NCBI GenBank assembly: GCA_036172245.1
Contig: JAYWIR010000009.1
Span: 186,001-250,000, forward strand
Direction of reading: 5' to 3'
Origin: Raillietiella orientalis
Lineage: Eukaryota
Length of the DNA: 64,000 nucleotides
Within the stretch, counting starts at the first letter, position 1, and each line of letters opens with the position of its first letter. Both the position numbers and the translations under genes were made by a program. A model generated the notes under the pieces. It saw only the letters and a program-made list of their open reading frames with translations, was not told the origin of the DNA and did no database searches. Shown piece after piece: positions 1 through 64,000 of this stretch.

Positions 1-242
1 CTTTTCATTGTTTTGCATGTTGTACTGTTCCGTGCTTGCCAAGTGCAATGATAAGGAAAGGAGACTAATGCACATATAAAGCATGTATTAAACTAAGCAA
101 TTTTACTGTTTTAGAAATTCATGAGTTAACAAACTTTTAGTAAATGATTTAAATAATAACAGGAAGTTTCATGCATTCATTTCATGAACAACTTTGGATC
201 AGCATCCTTGCTGTGATATGGATTAAGATTTTCAATATTCAG

Positions 243-1662
243 ATCCAAAAGTGCAGTTATCTCAAACCTTATTGGAAATGAATGAAACTGCTAGTATGTT
301 TGTTGCAACCTATTCAACAGTCATCATTGTTAAATTTACTAGAAAATTCCCCTATTCAGACAGAGCAGCAGAAGCATATTACAGAAGAACAATCCCTTCA
401 ACAAACTACATCAACAGGTTGCTGAGTTTTTTTAAACCAATACACCTTGAATAACTGTGATTTGCAATAAAGTATACAACCGGCAGCTCTTGGAACAAAG
501 ATACGAGAATTTGGTGCAGTTAAAAGGGCAGCTGAATTCTCAGGTGATGCAGCTGCAAATGGAAATCTATCAGTTGATTAGGAAAAAAGTACATTGGAAA
601 CTCAAGGGAAATAAGATAAGGATTGCATCTTTTTAGGGAGAAGAACTAAGGGAGAAATCAACAGATTCAGAACAGACATACATGAACTACTTGGAGCAAC
701 TTTCTCAACTTTATTTGCAATATGATCATGAGAAGCAATCATTTCAGGAGTCCATCATGCAAGTGGAAGACCAGTGTGCTCATCTGAAGCTGGATGTTGA
801 ACAGGAACTGGGTCAGTTGCTTAGCCAGCAGGAGAATGTAATTTTAAAGTGTCGATATGCACATAATAGTCAGTTGACACCAGCTGAGGTACTGAGCTGC
901 TGTAATCTGTATGGTGTGTTTTGCCCTAGATGTTTGCTCTCTATAGTAATCGACTGCAGCAACGCTTGGCAGATTTGTATTCTAATCGCCTCAGGTATTT
1001 CCAAGTGCAATATCAAATCAGTCAGTTGAATCAAGACTTGCAGAAGCTAGACTGCATTCAGAAGGGATTTACGCTAGGGAATTACGAGCACCTGAAGGTG
1101 TGTTTATAAGTAGGTCTACCTTCAGTACAAGTTTTGTAGACAGAGAATGTGCTGCTTCTTCGGAAATTGGAATGCAGCAATGAGGAACTTTTGCATCTCC
1201 AACAGAAAATCTATAGCAATGCACAGATGATTACGCACATCAAGGAGAAAACCAGCCATCTGAGCATAGAGCAGGAAGCAAGCAGGCAGCTTGATATGAA
1301 GCTGCAGCAAGACGTTGCAAGGGTAGTACGAGTGTAATGGCTGTGGTTCCTAGAAAATCGTATTCAAGGAGCGGAAAAGTACTAATCAAGTCAAACTGCT
1401 ACATGGCAAATTACGTCAAGAAAGAACAAAACTTGTCCAGAAATTAGGTTTACTCATGTATCCAGATCTCCTTAGAGATTTCGACATGCAAGTGGTAATG
1501 TGCTGATGGTACCTGCTCTGCCTTATTATTTCTTAGGAAAATTACAAAATGTGCAAGCAAGATGTGTGTCATTTACAAACTAAATATGAAAGTCTCCAGA
1601 ATGCCCTAAAAAGCTTGAGAAGGAGCATTGCTGAGAAAATGTCAAATCCTGCAACTATGTAG
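243..1662 (+). CDS. CCDC96: CCDC96/CFAP184-like coiled-coil ciliary protein (DUF4201 family), 8 exons; 5' end uncertain
   Basis: Exons 243-293, 343-417, 473-588, 637-888, 930-1097, 1140-1322, 1369-1494, 1537-1662 (TAG) join in frame via GT-AG introns of 49, 55, 48, 41, 42, 46 and 42 nt. The product includes LGNYEHLKTENVLLLRKLECSNEELLHLQQKIYSNAQMITHIKEK and QKLGLLMYPDLLRDFD, matching remembered CCDC96 motifs (DFEQLKIEN...NEELLKL...VQVITHVKEK; GLLG..LLRD). First in-frame ATG is 278 (353 aa). An in-frame TAA at 224-226 means either that ATG is used or another exon lies upstream. Confidence 0.85.
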
Positions 1663-1864
1663 CGTCTTTCACGGGCATCTTTCTCTTGTGGCCTGTGAAG
1701 AATGATGCCAGTAGTAATGATCAGCATATCCAGATTTATTAAGTAGAAATTGTTTTTTTCTTGGCAAATAGTCTGTATTCTGAAGTTGCTCTTTTTCATG
1801 TGGAGGGTGCTTCATATGCTGATGCATAAAAATTGTCACGTTTAGATGTTCAGAACAAAAAAGG

Positions 1865-1870
1865 AATAAA
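1865..1870 (+). terminator. Putative polyadenylation signal of CCDC96
   Basis: AATAAA about 200 nt after the stop, followed by a GT/T-rich tract. Confidence 0.55.
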
Positions 1871-4800
1871 ATTGTAATCGTTTGTTGTTGAATATGTTTT
1901 TGTTTTTTTTCCTTCCTATCCATAAAGGCCTTTCATGGCAGTGCAAAAAGTGCTATTGTATGCCGCATTTGTTCGGAATATATAATTTTTTTTTTAAAAA
2001 AGTATTTACTTTGCAATCATTTGATATCCCAATCAGGAACGACGATGGAAAACGCGTATCAGCATGAAGAAATTGTGTGCTCTTACCAGCCGGGAAGTGC
2101 GTTTGGCTGCGGTGTTGGAAGGCAGCCCAAAAGGCTCTTAGAGAAGCTTAGAAGCGTGGATATAGGAAACATCGGGGTGTTTTACAGCTGTGCGTCCCGC
2201 GTTTGTATTGCATTCGAAGTCTCCGGAAACACAGAAACGTTGTTTCTGGAAAAAGGTGGCATACTTTGCGTTTCGTAGCTCTTCGATAGCTCTTCGAAGG
2301 AAGCACTCACTGTTGACGACGTGTGGGACGCAGAAATGAATTGCTCCGAAAAGAGTACACTTTTTTCGATGTTTATTTTGTGATCGTCTTTTTTTGGTTG
2401 TTGTTGTTGTTTCTGTATTCCGGTGGTCTGTGTATTTTTTCTTGCACGTAATGATGAGGAGTGGTCCAGGTGGTTTCGTCTCATAATTTATCTTTGATGA
2501 TGTTGTCATTGAATTTACATTACGCAGAATGAAACTTGTTATTTTAGAGCACTGTTGGTCTGTTCACTCTGAAGTGAGAGTTTCATAGTGCCCGCAGCAA
2601 TTAAAAGTGATGAGGGTCACGCTGGCTTCGAGTCTTGTGTTTTGCGTTGAAAATTTTGAGTTGAAAATTTTTGGAAAGGACTGGTGTTTTGCGTATGAGT
2701 GGCCTCACTTCGTGCTCCTGTTCCTCCGCTAGTCAGCATCCTTTCGTACCGTTCTTCGTACCATCTTCAAATAAGGGCCTTCACTCCTTAGTATTTCGCC
2801 CTTACCTGTAAGCTTTCTCCGTGAATGGACCGGACGTGCGGTCAAATCCGCGCTTCATGGGAAAGCACAGCCCAGTGCAGGTGACTGAGGTGACTCTTGC
2901 ATCCCACTACTGCGGCGGAGTCTTTGCCTTGCAGCAGGGAATCTTTCATCTCCCGGTCGCTCCAGCGGAGCTCGCCTCAGAGGAGTGCACCGGACTTGTT
3001 CTCTCCTCAACCGAGAGCTCCCCTTTGCCCATCCTCCATGTCCAAGGAGAGAGGAGCCGCCACTTTCCCTCTTGAGGGAGCTGGCACCCACTGCCCGTGT
3101 CAGATCTCTCTCACCATTTGCGTCCAAAGGCGCATATCGACGGTGCAGACGCTCTTCGGACATTCAGTGGATGTTCCCCGTCGTTCATCTTTCAGAACTG
3201 TGTGACAGTTCTTCGTGATGCGTTTTGCGATCGGACGCCGCTTCGCTCACCGGTTGCGTCCGGCGCGCGCGGCGGAACGTGCTGGGTGTCAGTCCTGGAA
3301 GAGGTGAATGTCCAAAAATTCTGCGTGCCAAATTTCAGCTAGACCTCCCAAACTTTAGCGTTGCAAGCAATGTGGATTGCTGCTGCGCTACGATATCGCC
3401 TCCTCCGCTTCGTATTCCGCGCCACGAGATCTGTGAACGGTCTTTCAACATGCCATTTGCTGGCCTGCTGTGGAAATTCTTGGTCGGTTTCCTCCTACTC
3501 TTCTCACGCATCCTCAACATCTTGCTCCAGTTTTGGATTTCACTGGTTTCGTGTACTGATGATACCACTGGGAGTGGTCTTCCGCGATGCCCTCGATGGC
3601 CGTGGAACCACTATCGAAAGGCACATGCGGTTGTCCCCGGACAGAGTTCATTGCTGCATCTGTCAGCTAGTTCACGCTTGGTGGAATCCCAAACATGCTT
3701 GCTGTCAGAATGTCTTGAGAACCAGTTCCTTTCTACAGTGTCCCTGGACGAGTGTGCTGTTTGTGACGGTCTATTCCAGGAGTTATGATTAAAAAGTGAA
3801 AAAAGAAACAGAAGTTATGTAGGCTGTGTTCGGAGCAGTTCGGAGAAGGGGATGCACAACTTTTGAATGGCAAGGATCTAATGTGGATATCCAGGAGTCT
3901 CGTCGGGGCGACTGCAAGGCTTTCGAGGCAATCGCAGTTCTTTACATCGTCCGATGTGTTTGCAGATCAGTCTGGAAACTCTGCCAAGCGTCCTAAGCTT
4001 CTTTCATTTTTCATCCAGATCGCTGCCGAAGACATACGTTTGCCTTTTGCTCTCGAGAGAAATCACTTGCACAAGTGTAAAACATCTTTTTCCTAATGCG
4101 TGCTTCAGTGCTCGTGGATTCTCAGAGTCGCAAGCTCCTTAGCTCGCAGAGTCAAAGTTCCTGAATGCAGTACCGCGCCGTATGAGGGTTGCGCGGCTCT
4201 TAGCGGCTGCTCTGAAAAGCCAGGCACCCTTTTTGCATCTTTGGAAACGCAAATGCCTGTGGGACATTTTCATCGGGAGTCCGTGATCCACTGCTGTCAA
4301 AAGTTCGATGCGAGCGACATGTCTTCTCTGCTTCCTGCTCGTGTCAGCGGCTGTCAGAAGATGCGTCGACTCTCTTCCACCAGCACTGACCACTTCACCT
4401 TTCACTTTCGCGCTGTGTAAACAAGCTCCAGATCCGCGCCACGCAGACCACCCGCAACCTCTTTCGAAAGGCGGCGCATCATCTCCGGTTTCCGCCATTT
4501 TCGAGTGTTCATACAAATTCATACTTTCCTCTGGAATCATACGTAGAAAAAAATGCGCCTTTGATTCCCATCATCCACTCAAGTCACCAATCTTCATTTT
4601 TTCAGTGGTAGCATCAATAGTAGTTTCTCTCTCCTTTTTTTTAAACAATTGCTATTGGCTGCATTGGCGTAGAAGCCTTCACATGTTGTAAAGGTTCTTT
4701 TTCCTTTTTGTCCTCTGCTTTAATGGCCGACCGATTAAAGCCACAAAGCACCGCTGCCAATGAGAGACGGAGTCTTGACCTTTTCATTGCGTTCTGCTTA

Positions 4801-7800
4801 TCTCCACCAACCTTGTTTTCTTAGGACTCGAAGACTCTTTATCACTTTGCTTTCCTCAGCATCTTAATAGGTATTGACGTTGAAGCCAACACTTGGCATG
4901 AGCACTAAATCACAGAACAAAAGTTGGATGCAAACAAACGCACCCTGCCACCAAGAAGTGCGAGGATGCCTGGTAGCCTGGAAGTCTGTCTGGTCTTCCG
5001 CTGCCTCTCCGGTTGGCGGTTCTGCTGCCCCCACGTTGCTGAGTTCGCTATTTGGCCATAAAAAAGTTTCGGTTGTTTCCAGGGTAGGAGGCGCTCGGGA
5101 TGGGTGCGAGTTTGTCCTCCGCTACTGCCCACGGGTGTACGGACGGGTGTTCTTACCGACTGCAGTATGCGCTGACGCTAGGTTGAGCCCATCATTCAAA
5201 ACGAACCCATCTTGAAGGAAGTGTTGGAATTGTCGAGCATCCCTTCGTGCACCGGCGAGTACGAACCGAGGCCGGATGCTCTTTTTGGAAACACACGCAC
5301 CTGATTTTCGACAGTTTGCATCCAAAAAAAGAAAAAAAAAATGATACATGCAATAAGACAATGAGCATTAAGAAAATGTAGAATGGTGGGGAGGGAGTGG
5401 GGGGGGATGATAGAATGCGCCTTTGATCGTGTTCCTCGTCCATTTGGTGAATCCTCCGTCTGAATTTCCCGTCTTCCAGTGCGAGCGAGAGTCTTGCCAT
5501 TGAAAGACTCGTCGGACTCCGCAGCTTGAGATCTGAATTTTCCATGCAGGAGCGGCACAGAAGCTAGCAAGTATCGTACCGAAGGTCACTTCACAAAGCC
5601 TTTGAGCACGAAGAGAAAGAACGACACGCGGCTTGCATGCGTGCGTGCGTGCCCGCTTCCTCGTTCCAGGTCTTGGATTCCTCCTCCCGCTTGGGGAACT
5701 GAAAAAGGACGCGTCATCATCCGTGATTTGCACCTTCTTTTCCCGTCTTGGACAGGAGCTCGCCGACGAGGACGGTGCTCCACTTTTGCGTGCATCCTTT
5801 GCTGCAGGTCCCCGCCACCGCTTTCTCCGAGGGCGCTCGCGTCGTCAGGTGGATCGTTTCCTTCCGACAGCGCTCGTCCCTCGTTCTCGTTCTATTCGCT
5901 GGCATTCGTCGCTGCCAGAGACGAGAACCTCGCTGGTTCCATCTGGCGTTGCTATGACTTCCAACGTCCGCGTTGCGGCGAGTTCCCTTTCGCCAAGCGC
6001 CGCAGCTACCTGCTCAGTGCGAGGTGATCCTGCTGTGGTTGCAACTCGAGGCAGGGATTCCCCAGACCACTCCATTGGTCTGAGTGCCCTGGGGAAGCAA
6101 GACGCACCCTTGCTCTGCGCAAACCCCCATAGCTATGACCTCCTCAGATTGGCGAAAGCATCGCCTACACCCATGGACCCCCCTAGGATACGTGCGGCCT
6201 GGCGGAGGCGTTGCTGTCACCCCCTCACGCGTCGACTAACGTGAAGGGGAAAGCGTAGAGGCATCCCCGAGACAGCTTCGATGAAGAGCGCGTCTTCCGA
6301 AGTCGTTCCGCTCACGATGCGTCCGCAGGATGTTCCATCGTTCTGGTCGTCACTTGTGCACCCGGAGCCATCACGAAACGAAAGCAACGCCATGGAAGAG
6401 TGAGGGTGTGTTCGGAGGAGGGCAGTGTGACTCTGTGTAGAGGCGACAGCAGCAAAAAAAATAGGAACTCTTCCGCGGTATCCGTGCGCGCGCGCGCCTT
6501 CCAGCAGAACACGAAACTGCAGAGGTTTCTGCGGGTGTTGCCAGCAGCCCGCTGCTTCCTATCGTCTGGAAGATCCGGGCACCTGCACCTCAGAACGCGA
6601 AGAGGACTCCGGATCCTGACATGCATGCCGAATCAGGATCGGTCGTATGGGGACGTCTCACGACAAGGGACAGATGGCGTCAAGGATCCCTCGTGAAAGG
6701 TCTTCGAGGGTCTTCACAGGAAGTTGCGTGGACCCGATAGGAGGAGGAAGGGAGGAGGAGAAGGAAGAAGGAAGGAGAAGAGATGGTACCCTCTATGCTT
6801 TCGGGTCTTCCTGATTAGACAGCAGCTTGGACTGCTGTCCAGAAGGAAAACTCCCTCTGAACATCGGTCGTAGACAGCGGATGAGTGCGGGCTCTAGAGG
6901 GCTCGCCTCATGAAGGAACGAGCTCGGGGAGCACTCCACAGGCTGGACCCCCCTACGGGAGTAGGCAAGAGGGACATTTCTCCTGAGAGTCGGGACGGAA
7001 CGAGGGACGCAGGCGGCTGCTTCGTCGTGCGCACCGCCACGGACTTGCTGGAAAGAAGCAGTTCGGTCCGTTGCGTCAGCCAGCTGCCGCCGTCCCCGAA
7101 GTCTTGGGGTTGACCTTCCCCCTGATAGGAGGGGACGCACCGTGACTTGGTCCCGGAAAAATCCGGATTGCAGCTCCAGTGACGAGAGAGCGTACTTTAT
7201 CTTTCCGGAAACCGAACACGGGGGTATCCTGTTTCTAGGAGTCCCGCGGGCACCCGGGAAATCCTCCCTCCTCTGCGTTCCTCGCGTCCGCGCCGCCGCG
7301 CCGGCTGAGATGATCACCATTCCTCGGGAGGAGAGGGGTGGAGTGTTTCCACGGAGTCCACGGTGGCTTCCTCGCCGGTGAGGGCCTCCGATGTGCCCGC
7401 CCACTCGGCAGACAGGAAAAGACCACCACGCGGCGCGTGCCCCTGGGGAGGAAAGGACCGAGGGAGGCTCCGCCCGGATGGACCTGGTACTGCAGCGCTC
7501 TCCTGGAAGCGGGTCGGTTGCCAGAGGAGTAGGGAGAGTCGTGCCAAGTTCCCCGCGGCAGCCCGAGGGCCGATGCTTCAGCAAGCGGTTCTCCGAGAAC
7601 CCATCTCTCCGGGCAGTGGATATGGATGGACGCTTGCCGCTGCTGCCATTCGGTCGCCTCAGGGCGGCGGGGGTGGCGAAGCAGGTGGAAAGACAAAGAC
7701 ACCCACCCTCGCGGAACGGAAAGCCAATCAAAACCAAACGGTCGGTCGCCTCGATGCGGAGAGAAGGAGAGAGAAAATCAGAAAGTTCCCTGTCCTTTCG

Positions 7801-8060
7801 CAACACGGCGGACGCTTAAAAAAAAAGAAAATAATAAAATAAAAAGGATAGACAAAGGGGTTGCCTTCTGGGAATCCCAAGTTTTGGGTCTTTTGAGCAC
7901 GTGCGTTCCAGCTGCGGGTACGATGTCCTCGACTCCTATGGGATGGGACGGGGAGTTTTTTCTGCTTCCAGGATGCGCCGTAGCAGGCGTTTGCTTTCCG
8001 CGAGCCTCAATCGGCCGCCGTCGCGCGCGCTCCCGTCACTTTGTTGTCGTATGGTGGAGG

Positions 8061-8177
8061 AGCACCGTGGCAACAATAGGAAACGCAGGTTGTTTAATCG
8101 ATGTACGTGGCGTGGCGTCAGCGATCGCTTGGCAGGCTGCATCATTCCGAGTCTGTCGCCCAAGTAGTGACGTCACT
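8061..8177. promoter_or_regulatory. Candidate CFAP52 proximal promoter motifs (RFX half-sites, forkhead-like core, CRE palindrome)
   Basis: GTTGCCACGG on the minus strand (8065-8074), GTTTCCTA on the minus strand (about 8077-8084), TGTTTA (8091-8096) and a perfect palindrome AGTGACGTCACT (8166-8177). Motif matches only. Confidence 0.35.
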
Positions 8178-8186
8178 TTCGGGAGC

Positions 8187-8250
8187 ATGGAAGAAGAGTC
8201 CAGGCAGGACCTGCCAAAGCTGAAATTGGTAAACGTGATTGGATTCGAAG
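8187..8250 (+). CDS. CFAP52: CFAP52 exon 1
   Basis: MEEESRQDLPKLKLVNVIGFE G; donor GTAAAG at 8251, phase 1. Confidence 0.88.
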
Positions 8251-11200
8251 GTAAAGATGAAATGTACGAGGGATCCAGGGTTCGCGAACGGATGCACCAT
8301 CCACTGGTGTTTTTTGCAAGTGTTTACGTCTTCGGGGTTACTCAATCCAGGCAATAAAAATGCTTGGGTTTCGGTAGGGAATATCGTTTTTTTTGTTCCC
8401 ACGCCGTAACGAAGCTGAAATTAAGAAGAGATGCAGTTGACCTTTCTGGTCCTCCTTTGAGCACAGATTTGGCCGCAGTTATGGCACCAGATGGATGCAA
8501 AAGCCTGCTGGGTGCATCGGATTTTTGCGGTTGCCAATTCTCAAGCGCTACCGGTTTCCCGCGAGGTCGGTTTCGCATTCCGGCCACCAAGAGAGAAACA
8601 GCAATTTTTTCTTTCTTTTCTTTCCACTCTTCCTTCGTGCAACGGCTCCTCTTATAGCTCTGTCCCCCCCCCCCTCCTCCCCCCGAGGTGCGTTTTGCTT
8701 TTGAAACTACCCCAACGACTTTTTTTCATAGTGGTGTTTCGAATTTCAGGCACCGAAAGATATTCTTCTTGTCGAATCCGTCTATAAATCTCAGATTTAT
8801 GAATTCAGTGTCTTTGGGGGGGAAGGGGGATCAATTCCTGTTTGAACATGCTTCAAAGAGTTCATTCTAACAAAAAAATAAATAGACTCTAAAAAAGGCT
8901 TTTTTTTTTTTTTTTGTAGTTTTAAACCGGCGTAGCGATCGAGAAACGTGAATTCCATTTTTTTTTTTTTTTCCCCCTTCCAACTTCCACTCGCGCAGGG
9001 AAAATTTCCAGCGCCAGTCTGCCGTTGCCTTCTTCGATCCGCGTTTTTCCTCGTATCTCCCGACCCAAAGTGCTCCACAAAGCCCCACTCCGATCCACCC
9101 CATCACGCTGGACTTCCTCGGCCTTTTTTCGCCCCTACGCCATCGGGGAACGACTCCTCGCGCGAACGCTCTCCGGAAAAGGTGGGAGAACGGACTGTGC
9201 ATCTTTCCGGGGAAGAAAGCTCCCCGGTCCGCCCAAATCGCGCGCGCCCAGCCTCCGTGGTCCCCCGCTCTCGGTTTTCCGGCGGACGAATCGCCGCCAC
9301 CATTTTGCTTTCCTTCCGGTCTCCCGTCGACGTCGTGAACCAGGGACCAGAGGATTTCAATGATGCACGATCTGATTGGTTTGCCCACGGGGTGATGAAA
9401 CCGCCGCATTGTCATGGTGCCCGGCGCGGATCCGCAGATGATCTGTTGCCTCATTGCGGTCGCTGCAACGCTGCGCCGGCAAATCCACGCTCGTATTCAA
9501 ATCGATACCCGCGGTGAAAAGGTGAAAGCGTCCAAAAGTGGAAATAATCAGGAGGGAGATGATGTTCCCATCTCGCGTTTTCATCCGTTTCATGCACGTT
9601 TCTTTTCTTTTGCTTCTTTTTCTTCAAAGCAGCAGCAGCGGCAGCAGCAGCAGCTTTTGAGAGTCGCAACCTTGCAGAAACTAATCTAAGAGACCTAAGA
9701 GACTAAAACTCGATGTTAGGCCGATGTGTACTTTAGAATGACCACGCAGCAGATCTCAACTTTATGGAAATGCGGGGAGGAAGGAAGGAAGGCTGACGGT
9801 GAAATGCAATTTACAATTCTTTACACGTTGGTGAAACGGAATTGAATAAGAATTCCGTTATTGATCGTGTGCTTCTGCGCACGGCGCGCTGTTATAACCC
9901 CTATTTAGAGTAAACAGCGTGCTAGCTGAATATACACCTACGCGGAAAGCTGGCATGGAATATTTAAACAGGCATGGGTTCATCTGGAAACAGAAAGTCA
10001 GGATCAGTTTATGGATGAATCCATGCATAGATGACGGGGCCATTACGGTTTTATGTAACAGATATTTCGTAACTTGGTAGGGAAACCAAGGGCTCGCAGA
10101 GCATTACACTTGCAAGAGATGGTGGGCTTCCAGAAAGGAAGGATGCAAGACGACGGGACAAAAGATGTGTGAAATCGAGAACAGGCTTTTCGGGTATGCA
10201 ACCGAAAATCGTCAGACACAGAAGATGTATCAACTGAAGAGAGGACAGAGGTCCGCAGGGAAGGGTATCCCGATCTTAAATAGAGGAAACAACGGCCTTG
10301 GATTGCATTTGGAAGCAATGGCACTGGGAGGAAAGGAGATAAATGGGCATGTTGAACTGATCTGCATGTTCTGTGCTAAACTTGATCGTCGCCGGCCTTG
10401 TCTTCTGAAGCTGTCTGTCTTCCGGTCTTTCTTGAGTTCCAGTGGCTCCTCCAGCTTTTTCGTTTACGCTTTCGTCATGAAAGTTGCCAAAGGTATGTAT
10501 TGCAGGAGCGTCCCCGGACAAGATCAGCAAAGAACCCATTTGATCATTCGGTGTGCACAGGATGCTACGGGACCATTCTGCAAGGTGAAATCATAGGAAA
10601 CACGAAACACGGATTCACCAGCGCGAAGAGCACGTTTCAGTTTTCGAAGTGCTTTCCTCTGCTGCAATCCGTCAAGCTGAAGCACTTGCGCTGATTTTTC
10701 AGCATCGACATACTGCGAGCTTTTCGGAGTTCCAAACCGGAGGAGCTTAACACAAAAGAGGAATTTGCACGGTCGACGAAATGCCTCTTCGTGTTCAACG
10801 TGGAGCTCTATTTAAGGACGCAAACATCTCCGGGGCAGAAGTAACCTGCAAGAGGGGCAAAAACGAAAATTAACATATCATTGCGAAGATTTCTGGTGCG
10901 TCAGAATGCTGGCAACGTAACTTTGCTGTTTCGGTGCTCTCGAACAACTCAGCTGTTTGGCGTGCATGGCGGGTCGCAATGCACTCGGGAATCGTGCGAG
11001 CTTAGGCCCCCAGGAATCCCTTGCAGGAATCTGCAGTCACCACGAAAGGAAACCCTCCAAGCACTCCATTTCTGATGGATAAGGTCCACTACGAGAGGTC
11101 CTCCACTTTAAGAGGTCCACTATCATTCAGAAAGCTTGAAGATTCTTGGTACGGATTTCTTTCAAACCGCCAAGCAAACCGTAGATACACACGAGCGGGA

Positions 11201-14200
11201 CGGCAAGGGTCTTCGGTAAAGCTCGAGCTTCGCTTTGCTGAGCTGACCTTAAAGGAGTTTGCAGGAATCTTTCCGCGTCGGCGATCTTTGATCACCAGCT
11301 GCGCTTTTTATAAACACTTAGACTGTAATAATTTTGGCGCAGCAGCGACCTTCCGATCCCACGACGTATCTTGCAGCGGCTTTAAGAGGAAAACGATATC
11401 AACAAATGGACTTTGGAGGGAGGCGCGCCATGCCGATCTCGCCCTCCCTGCTGCCGACACGAAAACAAAAGCAAGAAAAGCTCTGTCTCCCGTTGCTATT
11501 TCGCACTTGAGAATTCAAGGCGATGATTTCTTCATCATCATCTGTTTCATTGGGTTCACTGTCTGCAGGAAAAGTTCCTAATGGACTGCACGTACACCCT
11601 GGGAAGAAATGCGTCGTGTCCCCCTTGGGAAACATGATCGTAATTAAGGACATCGACGGCAAGGAGCAGAAATTCCTGTCCGGACATCGCAACAATGTAT
11701 CATGCCTCACCATATCTAGGACTGGTACATATATCGCCTCGGGTCAAATAAATTACATGGGTTTTAAGGTAAGAGCTATAATTTCAGAGTAGAAATCAAC
11801 CTTTTGCCGATTGACCGCGGCGTTAACTACTGTCTTACGTTTCGAGGTAAATGGCGCCTGCGCTCAGATAAAGTCAGAAGGGAAATACAAATAGTGACGG
11901 TGATGAGCGGATGAGGAATGGGATGGTGCGAGACTCGTCGCTCAAGATCCTGAGCGCGCGCGCCGTTACTCGGAAACGGCTGGTTTTTTTCCTCGCTCGC
12001 TCGCGGAAAAGCTTCTCGTCCTCAATGCGGAGAGTTCTCTCGCCGTTACCCCGACACTTCCAGCTCTCGGACTGAGAGGTGCCGGAAGCTAGCTATCTCA
12101 CCGGTCCAGGGAGAAAGATCTTGAGGTAATTTTTCCTCCCGCGAGATGCTGCCGCTTCCGGCATCTCCGGAAGAAAGGTCAAAAGGGAGACGATTCCTTG
12201 CTCCTCCTCCTGCGATGCGGCGGGAGCGCTTCGGGTACGGGACACGCGCGTCTTCGTCCGCGAAGGAGGTTCGACCGTGACTTGGTTCGCTCGACGCGCG
12301 TGGGGGACCTCCGTGCGGGATCCCCTCACCTCGACACCCACACTGCATCTCTTCGGAAGAGTCGAAGGTCAAAACTCGACGCCAATCGAGGGATGGCCGG
12401 CGGGAAACATCCGCGCTGCTTCCCCGCGCGCGCCGGCGTTCCAGAGCGCGCTCGCTGAAGACGCTTCGGTCCGACCGTTTCGAATGTGACGTCCGTTCCC
12501 GTCTGTCACGACGTCTGCGGCTGCGATTTTCCAGCTGGGCAGCAGCGTCTGTTGCGCTCGAAATTTCTCTCGAGGAATTTGCTCGACCGCCGAGCGGTGT
12601 TCGAACCGCTTGACGTCTTCACCTTGTCGCGATCGATCAGCCAGCATGCTGTTCCCGAGTGACGTGTGCCGGAGGGGTGGAACCTGACCGCGTCCGTGTC
12701 TAAAGCGGAATCTGCTTCCTCACCCGTCCGCCGCGTACTCAAGATGCCTTCCCATACCGCGCGCTTCGCCGACCTCCGCGAACACGATCGAGACCGGTAC
12801 GCGTTAGAAGTCCTGCTGCTTGCGACCCGGTCGGGGCAAGCTGAGCAAGCAGTAGCCGAAAAAGAAAATCCCTCGGGGATGCGCGTCTCTAAATAGGGCG
12901 TCGGAATTCCCTAGTTCGCTTCAAGAGGAGCTTCCCTGAAAGGCTCTCTGTGGCCCAGTTTCTGGGTCCGCTCTGCATCGCTTGCTTGAGGTCCGAGGAA
13001 ACCCGACACGAGAGAGACGCTCGCCTTCCCGGAGTTTCGTCACAGAACGGCACTCCACCGTTGTCACACACGCCTTGCTTTTCTGGAGTTGAGTATCTTG
13101 CGGCTGCACGTCTCCTGAAAGGCACTGCATGTCCTCAGAAGTGCCTCAGGAGCGGCATGCGGACGAGACGCGGCATAGGCGGGATGGTCGGCGGCGCGAC
13201 GGTTTAATAACCGGTCCAGGAAGTGAGGGAGAAGGAAGCACATTCGGTTTTAAGGAGTCACGATTTCAGTCTCTGAGAGAGGTTTCACTAGAGGCGCAAA
13301 AGAGATGGACCGTTTCGGTCGATGGCTTTCTTTGGTCGCTCAAAGCGGGATCATTGCGAATCCACACGCAGGTACGTTCAGAATCCTCCAGACAGCGGAG
13401 TGAGCCGTGCATCCTGAAAAGCCACAGCAGAGGATGGGGTGCAACCGAGTCACGAGGAGGGGGAGAAGGCTGCTCGAGGGGCACGCAGGGGAGGCGGAAA
13501 TCCCGCTGCTATCATCTCCAGCAGCGCGGCTTGTCATCCAAAGGGCCCTCGCACTTTTGAGGAAAGGGAAACCTCGGATCACATGAGCGCACTGGATGAG
13601 AGGATTCGGGTGACGAGCGCCCCGAACGGAAACGAACGCCCGCCTGCTCCTGAGAATCCGTCCTCCCCTCGTTGTTCCTTCCGCAAGACCGGCTAGCGCG
13701 CCAGTTCCGCAGCCGGCTCTCGAGTGACCAGGACTAGGAACGAGCGCGTGCCGCCGGGAAGCTCGTTAAGCTGCATTCGCAGCTAGTCCCCTTGGACACG
13801 AAGGAAACCCGTGGACACGCGCACGCCCGCAATTTATGTGGCTGGTGATCCGGCTTTCGGGTGCCGGAACGGGCCTCCCGCCTCTTTGCGCCTGTCGCGT
13901 GTCGTGTCTCCCTGCCACTGGCACCCGCAAACGGGATTTCTCGATCTGCGGCAACATCGTGCAGCACGGGAATCTGGGGTCGCTTCTGTGCCTGTGCAAC
14001 GCGAAGGTCCATTCGTGGATGGTGTGCGTGAGGCCCCACGTCCTGACCCGACGCGCACAAGTGGTCCCTTAGGGATGGTTCCCGCTCGTCATCTTTTCAC
14101 TGCTTCGATTCGATTCAGATTGACAGCGAACGCGACACAACTTTTCGGGTAGGTTTCTTCCGGAGACACGGAAACACGAGATGCGTACCTCGAGGCGATG

Positions 14201-17200
14201 CCCCTTCCACGCGCACGAAAGGGAAAGCTCATCTTCCAAATGCTACAGCCCGAGAACCAAGGTGACCCGCCGAGCGAGTGGTCGAGGAAATCGCGATTCG
14301 GGCAGAGGACGGAAGGGAGGGGAGCCACTTCCCATGTGGGAGGTGGAAAACGGCTGCCAAGCCGTGTTTTGAAATGTCACCAAACGTCCAGCCCCTCGAA
14401 CTGCATCCTCCAGCGACTGGCAACTACCTCCTCCGGCTGAACTGGAGGTTCCTGACGTAACTTCACGAAAAACGCCTCGTCGGGTGCGATAGGAGCGTTC
14501 GAGACGCCGAATCTGCCGCAGCCACCGACCGACCTCTCCGCTCCGGCGCCCTGTCGCACCGTACGCACGAAGCGCACGCGGAAGTCTCGCGCGCCCGGAG
14601 CAGTCGCCCATATCGGACTGCTGTCGGGGCGTCCTTGCCGAGAAAAAGCTCACGTTCCTGTCGCATCACGTTCGTTCTTGGAGGTGGACACCTTAGAGAC
14701 GTGTTAAGGCCCTGGGGTCCCTTCTTGGGGTGGGAACGACGCTGGCGCGGACAAAGCAGCAGCGGCAGCACCTTCTTGCAAGATCCACCACCGAGAGATT
14801 GGATTCAGAATCCCGAAATCTGCCGAAATCTTGAAAGATCATAAAAACATATAAAACAATCACTGTACATACTTTATTTTATTTTATTTTTTCCCCTTCC
14901 TCTGTTGTCAACTGTCACCGTTATTTTTTATTTTTCATGATTCCATATTTACATATTCACTTCATACTATCTTCATAGCATGTATCAATACATATTGAGA
15001 AGGATCATAAATATTTATTTATTCTTTATGATCTTTCACGTACACATTGATGATACAAACGGATGCATATTAAATTAATAATGTACATGCTGATGAATAG
15101 TGATAAAAACAATAAATATATGAATAAATATGTATGTTGAAATGAATTTGCACATTAATCTGTATTATCACTGTATGCAATGAACACGTGCTCTTATCCT
15201 TTTTTCGCGATCCTTCGTGATTTCGACATTCGGGATTTTGATCGGCACCGGCTGCCGAGTCCTCTGAGAATCTGGAAAGGCCAGTGCCTTCACCCCTTTG
15301 CACACGGCACGAACGAAGGCTGACCGCTTGCTCGACACCGCGAGCGATCCGCGTGCACGGGCACACGCGGATCTTTCGCGGCCGAAGGAAGGACTGGAGA
15401 CCCCCGAGAGAAACCGCCCAAGAGAAATCCAGCAGGTCCAACGACTCGACTGCTCACTTGCCAGCCCATTCCTCTGAAGATGCTCGCGCGGCCGAGCGAA
15501 AGGCGGCGCGTTCTACCCACAGGGAGCATCGCGGGGCGGGACTCGTGCTTCTCCAGAGCAAGAACCGCGGCTCTGAAAACTTGCCCTCGGGACAGATTGC
15601 AGGGACAGATTTCTCACTCTGCTGCAAAACGACCTGCTCGGGCGGCGGAGTCTGTGCCCCCGCGACAAGGCGGAGCGCCGGCACCCCCTTGCCGAGTCAA
15701 GACTGCACAAAGGTCCTCTCGGCGCTCACTCCTCCCGAGAAGAGGGCCGGGAGTGGTGGCAGGTCTCCGAGATGCATTCCCCTCCCCATCTCCCCCCCCC
15801 CCTCCTTTCCAGTGCCTTTTCTTCACGCGTGCCGAACGAGGGATTGGCATGCACTGAGATTTCACTGGGAACTAGAACTCCAGATGTCTGCCAGGGGTCG
15901 TCAGCAGCAGCACGTCGACCCACCCTGATGGAAAGCAGCAGCCGGCACTCTTGGGGGCATCCGTTTTTCTTCGTCCGCAGTTCACCGCACGGAAGGTGCG
16001 AGCGATCGTGTCGTGGGGACTCCCTCAGTTCCTGCACCCCTTTTTGGTATTCTCCGTGACGCCGAGGGTATCATCACCGCCTTCCCTCTAAAGTGCATGC
16101 GAACCCCGTCTTACCCCTCCCGCATTCATGGCAACGGCTTCCTGCCGACAGCACGGGCGTGCACGAACGCTGACTCGATCTGAAGACGCTCCTGCTGTTC
16201 TGCCGTGAAATAGAGGAACTCTTTGGGGACCTCGGTAGATCACCGCAGGGGTTCTGTACGCTCTTCCAAGTGGCCGCGCGTTTTGCGTTCGGTTACGATG
16301 CATTCGACCGTTTGCGAACTTCCGCTTCCGGCTGTTCTTCTGTCGACTGCCCCGTGGGGAGTTGAGCTTCCTTGAAAGGCTCGCTGATCCCCTGTGGCTC
16401 TTCCAGGTACCTACGATTCTCTGGAACTTTGAAACCTGCCAAGAGATCGCCCGTCACGACATCCACAAAGTGAAAGTCGAAGCGGTGGCTTTTTCTTGCC
16501 AAGAAAGGTTCCTGCTGTCTTTAGGGGGCGAAGACGATGGCTCGCTCGTGGTGTACTCTGTGGAAAAAAGGCAGCCGCTCTGCGGTGAGTAAATGAAACG
16601 GCGCGTTCGTTTCGGGGTGCCGCTTTGCAGTGCATCGAAGGCTGCCCTGCCTCCTACTGCCACGCGCGCGCGTCAGCCGCCGGCAGTCGCCGCATCCTTG
16701 CCTTCCCTTCCGTCTTCAGGTTCCCTCGCTTCTTTGCAGGAGGGGAGGGGCATCGCGATTTATTACATCCTTGAAGGTGAAACGGGAATGCTGTGCGAGG
16801 TGGGATTGTGGCTGCACAGTGATTCTTGCGTCGAGGCAGTTGCTCTTGTGCGCGCGGGGTCGGTCTGTTCCTACCCTTCCTCCCGATCCCGTGCTCGCGT
16901 CTGATGAAGGTCGCTGTTCCCTTCGGCGCTGACCTCGCCCTTGCCGTCGTCGATTCTCCCCCTCCCTCCCCGTGTACGGCCACGCCGCAGTAATGAGCGA
17001 GGACGCCTTCGTCCCTCTTCCGCTTTGCTTTTCCACGACGGAGAGCGTTCGGAGCCGCCTCTTTTCGTGTTTCGAATTCGTTTCGAGCGTTCTGGTCTTT
17101 CCGGATGGATGCTCGGACTGGCGGCTTCCGTGGTACTTCGAAACTTGCCTTCGGGCAAGGTTTCGGGACTCGGGGGCCATCCGAGGAACTCGCGAGCGCC

Positions 17201-20200
17201 CCGGTGACTTCCAATCTGTGGAGCGCCTGTTTCACGAAAGCTAACCACCTGTTTGTTCCCTCTCCCTTGAGTTTGCAAGGATGAAGAGACCCCCCACGCC
17301 GTGATCTACTGACGGACTGGCGGGACAACACACCGCTCACCTCGCACCTCCTCTTTATGGTTGCTGCTTACACGAAACGAACAAGCACGTCCACCACATG
17401 TGTGACGTACACTTTTCCTTGCAACACGTGCGCATCGAGATCGTGCTAGCTGACCAGCAGTGCAGCTTCGATTGATTTCGGAAGTTCCCTCCTCTCCCAG
17501 TCTTGCGTGAAATCCCTAAATGCCGATCAAGCAGAGGGTACGCACGTACCGGACGAGAGAGCTCGTGATCCACCGCTGTACAGAAACTCGTTGAGTGACC
17601 CCTGGCATCATGAAATTTCGATCGAGTAGCCACTTGATATGCTGCTGCCTCTGGAAGCTGATCGCTGTCCACCCTGGACAAATGAGCACTGAGGCCATGG
17701 TGCCACGCCTAGAAGAGTGACTGCTTTCAGTTACGGAGGGTGTATCGAAAATGATTTAGATCTTTCGGAATCTCTTCCATGACCTCCACCGCCCTATCCT
17801 TTGCTTTGGGAGATGAAATCCGCTTTGTGCAGCTAAGAATATCACTGCGGAGATGATGCCTTGGGCTTCCCTGAGAGCACTCGTAGTCTTGCCCCTGTTT
17901 TTTCGGTCTCTTCAGCTCACGCATTGTCTTGGGCTTTCTCCAAAGTTGACCGTCTGACCGATGCATTTGTCGCCCGTACGAAAATAGGAGCAGGCACGGC
18001 GTGATCCATGATGACCACTTGCATCTGTCCTCTTCACAGTGGATAGCTTGAGAACGAATGCTCCCAGTCTCTGTGATCTCTTTTCCTGTTTCCATGAAAG
18101 ACTTTTTCTCAATCTACCTTCAGTTCTGGGAAGAGGCAGACTGGAGGATGCTTCCACGAGAAAGACGTCTTCCAAGGTTCAAGCCCACTTCGGCCATGTT
18201 TCGCCTGCTGTTTCTGCTCTTCAGCTGACGCTTTTGCTCTTTTTTTTTTTTTTTTTTGAAGGTGCGTTCAATCGTCCACAGTGGAAAGCATGAACTCGGT
18301 AGACGCAACCACCGATGACAGTGGAAAGGAGCTCGCGAAGTTGTGTTATGAGTGCAGCGAGGTGAACCAATCATCATTCCAACTGCCCTATTCCGTGTTT
18401 GTGCCATGATTGCCACCCATCTGCATTTCCACACGCCGATGCGGACTGCCTTGGAATTCCATTCGCAAAAGGCTGGGGAACATTCCAGAAATCGCAATGC
18501 CTACGGAGCAGGGGGAGGAGGCGCCGTGCCATTCTCGAAGGAAAGAAAGACGTCGATAGAGAGTTTCCAGCTCCATCCCGTCAGACCCACGTCTTCGAGA
18601 TGCTTTTGTTCCTGTGCGAGCAAACAGACAGACAAAACCGCCTTCTGCATGGGAGCCGCTTTCGCGGCAGCCCGCTTCCATTTTATGCGACGCGACGCAG
18701 ATGTTCTGCTGGGCAAACCGTTCCTTCCTTGACATCTGTTCTACATCCTTCATTGCGGGAGCAAGCAGCGCGAACGTGATGCCCTGAATCATCATCCGAT
18801 CGGCCCCTATGAACCAACGTGTCGGGGCAATTGATCGGCGTAAGCTTCAGCGTGTGCGATGGCGGGCGTCGCATATTCCACTCGCAAGCTCTTTGAAGTC
18901 TTCGTGCGTTCTCGGTAGGGCTGGAGTGAGTCGGGTTCCGTGATGATGCGATCAGTCTCGCCTACGTTCCGAATCGCATTCGGGCGGCGCTCAGCATCAT
19001 CAAAAGAGGGACCCCTTAAAATGAGAGAGTGCTGGGAACCACCGAGATCTCGACCGGGGCGTAATAAGCCATCGTGATTCACGGGTTTCCCGTCAGGGCG
19101 CGTGGTCGTTGAGCGCTGGGCGAGTTTCCTCCGGCGAGCGTTTCCTTCCCATTTTCTCTTCTTTTCTTCTTTTTGCTTTCCTTCCTTCCTTCCTTCCTTC
19201 TTTCTTTTTTTGCATGTGCGCTCAATGTTAGCTACGTCTTTCTATTTTCTTGCGGCTGATTTTCGAAACATGCATCTTCGGCCTGACCACCGCTCGACCT
19301 CGGAGATCTAATTTTCCGTTTCATAACGTCGAGATGAGGCCTAATTAAGAATGCTTCGGCCTCTTCAGTGAAATCATAAACGCGTCCTCAGGTGGGGGTG
19401 GGGGAACTTTGCTCTCGGGTTTCCATCTTGAGATCGACCGGATGCACCTTCGTCGAAATGAGGGGGAAGGAACACTCGAAAGAGCCCTGCACTTCTTGGA
19501 CGCACCTCTCCCTGCTGAAAGTTCTCCCGGAATCACGGAAGTGATGATGATGATGATGATTTGTGATGGAAGTTCGCCAAGGGAAAGTGGCCGCAGTGTT
19601 CATGTGGTGCGTTCCCAGAGACGAGAAAACCTCTAAACATTTCGAAAAGCCGCCCCTCTTGCGTGGCTGGAGGTTGCGATTACACCGAGAAGCAGCGCGG
19701 TCATCGAATGATCTTTGAAAAGAGCTTGCGTGCGGGTCATCCCTGCAGTTCCTGGTGCCAGTCAGAAGATCTGGGCTGCCTCGAGGGAGATCTCCTCCAT
19801 CTGGATTTCGCGAAAGGAGAAAGAAAAAAAAAAAACTGGAAGCGCGCAACAGTCAGCAAAAGACCATCGTTGCTTTGGAAGAATCAGGGGGAGAATCCAT
19901 CGCAGTCGATCACTAAACCGGTGAAGAGCTCTCATTCCACAAGAGCACTCCAGTTGGAGGCTTCCACTCTTCGCCCAACCGATCGATATTTCTTCCTTTC
20001 GGTGCCACGGTCGCTCGCTCGCTCCTCAGCAGTCCGCTCATCAACAACTCAACGCATCGTTTTGGAGACCCGGAATCGTTCCTTCGAGTCCTTCCTCGGC
20101 ACTGCTTGCGTGTTGCCCCGTTGTTCCCCTCTGAGGCATTCACGTTGGGAGCGAAGACAGGTGCCACGGAACGTATGCGTCGTCACCTTCTACGGGCATC

Positions 20201-23200
20201 GCCGGTGTCGCAGGGAAGGTCGACTTTGACAGACAGATAGCGCGCATACCTCCGCGACCCCGCTCCAATCTAAGCGAGCACGGACATGCCCTCTGCTCCG
20301 AAGTGGCCGTGCGAATCCTCGCCAGCTCGCCAGTTTCCATGGAGAGTAGGAGATGTCGCCGATTCTTGGCGGACACGAGTGAGGTCGTGAGCGCGTATAT
20401 GGAACTCTCGGAATGCTTTCACGGTGTGCGCCCCGTGAGCGTCTCCTGCGCACCGGACGACACCGCGCTGCTCCTCTCATTCAGGAACGACGCGCGGGAA
20501 ATCCCGTAGAAAACGGAGGATATGTAATACCTTGCGGATTTTCGCTCATAGACATTTGCAGTCAACTGGTTCGACCGAAATAAATGGTGGGAGACAGAGA
20601 GAGAAGGATGGGGTGGGGGGGAAGTGAAGAGCATTGCGGCTCTTGTGGCATTTTCGCCGTCTTGCTGATCGCCGAAACCCCCCATCGCGGAGGCTTTCAA
20701 GCGCAAAGAACTCTGCGCGGAAGGATGCAGTTTCAGGAAAGACAACGAAACCGCGCGCGCGCGATGTGCAAGAACGGCCGAATGGCTGCACTCTCTGTTC
20801 TCGCTGCGCGCAATTTGCGTGCGCAGCCGACTCCTCCAAGGTGCTTGGAATTTGCTTTAGCAGCCGAGCGCGGGTTTTTCCCCGTGCACCGAAGCTGTCC
20901 CGCCCGACTTCAGGGAAGCAGTCGCAGTTCTTCCGTGCTACCCGCCTTCTCACTGCCAAGCGGCGAACGGAAACGCGACTCCTGCCTCCCTGCAGAGAGA
21001 CAGACGGCTCTTGGACGGGGAAGCCGGCACAACAGGAAAGGGAAGAGGCGGCTTCCGCCTTGCGCATTCCATGGACCTCTGGTGCTGGTGTGCCCTTCTT
21101 GGTCTCCTTAAACTCGCCATCTCCCATCCACCAAGTCTTGCCGCGAACGGGGTGATTCCGGAAGCACCGAAGAGTGGCAGTCCTCGCTTTGGATTTTGCA
21201 TCCTTTTGGATCTCCGTGTAGTGTGCGCGTTTTTGCGCAAAGCACGAAGCTCGCAAGCGAACTGCTTGCTTACGAGCTTCCTTCTGCCATCCTTCCACTC
21301 TTCACGTTTCGCAGAGTCCCTTGGTTCCCCCCGCGGAGAAGGGGCGGCTCCGCATTCGGCTGACCAAGCGGGTTTTCTGGAGACAGCTCTGGAGAACCCT
21401 CCAGGTCAGCAAAGTATCGGCGCAAAGCCTTCAGCAAGCTTGGCATCCCGAGCATTCTGCTTGCCTCCTCACGGGGTTCGACGTGCCACGCCGGATCTCC
21501 GCGAAACCGCAGCAGCCACACAACTGCAGGCGGTGGCTTTGCCATCCATTCTGACCCGTACGAGGACTCGCTTTCTTTTCTCATAAGCGACCTCCCAGGA
21601 TGCCTTCCATGTCCCCTACACGGGTGAGGAGGAGTGCTGAGTGATCGACTGACCACCTGCGTCTCGTGGCTTGGTCTACGAGTAGTTTGCCGCACCCCGC
21701 CCATTCCTGGCGGCTTGTGCGTTTCCCATGCTACTCGGCGTCTCATCTGAACGAACGCCGGGTTCTTCAAATGATCGCGCAGTCAGCATCCAAGGCTGCC
21801 GCTGCTTCTGCCTCTGCCGTGCGGCTTAGCAACCAGCATGTGATTCTGCTGGCGCGACGGATGCACGGCATCCATCCCTGGTGGCGGGCGCAGGTGGATC
21901 TCTCATCCCTTTCCTCCGTTTCCTCCGCGCACCCTTTGTAAACGATGCACGAAGCAGCCGCAGGGGCGTTTTGCTGGCGTGCAGGTGTCGAGCCAGATGC
22001 GCATCTCCGTTCTCTGAAACGCGTTTCTTTCGTACGAGATTTCGGCGGGGCTTCCCCTGGGATTGCTGCGTGTAAACCGGGCCGAGGCACGCCGTCCTCA
22101 TTTCCGGCTTGCGGTGGTGGACAGGATTCTTTTCTCTTCTTCCCCGCAGGGTTCCCAGCGTCCCATGGCACAACAGGCACGCCTTACTTGGCCACGTTCA
22201 CGAGGAATTACGAGACTTCCTGCGTGGTTGTGGGAAAGGACACTTTGCGCATCTGGAAGCTCAACCCCGAGAAGAGGAAGATCGTCCCGTACAACGTTCA
22301 GATGGGCCACCTACACAGGGACATCCGATGCCTCGAGGTAACGGACACTGACTCCCATTTGAGAAGCGGCGACCTCTCTCCCAGTTGTGGGGCGACGAAC
22401 CACCTACCGCGCTCCTCGGCGGCGGGCGGTACGGGTTGCACGATTCGCAGAATGATGGCACAACCTACTCTGAGAGCCTCTGCTTGCGGTCGCGTCGGTC
22501 GGTCATGTCAGGGGGCGAGGCGGTTGCACCGTTCGCCAAGTACGAGATCAGCGTTGTCGCCCGGCACCGCTTAAGCAAGAGAAGGGAACTTGGAAACGGT
22601 GCAACCCTGAGCAGCATCGGTCAGCGAGTCAGCGACCTCTGGGGCGAAAAGCTCCCCGCCCTGGAGGAGCGCAGAGATCTGACCGCAGCGACCTAGAGCT
22701 CGGCGGCGGAGTCCGAAGTCCTCGGGACCGACGGTGCTTCTTCGGAACCTAAGTAGAATCAACGACGACTAGCGGCTGCAACGGAACAGCTTAAACAGAA
22801 CGCGCTGAAGCGCCACATCCCGAGTCTGCTGAACCCAGAGGGAGAAGAGAGGGAAGGGGCCTGCGCAGGAGGGGGGAATAAGCCGGTAGGGAAGGGCGCT
22901 CCTTGAGGATCGCATGGAGACGTCACCCTTACTCATCCTCCTGAGGGGGACTCCGGCGTCCTTTCCATGACCGTGAGCTGGAAAGCACTTTCGGGGAAGA
23001 TAATGGGAGGGGGGAGGATAGGAGCTCCCGGCGAGCACGCGGAAGGCGGCGCCCGCGCTTTCCTTCACGGCGGTATCCACCGTACGGAAGCTCTCCCAGA
23101 GCGAGTTAGGAGATTGTGTCCCCTGGAATTTCGGGAGAAAAGCACCGACCTACGACCCACACACGTTTTCTCCCCCCGCAGATCCTAAGGAAGGCGAGGT

Positions 23201-26200
23201 GTCCTGCACGCCTGCTCCCGAGGAAGGCGGTGGGCGGGAGTAGCTGTCGTAAGCGCAGGGTTGGGCCCGGCAGGGGAAATCCTACGTTCTTCGGCGCGGA
23301 GTATGAAGGGACGCTAATTCGACGCCGTTTCCGAGGTTTCTCCGAGCAGCCGCAGGCGTTCCCTCTGGTCCCTTCCTCACCCGTGAAGAGGGAGACTGCA
23401 AGATGTAGTCGGTAAGACCAACTTTGACCCGCGTTAGAGAGCAGCACATGGAACGGGCGGTGCGGTCGAGCATCTTCCGGACCGGTTGGTTGGGGCCACA
23501 GGGTCACCGTCAAGGTCTCGTGCAGGGTGGCCGCTCCTCCCTCGTTCCCTGCATGAAGAACGGAACCCTTTTCACCGGGAACCTCGCCCTCTTCGTTCGA
23601 GGAAGGATTCCGCGGGAGGGTGCAGCCAACACTCCAGCTCATCTGCCTGCAGCTATCCTCACGTCGGCTGGCGCTCGCGAAGGACCGCCGTGGCGGCAGG
23701 GGGAGCAGCGAGGGGGGCGTTCTCGACCGCTCAATGGAGCTGCCACTGCCCACTCCCTCGGCTCCGCGCTGGATGGCACTGGGGTCGGCGGATCTGGTGC
23801 CATTCCTCCCCGACGACGCATTACCGGGGTCATCACGCATGCTAAAGGAGGCGGAAGCGCACGCGCGGAGGGCACGGAGTGCAGCCCTCCGCCGGACCCG
23901 TCCTTTGCGCGAATTTCAAGGGAATGGATACGGGTGGGGCACCTTTTCCTCGTTGAGGCACCCTCGTTGCAGGTCTCTCAGAACGACGAATTCCTGTACG
24001 CGGGCACGACCACCGGCGACATCCTGAAGATCAAGGTCGATGTGGCGAGTCTGGCAGATCCCAACGAGAACAACATGGTCGCTCCCATTCTGACTGCCTG
24101 CCTGGCGAAGCACAAGCCCAGGAGGGGCTCCGGCAGCCCTGCTGCTGCAGCAGCGACGTACAGCGGAGGTGGGAACCGATGAGCGTGCGCGCGCGGCGCA
24201 TCCACTTCTGTAGTCATTCCGGAAACGACTGCTGGACATTGCTCAGAGGACATCCTTCGTGCACGGCAGCGCGGACGCACAGGACATGACCAGCCGAGCC
24301 TACCAACCACCTGGAAGAGGGACTTCCCCTCCCACGTTTCGTGAAGTGGCCCGCTCTCTTCCCCCAATAGGCAGGGAAAATGGGACCATGGGTCGCTTCT
24401 TGGGAGGCACGCGGGCCGGATGCTTGGCGATCCCGTCCGGAGCCTGCCTGCTGCGCTGCTGTGCTCTCCCGGACAGCAGGACCACGGCGCCTTCTCGGTC
24501 GCGCGCCGACTGTTGAGGAGCGCCCCCCAGCCTAGAGCGGCGCGCGCTGCCAGCCCCAGTCACTTTCAGTCATCTCCTACGGGAGAGAGAGAGCCAAGGG
24601 GGAAAAAAAAGGCATCCCCGAACCCGCGCGTGCTCGGCTAATTGAAAAGTGAATTATTGTGGATGGAGGGTGCACAGCACAGCACACCAGCACCATCCGG
24701 GCAAACAGGAAATTGAAAACAATCCCAGCATCCCCGGGTGCGCGTCTGCCTCACCGAGGAATTTCCTTCCCGTCGTTCGAAATGCCCGGCCGGCCGAGGA
24801 CTGGACGCTGGCCGGCCTCCGGCGGGCCAGCTGCACGCACGGATTTCGCCATTAGACGGGGAGTGAGATGGAAGCTGAAGGAGGCATCCCTGACGCTCAT
24901 CGGAAACCGAGAGGGATGTCCATAAATCCTAGCCGGCAGTTCGCTACCTGGAATGGAACGGGCGCCGAATGCGGAGGCCCCCGGATGGGACCGCTCGCAA
25001 ATTAAGGAGCGCGGCCGTCCTCCGTTCGGCGACGGCCCCAGGGCGAGGGAGGCGCGGAAGCCCGTGCGAAGGAGACACGCAGGAAGAAGAATTCGCGGAA
25101 CGTCTGCAGACGGTCCGCTCCCCGGAGCAAGGGAGACTGATGGAGCGCTGCGCCTGCGCCGGCATCCGTGGCGCAGGCGCAGTGTGCCGGATCGGATTTC
25201 CTCCGCTGCAGATTCTGCGCCTGCGGCAGCAAGGCCGCGAAAGCGTTTAATTGGCGATTCGTCTTCGTCGGGTGCTTCGCGGGGACGCGTTCCTCGAGGA
25301 GAGCGGTCGCGTCTCTCCCATCCCTCGGGAGAACTGCATCCACATACAGGCCGCGCAAGCAGTTGTTTCCTCGCGGGAAAGAGTGGCTTCCTTCTCTCGC
25401 GCCTTGGGAGCGGCAGTCGCCGACCGGGCCGGCAAGAGCGAAGGGAGGAGCCCATTCCGGGAATATCGTTCGGCCAGCCTACCGACCAGAGCCTTCCGAA
25501 CTGCGGCGGCAGGGGCAGGACGAGTGCAGAATCCCCCTCTGCCGACCGTCTCGGCAGCCAAGGTCTTCCGCAACGACCAGCGTCGCGACGGAGGTGCCAC
25601 GGAGCGGGCGCTCGGAGATCTCTGATCCGCTACTACGCTTTCGTGAGCGGTCACCGACATCGGAAGGAGCCTCGGAGAGAATTGGAAGGGACGAAGAAGA
25701 AAAATTCGGGCTGTTTCCGGTCCAGCCGAGGTAGCCGGTAGGCTGCCCGGCCATGCCACTTTCCGACCGATCGCCTTCTGACCGCAAATGAGCGCTGTCT
25801 CCCTTTCTCGAGCACCACCTCAGACATCCTCCCACGCCCTTTCCGCCACAGAGCCTCGCCCTTCGGGACTATCCTCGCATCGTCCGTCGTACCCCCCACC
25901 CCCTGCTACTGAGACAACGAGCAACTCCGCGCAATTTCCCGCCTGCCACACGAGCGCGTGCCTCCGGAGGGATGCTGCCCCGAACGATGCGGCGGCGGCG
26001 CCAGCTGCTGCCGTGCTGAGAGGGAGTGCGGCGTGCATACTTGCTAGTCTCGAGTCGGCCGCGCCGCTCTGCCTGGCTTCGGAAGCGCCAGGACGTCGCG
26101 AGAGAAATTCGGTCGGTCGGTGGAGGGAAGTGCCAGCGGCCGGCCGCAGCGAGCGACGGCCACCTGAATAGCGCGACAGTAGGGGCAGATGCACTGCGAG

Positions 26201-29200
26201 CGGCGCTGGCACTCGACTGAAGAGAAGGGTTCGCTGCTCCTCGCCGAGTCAGCATCCGTTCCTTCCGATGAGTGCTCACCACCTCCGGAACCATGGGAGG
26301 CAGAAGAATCCGCAGCGACCCTGATCTTCCCGAAGAAGTCGCTCAGAGGCCGACGGACGATGGCGGCCGCAGGACAGAAGCGGAACCACGCAGCTTCGGG
26401 AAGGCGCGGACGCAGCGCCGGGACGCCGGCAGCCGCTAGAGATGCCTCGTACGCTGGGTCGCATCGCTTCCCAGAAAAGGGACACGCGCCACCTCCTTCG
26501 GAGGTCCCCGAGACATCCCTGGCGGAGCGCGGAATTTCGCGGGATCGACCGAGAAGCGGGGCGAGGTCCGCGCGTGAATCGACTCCGCGTCGCGGTCAGC
26601 CATAACAAGAGGTCAAGTGCTCGATCGTGTGCGCGCTCCCGGCTTCCCCGCATTCGCGAGTTCCCTCGCACGCGCCCATCAGCCAGCCTCGCTTTCCTGT
26701 TCTGGCGCGCTACCTGATCCTCTGGATCCTCCGCCGTTGGTTGGTTCCCTGCGCCATCGTTTCCCTCTCATCGAAATTGGCAGCTACGAGCGCGATGAGG
26801 GTACGCCATCAAGGATCGACCTGGCTGAGCGGAGTCATTGCGTCTGGGCCCTCGTTTGGTTAATGACAACTTCCTCGAATGGGTCTCCGTCGTACCATTG
26901 AGGCTCTCTAATTAAAGGCACTACCCCGAGTTCCCCGGCGCTTCCCTAAACGGCCCGCCCGCCGTAAATCACAGGATCGCGTCTGCGCGCTCTCGCCCCC
27001 GCCTCGCTGCGGCGTTCTTGCTTGCAGCCCTTTCCTGCCCCGGACAGCTGCCCGGGTCACGTCGATCTCTTCCACCCTCTCTCTCTCGGACACGACCTCC
27101 GGGATTCCCCTGAGAGTTGACACCCGGGAGACTTCGCGGGAGAGACGTGCGAGTGTGAAGCTGCAGCAACCGCCTCCCACCCCACCACCCGTTCCTATCC
27201 ACCCCCGAGCAGCCCGCAGGAGCCTGTCCGTGGATCGTGGATCTCGGTCTGGAGGCCTCCTGCGAGCGCCACGAGCCTGCAGCTCCTGCTCTCCCGGTTC
27301 CAACTTTCTTTCTTCCTACCCCCTACGGCGAGCCGAAGGGATCTGCAGTGCTTCCATTTGACAGGCGGCAGGCACGGAGGCATCCAAAGTGAGGCAGAGC
27401 TTGACTAGGTTTGCCCTGAGGAGCGCTGCGGGTTTCGACAGCGGGACCTGCCCTCAGCTCCGAAACCAGGCAGGTGGCAGCACCGAAAGGGGGAGACGAG
27501 AACGGAACCTCTGCAAGGCAGTTGGCCGGATAGAGGCGCGGCCCGGACCCGGGAAGAGCTTCCCAGACCAGTATGCCCTCCCGCGCACTCCGTGGGAGGA
27601 AGATGTCAGTCGAAAGCAAGCGACAGGAGTCCCGCGCGGGTCTGGAATTCCCCGATCCACCGGCCCGTGGTAACGGACCCTCCCTCCCTCCCTCCCCTTG
27701 CACTGGACTTGACGCCCGAAAAGGCTGGGCGGGACCGGTCTTGCCACGAGCCGACTCTCCCTCTCGTTGAACTCTCAGTCGGGAGCGGGGGAGGAGCAAA
27801 GATGCACGCCGCAGAGCCTGCCGATCGGAAAGCCGTGGGTCCGCGGGGCCATCACCTCTTCGTTACCCCCTGGCGGGGATCACCATCCATAGCCGCTTCC
27901 ATCGCGCGGTCCGAAAAGGATGCTGGCGGAGGTGATGGCCTTCGGATCCGACGGCGGCGAAGGGCCTCCCTGTGCCTCCGAAGCGATCGATCATTCCTCT
28001 GGTAGCGCCAGCCGTTCCCTAGGTGACTCGCTCCGATTCAGAAGGCACCGCCCGGGGACTTGACGTATCGCTCGCCCGCCCTGGAGGGAAGCGGGTTACT
28101 AGTCAGCCGCGGGCGACCCGCGTCGATGGAGACGGCGGATCCGGTCGGGTCGGTGCCGGGGGCGGTTTCACCAGGGACCGGAGAAGCCGCCCTCGACACA
28201 GGGGAGAAACTCCGTTCCCCGTAACACGCGCGACCCCTGAGCGGGAGCCGCCGCCGTCGCGGCTGACGGACGGACGAAGAGGTTCCGAGGCGCGAAGCGT
28301 CTCACAGACTTTCTTGCGTTCCACCCAGCAGCAGCGCCTTTGTCTATCGCTCTGGTGGCCTGCTGATCTTCTTCTCCCGCCCTCCCGAAAAGTGCAAACA
28401 GCTCATGGAGGGGAGATATGTCCTTTTCCTATGTTTTCCTCCTCCTTCTTTTCCTTTTCCTGTCTTTCCTCTGTCCGACCACTGCCGTCAGCAGAAAGAC
28501 GGTCGGCGACACTGACACACCCCTAGCGCGAGGAGCTTCGATGACTGCGCTGCGTTCCAGGTGTGCTGAGCATCGTTATTCTGGACGGAGGTCGCTTGCT
28601 GGTGGGCACCGGCGACGGGGTGGTCAGCGTCGTCGAAGAGATGCAAGCCTTGCATCACTCCAGGAAGAAGTCTGAAGCTCTGAAGCAGATGATTGAATCG
28701 GGGCTGAAGGAGGTCGGTTCTTCCCAGAGCCTCCTACGCGCTCGCTCACCTGCACCTTCCAGCTGCGCTCCGTCCGCCTCGACGGAGGGGTAACCACCAT
28801 CGCTCCCTACTCGAGCACCCTCGTCTACGTAGGAACAGGAAAGAGCCACGTGTACACTCTGAATGTGGACACGCTCCACGTGACCCTGCTCCACACTGCC
28901 CACGTGGATCGCATCCACTCAGTCGTCTTCCCCACGTGAGTCGGGAAGAACGAGAGGGAGGTCGGGTCCCTGCTTCGTGCACCGGGCGCGTGCAAAGGGG
29001 GGGGATGGGGCACTAGCCCCATTCGTCCGGTAGTCGATCCGGCCACCGGAACGTCGGGGAAGAGAGCGGCATCATTTGGCAGCGGCGGGAGGGGCTGCTA
29101 CTCCTCCTGGTCCTCTCCCCGTGTTTCGCTCCTCGCTCAGGAGTGGAGGTCTCTTCCGGAAGATGCCTCCGCCTCACTCCCCTTCTGACCAACCTCCGAG

Positions 29201-32200
29201 CGTGGAATCGCGGTGATGACCTGGTGACGCGGGGGAAGACAAGGAAGAGCGGGAGGACCTGAGTGAGAGTACTCCTTCGTTCTCCCCGCAGCCTCGTCGA
29301 CTGCTAGTCCGCAGCGACGGAGGCAGAAAGCTCCTTCCCTTCTTCCCCGGCGTAGCGGAGTCTTCGGTGGCTTCTCAGCGCTTCCCGCCGGCTGCCACCA
29401 GTCCTCCGGCCGCATCAGCGACCTTCGCGCACTGGGGACCAAGCAAAAAACCCCTCCCCCCCGAGAACCAGCCCCTCTGAGGACGTCCTCTCCACAAGGA
29501 ACTGCAGCAAGCTGTTCGCCACCTGCTCCAAAGAAGACGTGCGTGTTTGGCACGCGGACTCCGGCCTGGAGCTGCTGCGCATCCCCGTCCCCAACAAGAG
29601 CTGCAAAGCTCTGGACTTTTCCAAGGATGGGACGTGCATCGTCACAGGTATTTTGGCCCTCCTACCCGGTCCCGGTGGGAGTGCGCCTGAAGTGGGAGCG
29701 GGCGCGTTCACCTTGCGCGGGCGGGGGTTCGCTCCTCTCCTCCATGGTGCGGAGTTCCGTCTCGGAGCTGTCGCAGCTGATCGATCGCCGGGCGCGGCTC
29801 CCGGAGTCCACCCCTCCCCCCCCTCGGACCGCCCTTTCCCGGCGCGCTTCGAGGCTGCGCTCTCAGAGACGCCTCCATCCCTTGTGGATCGCCCTCTTTG
29901 CTCCTCATTCGAATACGCACGGGCACGCGGCGGCCGACTTGCCCACGTCTTGAGTGCAGCCGCCACTCGGAGGTGGCGCCGCGAGCTCGGAAGCGGCGAA
30001 ATGGCACCCATATGAAGGCTTGATGTCTCCCCCACCCACTTTTCCTCTTCCTTTGCCCCGGGCTGTGCCCTGATCCCGTAGCAGCCCTTCCCACAAGCCG
30101 TACCATCGTCAGGAACGATGACGAAAGGGAGGAGGGACAAGGGGGATTTCATTGGGGACTATGGTGGCCCCTCGGCTTCCACAGGGGCGGGAGGCTCCAG
30201 GGTAAGCTGAAGAGCCTTGGGATTCACAAGGAGGGCTCGAGGTGACCTCGAAGACGCACGAACGAACCTCCCCCCACCCTCCTCGCTTGCTCCACCCCTT
30301 TCCCTTCGCGATATCCGCGAGTGCGGCTCCTATGAGAGGTCTGGAAGGGGAACGCGTGAACACCAGCCTGGCTGCTTCCCAGGACCACTTATCCCCGGGT
30401 CATCGAGCCTCCGATCGCCGAGAGAATCCCACCCAAGCCCAATAGCGGGAGCCGAGGGTGCGCCGGAGCTTCGCATCGTGGCCCCGTGAACCGGACGCAG
30501 AACAGCCTGCCCGGAGGCTCGTCCCTGCGAGTCGCACCTCTCGACCGGAAGTGGATGCCCGCCTGCCCTGCGGCGTTGGTGCGCTCGCCAGACAGGCTCC
30601 TCCGTTTCCCGATCTCCCAGGCGGCAAGGAAAGCGCTCGCCTGAGATGCGAGTGGGTCCTGAACGTAGCCGCGTGGGCCGTCCGCCCCTTCCCCGTGGGA
30701 ACTGTCTTCGGGTTCCGTGCCTGTCGCGGGGTCACGAGGCGCACGTACGTGCGTGCAGCGCCTCCTCCCGCTCGCTCACCCTACTGCTTGCTCGTCCGAC
30801 CGACCAAGGGTTCTCGAGTGGAACTCGAATGATGGGATCGTTGTAGGCGATCTTTGGACTCTACCAGTGGCAGCTCGCTCAGAAGAAGGGGAGGGAGAGG
30901 CCGCGACTCAGAAGAGCGGCCCGCGCGCGCTGCATTCAGGGGCTGCCCTTCTCGCACCTCAGGACGACGCGCATCTCCGAAAAGCGACCGCTCGAAGATG
31001 AGCATGGCCGCTGCGCACTATAGCAGCAGGCGGCTGAGCCTCCGCGCGCTCCACCGCAGGTGGCGTCCCCCATCCCCACCCCATTCAGCTCCTTACGAGG
31101 AGTCTGTGGGGCCCACCAACGCGCCACTGCTTTCGCCCGTCCACCGCCAAAGCGAAACCGCCCACGGTTCTTCTTCTTTTGTCCTTCCTCCTCATCCCCC
31201 CTCTTCCCTTGCACGCGGTCTCCCTGATACTCTCCCTGAAACACAGAAAGCCTCTTAGCCACTTGCACGCACAAACAACGCGTACCGAAATGCAAAGTGT
31301 GCAGGGAGTGCGGCCGCGTCGCCCTGGAGGTCCACATTCTCCCCCTCCAGAGGATTCCTTCCCCTGAGGCGGCAGCAACCACCTGTACACCGCAATCCCC
31401 CCTCCCCCCCTAGGTGCGCATCCCGGAGAGAATGTAAACGGCGCGCGCGAGACGAGCTGGAAGTCGAGACTCGCGCGCACCTTCCTGGCCTCCCTCCGCT
31501 TCCAGAGGGCGCATAGTGAGCTGGACCCGGATGCCGGCACACCCTTGCCTTTCCCTTTCAACAGAAAAAAAGGTGACGCGGGTGTCTGCGGTGAGTCCGA
31601 GGTTCCCGCGCACAGCCGCGGCGAGGCGACCGGTGGACCTGCCAGAGCAAGCAGCATATCACGCGCGCGAGAGACCGCGGGAGCTTACAGAGGCGTCTCT
31701 CTTCCCCGCAGCCTGGAACGACGGCAGGATAAGGGTCTTCACTCCTGAAAAAGGGACCCTCCTCTACATGATCTGCGACGCCCACCCCATACAGGTGACG
31801 GCGATCGCCATGACGTCCGTCGGCAACCGGATCGTCAGCGGAGGAGGCGAGGGACAGGTGAGGCGCATTCGTCTTCGCCGCTCCCGCCATTCCCTCGGGA
31901 TTGCTCACTCCAGATCGTTCGCGGGAGCGGCGTCGCCCAAGGACGCTTCTCCGGGCGAGCCATCGCAGGGGATTCGCCTTTCCTTCCCCCCTCCTCCTTC
32001 CTCCGAATTTCACGCTTTCGGGGTTGCGCACCTCCTGTGCAAGTGAGGGGGAGCTTGACGGACGCGTCCTTGTCTCTCCGGGGACGGCTCGCTGCTTCCT
32101 CCTCTGATCGCCCACACAGGGGACCTTCTCCACCCCGGCGCGCGAAGAACGGAACTCTAGACGGGCGACGTTCTCCGTCCCCGATGGCATCCACCCGCAG

Positions 32201-35200
32201 GAACTCGGGTGCCGCCCGTAGCCGTGAGCAGCCAAGGCCGCCGCCGCCGCCACCTCCGCGGTTGCCGCCGCGCAGCTCGCCGGAGACTCCGCGAGCAGCA
32301 GGCGATCGCGGCCGCTACTGAAGGGAACTTTCGGGCAGCGTGCCGCCGATCGCGCCATCATGATCCAATCGGGGAAGGGGGAAGGGAGGGGGGGTCGGAG
32401 ACTTGCGTTGTGAGCGCGGGGGCACTACAGCAGCAGCCTCCTTCCTTGTAGCGCGCGAGCATCCTCCTCCTCCTGGGTCCTCCTGCCTGCGAGTGTCCGC
32501 TCTCTCCATTGCTTCCATCACGCGCTGCGTGCGGCTTCCCTCCAGACACAAGGCTGCGCGGACCGGGCGCCTCGGCGTGTCCCTCGCATCAGAGGCAGCG
32601 TGCCCGACATCCATCAAGCCATTCGCGTTTGTGGCGGTGAGATGTTTCCGTGACGGCGCTGCTAAGGTCACCGAAACGTCTTGGATGATCTCGGTAAAGT
32701 CTCAGAAATTGGCTTTCTGCCCTGGTAGACTCGCACGCACCCACGCGGGGAACGAGCGCGCGCGGCTGAGGGAGAGGAGTACAGGGAGGGATCTCCTTTC
32801 TCGTGCCCGAGTGCCAGGGGCAAAAAAAAAGAGTCAGCGGAAGGGTGGACGGGACCTTCGTTCCGGACGCAATTCCTGGACGGTCGGCTGCCATCGGTTG
32901 TCCCCCGCTCTCGAGTATGGAACGTCGCCAAGCGTGCCAGTTGGCTCTTTAAGACTCACCACTGTCCCGTGTCGGCGAGAACACCTATGGTGCCCCAGGC
33001 TGGCGATCGCGGAAGAGGCACAGAGCTCTCTGCTCAGATTGGTGGCCCGCCTCGCGAAAGCCACGTTGGCGGCAGAGGGCCGCTAAGCAAAAAGTTGCGC
33101 AGCCGCCACTGCGTCACACGCCCACCATGTGGAGAGCGATCTACACGACGTCGCATTTTTCGTCAGGAGTCTGCGCTGGTTGGTCCTCCCCTGAGATCAT
33201 ACGAGTGGCTCCCATCTTCTGGGATGATTTGAAGCGGGTGCTGAGGTGGCGGCAGTCTCGGAAATCGCTGCTGCCTTCCTCACGAAGCACCGCTTCGCGT
33301 TTCCCAAATCGCTCCGAGGGTGGAAGTTGGACGACGAGCTGGGTCGCAGCGCATGCAGGCCTGTCAGGAGGTCCATTTGTCCGCACCGCTTGCGCTGCGC
33401 GCGTCGCTGAGGTCGGTGAACGCAGCGAGCACACTTCAGAAGCTGCTTAATGCCGCGAAGCGGACGAGAGCCAGCGGCTTGCGTCAGGCACCGCCATGTG
33501 TGCTTCGAGAACTTAAGCCGTCCGGACGCTCACTCTGACTCTGGAAGCAGCCGGAGCGGGGTCCTTCCTGGGTATCCCTGCAGCGCAGGGTACATGTAGA
33601 GTGGCTGGGTTCGGGAGGAGAAGGGGGGAAGGTACCTCCCTGGGAACGGCGTGCCAAGGTTCACGACGAGACAAGCCTTGGACTCGGAGGACAGCGAGGA
33701 GGAGAACTCCGGGCACCTGTGGGCGATGACTGAATGCCCTTCCGGAGACGGCTGCAGCGTTATCACATGTGTTTTTTGCAGTCCTCTTAGAGGACTATGC
33801 AGTGGGACCGAAAACGCCAGCAGCACCCCCCGAAGCAATGCTCACTAAGGAAGAGTGAATTTGGAACCTGTAGGAGTCAGCAAGTTGCGCACAAACTAGA
33901 ACGCAGGTCTTCCTCTCACCCACCTCTTAAAATAAATAAACAAACAAAAAATAGGAAAAGCTGCAAGCTCTGCTGGAAAGTAGCACCATTCTTGTCTTGG
34001 AGCGCCCGCATCGTCGTCGTTCATGCCTTCGCGGGCGCGCTCCGTTCCTTCTGGTTCGCCAAAGACGACGGATATCCTGACGTTCCCAAGTGGGGAGAGC
34101 TCCCTTGCTTCTTGCGAACTGGAAGCTGACGCTTTCCGGCCCGGAACAGTGCCCACGTGATGCTTCCGGGTCCGAGATGCTCCCGCAGAACTTTTCGTTT
34201 GCTTTACGCCGTGGACGCGCTCACGTCCGAGGCGGTCTGAAGTTGCTGCGCGGCACCCTCAAGAGGATGTCGCCCTGCTCCTGCATCCTACGCAGTGGGA
34301 ACTGCTAGGTGATCATTTGATCCGCATGCAGGAAGAGATCGAGTGTTTGATCATCCCGGGTCACAGCGACGCTCTCCGTTCTGCTACGGGAAGGAGCTTT
34401 TGCTTGCTACGGGAAGAGGGAAAGCTGACTGAGATCGATCAACGGGCCTTCGGAGCGCCGAGATTCAGGTTGCTTCGCTCGAACCGTCGGCGGAGAAGAG
34501 TGGTTTCTAAGACCACCCTCTTCGGAGATGCGCCAACTTTCTCGGATTCCGCAGCACATCTCGGCAATCCCACGCAAAGTCCGCGCAACTGGAAATAGGC
34601 TGTTCAGATGGAGAAAATAGGGTAAGGAGGGGGAGGAAGAATGAAGCTGCCTGCAAATGCACCATTTACGAGGAAGCATGTATCAAGGGGTGCTCCATCC
34701 GACCCCAAAGGGAGGGGAACGGCGCCGACGCAAAATGCTCCATGCACCTTCGAACTCTGGTGCACGAACGAAACTTCCAGAGAGTAGGAAGCAGGATAGG
34801 TGGGAATTCACGGGAAATGCAGAAATCCACTCATGTTCCCAAAAAGAAAAGGCTTCTAAATTCTTGGAAGATGAAGAGCAAAAGAAAAGAAAAGAAAGGA
34901 AAGTAAAAAAAAAAAAAGCGATCTCATTACCGTTTGTTCAGTGTGTACCCATGTCCGGACCGAGTCTGAAGAATTTGCAACCTCATTTTCCGATCACGCA
35001 CCTTTGGACGTTGGTGCGGATGCAAATGCGTCAGCTGTCTTCTTCACCCAAGAAAACGTGCCTCGGTTATGCTACTTTCAAGTGCTATGCAAATAAGAAT
35101 CGCTCTCTTTTGCGTTCCCATCTTAAAATCTGGTTTCTTTCGAGGAACACAGCTCAGGAGAGCAATAGTCATTGCTGAAGTGAGGAAAAGGAGAAGAGGA

Positions 35201-36833
35201 AGAAGAAGAGCATTGACGTGACGACGGAATGTTTCTCATTCTACGAAGAGCGCATTCATCATTGGCTACGGATACGCGTGGAAAACCGCTGCTGCTTGGT
35301 TCATTAATTCCTTTCTACTGTACTCGCGTGCAAACGCATGCTGACCCTCCCGAATCCTCCTCAGGCAAACTGGAGGATGATGAAAATTTTTCGCTTCACT
35401 TCACCTTATTCGTTTGTTTTTATTTATTCCTCTCCCTTCCCCGAAAGATTCGCAGACTGCGACGACCGAACGCAAAATGCAGATGCACTTTTTTGCAAAG
35501 AATTTTTTTGCAGATTAGGATATGGGAAGTCAGTTGCAACTTTCAAACGCTTCTTCGATCTCTCCACGAGCACAAAGGTCCCGTCCGTGCAGTCAGGCTG
35601 AGCAAGAACGACGACGAATGTGTCAGTGCGAGCACAGACGGAACCTGCGTCATTTGGGATCTGAAGTGATGTACACTTTTCTGATCATTCTTAGGGGAAT
35701 AACCGATTACCGCAGACGATTCATACGCAAGCAAATTGTATTCTCCAATGCTCTGTTCCGATCAGTTTGTTATCATCCCTCAGAATGCCAGATAGTAACT
35801 TGTGGCAGTGACAGAAAGATAAGCTTTTGGGAAGTCTTAGATGGAAGCCTCATAAGAGAGCTGGAAGGATCCATCTTTGAAGGAATCAACGCTGTGCAAG
35901 TATCCCCGGATGGAAAGTTTTTGGTCTCCGGATCCTCCGACAAACTTATAAGAGTAAGTCCTCACGCAAGAGCTCAGGCAGAATCGAACCGACTTGAGCA
36001 ATGCGCACACCAATCATCAATCCAAGTCGATGAATGCAAAAAGCAACTTCCTCTCTCTGTCTACCAGAGCCGCACGCGCCGCTCAGCTAACGAGTTCCAC
36101 CGATCAAACGCAGACCTCGCCAGTCTTGCACGTACCGTGTCTTTGCACTGCAGCTGCCCCTATCCACATAAGCCACCTCTTTTGGGACTACTACCGAAAA
36201 ATCCGATAATGTGAAACGGTAAAATTTTATTTGCAGACAATTTCCTTTACGGCAGATTAATGGGATGACCGTGAGGAAAGCATCGGCTTGCAAGAAAGAG
36301 TGAGTCATTTGCTGCAGTTCGCATTGGTCTCGCTTCATGTTGGAACTTTCGTAAGGACGGGCACGAAAACCAACGCGGTTTCGAATTTCGAAAAATAGTA
36401 TTTCGCAAATTCATACATAATGCAAACCTTTCCGACTGCTCGAGAGTGCATGGTCAGCAAACGGAAAAGTGTCGGATCCCATCCAGAAGTGCTCTGGAGG
36501 AAGAATCCTTGCAGATAATTCTCTCAAAGACAGAGAGAGGCACCCTTCCAGGCCTTCCGCGGTCGGAGCCGACCCATGCATTGGCGGCGACATTCGATAC
36601 GGACAGGCGCTCGCGAAGGCGCTTTGCTTTGCTCCTCTTCTCGCGTATCCACAGCAACCGTCTCTAATCCCTCCGTGTTCCAGGTGTGGTTGTACGAAGA
36701 AGGTGAAGTATTCAGGATTGGCGTCGGGCATGGTGGATCGATATCAGGCATCGCCATTTCTCCCGACCAAAAGCACATTGTGTCCGTGGGGTGGGATGGC
36801 GCCATCATGAGGTGGGAATTTCCCAATCACTAG
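8187..36833 (+). CDS. CFAP52: Cilia- and flagella-associated protein 52 (WDR16), WD40-repeat axonemal protein; complete 12-exon gene, 661 aa
   Basis: Exons 8187-8250, 11569-11768, 16407-16584, 22150-22337, 23973-24168, 28561-28712, 28763-28935, 29499-29647, 31712-31857, 35514-35665, 35716-35953, 36684-36833. All introns are GT-AG with consistent phases; total 1986 nt. The translation is colinear with remembered WDR16 (VIGF.G.VP.GL..HP, IASGQ..MGFK, LSLGG.DDGS, GTTTGDILK, AWNDG.IR, SGGGEG, ASTDGTC.IWDL, WEV.DG..IRELEGS, DGAI.RW). Confidence 0.96.
9628..9654. repeat. Imperfect (AGC)n microsatellite
   Basis: agcagcagcagcggcagcagcagcagc. Confidence 0.85.
11569..11768 (+). CDS. CFAP52: CFAP52 exon 2
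   Basis: ctgcag acceptor; KVPNGLHVHPG...IASGQINYMGFK; donor GTAAGA. Confidence 0.95.
14805..15241. mobile_element. Degenerate AT-rich foldback / MITE-like element in CFAP52 intron 2
   Basis: AT-rich island in GC-rich DNA bounded by imperfect ~35-bp inverted repeats, with a central hairpin built from the same GAA(A/G)GATCATAAA motif. No clear target-site duplication. Confidence 0.5.
16407..16584 (+). CDS. CFAP52: CFAP52 exon 3
   Basis: ttccag acceptor; VPTILWNF...LSLGGEDDGSLVVYSVEKRQPLCG; donor GTGAGT. Confidence 0.95.
19542..19560. repeat. (TGA)n microsatellite
   Basis: tgatgatgatgatgatgat. Confidence 0.85.
22150..22337 (+). CDS. CFAP52: CFAP52 exon 4
   Basis: Pyrimidine tract plus cgcag; FPASHG...TLRIWKLNPEKRKI...GHLHRDIRCLE; donor GTAACG. 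Confidence 0.93.
23973..24168 (+). CDS. CFAP52: CFAP52 exon 5
   Basis: ttgcag; VSQNDEFLYAGTTTGDILKIK...TYSG; donor GTGGGA, phase 1. Confidence 0.9.
28561..28712 (+). CDS. CFAP52: CFAP52 exon 6
   Basis: ttccag; GVLSIVILDGGRLLVGTGDG...GLKE; followed by a 50-nt intron. Confidence 0.9.
28763..28935 (+). CDS. CFAP52: CFAP52 exon 7
   Basis: LRSVRLDGGVTTIA...VYVGTGKSHVY...AHVDRIHSVVFP; donor GTGAGT, phase 2. Confidence 0.92.
29499..29647 (+). CDS. CFAP52: CFAP52 exon 8
   Basis: NCSKLFATCSKEDVRVWH...ELLRIPVPNKSC..LDFSKDG; acceptor AAG at 29498 (alternative in-frame CAG at 29507). Confidence 0.9.
31712..31857 (+). CDS. CFAP52: CFAP52 exon 9
   Basis: AWNDGRIRVFTPEKG...VTAIA...IVSGGGEGQ; donor GTGAGG. 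Confidence 0.95.
35514..35665 (+). CDS. CFAP52: CFAP52 exon 10
   Basis: IRIWEV...EHKGPV...ECVSASTDGTCVIWDLK; followed by a 50-nt intron. Confidence 0.94.
35716..35953 (+). CDS. CFAP52: CFAP52 exon 11
   Basis: RFIRKQ...VCYHPSECQIVTCGSDRKISFWEVLDGSLIRELEGS...DKLIR; donor GTAAGT. Confidence 0.95.
36684..36833 (+). CDS. CFAP52: CFAP52 exon 12 (terminal)
   Basis: VWLYEEGEVFRIGVGHGG...ISPDQKHIVSVGWDGAIMRWEFPNH followed by TAG. Confidence 0.95.
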   Translation: MWLYEEGEVFRIGVGHGGSISGIAISPDQKHIVSVGWDGAIMRWEFPNH

Positions 36834-36897
36834 AGTGGGAGTTCCTGCAATCACGACGCACGACCTCCCCGGCGAAAATTTTTTGGCTCAAACGGGA

Positions 36898-36907
36898 AAT
36901 AAATAAA
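36898..36907 (+). terminator. Putative polyadenylation signal of CFAP52
   Basis: Overlapping AATAAATAAA 65 nt after the stop codon. Confidence 0.6.
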
Positions 36908-37467
36908 AGGAGACAGACGGCTTGCTGCAAAGGAATTCGTCAGTTGCTTCGCTTCTGCGCCCGCTATCCCGTAGACTCCCGATGTGGCTTTCGATTTGTC
37001 GTTGGGTCTGCCGAAAGGCCATCGGCGCCACCCGGAATTCGGCAGGTGTCCACGAGGACGGTCCGACTACGAGCCAGTAGTCGGACCGCCGTTTGCCGGC
37101 AGCGCGCTACTGAATGCCAGTTCGAATTCTTCGGACACTGGACGACGACGAGATGCGATGACTCATGAAACTGGGTTTTTTTTTTTTTTTTGTCTGTTGT
37201 TGTTGTTTTTTCCGCCTTCCTCTTCTTTTCCTTCTTGCTTTTCGATCGACCTTTCAAGGTTTGGCGATGGAGCGAAGGAGCGGTCCGCGTTGATGTGGGA
37301 AACCTGGCGCCCACGGCGCGCCGCCGCTCCTCCCGTGGTGCGCAGCGTGCTCGAACGCTGTCGCGTTGCCTTGGTGTGTGCCGTGACAGCTGAGGATGTG
37401 GACGAGTTGCATACGGAACCGACTGAGAAATAAAGAAACAAACAAATAAATGAATTAATGAACAAAC

Positions 37468-38748
37468 ATGGCAGCCAGCGTGTACGCAGTCTGGCTGCAT
37501 GTATTCTTAAGTTTTGCTAGCCATGCCGGTTGCTCCCATGACCTGGATGACGACGGTGTTCAGTTTGCGTCGAAATGTGAAGGTATTCTTTGCCCTTAGT
37601 TAGGATTTGCTGGAATTACTGTGCCGGTGACGTGCGTGGCACAGTAATTTAATCAAGTGTTCGCGCCGTGGCAGTAGATGTTGCTATTAGCTTCTTTCAG
37701 TATGCAAAATTCTTGCCACAGAGTTAGAGGAGAGGTCGGGAAAAACTGGTAGATCCCACGGCGTTGTCGAAACCGGGTACCAGCTGGGAAAAACTCATAA
37801 AAAGAAATACAAGGAATCGTAAGTGCACAATGCAACATATTGCTTTGTATACCATAATAAGCAAGATACTGAACCAGAAATTTTAAGGGAACTTAGATTG
37901 GTGGAATTGTTAGAAGATCTGTGTGAACAAGTGTTGGAATACAAGATACATAAGGAAAGAACTGATAGCACAAGATTTGCCAAAGGAACAAGTCAGACCT
38001 TTCAGACCTTGCATGGTTTAGTGTAGGTGCAGTGGATGCATGCATTAGCTCTTTACATTTGCAATGTGGATAGCATGTCACAATTCTTGAGATTGTTCTT
38101 TCTGCATTGCATGTGAAAGTTTTCCCCAAATTCGTACTGTGCATGCTGATCAGTGTACGTGTTATATGCATCGTTGTTTTTTGGCTGAGTGCTTCAGTTA
38201 AGAGAGAGATTTTTTTCTTTGTTTTTGGTCTCTATAACAGTATGTTCATGCATAAAATGATTACCTGAATGCATTACAGGCTTTTCTTTATGAGGCTCTA
38301 TGTTTCTGTTTGTGAGAATGTTGTTCTTCACCTGGAAAATATAAATGCAATTCAGAGTGCTTAGAATTTCCATTTCTTTGAATACAAAAGTCTATCATTT
38401 TTCAGAGCCAAAGGTGTCAGAGTTGAGTTGGGTATTCCTTATGAATTGTGGGACAAACCGTCGGTGGAGGTGACTAACATGAAATCACAGGTTTGGCATT
38501 AATTCTGTTTGTCATGTAATTATATTTGGTTATAGTGTGAGCAGATGTTAGAAGATCACGAATATGACATAGAAGAGTGGTTTTATAAGTATGAAGGCGT
38601 TAAGTCTTTGAAGCAGTTCTTGTGTTCAGAAAGGGTTTTGGAAAAAGGTCATGATTCCTGCTTATATGAATCGTTGACTGAGAATCCTAGACAGAAGGGG
38701 GATATGGGAACTGGAAGTAACATTCCTCAATTTAAAAAAGATTTATAG
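37468..38748 (+). CDS. Canopy family protein (CNPY3/CNPY4-type, saposin-like ER co-chaperone), 5 exons, 221 aa
   Basis: Exons 37468-37582, 37701-37818, 37888-38022, 38406-38490, 38536-38748. Hydrophobic N-terminus, then [84 protein letters not shown], and a C-terminal KDEL-like KKDL. CNPY3 versus CNPY4 orthology cannot be resolved here. Confidence 0.93.
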
Positions 38749-38778
38749 GGCATTTATCTGAAGACTTTGTAGTATGAC

Positions 38779-38784
38779 AATAAA
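38779..38784 (+). terminator. Putative polyadenylation signal of CNPY gene
   Basis: AATAAA 30 nt after the TAG stop. Confidence 0.55.
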
Positions 38785-38911
38785 ACATGACATTATTTGA
38801 ATAGGTGGAAATGATCCCAACAAAGGTGGGAGGTCTTTACACTGACCATCATTGTTAACCACCCTCACTGATGTATGATTTGCATATGAGAGGTCATATA
38901 AATGCTGTAGT

Positions 38912-39353
38912 ATGGCTAAGGTATGTAATGTAAGAGAGGTGGAAGAAATCAAAACCGGTGAGCCTTCTTCATCTGCAACAACTCCAATCAAAAAACAAAA
39001 AAGTAAGGATTTCTTTGAACAAGGTCTTCATTTCATCACAGTTGATATTTTATTGAAAGCCACTGCTGATGCACCTATAATGAAGCAGAAGAAATGGTCA
39101 GTGGATCCAGATAAAACCGTTTTCTGGGTAACAACGTTCATCAGGAAGTACCTCAAGATACCTGTGGATGAAACCTTGGTAAAATCCATTACCACTGCTA
39201 TTTTTGCCATCGCAGTTGTGGTGTTTTCAGATTGTATACGTGAATCAGTGTTTTGCCCCTGCTCCAGATCAAACAATAAAAAATCTATACATGTGTTTTG
39301 GCTCTACGAACACTCTGGTTCTGCACTACTGTTTAACCCATGCTTGGGGATGA
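38912..39353 (+). CDS. ATG12: Ubiquitin-like autophagy protein ATG12, 3 exons, 116 aa
   Basis: Exons 38912-39002, 39042-39178, 39231-39353 with introns of 39 and 52 nt. Product [22 protein letters not shown]...FIRKYLK...[22 protein letters not shown]...LVLHYC...AWG-stop, with the diagnostic C-terminal WG glycine used for ATG5 conjugation. Confidence 0.96.
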
Positions 39354-39510
39354 ATGTGCATACAGTGCTGAGTTTGAAACCATTTGAACAATAATATACT
39401 TGAATAGCATAACAAGATCCCTGCTTCTATTAATGGTTGCACTTGAGGCTAGTGGAATTATTCATTCACATGCATGGTATCCACAAAACATGTTGTATAC
39501 CTGAACTGGC

Positions 39511-39516
39511 AATAAA
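39511..39516 (+). terminator. Putative polyadenylation signal of ATG12
   Basis: AATAAA about 160 nt after the TGA, followed by T-rich sequence. Confidence 0.55.
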
Positions 39517-41028
39517 ATGTTTTTTCATATTGCATTCAAAATCATGTTGGCCCCATTTTCCTGCAGCAACAGGGAGAAAAACCCTTAAGTGTACTGAATT
39601 TTTATCAGCACTGTAGGCAATTTTTTTTTTTTTTCTTTCACTAACCAACGCGTTTTATGCTCACGTTTATTCTCAAGTCCTTATGCGTTGAAAAAAAAAA
39701 ATGTAAAGATCCTGTTTTTCAGAATGCTGAGTGCATGTGCATGTAACTTCCTGAGGGTTGGAATCTATGTTGACTGATTTCGGGTTTTGTAATGTTATGA
39801 AATTTGCCTTTTGAAACTGGCTGCCTCTTGCAGCAATGCATAAATCACTGATCGGGTGAAATTGTCGTTCGCAAGTAATTTGGAACCTTGAAGTGATTAT
39901 AATTTCCTTAGCAAGCCATTTGCCTTCCTTCTATTGCAGCGCTGCAAATTCGGGCTGTTTATCGAACTTGAAGATTGCTGTTCACGCATAACGCATTCGT
40001 GCTTACACTTCAAGTACTTGGAACTCACCCATGTTCCAATGCAAGAAGTCCTCTTGTCGGCCTTCTTTCTTCGCTCTGCTTTCGGCCAGTTTCAAGCAAG
40101 GCAGCTGCCACACTCTCGCTAAAGGTCTCGTCTCCTCCCACTCGCCAGCAGGGCGCCGATGGGAGCCAAACTGCAACACGTGTTTCGTGTTCTCACCGAG
40201 ATCGGGACAGGGCGTTTGGCCCTCTGTCTGCTGCCCCTTTCCCCCCGTGTGATTCGGTGTGCACGATTCTCCTGTGCACGCAATTTCGTACTGGCAGATG
40301 CATCTGCGGCTTTTCACGTTTTCCTTCCCGCGAATCACCAAAGGAAGGAACCTGCCGTGCCCACACCTCCTTCCTTGATGACCGTTTCCGATCCGAATGA
40401 AGAGCTGCTGGCAGTCGCCACCCCTCCCTCCCCAGGCTACTCGGTTGGTGGCTCGGCCCTTTGCTGGAGTGCCATGCACTCCTCCACTTTGGACGTTTTC
40501 ACCCGCTTTACGTGCTTGCGATGGTTTCTGCCACGCTCGAACAAAGCAGTTTTCTTGGGTGTCGGGAAGTTCCCTTTTTTGCTGCGGCAGTTTTCCAGAG
40601 TGGGCGCCGAAACGCTGCGTCGGGGAGACGCTGAAGGGAAAACGCGGAAGGATTTCTACGGCTCTATTTTGTTCGGTGACCGTTCCCCCGCTACGTCAGC
40701 GGGCAGCACCGCTTTGCCCACACGCGAGTCCAAGCGGACCACGCGCCTGCGCGCCTGCGTTCGATATTGCACTTTCCGGGCTCCGAGGACTCTTCTTGTT
40801 TTCCTTGATCCGGAACACACAGGCATCTCCGCAAGACCAAGGCGGCGGTAACGTATGAATATTCTCCGAATCTTCTCCTCGTGGCACCTATATTTACCAT
40901 CCCCTAATTGCGTTTGCAAATCCCTAACGTTACAGATGTACCGCTGTAATCGAATGCTACTATCCCCAAGTATTCTGACGATGCTGAATTTTTTTTTTTT
41001 TTTTTTTCGATAATTTGGCTTTGTTCGA

Positions 41029-41049
41029 CTCTCTCTCTCTCTCTCTCTC
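41029..41049. repeat. (CT)n microsatellite
   Basis: About 10 CT units, preceded by a poly-T run at 40989-41007. Confidence 0.9.
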
Positions 41050-41979
41050 ACTTTGCTTCGCAGATCCGACGTGCTGATGCTGGCCTTCGATGCAGCGGAT
41101 GAAATGAATACACCCATTCCACTGCTGCGTTTCTCCAGTCGGACTGCACCTCGATGTACTTCCAAAATACGTACAGGTGGTTCAACCGAGCGCCAAAGCG
41201 GTGGCGAGGTTGGTTCTCGGGAATTACCCTGCCACCCCGGCTCTGTTTGTGTCTCACAGGGATGCCGCGAAGGATTTCTGCTTCTTGCAGCTGCGAGATT
41301 CGCTCTGCCATCCGCCAGTTGATGATGGGATGCTTCTTGGATTGTCTCGATCGTGCACGGTGCACTGCCGACGCCCACAATTCGTCAGCGCTTCGCCAGA
41401 TAGGCATAGTGCGTTTGCACCCCAAGACGTCCTGGATCTTGTCAGTTCAGGAGCGGTCTCTCGGGGTGATCATCTGCTGTCAAATACCAAACGGGATGCA
41501 ACGTGAACAGGCAGTTAAGGCATTGATGATGAGTCACCACCAAGGGAGACTTCAGATGCGACTGCAAAGGTATGTACGTACATATATACATATGCAGCTT
41601 TTGGAAGATAAGTAACAGCTTCTTGCAAAAACTCACGTAAAAATTTTGCAGTTTTTTTTTTATTTTTTTTAAATAAACAAATAAATATAATTTTCAGGGT
41701 TCGTTGCTTCTTCTTTCTTTCTTCTGCTCCAGAGAAAAGGATTTCTCATTTCTGTTGGTTGTTTCCTAGCTGATACAACTAGCTTCAGGATAAACCGCTT
41801 GCGCTTCCGTTCGAGCACTCTGGACCACTTCTGATCTTCGAAAATTTATACATCTCCCCTATCCTACTGGTCAAACTACCTCCTCCTTCCCTCAACGCTG
41901 ATTTCAGAATCATGAATTGGAATTCGTCAGTTCAGGAGAATCCTCGGTATGGCTTTCCCAGTTCCGGATGTAATTTCAG

Positions 41980-41993
41980 GTTGCCATGGATAC
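41980..41993. promoter_or_regulatory. RFX X-box motif
   Basis: GTTGCCATGGATAC (minus strand GTATCCATGGCAAC), a full match to the GTHNYY-AT-RRNAAC consensus. Target gene unknown. Confidence 0.45.
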
Positions 41994-44284
41994 CAAACTA
42001 CTAACTTTTCGGCCCGTAAAATAAGTTGCCCCCCCCCCCCCGCCTCACAGGTGCTGCTTCCCTGGATTCGTACCGATCGGGAAAAGCTCTTTCTCTTCCA
42101 GAAATCCGAACATTCCGTGCCCGTCTCATCTGGCAACCCAGCCTGGGATGAGAAAGAAATGCCTACCGAAAAGAGATCTCATCCGACCTCATGCAAGAAG
42201 CGAAAGCTTTGCGCGTTAAGAAGGAGGAATGCGCGGCTCCATCGTATGGGAAACTGGTTCCAACTTGGTGATTCAGAACCGTGGGAGGGGGGGAGGAAGA
42301 AAAGGAAAGGAAAGAGGCGATGCTCTCGGGTCTGCAACACGTATCGGCCAAACGAAAGGACGAGATCCACTTGCTGCTGCGTCGCTTCTCCGTTCGCTTG
42401 ACGAAGTGTCACTTCCGAGGCTTTCGAGCTCTGCTTTCGCGTATCGCACAAGCCGTGCCTTGCGATGTGACCCCGGCGGCAGATGTGCCGTGTTGGAACA
42501 CGGCAGCGGTGGATGCGTGTGTGTTGAATGGAACGCGGAAGCGTGCAGTGCTGGTTCGGAATCTCGAGATGCTGCTGAGGATGCTGAGGAAAGAGGAAAT
42601 TCCACATTCGCCGTTCACTCAGTCGAACGTAACGCTGCGTCCGTCCAGATGAAAATTCTGTCTGCGACGTCTCTTTTCTCGTCTCGACTAAGCTTCCCTT
42701 CGGAGGCTGCTGGTGCAAGATGGTGTGCGAGAGTCAAAGTTGCACCGCGTGTGGTTCAGAGGAATCCTTCCATTTCTGTTCCTCTCTCGAGATCCACGAG
42801 CCAAGGCGTCCGTTTGCTCCGTGTGTGGGTGCTCTGATTCGTCCGCAGACAGTCTGTGCGCGCTCCCGGGAGCTTAAGGGAATCCCTGTAGAAAGTAAGT
42901 GCAGCGCCGGAGGAGGACCTCAGCATCCGTTATTCGGAGGTACTTTCCAGCGGAGGCGCGAGGCACGCCGGCGAGAATTCCTCCTGCGAGTTGAGTTCTT
43001 CCCGCGCAGACGGCCTTCGAGGCAGCTCTGAGAACCACTCCTGAGAGCCTGCGGAGACGCGAGCGTTTCAGTTTCCAGGTTGCCGAATGGGAATAAAAAG
43101 AAGATAACGTGACCCGATTGACTGACCTTTCTCTCAGGTATTTTTCTTGAAGCCGAAAGGGGTGATTCGGAGTCGCCCTCCGTCCAATGGAATCACCCGT
43201 GGACGTGAGAGACCGCCACGGATGTCGAGGGAAGCGGACTCTCCGTCGAGCGGGTCGCTTCGAAAGAGAAATTCGATGTCCCGGTGTGGCCGGTCAGGTT
43301 CCCGATTTCGCGAGTGCCTCCTGCGAGGATGGGGGGGGGGGGGGAAGAGGGGGAGGGGGGGAACCGTCGCCCGCTTCGGGAAGGCAAGGGCTCCAAGGGT
43401 TTCCCTGGAAAGACGCGCAGAAGGTTCGGCAAGGAGTCCCCTACGGGCAGCCCAGCGACCCGCTGGAGATCGAGCGGCGGAGGATCCTTCTCCTTTTCCA
43501 GGCATCAGCATTTTTTCCCCCCTTCCTGCCGGGTTTCGCTGACCGCGCCCGTACTTCCCCCGGGGAGAACACAATCCTTCCGAGTCTACCGAAGGAAGAC
43601 ACGTTTTTCGAAACGGTGCGCCCGAAGAATTCTTGCGCAGGTTAGGGCGAGGCGAGCGTAGTTCACGAAGAGAGGACAGGGAACCGCAATCGAGTTTGTC
43701 ATTATCATTTTCCAGGGTAGGAAAGTGAAAGGTGTTGTCATTCGGAGTTGACCTTCCAGGCATCGGAGTTTGTTTTGGAGCGTGATTCCGACGTGGCGCG
43801 TAATTGATGAGCCAAGTGACCCTCAGCCTGCTCGAGTCGATTTCATTGAGGTGGGTGGCAGCACCGACCATTAGCGCGGAATCGCAGATCCGCTGCCTTC
43901 CTCCCCCCTCCCTCCCGTCCCTCCCCGGCACGGTCCAGGCCTTCCTCGTGCCCGTCAGAATCCTCACTCCCTCGACCACGAAAACGATCCCGGAACTTCC
44001 CCCCCCCCCCCCTTTTCCTGACTGACGCACCTCTGGAGCGCGGCGGCAGGTCGGGATGCACCCGGCCTCCCTGCTTTCACGGAGAACTCGAGAGCCGCCC
44101 TTGGATCCCTGCAGCGATTTGATACAGTTGGTGCTGGAAGGCGACGGAGGCGTGTCTGAGCGAACGGCGGATGGATCCGACACGCGCGCTCCACCGGTGG
44201 ACGCTCGCCTCGATACCCCTGGAATCGGGCTGCTGCGCATCAGCCCTTCTTTCCGACATCTGCCCAGCACGCTTTACCCGTCTC

Positions 44285-44312
44285 GAGAGAGAGAGAGAGA
44301 AAGAGAGAGAGA
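44285..44312. repeat. (GA)n microsatellite
   Basis: gagagagagagagagaaagagagagaga. Confidence 0.9.
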
Positions 44313-47300
44313 ATCTCCCCTCGCCTCAGCTCCAAGAGAGAGCACCTTCTTCTGCATCCCTTCTGTATTTGAGAGTCAGCTCCAGCTACGAAGGCAGCCG
44401 AATGGCAGCGCGCGCGCGCTCATTACTCGTTTTCGAGACGCGTCAGCGGAAAGGATAGAAGCACATTTCTTGAAAGTAAATTGCCCCGCCGAGTCACTAG
44501 GAGTCATGGCTCCTAGGTCATTTGCAATTCCGATCATTTGCATTGGGAAGATCAATAACTGCGAAGGAGCAATCACAAGCTCACTGTCTCTTGGAATAGC
44601 TGGGAAATTTTCCGCTAATGATATAACAAGTGCGGGAGGATGCTGGTATCTGCCGTGTTTTATGTGTAGGTGTTTCCCTATTACGGCTACGGTTTGCGCT
44701 TCTTCGACCGATCTCGAAACCTATTATTATCGATCCATCCATAATCTGGTGCCTGTTGAAATCGTGTTCTTTCAAAGAGGAAACCGGTTCGCAGCACTCC
44801 AAACAAAACACGCCCCCCTCTCATTAACATGAAAAAATATTCATCGATTCTCTGGTCCTGAAGATCACGACGATATCCACCGCCGATTCTTCTCGTTCGG
44901 TAGAGATGTCATTCCCGGGCTCGAACAATCATCTCGGGCTGTTTTTTTTTTCCCCCAGCCCGAAGATCCGCCATCCGAAGCAGAACGCAGCGCGATGGCA
45001 AAGAACGCTGCCGAGCCGCGTCGGGAGAATCGGAGCAAAACGCACCGGGAGCGAGGGGGATCTGGTCACCCGGCTCTGGCACCTGCCATCGCGGGATGCC
45101 GCGCCCGAGGGAAGAAGCCACGTGACTTTTCGAATATTGTTGCCTCGTTTCCGGCACTGTTGCTTCACCCCCGCGTTGCTGTCACATCCACAGCGCGTTG
45201 CGACGGTGCATCGCAATCGGCTCCCGGTCCAGAGGACGAGATCTGGAAGCCGCATCCTCAATAAGAGACTTCCGCCGCACTCCCGGGAAGATCCCGGGAA
45301 GCTGCGGTGGCTCTCTCTGCAGGGCAAGACATGCTAGGAAAGGAGGAAAAGAAGGATCCTCCTAGAAATGTGGACGGATCTGGAAGGCTTGCGAAGCTCT
45401 CCGTGGCCAACTTCTGCCTCAGGGAGCCACCGGGGAGCAGCGGCGGCGGACTCTTCAGAGGTTCAGCCAGAGATGGGCCCCCGCCGCCATCCGCATCCAC
45501 GAGATCCTGCCGCGGAGAAGGCGTTCATAACAGAGCCAGAAGAGAAAAGGCGCAGAGGGGAGGAGAAAGGCAAACAAGCGGGGCGGAAGGATCCCATAAT
45601 CCAGGGAGGAAGAGGAAGGGGGAGGAGGGGGTTCTTCCAATCAGCGCGCCAATCATCCCTGGCGGACGGAGGAAGGGGGAAAAAGGCATCAAACGCGTTT
45701 CGTACTGCGGAGATGGAAGTGTACTAGCGAGAGCAGGGAAACCCCTCAGGGAGCTCTGGAGGCGAGCAGCAGCAGCAGCTGCCCTAGCTCTTCAGCTCTG
45801 GTGCGGTGCTGCCGGAGACGCTCTCGAGACAGTCGCGGCCCCGATTTCCAAGGATGGTGGGGATGGGAGGGTGTAGACGAGACGCCGCCTCACTCGTTCG
45901 GTTTCTGCGGCGGCACCTTCGCCAACAGGTATCGCTTAGACTGAAAGGCCCCTGGGCGAGGGTGTGATCAATGAAGACGCTGCCCTTGGCCAGAGGCGCC
46001 TCGCACCGCCAGTGGCAGGTGGTAGCTGGACCCTGGATGCCTCTGGACCAGCAGCTAGAGCAACGTCCATATTGCACCGGAGAGCCCGCGAAAGAACACG
46101 CTGGCGCGGGATTCTCTGGACCTGACGTTCCCTCCAGCAAGGAGGATCGGACTCCCGATGGTCGCTGGTCCTCTCCCGGGGGAGATCTCAGCTGAGAGAT
46201 CTCCCGGAAAGAAGGCTGAGGAAGGGGAAAGTGGCCCCCTAGTCCTCGTTCTAGCGCAGGCGCTCAGGGATGGCTAGTTGGCGGAGGTCGGCATTTCCTG
46301 GCCAGACGAGAGTCCTGCATTTTTCTCGGAGGCAAGTCCTGCTTGCCCCTCATCGAGAGAGACTTCTAAGAGGGAATGGGCGAGATGGCGGGGTTGGGTC
46401 ACATCTGATGAGGCCAGAAAGTGCTGGAGGGACGGAGTCGCCTCACAGAATGCGGAAGGCCGCCCCCGGGGGTCGAGAACACCGGCAGCTCGGTGCAGTC
46501 GGAGGGCCATCGGCTCCTCCCAATCTCTCGCGTCCTCGAAAGCGTGTCCCGGGGAGAGACGGCAAGGTGGACGCGACCCCGCGGGGCGGAGAGACGCGAT
46601 CCGCAGCTTCCCTTTCCCCCGGAGCCATAAAATTCGACTGGGCGATGAAAGCGTGCGGCGGCGCGAGGAGCGACCGAGGGACTTCCTTCGGGAGCGCCGT
46701 GATTTACGGCGCCCCCAGGTCTTTACGGCGGAGGGACGCCCTCCCGGGTTCGTCCGGATGCAGGTGGCGGCTGCGCTCCCCTGCGCGCGAGAGGAAAGGG
46801 GAGGAGGAGGAGAGATGCGCCGTATACTCTGGGTGACCTCCCTCCAGAGAGTGACCCCGGTAGACACCCCGGCCTCAGCCGAACCGAACCTGAAGGCTGA
46901 AAAGAGTGCGGGACCCGCTCGGCCGCGTAATGCAACCCCAATGTCCCTTAAGCCGCCCCACTTCCCGGGACTGCACCCAGAATTTCAAAGGCTAGCTCCC
47001 CTCCGGGGACGAAGTCTCGAACAGGTTTCTCTTGCAGACCGCCGATCAGCAGCATCGCCCTCAGGATCCACGTTACTGCGGCAACGCGGAATGCGCCTTG
47101 CTCTCCCCTTTCCCTGGGCAGCGGGGGCACCAGGATGGGCGAGGATCAGACCGAACTCGAGGGCTGGGGGCAGGGGACAGAGGTCTATCCAATGTTCCTG
47201 GACCCTTTTCTCGTTTCCTCCCTGAGGGCCGACGGAGAGGAGGGAAAAAATGAGGTTCTCCTCTGAGAGGTCTCAGAGCCAAAGTGATGTCCACCTGGAG

Positions 47301-50300
47301 CTCCCAAACTGCGAGCGGGCGAATGGGTAGGCTGCTCACCTGCAGTCAGGGAGAACCCAGGGTCCTCGGCATGCGCGAGAGCTCCATCGACGGTGCCTCT
47401 CGGACGAGCAGAACAAGTGGTGCCGCACTGAGAAAGGAGCCGGTTGCTTCCGGTGCCGCCGGTCCTGGAGTCACCGAGAGAAGCGTCAGTTGCCGCGGGC
47501 ATCAGGAGAGCGGCTACCGCGGAGGAACTCCAGGGTGCTCGCTGGCACTCAAGCGCCGCGCCCCCACCGCCGCGCGGCCGCTGGGACGGCGCCTCGGCCT
47601 CCTCCTCTCCAGCCCGCCTGTGCGCCAGAAAGGGGCGGCACCCTTCAGGGGCTCCCGGCGAGGGAGTAAACAGGAGTGGCCTTCTCTGGCCCCTTTCAAA
47701 TCCCGGTGGCAAGCTGCGGGTGAGGGGACCGCGGAAACATTTGCCGCGGAACGAGGCAGTCGACCTCGGGCCCCTGCTGAAGGTTCGGTCCGCGCCGAGG
47801 ATTGAGCTCAGCTCTGGAGGTGACGCGGTGGGAGCCAGTGGAGCAAAACGGAGCCATTTTGCTGCACCCCATCCCAACCCTCAGCTCGCTCAGCCTCTCC
47901 GCCTTCCTCACCTGCATCAGGCGGGAAAAGACGGGTGACCCTTAGAGCGCGCACGTGCTTCAAGGGTCGTCCCTCCTGTTGGTCTCCGCCACCCTCAGTC
48001 TCCTCTCCCCCACTCTTCGATCCTTCCCGGATAGCGCTTCTCTCCTTTCGCTCCAGCGGAATCGCTCCCTTCCTTCTTCCTGACCAGAGGAAGGCAGATG
48101 AAGAACATCGGTCCCTGCCCTCTCACCCCCTTCCTTCGAAACTCCCTTCCCAAGAGAGACCGCCTCTCTTCCCAGACGGCCAGAGGGTATGCTTCCTCAC
48201 CGCCGCAGGACGCTCCTGAAGCTCGGAAGCTTCGGAAGCACCTCTCGCTTTCCGCAAGGTCTCCGGGAAGGAGCCTCTCGTATGGTCCGCGAGGCAGGAA
48301 GCGGCATCTCGAAATTCCTCTAGCCTCCGCGTTGGACCGACTGCAGCGGAGGATCCTGACTCAGCGGCTATCGAGACCAGCGGAGACGAGACCAGCAACT
48401 CCTCCCTGCTTCCTCCGCCCTCCAGCGGGGAGGCGCATCGGGAGCGCGCCGTCCGGTGGGCCTCGCGTTCTGGGAGGCAGGCAGGGGGTGCGAGGAGCGC
48501 GCGAGTCCCCGCAGCTTCACGTGACGACCTCACAGGACCGAGTCCTGTTTACGAGCGGGAAGGGGTTCGCAGCCCAGCCCGTCCTCGCCGCGGAGATCCG
48601 TCTTCCCGCTCGACCCGCTCAAATTGATTTAACACGAGGTTCCCAGGGAGCTGTTGATTCCGACCCTCGCGCATGCGGTGAGGGTGAGGGCGCGTGGGGC
48701 GACCGAAAATTCCGCGCCCCACGCCAGCGCAGCCCCGCTGCAGCCTCTCCGGAAAACGCGCACTGAGCCGCGGGGGCTTTCGCACGCAGGACCGGTGCCC
48801 TTCATACCGACACCCCACTGCTGCCTCTCCATCCCCAGCGGCTTGCTCACTGTCCATCTTTTCCTTGCTCCCCTTTGGCTTGAAGGACTCGAGAATTTCT
48901 GTGTCTGCTCGGGCGACTGCGTTGACTATCTGGCTGTGTTGCCTCCGTTGCTAGGGGGGTCCTCTGCGTTGGTTCCGTTTCCCGCACGGCTTGCCTATTG
49001 TTGCCCCCGTTGATGGGCTGGCTCTCTAGTTGCTGCTTCTGCTGCTAGGGAGGGTCGGTGATTGTTGCGTTTCTCTTTTTGCTCAGCGGACGCGGCCTAT
49101 CGCCGGGCTCTCTCTGGAACGGATTCCTGACAGTAGCGCTTTGGCCCTCAGGGAAGCCCCATCGACTGTTTTTTCCTGGCCTGCAACACCAGTGGCAGCG
49201 AAAACCTACGAGTGCGGAACCAGGCTCCTCGGAACTCGGGGGCGAACGAGGTGGGCGCTGCTCACCGCTTGAGCAGGTTGACCCGATTTGCACGCGGACA
49301 AGCTGAGGGCGCTGCTGGGAGGTGCGCACGGCGTGAGACGGCCGCTGTCGGTCGCCGAATCCCCCGCGCGAGCTCGACGGGTGCGAGGTCGTCCCCTTTC
49401 GTCCGCTGCAGGCAGGCGCCCTCCTAGCCCGTACGCAGCGGCGGAGGCGGTCACCTGCGGTCGCAGCTGGCGTCCCTGCGGGGGGCGCTGTAGGTCGCAC
49501 GATCCAGTCAAGTCGGAGCGTTTTGGTCGCTCAGAGTCTCCCTTCTCCTCCCTCCTCCTCTTCCTGAGGACTCTCCTTTCCCAGAGATGGGCTCGGCGGG
49601 CGTTCGCGTCCCTCCTTCCATGGCCTCCTTCTCCCGAGGCGAAGGAGGGAGAGCGAACGTAGGGGCTGCGCGGCCGTGTGCCCAGGGCTCCGCTCCCCGC
49701 TCGGGAGACTTGCGGGAAGGGGGCGGGCCCATCGGCGGACCTTTCATTCCTCGCATTCCTGCCGCGCGCCTTCGTGCGCTCGCGTCCCCGCGGCGAGCCG
49801 CCCCCGAGCTGACCTCTCCCCCGCCCCTCGTCCCCGCGTGTCGTGGGAAGCGACCGGGCGGGACGGGCGGACGTCGGGCGGCGGCGTCCGAGCGAGGGGT
49901 CCCCGAGCGCGTAATCGCCGCCCCCGGGCGGGATCTTCCGCTCGCGCGGGCGTGGGAATCGGGGAGGCCGTGCGCGCCTCCTGCAGGAATCCGGATGGGT
50001 CACCACGAGGCGAAGGGTGTCGCTGGGCCCCCCGCCCGCGATCAGTCCAGGGGAGGGAGGGAGAGAAGCATCTCCTCGAATGCAATCGCCGGGCAACAAC
50101 GGAGGCGTACCTCCTCTCCTTCCCTATCACCCCGTCTCCCAGCCAAAGCGCGCGCAGGCAACCGCGTTTCCGAGGCAACGAGGGAACGATCGAGGGGAGC
50201 CGCCCTTTCTCCGTCGTCCCCCTTGGGCGGCCTCGGCGGCCCCTCCGTGGCTCTTGAGGAGAGGGGGGGACGGCATCTCTGAAGATGCGGCGCGCGGCAT

Positions 50301-53300
50301 GGGAGCCTTCCATCACCAGGAGCATCCGTCCGGAGGATGTTTGGCCGAACTTTAGGCCGGGCTGTTTCGTTTCCCGGCAACGACGACGACGATGACGACT
50401 CCTCGTCATCCGTGAGAGGAATCCAGACATGGGGCGAATCCACCTTACCGGGGTGGGGAGCCGACGGGGCCGGCCCTCCCCTATCCTTCTTTCACGACTC
50501 CGAGGAGACCCTCCTAAGAGGAGCTTCCGGGGTTCCTGCCCACGGAATTGGCCGGGTCCGCTGTGAAAGAAGAAGTTTCCAAAGGGATCAGATGGGAAGA
50601 GGGAGAGGGAGCGGAGAGTTACGGGGAATGAGCGAGAGGATTGCGCGAAGGGGCCGGCCACGCCTCCGTTCCGCGTCCTGGCGGGTGGTCGCTCCCAGGA
50701 GCGCGCGTGCTCGATGTCCCGGGATTCGCTTCCCCAGACCCCCACTTCGCAGAAGGGCCAGGAAGAGGGTCACGGCATTCCTCCGATCTGACGTTACCGA
50801 GAGCCCTGGGCTCAAGGACGAGTCCGGAGGGGACGTGGCTCTCGTGCCATGCTTTCCAAAATGGCAGCGTCCTCCTCCACTCCTCTTCGTGTCCCAAATT
50901 TCCCTGCGAATCTCCCCATGGCCCGGATTTTTGCTCTCGGGGTTCTCTAAGGAGCTTTGGAAAGTAGTCCGCCCCTCTCGCATGCTGACCTGTGTCGCCC
51001 ACAGGGGAAGCTGGGGACGCTTTCCTGTACATGGGGAGAATGCATGCCAAAGGATCTGCCGGACTCCTGGTGGACCACCTGACCCCCGCCCCAGGCAAGG
51101 AAGGAATGCGACTGGTCCCGTGCACCTTCAGGCGCTCTGCTCGAGGCAAGGTTCCACCTCCACCTCCCAGGAGGAAATGCCGCGACAGGGATTTCTCTGG
51201 TGAACCCCAAGGTAGCTCTTGGAGACTCCCGTTGAGCCTTCGATAAGGGTGGTCTACGCGTCCCAAGCCAGAGAGGACATGGCAACCGCGAAGGGAGGCT
51301 TCAGCGATCCAGAGAGCAGAGAGGAAGACCCAGGGCCCGGAGCAGGTTGGGGGAGTGACTTCTGGTTTGCTACTTCCCGAGAACCAGGTCCCGGACAACA
51401 ACCTGGACAAACTGCCCCTCGGGGCCATCCAGAGGGCCTTCCCTCGAGAAGGATCCCGGAGCTACGCCAGAGGGATCGATGGCTTCCTCGGCCCTCGTAG
51501 CGCCGGCGTCCTCTTGGACAGCGGATGTCCCTGCGCTGGGGAAGCGGAGAGGGGCAGACCTCCCCGTCGTCGACCCGCAGCATCCGTTGCAGATGCTTAT
51601 CTCTCCCTCCGGCAGCGGCAGCTGGGTCGCCGCCACCATGGAGGCCTCTACGTGTCGGTCATCCGCAGCGGATGCTGCTGCCGGACCAGACCGTAAATCT
51701 TCCCGTGCCAGAGCTCCTCCCACGTCGGCTGGCGAGCAGGGGGGGCTTGGGGCAGGAAGCCGGAGGAGCCGCCGGAGGAAAGGGGGGGGATGCGAGGCAG
51801 TGTCCTGATTGGCCGGTTGCCAGCCGGCGCGTGGCCTCTCCGCAGGGCACCGGAAAGGCGCCGTTCACTCCGCCGCCGCCAGGGGAGCTGCGAGCCGTGC
51901 CTTCGTGACGCCGCGGAGAGCCCGTTCGGCAGAATGTGAAGATGCTCCTACTCCAGAGGGTCCGCATCCAGCCATCTTGCCACAGGAATCTCCGGAAACG
52001 CCAAGGAAGGACACCCTGCGGGAGGGTACGAGCGCAGTCCCTAACCCATGCCTTGGAAAGGGGGACGTGGTTCCTGGCGATCTTCCTCGTCGGAGGCTCT
52101 TTCGCGCACTCCAGTGGAGGTGGTCACTTCAGCCTTCCCGCCCGTCCTCAGCGACCCCACGGTAGGCTGTGTTGGCTTGTTCCGAGAGGATTCACACTCG
52201 GTTCGCGCCGCTTCCCCCGGTTCCCTCTTCTAACCGGGGGCACTCAGCCCGACCAAGCGCCTTCCCAAGGACGCATGCGAGGGACCCTAGGAGTCTCCAA
52301 GGCGCGTATCTTCCGGAGCCGCTTCACTCTTTCTCGAGCGCTACCCAGCTGGAGGAGGAGGAGCTCCCACGGGATAGCTCCTCTTCCCTCTTTTCATCGT
52401 GAGAGCTCCTCCCAGTCTGTTCCCTGACCGCTGGCTACCCGATAATCCTACGGATTTTTCGGAAAGGAAGGCAGAGTCTCCAGAAGAAGTTGGGGGCCAC
52501 GGATTTCCGGAGCAGAGGTGCGAAGCCCCCAGCCCGCCTTTTGGCCTCCAGACTTTTCGGAGACAATACCCAGAGAGAACAGCAGCGGCGCTCCTTGGGT
52601 CCCTCGCGTCGCCCGGTGCGAGTGTCCCTCGGGGGAGTAGCAGGTCGCTTCGTGTGGGCTGAAGGATCCTGGCTTCCTATCCTACGCCTACGGCCTGGAG
52701 GAAGGCAAAGTTCCGCAACCCCTTCCCTTGTCCTTTCTCGGATAGGGCGGCCACCTACCCATTGCGCCTCATGGAGTTGGTCCCTCTATCCCCACCGGCC
52801 CCTGCCGGGAGGATGTGCGCTCGCACATTCGTCCGCCACGCCGACTGGTGGGAAGGGAGATCTGCGTTGTACGTGGGCTGGATTCCCCGTGGAGTCGGGG
52901 ACACCCCTGAGCTCTTCTGAGGCTAGGACCTCCCGGGAGGAAGAGACCGTTCCTGTCCAGGAAAAAGGAAATTCTGCCCCTTTTCCTGGACAAGAGAAGC
53001 AGCTGGGGACGTCGCAGGCACACACTTCAGGGTCCCGGAAGTCCCCTTGCATGGATAGTTCCCCTTGAGAAGGTCACCTGATTCTTCTGCTCTTCCCGCT
53101 TAGGTGACCTGAAGTCGCCCCCACCATGCCTGGCGAGGAGGTGCTCTGGTGTGGTGGGCCTCTGGGTGCTCGGAGCCAGCTACCATCGCCCTCGGCGGCT
53201 GAGGCCATCTCAGAGCCTCTGCCCCTCCTACTGAACCCTAAGCATGTCGTGAACCGTTGGCTCTCTTTTCCGGGTAGCGTATAGCCAGGGTCTGCCGTGG

Positions 53301-56300
53301 GGAGGGCGCGGCCAAGCGGCGGGGACACACAGTAGGCGCTGCGGTCTTTTCCATAGGGCTCTCAAGCTGATTTTCGTCCCTCCGGGCACATCGGACTCAA
53401 AGGCAGCCTCTGAGGGTCTGACCGAAAAGCTCGGGACGCAGTCCATGCTGGCACGACCGCGACGGGATGATGCTGAGAAACCTGGAGAGGACAGGGGACA
53501 TTGGAAGAGAACGCTCCCAGGCTAGGCGATGGAAAGGAAAAGGGGACGTTATGAGCCGCAAAAGATCCTCCCTTTGCTCCGGGCCCTAGGATGGCCCCGG
53601 GAGTCCGCGGGTCGAAGGAGGCCTTGGACTAGCGACAGAGCAGGAAGGCGTTCTCAAGTGACCTCCTATTGACCTGCGAGGTGAGCCAAGATTTCCTTCG
53701 CCAGTGACCTGGCTGACACTCCGAAGTTCCCAATGTATCGAGAGGAGGTCCTGGGACTTTCCTCCTTGGGATGGCGAAGTGCAAAATCGAGGTCGCGCGG
53801 GGACTGTCCCCACTCCCCCACCACACACACATTTGGCGGTGGTGCTCGCCGGATTCACGGGGACGCTCCAAAGGGTGAATCATCTTTCTCCTGACGTGCC
53901 CCTCGGAGAGGAGATGGAGGGACTTTAAAGGGGAACTTTCAGGAAGGAGGGCCTTCCGCGCCCTGCGCTGATCCGAAGCAGGCGCGGGCTCGGCGTTTCC
54001 GGGGAGTCTCATCGCCGCAGAAACGCGCCCTCAGAAGCTGCGTGGATCCCCGGCGAGGGTGGCGGCACGCTCAGTGCGCCACGAGGCGTCCCAGTGGTGC
54101 CCAGCAGCGCCGCTAAGACTGCGTAGTCGGTGCCACTGATGTGCTGCGGCTGCGGCCTCCGGTCTTGCGTAGCAGAGGAGAAGCCTGGGGGCGTGGGGTG
54201 ACCCGGAAGTGATCCGGCAGACACCCTTGGAGTGGGCGGCGGAAGGGACAGGTGACTCTGCCTTCGAGGCTCCTTGGTGTGCGCGGGAGCTCCTTAGGGA
54301 ACCGTGCAGCCAGCGGGGGAGGTCGACCCTTCCGGGGGGCAGGGGAAAGAAGGAGGCAGGGTAGGATGCCTCGCGCTCTCCCCTCCCCATGCATCTCCAC
54401 GAAGACGAGGAATGCGGCAGGCGGCATTCCGAGGGCCGGGCGCCTTGACCCCGGCCGGGGGCGGAACGAAAGACGCCGTTCCCACGACGTCAGAGCCGCG
54501 AGGAAGAAGAATGGGGGGACCTCGCCCTCCTCCCAGGAGGCTCTGACGGGGGCGGGAGGGGCGGCGGGCGCGACGGGAGCGCAGAGGGGAGAAGAAAGGA
54601 AGGGCGCACGCGTGCCCCCGGCCGGCCTAGAGGGCACAGAGGGAGGCGAAGGGAGCCTGGGGCAGTCGCCGCCGCGGGTCGCTGCCCGCTGAGCATGCAG
54701 AGTCCTGGGTTCGCGCCCTCTCCGTCTCCAGGAGACCTGGAGCCGTTAAGCATCGCCTCGTCTACTAGGGAAGACGACGGTGATAGTTGCCACGCAAAGC
54801 GGAGAACGAAGGAAGCATTGAGGGGGAGGGAGGGTTCGCATGCGCTCGGATTCACCCTCCCACCCCATTCTCCCCCCCGTTTCTCCTCGCTTCCTTCTCT
54901 TTCTCCGGTTTCCTTGGAGATGGAGGGAGCAGGCCTAGAGAGACCTCGCATCGATCGGCGACTGCTCGCGCAGCAGCAACTGGAAGGGAAACGGCGGCGT
55001 CCTGGTTCTTCCGGAACCTTCCGGAGGCGCCTTCCATTGGTCCTGGGAGCGGGTCGATGGCGTCCGGACGCGCCGGCGGATTGGTCGTCCGGTAAACCCC
55101 TCCCCGGAATGCGGAGCGGGCGGAAGAGGGGAAGAGCAGCGACGAGAGGGACTCCCGGACGGCCCCTACTCCCAGGTCGCCCAGCGGCAGCTTTTCGGGC
55201 TGTTGCCAGGCAACAAGAAGGGAGGTGAGAGAAGGGATGGGGAGGTCTCGAGCAAGGTTCGAGACTTGCCTCCGTGGACGCCCCTTCTCTCGCCGTCCCT
55301 GCACGAAGGTCCTCCCCAGGGCTTTCCGGATTGTCTCCAGGAAACAAGGGGGGGAGAGGGGAGGGAAAGTCGCCAACGAATAAAAAAGGAAGAACCGGAC
55401 AATAGGGGGAGGGAAGTTGCAGTCTGGCCAAACCAGACAGAGCGCTTCCCTAGAGTCCGCTCGCGGAAGCTGGAGGCCACTGGCGCCGAAGGAGGGACAG
55501 GGAACCGTGACTGCGCAGCGTGGCAGCGGCCCCGACCAGTAAGGAGGCGAGGTGCAGAAGAAGGGAGACTCGCAGAGCCGTCGACCCCGGGATCACAGGG
55601 GACTCAAGTCCTCCTATCGAGGGATGGCAAAGGGTCAAGGTAGGTCACGATCGCCAAGTGTTCCCTTTGCCGAGGACCGCGCTAGAAAAGAGGGACCTCC
55701 GGGAATTTCTCGGAAAGGGGGAAGGCGAGTGCTGCTACGCGGTAACAGGAACCAGCTGCAGGCGCACCCGTGGCAATGGGCATAGAAACAGCCAAGGGCC
55801 ACAACTGTAGCAGCAGAGAGAGCAGCTCCGACGACCAAGGTCTGTAATGGCACGGTTAGCCACAGGGAGAGCAAGGACAACCACAATGCCTCCAGGGACG
55901 AATACAACCACGGATAGCAGCCCGAAGACAACCGAGACGCCCACAGTCTGCAGCCGCAACGACGAGACCAGCCACAGGATCGCCCATGGTCAAAGATGCA
56001 ACCTTAGACATAGCCACACAAACGCCCCAGATTCCACCGGAGATACGCCAAAGATGAAACCTCGCCCGTTCCAAACAGATGAAGCCACAGAATCAACCAA
56101 GGGTGCAGCCATGGGTGCAGCTACGACGGTCTGCGGACATTTTCGGACTTTCGCCGCTCTCTGGCCGTCCCCTGGAAGAAAGGTGGGCGATGCGTTTCCC
56201 GGTGTCGGTCTGAGGGAGTCACACCTGAAGTGAGGGAGAGGAACGAGGAAGCAAGGACAGAGGCCCTCAGCGAGTGCTGCGGAAGAATGAGGTTATCGAG

Positions 56301-56841
56301 AGGAGCACTTGGAGGCTCTCGGAGGCTGCCCTGAGGATTCAGGAGGGTCTGAAAGTCCCCGCCTCTGCCGGTCGAGCGCTTAGGGCCCGCCGCAAGCGAG
56401 GGGCTCTCAGGATGGAGATGTACCCAGTAAGAAAAGGGTGGACAACGGATCTCCCTTGCGCGCTAGCGAGGGAGGGCTGGATGGCACAAGGAGAGGCGAG
56501 CGGAAGGAGGTTGAGGAGGGTTCTGTGCAAAGGGCTGGAGAGCGGGGAATACGCGGCCGTTGCCTTTTCCCTGTTCCTCCCCCGCCTCCGTCTGCTCCCG
56601 GCCGGGCGCTCACCCTCCGCTGCGCCCCCGCGTCCATGGAAACCAGATGCTGCCGTGTGGCGCGAGGAGGCGCCTGAGTTCTCCGCCGCCGCTCATTCGA
56701 GATGTGCGGCTCCAGGGGAGGATGGGAAGATGGATGTTTTTCCGGCACCCTCGGCGCCACCGCGCAGATGCACTTAGAGCGGCGGGCCGGCCCCCGAGCG
56801 CGGCGTTCGCAGATCCCAGAGCGCGGGATCGCCTTTCCAAG

Positions 56842-56855
56842 GTTCCCATGGAAAC
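56842..56855. promoter_or_regulatory. RFX X-box motif
   Basis: GTTCCCATGGAAAC, full consensus match. Confidence 0.35.
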
Positions 56856-57815
56856 GACGCGCGAGTATCCGGTGACGGCTGTTGCGTCTCCTCTGGAGCC
56901 CGGCGCGAGAGCGACCGGTTTGATCACAAAGTATCTGTTGGGGCCCGCGCCCCTTTGTTGTGACCTGCGTGGAAGATTTGTGACCTCCGGACGCGCCGCT
57001 GCCTCTCTGCGGAGGCGCGCGAGCGCGTGCGTGGTGGCGGCGGCGACGAGGTCGCGCAGCTCGCTCGCCCGTCCGGGCCGGGTACAGCTGTGCGTCGCGC
57101 GTGGCGGTCACGTGTCCCCCGGAAGTAAAAAAGGCCTGCAGGAACCCGGCGCCCCCTGCGGTCCGAGGAGCGCATGCTCTCTGGATAGCGGGTCGGAAGA
57201 AGGATCCTGGTCAACCCAGCCCCGCGCCCCACTGAGACCGCGCGCCCTACTCGCTCCGTTGGTCTTCTGGGATGTGGCGGAGGCTCTCCAACTCGTAGTC
57301 CTGGCCTCACTCTCCATAGGATCAGGGCCACGTGAGCACGGAGCCAGTCAGACTTTGGCTTCAGATCTGCGTATCCTGGCGGGCAAGGAGCATGCCGAGA
57401 CCAAGGTACCTACCCAGACGGCTACTCCCGGCGCGCCTAGATCCTTCGCGGTGACGGCAGTCCTCTCGCTGCTTAGCTGCCACTGCATCCCCGTGAACGC
57501 CTTCCATCCCGTATCGGCCTTCGCCTGCATCCCTTCTGGACCGTTCCGAACGGCAAGGTCCTGAAGGCAGCTGCTCCCGTAAGGGTTCCCACAGCCGCCG
57601 CGCTCTCCTGCGAGTTTCTCCTCTCGCGCCCGAAGAAGGACGTCCGACCCTGGTGCGGAGAGGTGCGGAGAGCGCCCGGAAGAGTCAGAAATGACCTTGC
57701 CGGCCCCTCTGGTGGTTCTACTGGACGGCCCAGAGGCTCCCGAAGGGACCGGCGGGACTGGGACTAGGCGAGGGGTTGCTTCCGCCACCAGCTGGCCGAT
57801 CTCGAACCCCTTTTT

Positions 57816-57829
57816 GTCGCCATGGAAAC
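57816..57829. promoter_or_regulatory. RFX X-box motif
   Basis: GTCGCCATGGAAAC, full consensus match. Confidence 0.35.
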
Positions 57830-60800
57830 ACGAAATCCCTCCGCGAAGGGGAAGCTCCTTTCCCCCTCAGCCTGCAGGCACCGAAGATGCCCTCTCCAGA
57901 TAGCTGGGCGGACGGGATCGCCCGCTTCCGGGAAGGGGAGCGCTGCTACAGGGCGCGTCCCCGCCGCGTGCGGGAAGCGGGTGGGCTGGGACGCCCGCTG
58001 GGATCCCCGGAAGGAGCAGAGGGTAACGACCCCTCCGGACCTATGAGAACCGCTGTGAGGGGGCGACGGGAGGAGGACTTCGCGAAGGAGGGATCCAAGC
58101 GAGCGGAGGACGCACCCTGGAGCTGCACGCTTTCGCACCCTGGTGACAGGGTCTCTCCATCGGCCCATCCCGACGGGAGGACTCCCTGAGCCTCCAGTGC
58201 CCCCGGTCGAGTCTCTCGGGGCAGCCTCACCTCAGTCGCCAGGGCCGATGTCACCCTGGAACGGCTGACAGCTTTTCCTCATCCTCCCCTCCATTGCCAG
58301 GCAGCCCGATCGGCCGCGGGAAGGCTCCTTCCTCTGATCCGCTGCGGCAGGCCGCTGGGTCTTCGCGGTCCTCCCCTTTCGTCCGGCAAGCCCCTTGAGG
58401 AAGGAGAGCAGAGGCGGCAGCGGCCGTTTCCGGGTCAATGGAATCGCCCCAGATCCCAGAGACCACCCCGATCACGCCGAACCATAGGGGGAACGAGAAG
58501 CCGCGCGCCTCTCACGTCTCCCTTTACCCTCCCTTTCCGCTCTCTTCAGCAGCATCCTTTCTCTTCCCTGGAGGTTCCCATGACGACCGGTTCATCTAGA
58601 GAGCAGAGGGGACGGAAGGAAGGGAAGGAGGAACGAGGCTCCTCTCCGTGTGCCCTCCGGCGGAAGCAGGTGGCTCCCTCGTCCCGCCGTAAAGCGACCT
58701 CCCCTCCCTGCGTGCCCTCTGGCGGAGGCAGCAGCCCAGTCGCGCCGTGGGGAGCTGCCGAATTGCCGCCATAAAAGAGTCGGCCCCTCGCCCGTCCCCC
58801 TACCCGTGTTCTCCTGCTTCCCGACTTGAGGCTCCTGCCCTGATCCCGACAGACAAGCACAACATTCTCCTAAGGTGCATCCTCTCAGGGGACAAGGGCT
58901 CTGCTTCCCTGCCCTCCTGAGAAGAATGAGGAGACCCCCTGAGCCGGTAGGGGAACGGCGGAGGCGTTGCGCCGCAGCACCCCCTTCCCAAGAGGGGAAG
59001 CCCCGCCTAGCCCTCCTCGAAACGTTTGCTCGGATCCAGGTCTTGCGGGGCCCACAAAGGCTTACTCTGATCGCGCACCTCTCACAGAAAGGGTCACTGA
59101 CGACCCCCTGTGACCCTCCGCTATCGGCCCTCACCTTCCTGAAAACTTAGAGCCGACTATCCGGCAGTTGATGTGCCGGAGACTTCTGGCGTCTCCTCCC
59201 AGATCCCCCAGGGAACTCCCTGACTTTATCGACCACTCTGGCAAGCCTCCATCGCAGACCCACTCGCTCCTGGCTTCGCGGAATCCGCGCGCCGCCTTCG
59301 GACAGCTCGAGGGAATATGCACCACCTTGGAGGAGGAGGGCTCTCTGGGAGACCTGCCTCGCCATTCCGCATGGAAACTTCCGCAGAAGAGGGTCCACCC
59401 TCGATGCAGCCCACATGGTAGCGCTTCCAGGTACGAGACGCACCTGGACCAAGAAGAAGAGGCAAGGGCAGCGGACTGTGCCTCCCGAGGGCTGGATACT
59501 CGAGCAGATGGACCTTCAAGCAAACTTTTCCGACCCTTCTCTAAGCATGTGCCTGGAACTTCAGCAAGCGTAGCCCAAGGAGATTCTTGCTCCTCCCGAA
59601 CTCCTCTCAAGCAACCTCCTCGAGCAAGTCCCTTCGGAAGGGACCCGTGCCTCCTGGGGGGAGAGGGAAGGAGGGAAGCTTACCCCTCTTCCTCCAGCCC
59701 TTCTTTAATTCTCAAGGGTCTCCGGACCTGCAGAACTTCTCGAGGAGCATTCTCGGCGGCCCGGAACTGAGTGGTCCAGGAAGCCCTTTAGGCCCTTTCG
59801 AAGGGCGATGCTCACTGGATACCAGCCGACTGACTTCTCTCTCATTCCACCAGCCGCAGCTGGGAGGCGAGTGGCGAGGTCAGGTGATCCTCACGGAGGG
59901 CATGGCAACCAAGGGGTATGCGTGTGGTTTTCCTCCCGGAATTCCTGAAAGAAACGGGAAGCGGCGGGTTGCCGTGGTGACCTGAAGCCATAGACCATCT
60001 GCCTCATTATGGCCCGAGGAGGTGGCCACTCCCGGAAGCTCCCTCTTCTGTAGGATCGCAGCCTCTCTCTCCCAGGAAAAGGGGCCTGAGTACGGGGTCG
60101 AATAGGGCTCCAGGAAGTCATTTAGGGTCGGCAGCATGCTGTAGATCCAGATCACGTGGTCGACCGAAGGAAAAACCAAGGGCAGGTGTCTGACTGCTGT
60201 GCTGAGACCCGCCAAGCGTCCTCACCTGGAAAAGAGAGGTGCAGGAAGAGGAAGGGAGGAGGAAGAGGAAGAAAAGGACGAGAAGAGTTCTGCTGGATGG
60301 CAGTTGCGCTTCCGAGATCGCGGAGGTGTTCACAGCCTCCATGCCAAGCGGCGACTTTGGAGCTCTCCCTACTCCCAGGTGCCTGAGTCGCTCCCGGAGA
60401 TCACCCTCCCTACAGCCTCTGTCTCTCTTTGCCAGTGCGTCCATGTTACGTGAGCGGGGCGGTTGCGGGTCGCCGCCGCGGCAGAGGTTCGAGGGGCGAG
60501 GTGGGTGGTGGGCCGCAGGGAGTCCTTCGCCTTCCTTCGCTACCGCCTCTGCCATCGCCGCGGGGAACTTATGAGCAAGCACACTGTTCCGGGAGGAATG
60601 GGCGCGTCCTTGAGGCCCGAAACGGGAGACATGGAGGGCCGCCAGGAATAGGGTGGGTGCTGCCCTTCCTGGTCCTGCTCGACTCCCCGGTGGGGGGATT
60701 GGAACACCATGACTCACCCGCCAGCACACATGCTGCTCCATCACCAGCTCCCTCGCTCTCGTCCCCTTAATCGGCCTTTCGAGGTCAAAGGGGCGCCTCA

Positions 60801-63800
60801 GATCCAGGGCGCTCCCTCGCGGTCACGTAGCTGCGGACATGCCGGGCACAGGGAAGAGGCGGACGGCGGCGGCGGGAAGACGGGATGGGACTGATCCTCT
60901 GCTGCTGCGCGGGGAGCGGCGGAGGGTCGAGGGACCGGAAGATCCCACGGGAGCGCTGCCTATGCAGCCTACTCGAGGGTCCGTGGAAGAAGGTCACGTG
61001 GCTTGCTTGAGCCTGAGGGGGCCGGTAGCTCTCGTGCGCTCCGCCTTTCGTCCTCCACGCGTTCCTCCCACCGTGGCAGAGTCCGAAGAGGGTGACGTTG
61101 CTACCTGGCAACTTCTCCTTCTCCCCCTTCCAGGAGTGATCGAAGGGCAAGGATGGAGAAGGCCATCCAGGACAACGCACTTCCGACTCAGCATTCCCCT
61201 TTTCCTGCCCTGCGGGCACAGCAGATCGGCGGCGGGACCCTCCCGAGGGGGAAAGGTCCTTGACCCGGTACCTTTTTCCCTGGAGATCCCGAAAAGCCCT
61301 CTTGACTCGTGTGCTCTCAAGGGCTGATCGCGGGGGGGAGCGCTTCCATCTCGAGGTCGGTCCCTTTGGTCACCCTCCATGTTTCCGTCTCGCAGCTGGG
61401 CCCACGGAGCTAGAGCGCAAACATGCCCGCATCCGTGGGCGGTGCCCACTCTCATGAGGATCATTAGGGCCCGTTCGTCGTGACCAGAGGCCTCCATGTC
61501 GGGCGCGCAGCCTCTCAGTTGAATGGGTTTTCTCGCCGAGGGGTATCTCCAGGAGGATTCTTGAAGAAGAGTATCTGAAGACCCCTGGGTAGTCTCCTGG
61601 GAAAAAGCAACAACGAGGGAGAAGGTCCTCGTTGTGAGGAGACCCCTGTGTGGAGAGGGCGAGAGGAGTCGGAGAAAGCAGAGCAATGCCCCCCGAGTGC
61701 CACATCAGCCGCGGTTCAGCGCCCAGGAAGATGCGAGAGGTGCCACTTCGCCCGGTAACAGTCAACGCCTGCCCGGAAGACAGGAGGACCCAAGACGACG
61801 GCAAGAGGGATCGATCGGCCTCTCTCCGGGCCCGACCAGTCAGCCTACGGGGGAGGGATAGAGATCCGACCCGAAAGAACGTGGTGGTGCGGCTTCAGGG
61901 AAGAGGGGCAGGCAAGGCGTCCCTGAGGGCAGCTGGAGTGGACCCGACCGCAGCTACCTGCCTTTCCTCCCCTTCCTGCACCTCACTCCTGCAGGTTAGG
62001 ATACGCCGCTTTCTGGGGTGGAGGGAAATGCCCTCTGGCTGAGCGAGCAAGGATGCCTCATGGAGACCGGCGAAAGGCTCCCTTTGTCCGACGAAGGAGG
62101 CGGTCATGTACTAAGGCGAGCCCCGGGATCCTCCCAACCGCTCTGGGTGGCACCACGACCTGGACCCTCTGGCGACGTCTCGTAGCTGGATGCGGTCCGA
62201 AGGATGGCCTCGGGGAGGGGGAAGGATATCTCCTTAAGGAAGCGCCCAAAGGGGAGCTTCACCCCCAAGGTCGCGCCGCGGGTCTTTCTCAAGCAGCTGC
62301 AGTCCTTCCGCCCGCTGCTTCCTTCGGGAGGCGCCCTCCCTGTGGACTCTTGCGACGGGACAGCGGCTGCTGTGATTCCCGGAAGAGTATGCGGATAGCC
62401 CGGGAGTTCTCGCTACGATCTTCTCCCAAAGACGACGCCATCGCCGTGCTCCTCCAGGGACGGAGGAGAATTTCTCCGGGGCATGGCAAGGGCTCCTTCC
62501 CTTCCCTGTGCTTCCTCCCTGCATGCCCGTGGGGAGTTCCAAAGCGGTTGCTCCCGAGGAGCAGCGGCAGAATGTTGGGATCTTCGCTGGGGACGGCATC
62601 TTCGGTGGGAGCGCTCCGGAACGACGACGGCGTCCGAGAGAGCAGAAAACGGCGGCTTTTCTCCTTCCAGGGGCTCCCGGGGCCGTCCGCCCGGGAACTC
62701 CGCGCTTCCCTTTCCCTGCTCCCGCGACGAACCGCCGGGAGGAAGGGGATGAGGAAGGGGGAAAAATTCAGGGGGAAGCGGGAGGGAGGGACGCGTCCCG
62801 GGCTCGCCCACCCGACCAATCAGACGAGCCGCGGCGCTCTCGTCCCTTCCTGGAGGGGCCGATCGATCGGCCTCGTTTAATCAGGGCGGCGGGATCCAGG
62901 AGAGGTGGTGTGAACTCTGAGGTTGTCAGCTCTTTCCCGAGCTGCCCTTTTCCGTGACTGGGGAGGGCGCCAGCCGTGCTGCGCCCACTGACACCCTCTC
63001 CTGTCTGGACTTCGGCCTTCTGCAAGGGGATCCGCGGGCAGGACTCTGTGGGAAGCGGGCAGCCCGCCCCACCCCGCCTCCACCGTCCGTCAGGAAGGGG
63101 GGGACTCTGAAAGCGTTTCCTTGGAGCTGCACCTCCCTGCCTTCATGGAGCGCCTCCTCCCCCTCCTCCTGAATCGTCCCGGGAACGGGCGCTGCCGGCA
63201 TCGGGAGTCGCCGCCACCGCGCGCCTCCCGGGGCCCCGCTTGGCATATCCCAGACGCGAGGGTTTCCCATGGGGCGGCCTCTTTGACGGCCTAGGCGGAT
63301 GCTAACCAGAAGCGTCGCCCGGGCAACCGGATACCGCGCGCAGCTGCGACTCGTCTCCCCTCGCTCACTTCCGTGGCGCGGAGAGGCAGGAGGGAGGGGG
63401 TGCTGAGAGCTGCCGGGGAGGGCGCGAACAGGCAGCGGCGCGCCAGAGCCCGTGGTGGGGGCAGACTCCGGGTCGCACGTGCGCGTGTCCCTGCCCTAGG
63501 TGCAGAACCAGGCCTGGGCTGTCCTGCCCGCCGACGACAAGGGGGTTCTTTCTCCGTGGCGGGGCAGACGAGGGAGGGGACTCCCTTTGAGCCGTGCCTC
63601 AGGGTGTGCAGGACGCCGCGTCGTGGAGCCACGAACACGCTCACCAAGATGCAGCGCTCCCCAGCATCCACTTTCTCCCGCAGAGATTCCGAGACGGCAT
63701 CTCCTGTCAGTGAGGTTCCCGGAGGGCGAGATGATCGAAGATGTGCTCCCGAGGGAGTTCTCCGGGAACGGGAGACTCGTGGAGCTCGAAGGTCGGCTCC

Positions 63801-64000
63801 CTGTCCCTTCCCCCCGTCTTTCCCCTGTCAAGGAACTCCTGACGGAGCTCCCTGAGTTCCCTATGGCTGCCAACCTTGGATGCGTTCGTGGAAATGCCGA
63901 CGGGCGCTGTTCGGGACGCGAAGGCGTCGTTTTGGCGTTCCTCTGGGATTTGCTTTTCACACTCCGAACTCGAAGCAGTCGGGACTCTGGCCCAGCGCAG

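Follow-up and report, generated by a model that had tools for sequence, protein, structure and literature searches.

Head-to-tail CNPY and ATG12 genes in a probable tongue worm genome: an unusually tight pair and a candidate shared transcription unit

Background

In the SL2-type operons of C. elegans, a U-rich element lies between the poly(A) site of the upstream gene and the splice acceptor of the downstream one. In nematodes a donor inside the outron favours cis-splicing, and in flatworms the leader can supply the initiator AUG. The C. elegans operons contain unrelated housekeeping genes arranged head to tail, with the poly(A) signal roughly 100-130 nt before the downstream acceptor; according to the available part of PMC5025045, spacers below 150 nt are common there, more than 15% of genes belong to operons, and these are not enriched for related functions. 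The single-SL operons of Ciona intestinalis and Oikopleura dioica belong to compact genomes and have short or no intercistronic DNA (medians of 1 and about 31-33 bp, respectively, in the accessible text of PMC7986045). Among crustaceans, spliced leaders are described for amphipods and copepods in the accessible portions of PMC5111886 and PMC7986045, the latter giving operons as unreported in them as of 2021.

No leader is needed in Drosophila. The available part of PMC4528330 describes 159 dicistronic pairs; where the transcripts are polycistronic only, stop and start are -34 to 319 nt apart, and at 69 loci one gene occurs in both forms. It also gives 130 genes whose promoters and 5' exons are shared. 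The upstream gene may end at its own poly(A) site as well, and small proteins are over-represented. Our literature search, with subscription papers mostly outside it, returned no report of trans-splicing or a leader in pentastomids among the matches listed and no link between Atg12 and operons.

The window considered here is the whole stretch of DNA that was analysed, 64,000 nt in length. It contains a CNPY gene followed on the same strand, after 163 nt, by ATG12. This pair is real and unusually tight, and it is one of a class in this genome. As in C. elegans, unrelated housekeeping genes stand head to tail and the poly(A) signal is at a comparable distance from the downstream acceptor; unlike there, no SL1-like gene was found, the acceptor is weak, the spacer lacks a U-rich tract and contains a good donor, and tight tandem pairs are rare (two of 56 anchor regions, a lower bound), against the C. 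elegans share quoted above. The tunicate arrangement fits other pairs of this genome, with spacers of 52-77 nt and no poly(A) signal, whereas the CNPY-ATG12 spacer is longer and has its own AATAAA; the phylum is also different, and a leader is only proposed here. The Drosophila pairs are those of another arthropod, and 163 nt is inside their range; here, however, a 221-aa ER protein comes first and an acceptor lies one base before the second start.

Materials and methods

The assembly comprises 210 Mb in 491 contigs. Calibration loci were taken around LSM, proteasome and UBC genes, and a gene finder was trained for this genome. It is rough and both misses and fuses genes (EB1-PSMB2 and PGAP1-STRAP were each merged into a single gene), so its counts are lower bounds, and splice scores rank sites against the introns that the finder itself predicted. 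The 56 housekeeping anchor regions span 10 kb in 20 cases and about 3 kb in the remainder. CpG content was compared between starts in fixed windows, leaving out PSMB3 (not found) as well as PSMA3 and SmD2 (wrongly placed). The exons of CNPY and ATG12 were placed by hand. For EB1-PSMB2 and SARS2-UBE2A-like the domains were matched and the gene names are partly by reading. REXO4-CNBP, PGAP1-STRAP and the WASHC5 pair are a chosen sample, picked for having acceptors. The probabilities of the explanations, given in words, were assigned by judgement.

Results

The source genome is probably that of a pentastomid (tongue worm): these parasitic crustaceans account for three of the four best COX1 hits, the top two among them, at 75-77%. 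Most of its DNA is GC-rich with a CpG o/e near 1. The housekeeping genes are tightly packed into islands that are AT-rich and depleted of CpG; 264 kb contained 10 of these. Predicted introns peak at 40-48 nt, lengths of 36-39 nt occurring in 10 of 252. The anchor regions contain at least 13 convergent pairs, some partners being prediction only, with stops 6-152 nt apart; the 3' UTRs must therefore be tiny or overlapping. A same-strand upstream gene within 300 nt was found in at least two of the 56 regions (EB1-PSMB2 and SARS2-UBE2A-like), a frequency not at nematode operon scale. A predicted 68-nt tandem gap on contig C18 looked like a frame break within one gene and was left out of the count. 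COX1 has 54 matches across the assembly, mostly fragments, which points to many nuclear copies of mitochondrial DNA. We take the GTATCCTT donors in LSM8 and both SmE genes to resemble minor-spliceosome introns.

The CNPY3/4-type gene occupies 37468..38748 of the plus strand (exons 37468-37582, 37701-37818, 37888-38022, 38406-38490 and 38536-38748). The model is intact: its frame of 221 aa has no breaks and ends in KKDL. PF11938 (CNPY/MSAP, saposin-like DUF3456) was matched on four exon frames, in three of the four above the cut-off; the CNPY3/4 subfamily label and the signal peptide come from reading, not from tool results. ATG12 follows at 38912..39353 on the plus strand (exons 38912-39002, 39042-39178 and 39231-39353, one intron being of 39 nt), with an intact frame of 116 aa ending in THAWG, i.e., with a C-terminal Gly. 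PF04110 (ubiquitin-like) was matched with 44.3 and 60.3 bits at a cut-off of 22.8, and a probable poly(A) signal, AATAAA, is at 39511..39516 of the same strand. Searches of the genome revealed one further CNPY-type gene with PF11938; with PF04110, ATG12 was the sole locus found, and no ATG12 retrocopy turned up. ATG12 is a core autophagy gene, so a single copy has to be expressed; since no other PF04110 locus was found, this one must be.

The original prediction described the CNPY stop TAG at 38746-38748, AATAAA at 38779, TAG at 38908-38910, one T and the ATG at 38912, as well as phase-2 donors at 37819 and 38023; all of this is confirmed by the sequence and by the exon models. It also suggested that these donors could join CNPY to ATG12 in frame. 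The phase arithmetic is correct, but the fusion itself finds no support. A signal peptide at the front would send ATG12 into the ER; we reject such a protein as a working product, as ATG12 would enter the ER behind the CNPY signal peptide. The proposed functional coupling of the two genes is without evidence here; C. elegans operons also lack enrichment for related genes (available part of PMC5025045).

Upstream of the pair, CFAP52 lies on the same strand; its frame ends at 36833, which is 634 nt before CNPY, and an AATAAA is near 36900. The DNA that separates CFAP52 from the CNPY start (36900..37467, plus strand) is unique, having no second copy in the genome, the T-run excepted; its CpG o/e is 1.2-1.5. 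We infer that it is the sole candidate promoter zone 5' of the pair. Within 37170-37470 a long T/pyrimidine run ends with AG-GT at 37258 and is followed by a GC-rich stretch of 170 nt that contains an open frame of 58 codons. An A-rich tract just 5' of the CNPY ATG reads on the minus strand as a strong acceptor near 37425.

The spacer was claimed to contain no CpG, and this proved true: with 26 C and 34 G, 5.4 CpG would be expected. A run of 163 nt without CpG is common after stops (12 of 51 genes) and rare before starts (2 of 31), so the spacer looks like a 3' flank. It is part of a continuous CpG-depleted AT-rich domain at about 37800-39650, which extends from the 3' part of CNPY over the spacer and the whole of ATG12, with an o/e of 0.26-0.29 in 38001-39500. 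In the window, the CpG o/e is mostly about 1 and falls only in this domain and in positions 1-2000; the latter form another island of low CpG and hold a multi-exon gene of coiled-coil-like type. We presume that the depletion at about 37800-39650 is a trace of gene-body methylation. The genome has two loci of the DNA-methylase family, and exon-enriched methylation of housekeeping genes is described as ancestral in arthropods (PMC7343188, in the part available). Considering these points, together with the o/e near 1 of most DNA, the informative signal is the depleted domain rather than the CNPY 5' end. That end is CpG-rich, as was noted originally, but it is not a promoter-like island: an o/e of about 1 is the window-wide default, presumably of unmethylated DNA.

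At the ATG12 start the CpG o/e is 0.15 (-300..+100), the second lowest of 33 starts, with 0 CpG vs 5.8 expected at -200..0 and 3 vs 11.0 at 0..+300. For comparison, 31 reference starts have a pooled o/e of 0.83 over the 200 nt preceding them, and the same length of DNA behind stops has 0.36. The nearest low starts are UBE2D (0.14) and UBE2R (0.23); by reading, they have no coding-like frame upstream and look like long 5' introns. The DNA upstream of ATG12 is CNPY, so a distant ATG12 start would mean a shared unit. The depletion across the start thus favours, by inference, the earlier suggestion that ATG12 has no local promoter.

The spacer itself (38749..38911, plus strand) comprises 163 nt with 37% GC, 31% U and seven ATGs. 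The AATAAA at 38779..38784 is 31 nt past the stop and 132 nt before the acceptor. Among 2000 dinucleotide shuffles, 3.2% have such a hexamer within the first 60 nt, and 13 of 51 predicted genes have one no more than 50 nt past the stop; this one is therefore probably a genuine poly(A) signal of CNPY, with the CNPY end near 38800. The TAG at 38908..38910, one base before the ATG12 start, was proposed as a 3' splice acceptor. The motif is present; as an acceptor, it is weak (score 2.7, the 10th percentile of predicted introns, and the lowest among six pairs examined), and a score of at least 2.7 within 10 nt of the ATG occurs in 6.9% of shuffles and at 8 of 30 reference starts. No U-rich element was found in the spacer between the poly(A) site and the acceptor: U does not exceed 9 per 20 nt, and the spacers of the four tightest other pairs are 38-46% U.

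Two donors that were missed earlier would give a plain cis explanation of this TAG. One, after 38825 (score 5.3, 63rd percentile), delimits a predicted intron of 85 nt at 38826..38910 of the plus strand; the other, after 38872 (3.9, 24th percentile), a predicted intron of 38 nt at 38873..38910. The last 45 nt before ATG12 contain four ATGs compared to a mean of 0.9 over 33 starts (LSM1 also has four; TAF5 and LSM3 have three), which favours splicing at 38911. The RNA fold of the spacer has z = -1.9, and Rfam gave no match over the window. Taken singly, the spacer signs are weak.

Other same-strand pairs present a similar layout. PSMB2 (proteasome beta 4) begins, 143 nt past the EB1 stop, with its second codon at a strong acceptor of score 7.0 (G000:C50:1073410-1073553). 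The spacer has no ATG-GT, an in-frame TAG precedes the acceptor, and the more distant upstream candidates are weak (2.9 or less); candidate poly(A) signals lie 133 and 120 nt before the acceptor. The initiator Met must then be supplied either by a leader or by an exon located before the EB1 stop. An ATG-only exon can be distant in cis, as in PSMA1, whose strong ATG-GT donor is found 2.9 kb upstream. In the chosen sample, the spacers are of 77 nt in REXO4-CNBP (acceptor at -5, score 3.6), 67 nt in PGAP1-STRAP (-23, 6.4) and 52 nt between WASHC5 and the next gene (-5, 4.8); all three lack usable donors and hexamers like a poly(A) signal. STRAP (0.21) is as CpG-poor near its start as ATG12, and CNBP keeps CpG (0.83). 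PGAP1-STRAP, REXO4-CNBP and EB1-PSMB2 have cleaner operon signatures than CNPY-ATG12. In SARS2-UBE2A-like, an intronless UBE2A-like paralog stands 290 nt past the seryl-tRNA synthetase gene (G000:C13:1409290-1409581); with CpG around its start, it looks like a retrogene with its own promoter.

Two further loci are mentioned here as observations. LSM2 (G000:C28:1413201-1418053) opens with an acceptor at its second codon; the 4.8 kb upstream yielded no clear ATG-GT exon lying in CpG-normal DNA. CpG-poor coding-like frames precede NAA38 on the same strand (G000:C18:372330-373800, minus), possibly a tandem gene about 350 nt before the start; neither Pfam nor Atlas supported it.

The search for a leader was narrow (one Rfam family, 128 kb and two patterns), and absence from the genome does not follow from it. 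Rfam SL1 was not found among the 50 candidates scored out of 32641 from the first look, and 128 kb around the U1, U5 and 5S loci likewise yielded no SL RNA gene. Of the two patterns combining a donor with an Sm-like site, one gave 90 matches (86 in the control) with no array among them, and the other 110 (78 in the control) with no array among the 100 matches listed. Upstream of 30 U1, U2 and U5 loci there was no snRNA promoter motif specific enough to be searched for across the genome. A dispersed family resembling SL RNA (676 first-look candidates; L175-L180) has a sharp boundary and hairpins, together with a GT resembling a donor, an Sm-like run and a word similar to a 3' box. It was dropped: the donor and the Sm-like run are not conserved across copies, the common sequence extends beyond, and Rfam gave nothing; the best reading is that of a retroelement whose end lies on the opposite strand. 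Two further donor-plus-Sm matches are coding or duplicated DNA. U1 and U5 snRNA copies occur at junctions of related elements of 5.5-6 kb (C51, C189, C8, C15, C3, C13), and the copies of U2 and U4 are many and dispersed.

Retrocopies are another source of leader data. An intronless processed CNBP pseudogene (G000:C22:3060130-3061090) agrees with the gene as far as about the acceptor, with no match to the spacer (p = 0.5); a partial, more decayed copy of exon 1 lies 5' of it. Its end fits a foreign 5' exon or leader, but 5' truncation as well, and the copy is old. Its flank has no match above the shuffled level among the loci compared. Retrocopies of EF1-beta and PSMA7 are also present and can be mined for a leader; the likeness between the 5' flanks of the CNBP and EF1-beta retrocopies is not significant (p = 0.22).

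Discussion

Judging by the genomic layout, CNPY-ATG12 appears to behave like a co-transcribed unit. Over all models with a shared unit, we consider it probable that the two genes are transcribed together. The single best reading is an operon-type unit with leader splicing for ATG12, and we propose its membership in a spliced-leader operon tentatively. A single promoter 5' of CNPY would produce a precursor running through ATG12; CNPY would be cleaved and polyadenylated just past the AATAAA at 38779; and a short leader trans-spliced onto 38910/38911 would give the downstream piece a capped 5' end. Such splicing would put the ATG12 AUG at the second base of its exon and drop the upstream ATGs.

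This operon-type reading agrees with the lack of CpG recovery at the ATG12 start (0.15), where CNPY rather than a 5' intron lies upstream, with the four ATGs in the last 45 nt (mean 0.9), and with the distance of 132 nt from the CNPY poly(A) signal to the acceptor, close to the 133 and 120 nt of the EB1-PSMB2 candidates. It is further supported by the REXO4-CNBP, PGAP1-STRAP and WASHC5 pairs, where acceptors stand 5-23 nt before the ATG and the spacers have no usable donor, as well as by the CNBP retrocopy, which follows its gene to about the acceptor and no further. It explains at once the acceptors 52-163 nt behind long upstream genes and the ATG-less PSMB2. Spliced-leader trans-splicing is known from copepods and amphipods (accessible text of PMC7986045). 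Several observations speak against it. An SL RNA gene was not found with Rfam SL1, around the snRNA and 5S loci, or with the two patterns; the ATG12 acceptor is the weakest of the six and its spacer is U-poor; and a 63rd-percentile donor within the would-be outron should favour cis-splicing. Same-strand neighbours occur in only two of 56 anchor regions (a lower bound) vs 13 convergent pairs, and SARS2-UBE2A-like, one of these two, keeps promoter-like CpG. The three extra pairs were preselected for acceptors, CNBP retains CpG near its start (0.83), and the 5' flanks of the two retrocopies have no significant likeness.

Alternatively, ATG12 may have a compact promoter of its own over the last CNPY exon and the 3' flank, with transcription starting after about 38800, a short first exon ending at 38872 (or 38825) and a 5' UTR intron of 38 nt (or 85 nt) ending before 38911, the pair being merely packed. 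Two usable spacer donors, the 39-nt intron already present in ATG12, the acceptors near the ATG at 8 of 30 reference starts, the very tight packing of housekeeping genes in this genome, the frequent lack of CpG after stops (12 of 51) and a downstream gene at 290 nt in SARS2-UBE2A-like that looks self-promoted all agree with it. Yet CpG is low on both sides of the ATG12 start (0 of 5.8 and 3 of 11.0 expected), against the pooled 0.83 at -200..0, and only about 100 nt separate the likely CNPY cleavage site from the ATG; we regard this explanation as rather unlikely. The CpG-depleted domain, which runs unbroken to about 39650, also fits read-through of the Drosophila type: some CNPY transcripts would skip the AATAAA at 38779 and end at 39511, and ATG12 would be translated from a dicistronic mRNA by internal entry or reinitiation, perhaps after removal of the 85-nt spacer intron. 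The 159 dicistronic pairs in Drosophila (available part of PMC4528330) are precedents, and splicing between the two cistrons would suit the donor after 38825. A canonical AATAAA 31 nt past the CNPY stop, a first cistron of 221 codons, seven spacer ATGs, three of which remain even without the 85-nt intron, and a spacer fold of just z = -1.9 all argue against it, and we consider it unlikely.

It is also conceivable that both genes use one promoter and differ in their cis-splicing, with a first exon that is non-coding and precedes the CNPY ATG joined to 38911, so that CNPY lies inside the first intron of ATG12. Donors after 37045, 37258, 37337 and 37373 score 3.9-4.3, but they are no stronger than many chance donors. 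Long first introns do occur here (2.9 kb in PSMA1), 130 Drosophila genes have common promoters and 5' exons (available part of PMC4528330), and the ATG-less PSMB2 would be accounted for too. However, no acceptor was found within 60 nt of the CNPY ATG (the best scores -1.7), so the usual sharing of one spliced exon by both genes is an unlikely fit, and a weak acceptor would have to beat five CNPY exons and a poly(A) signal. We find this arrangement quite improbable.

CNPY-ATG12 is not the best test case for operons in this genome. If read-through or a compact promoter is the truth, the pair is an ordinary case, as in about 2.5% of Drosophila genes. The wider proposal that tongue worms evolved spliced-leader operons, the first in an arthropod, with CNPY-ATG12 as one of many housekeeping polycistrons and a leader that may give genes like PSMB2 their initiator AUG, is a possibility about which we are doubtful; that the leader itself supplies the AUG to ATG-less genes such as PSMB2 seems highly improbable. 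If leader splicing is true, operons would have originated independently in these animals, within a crustacean lineage whose copepods and amphipods are known to have leaders and had no operons reported as of 2021 (accessible text of PMC7986045), and the gain would be tied to a parasite with compact housekeeping islands. Genome annotation would then have to change, as downstream genes that have no ATG or promoter are otherwise fused or lost.
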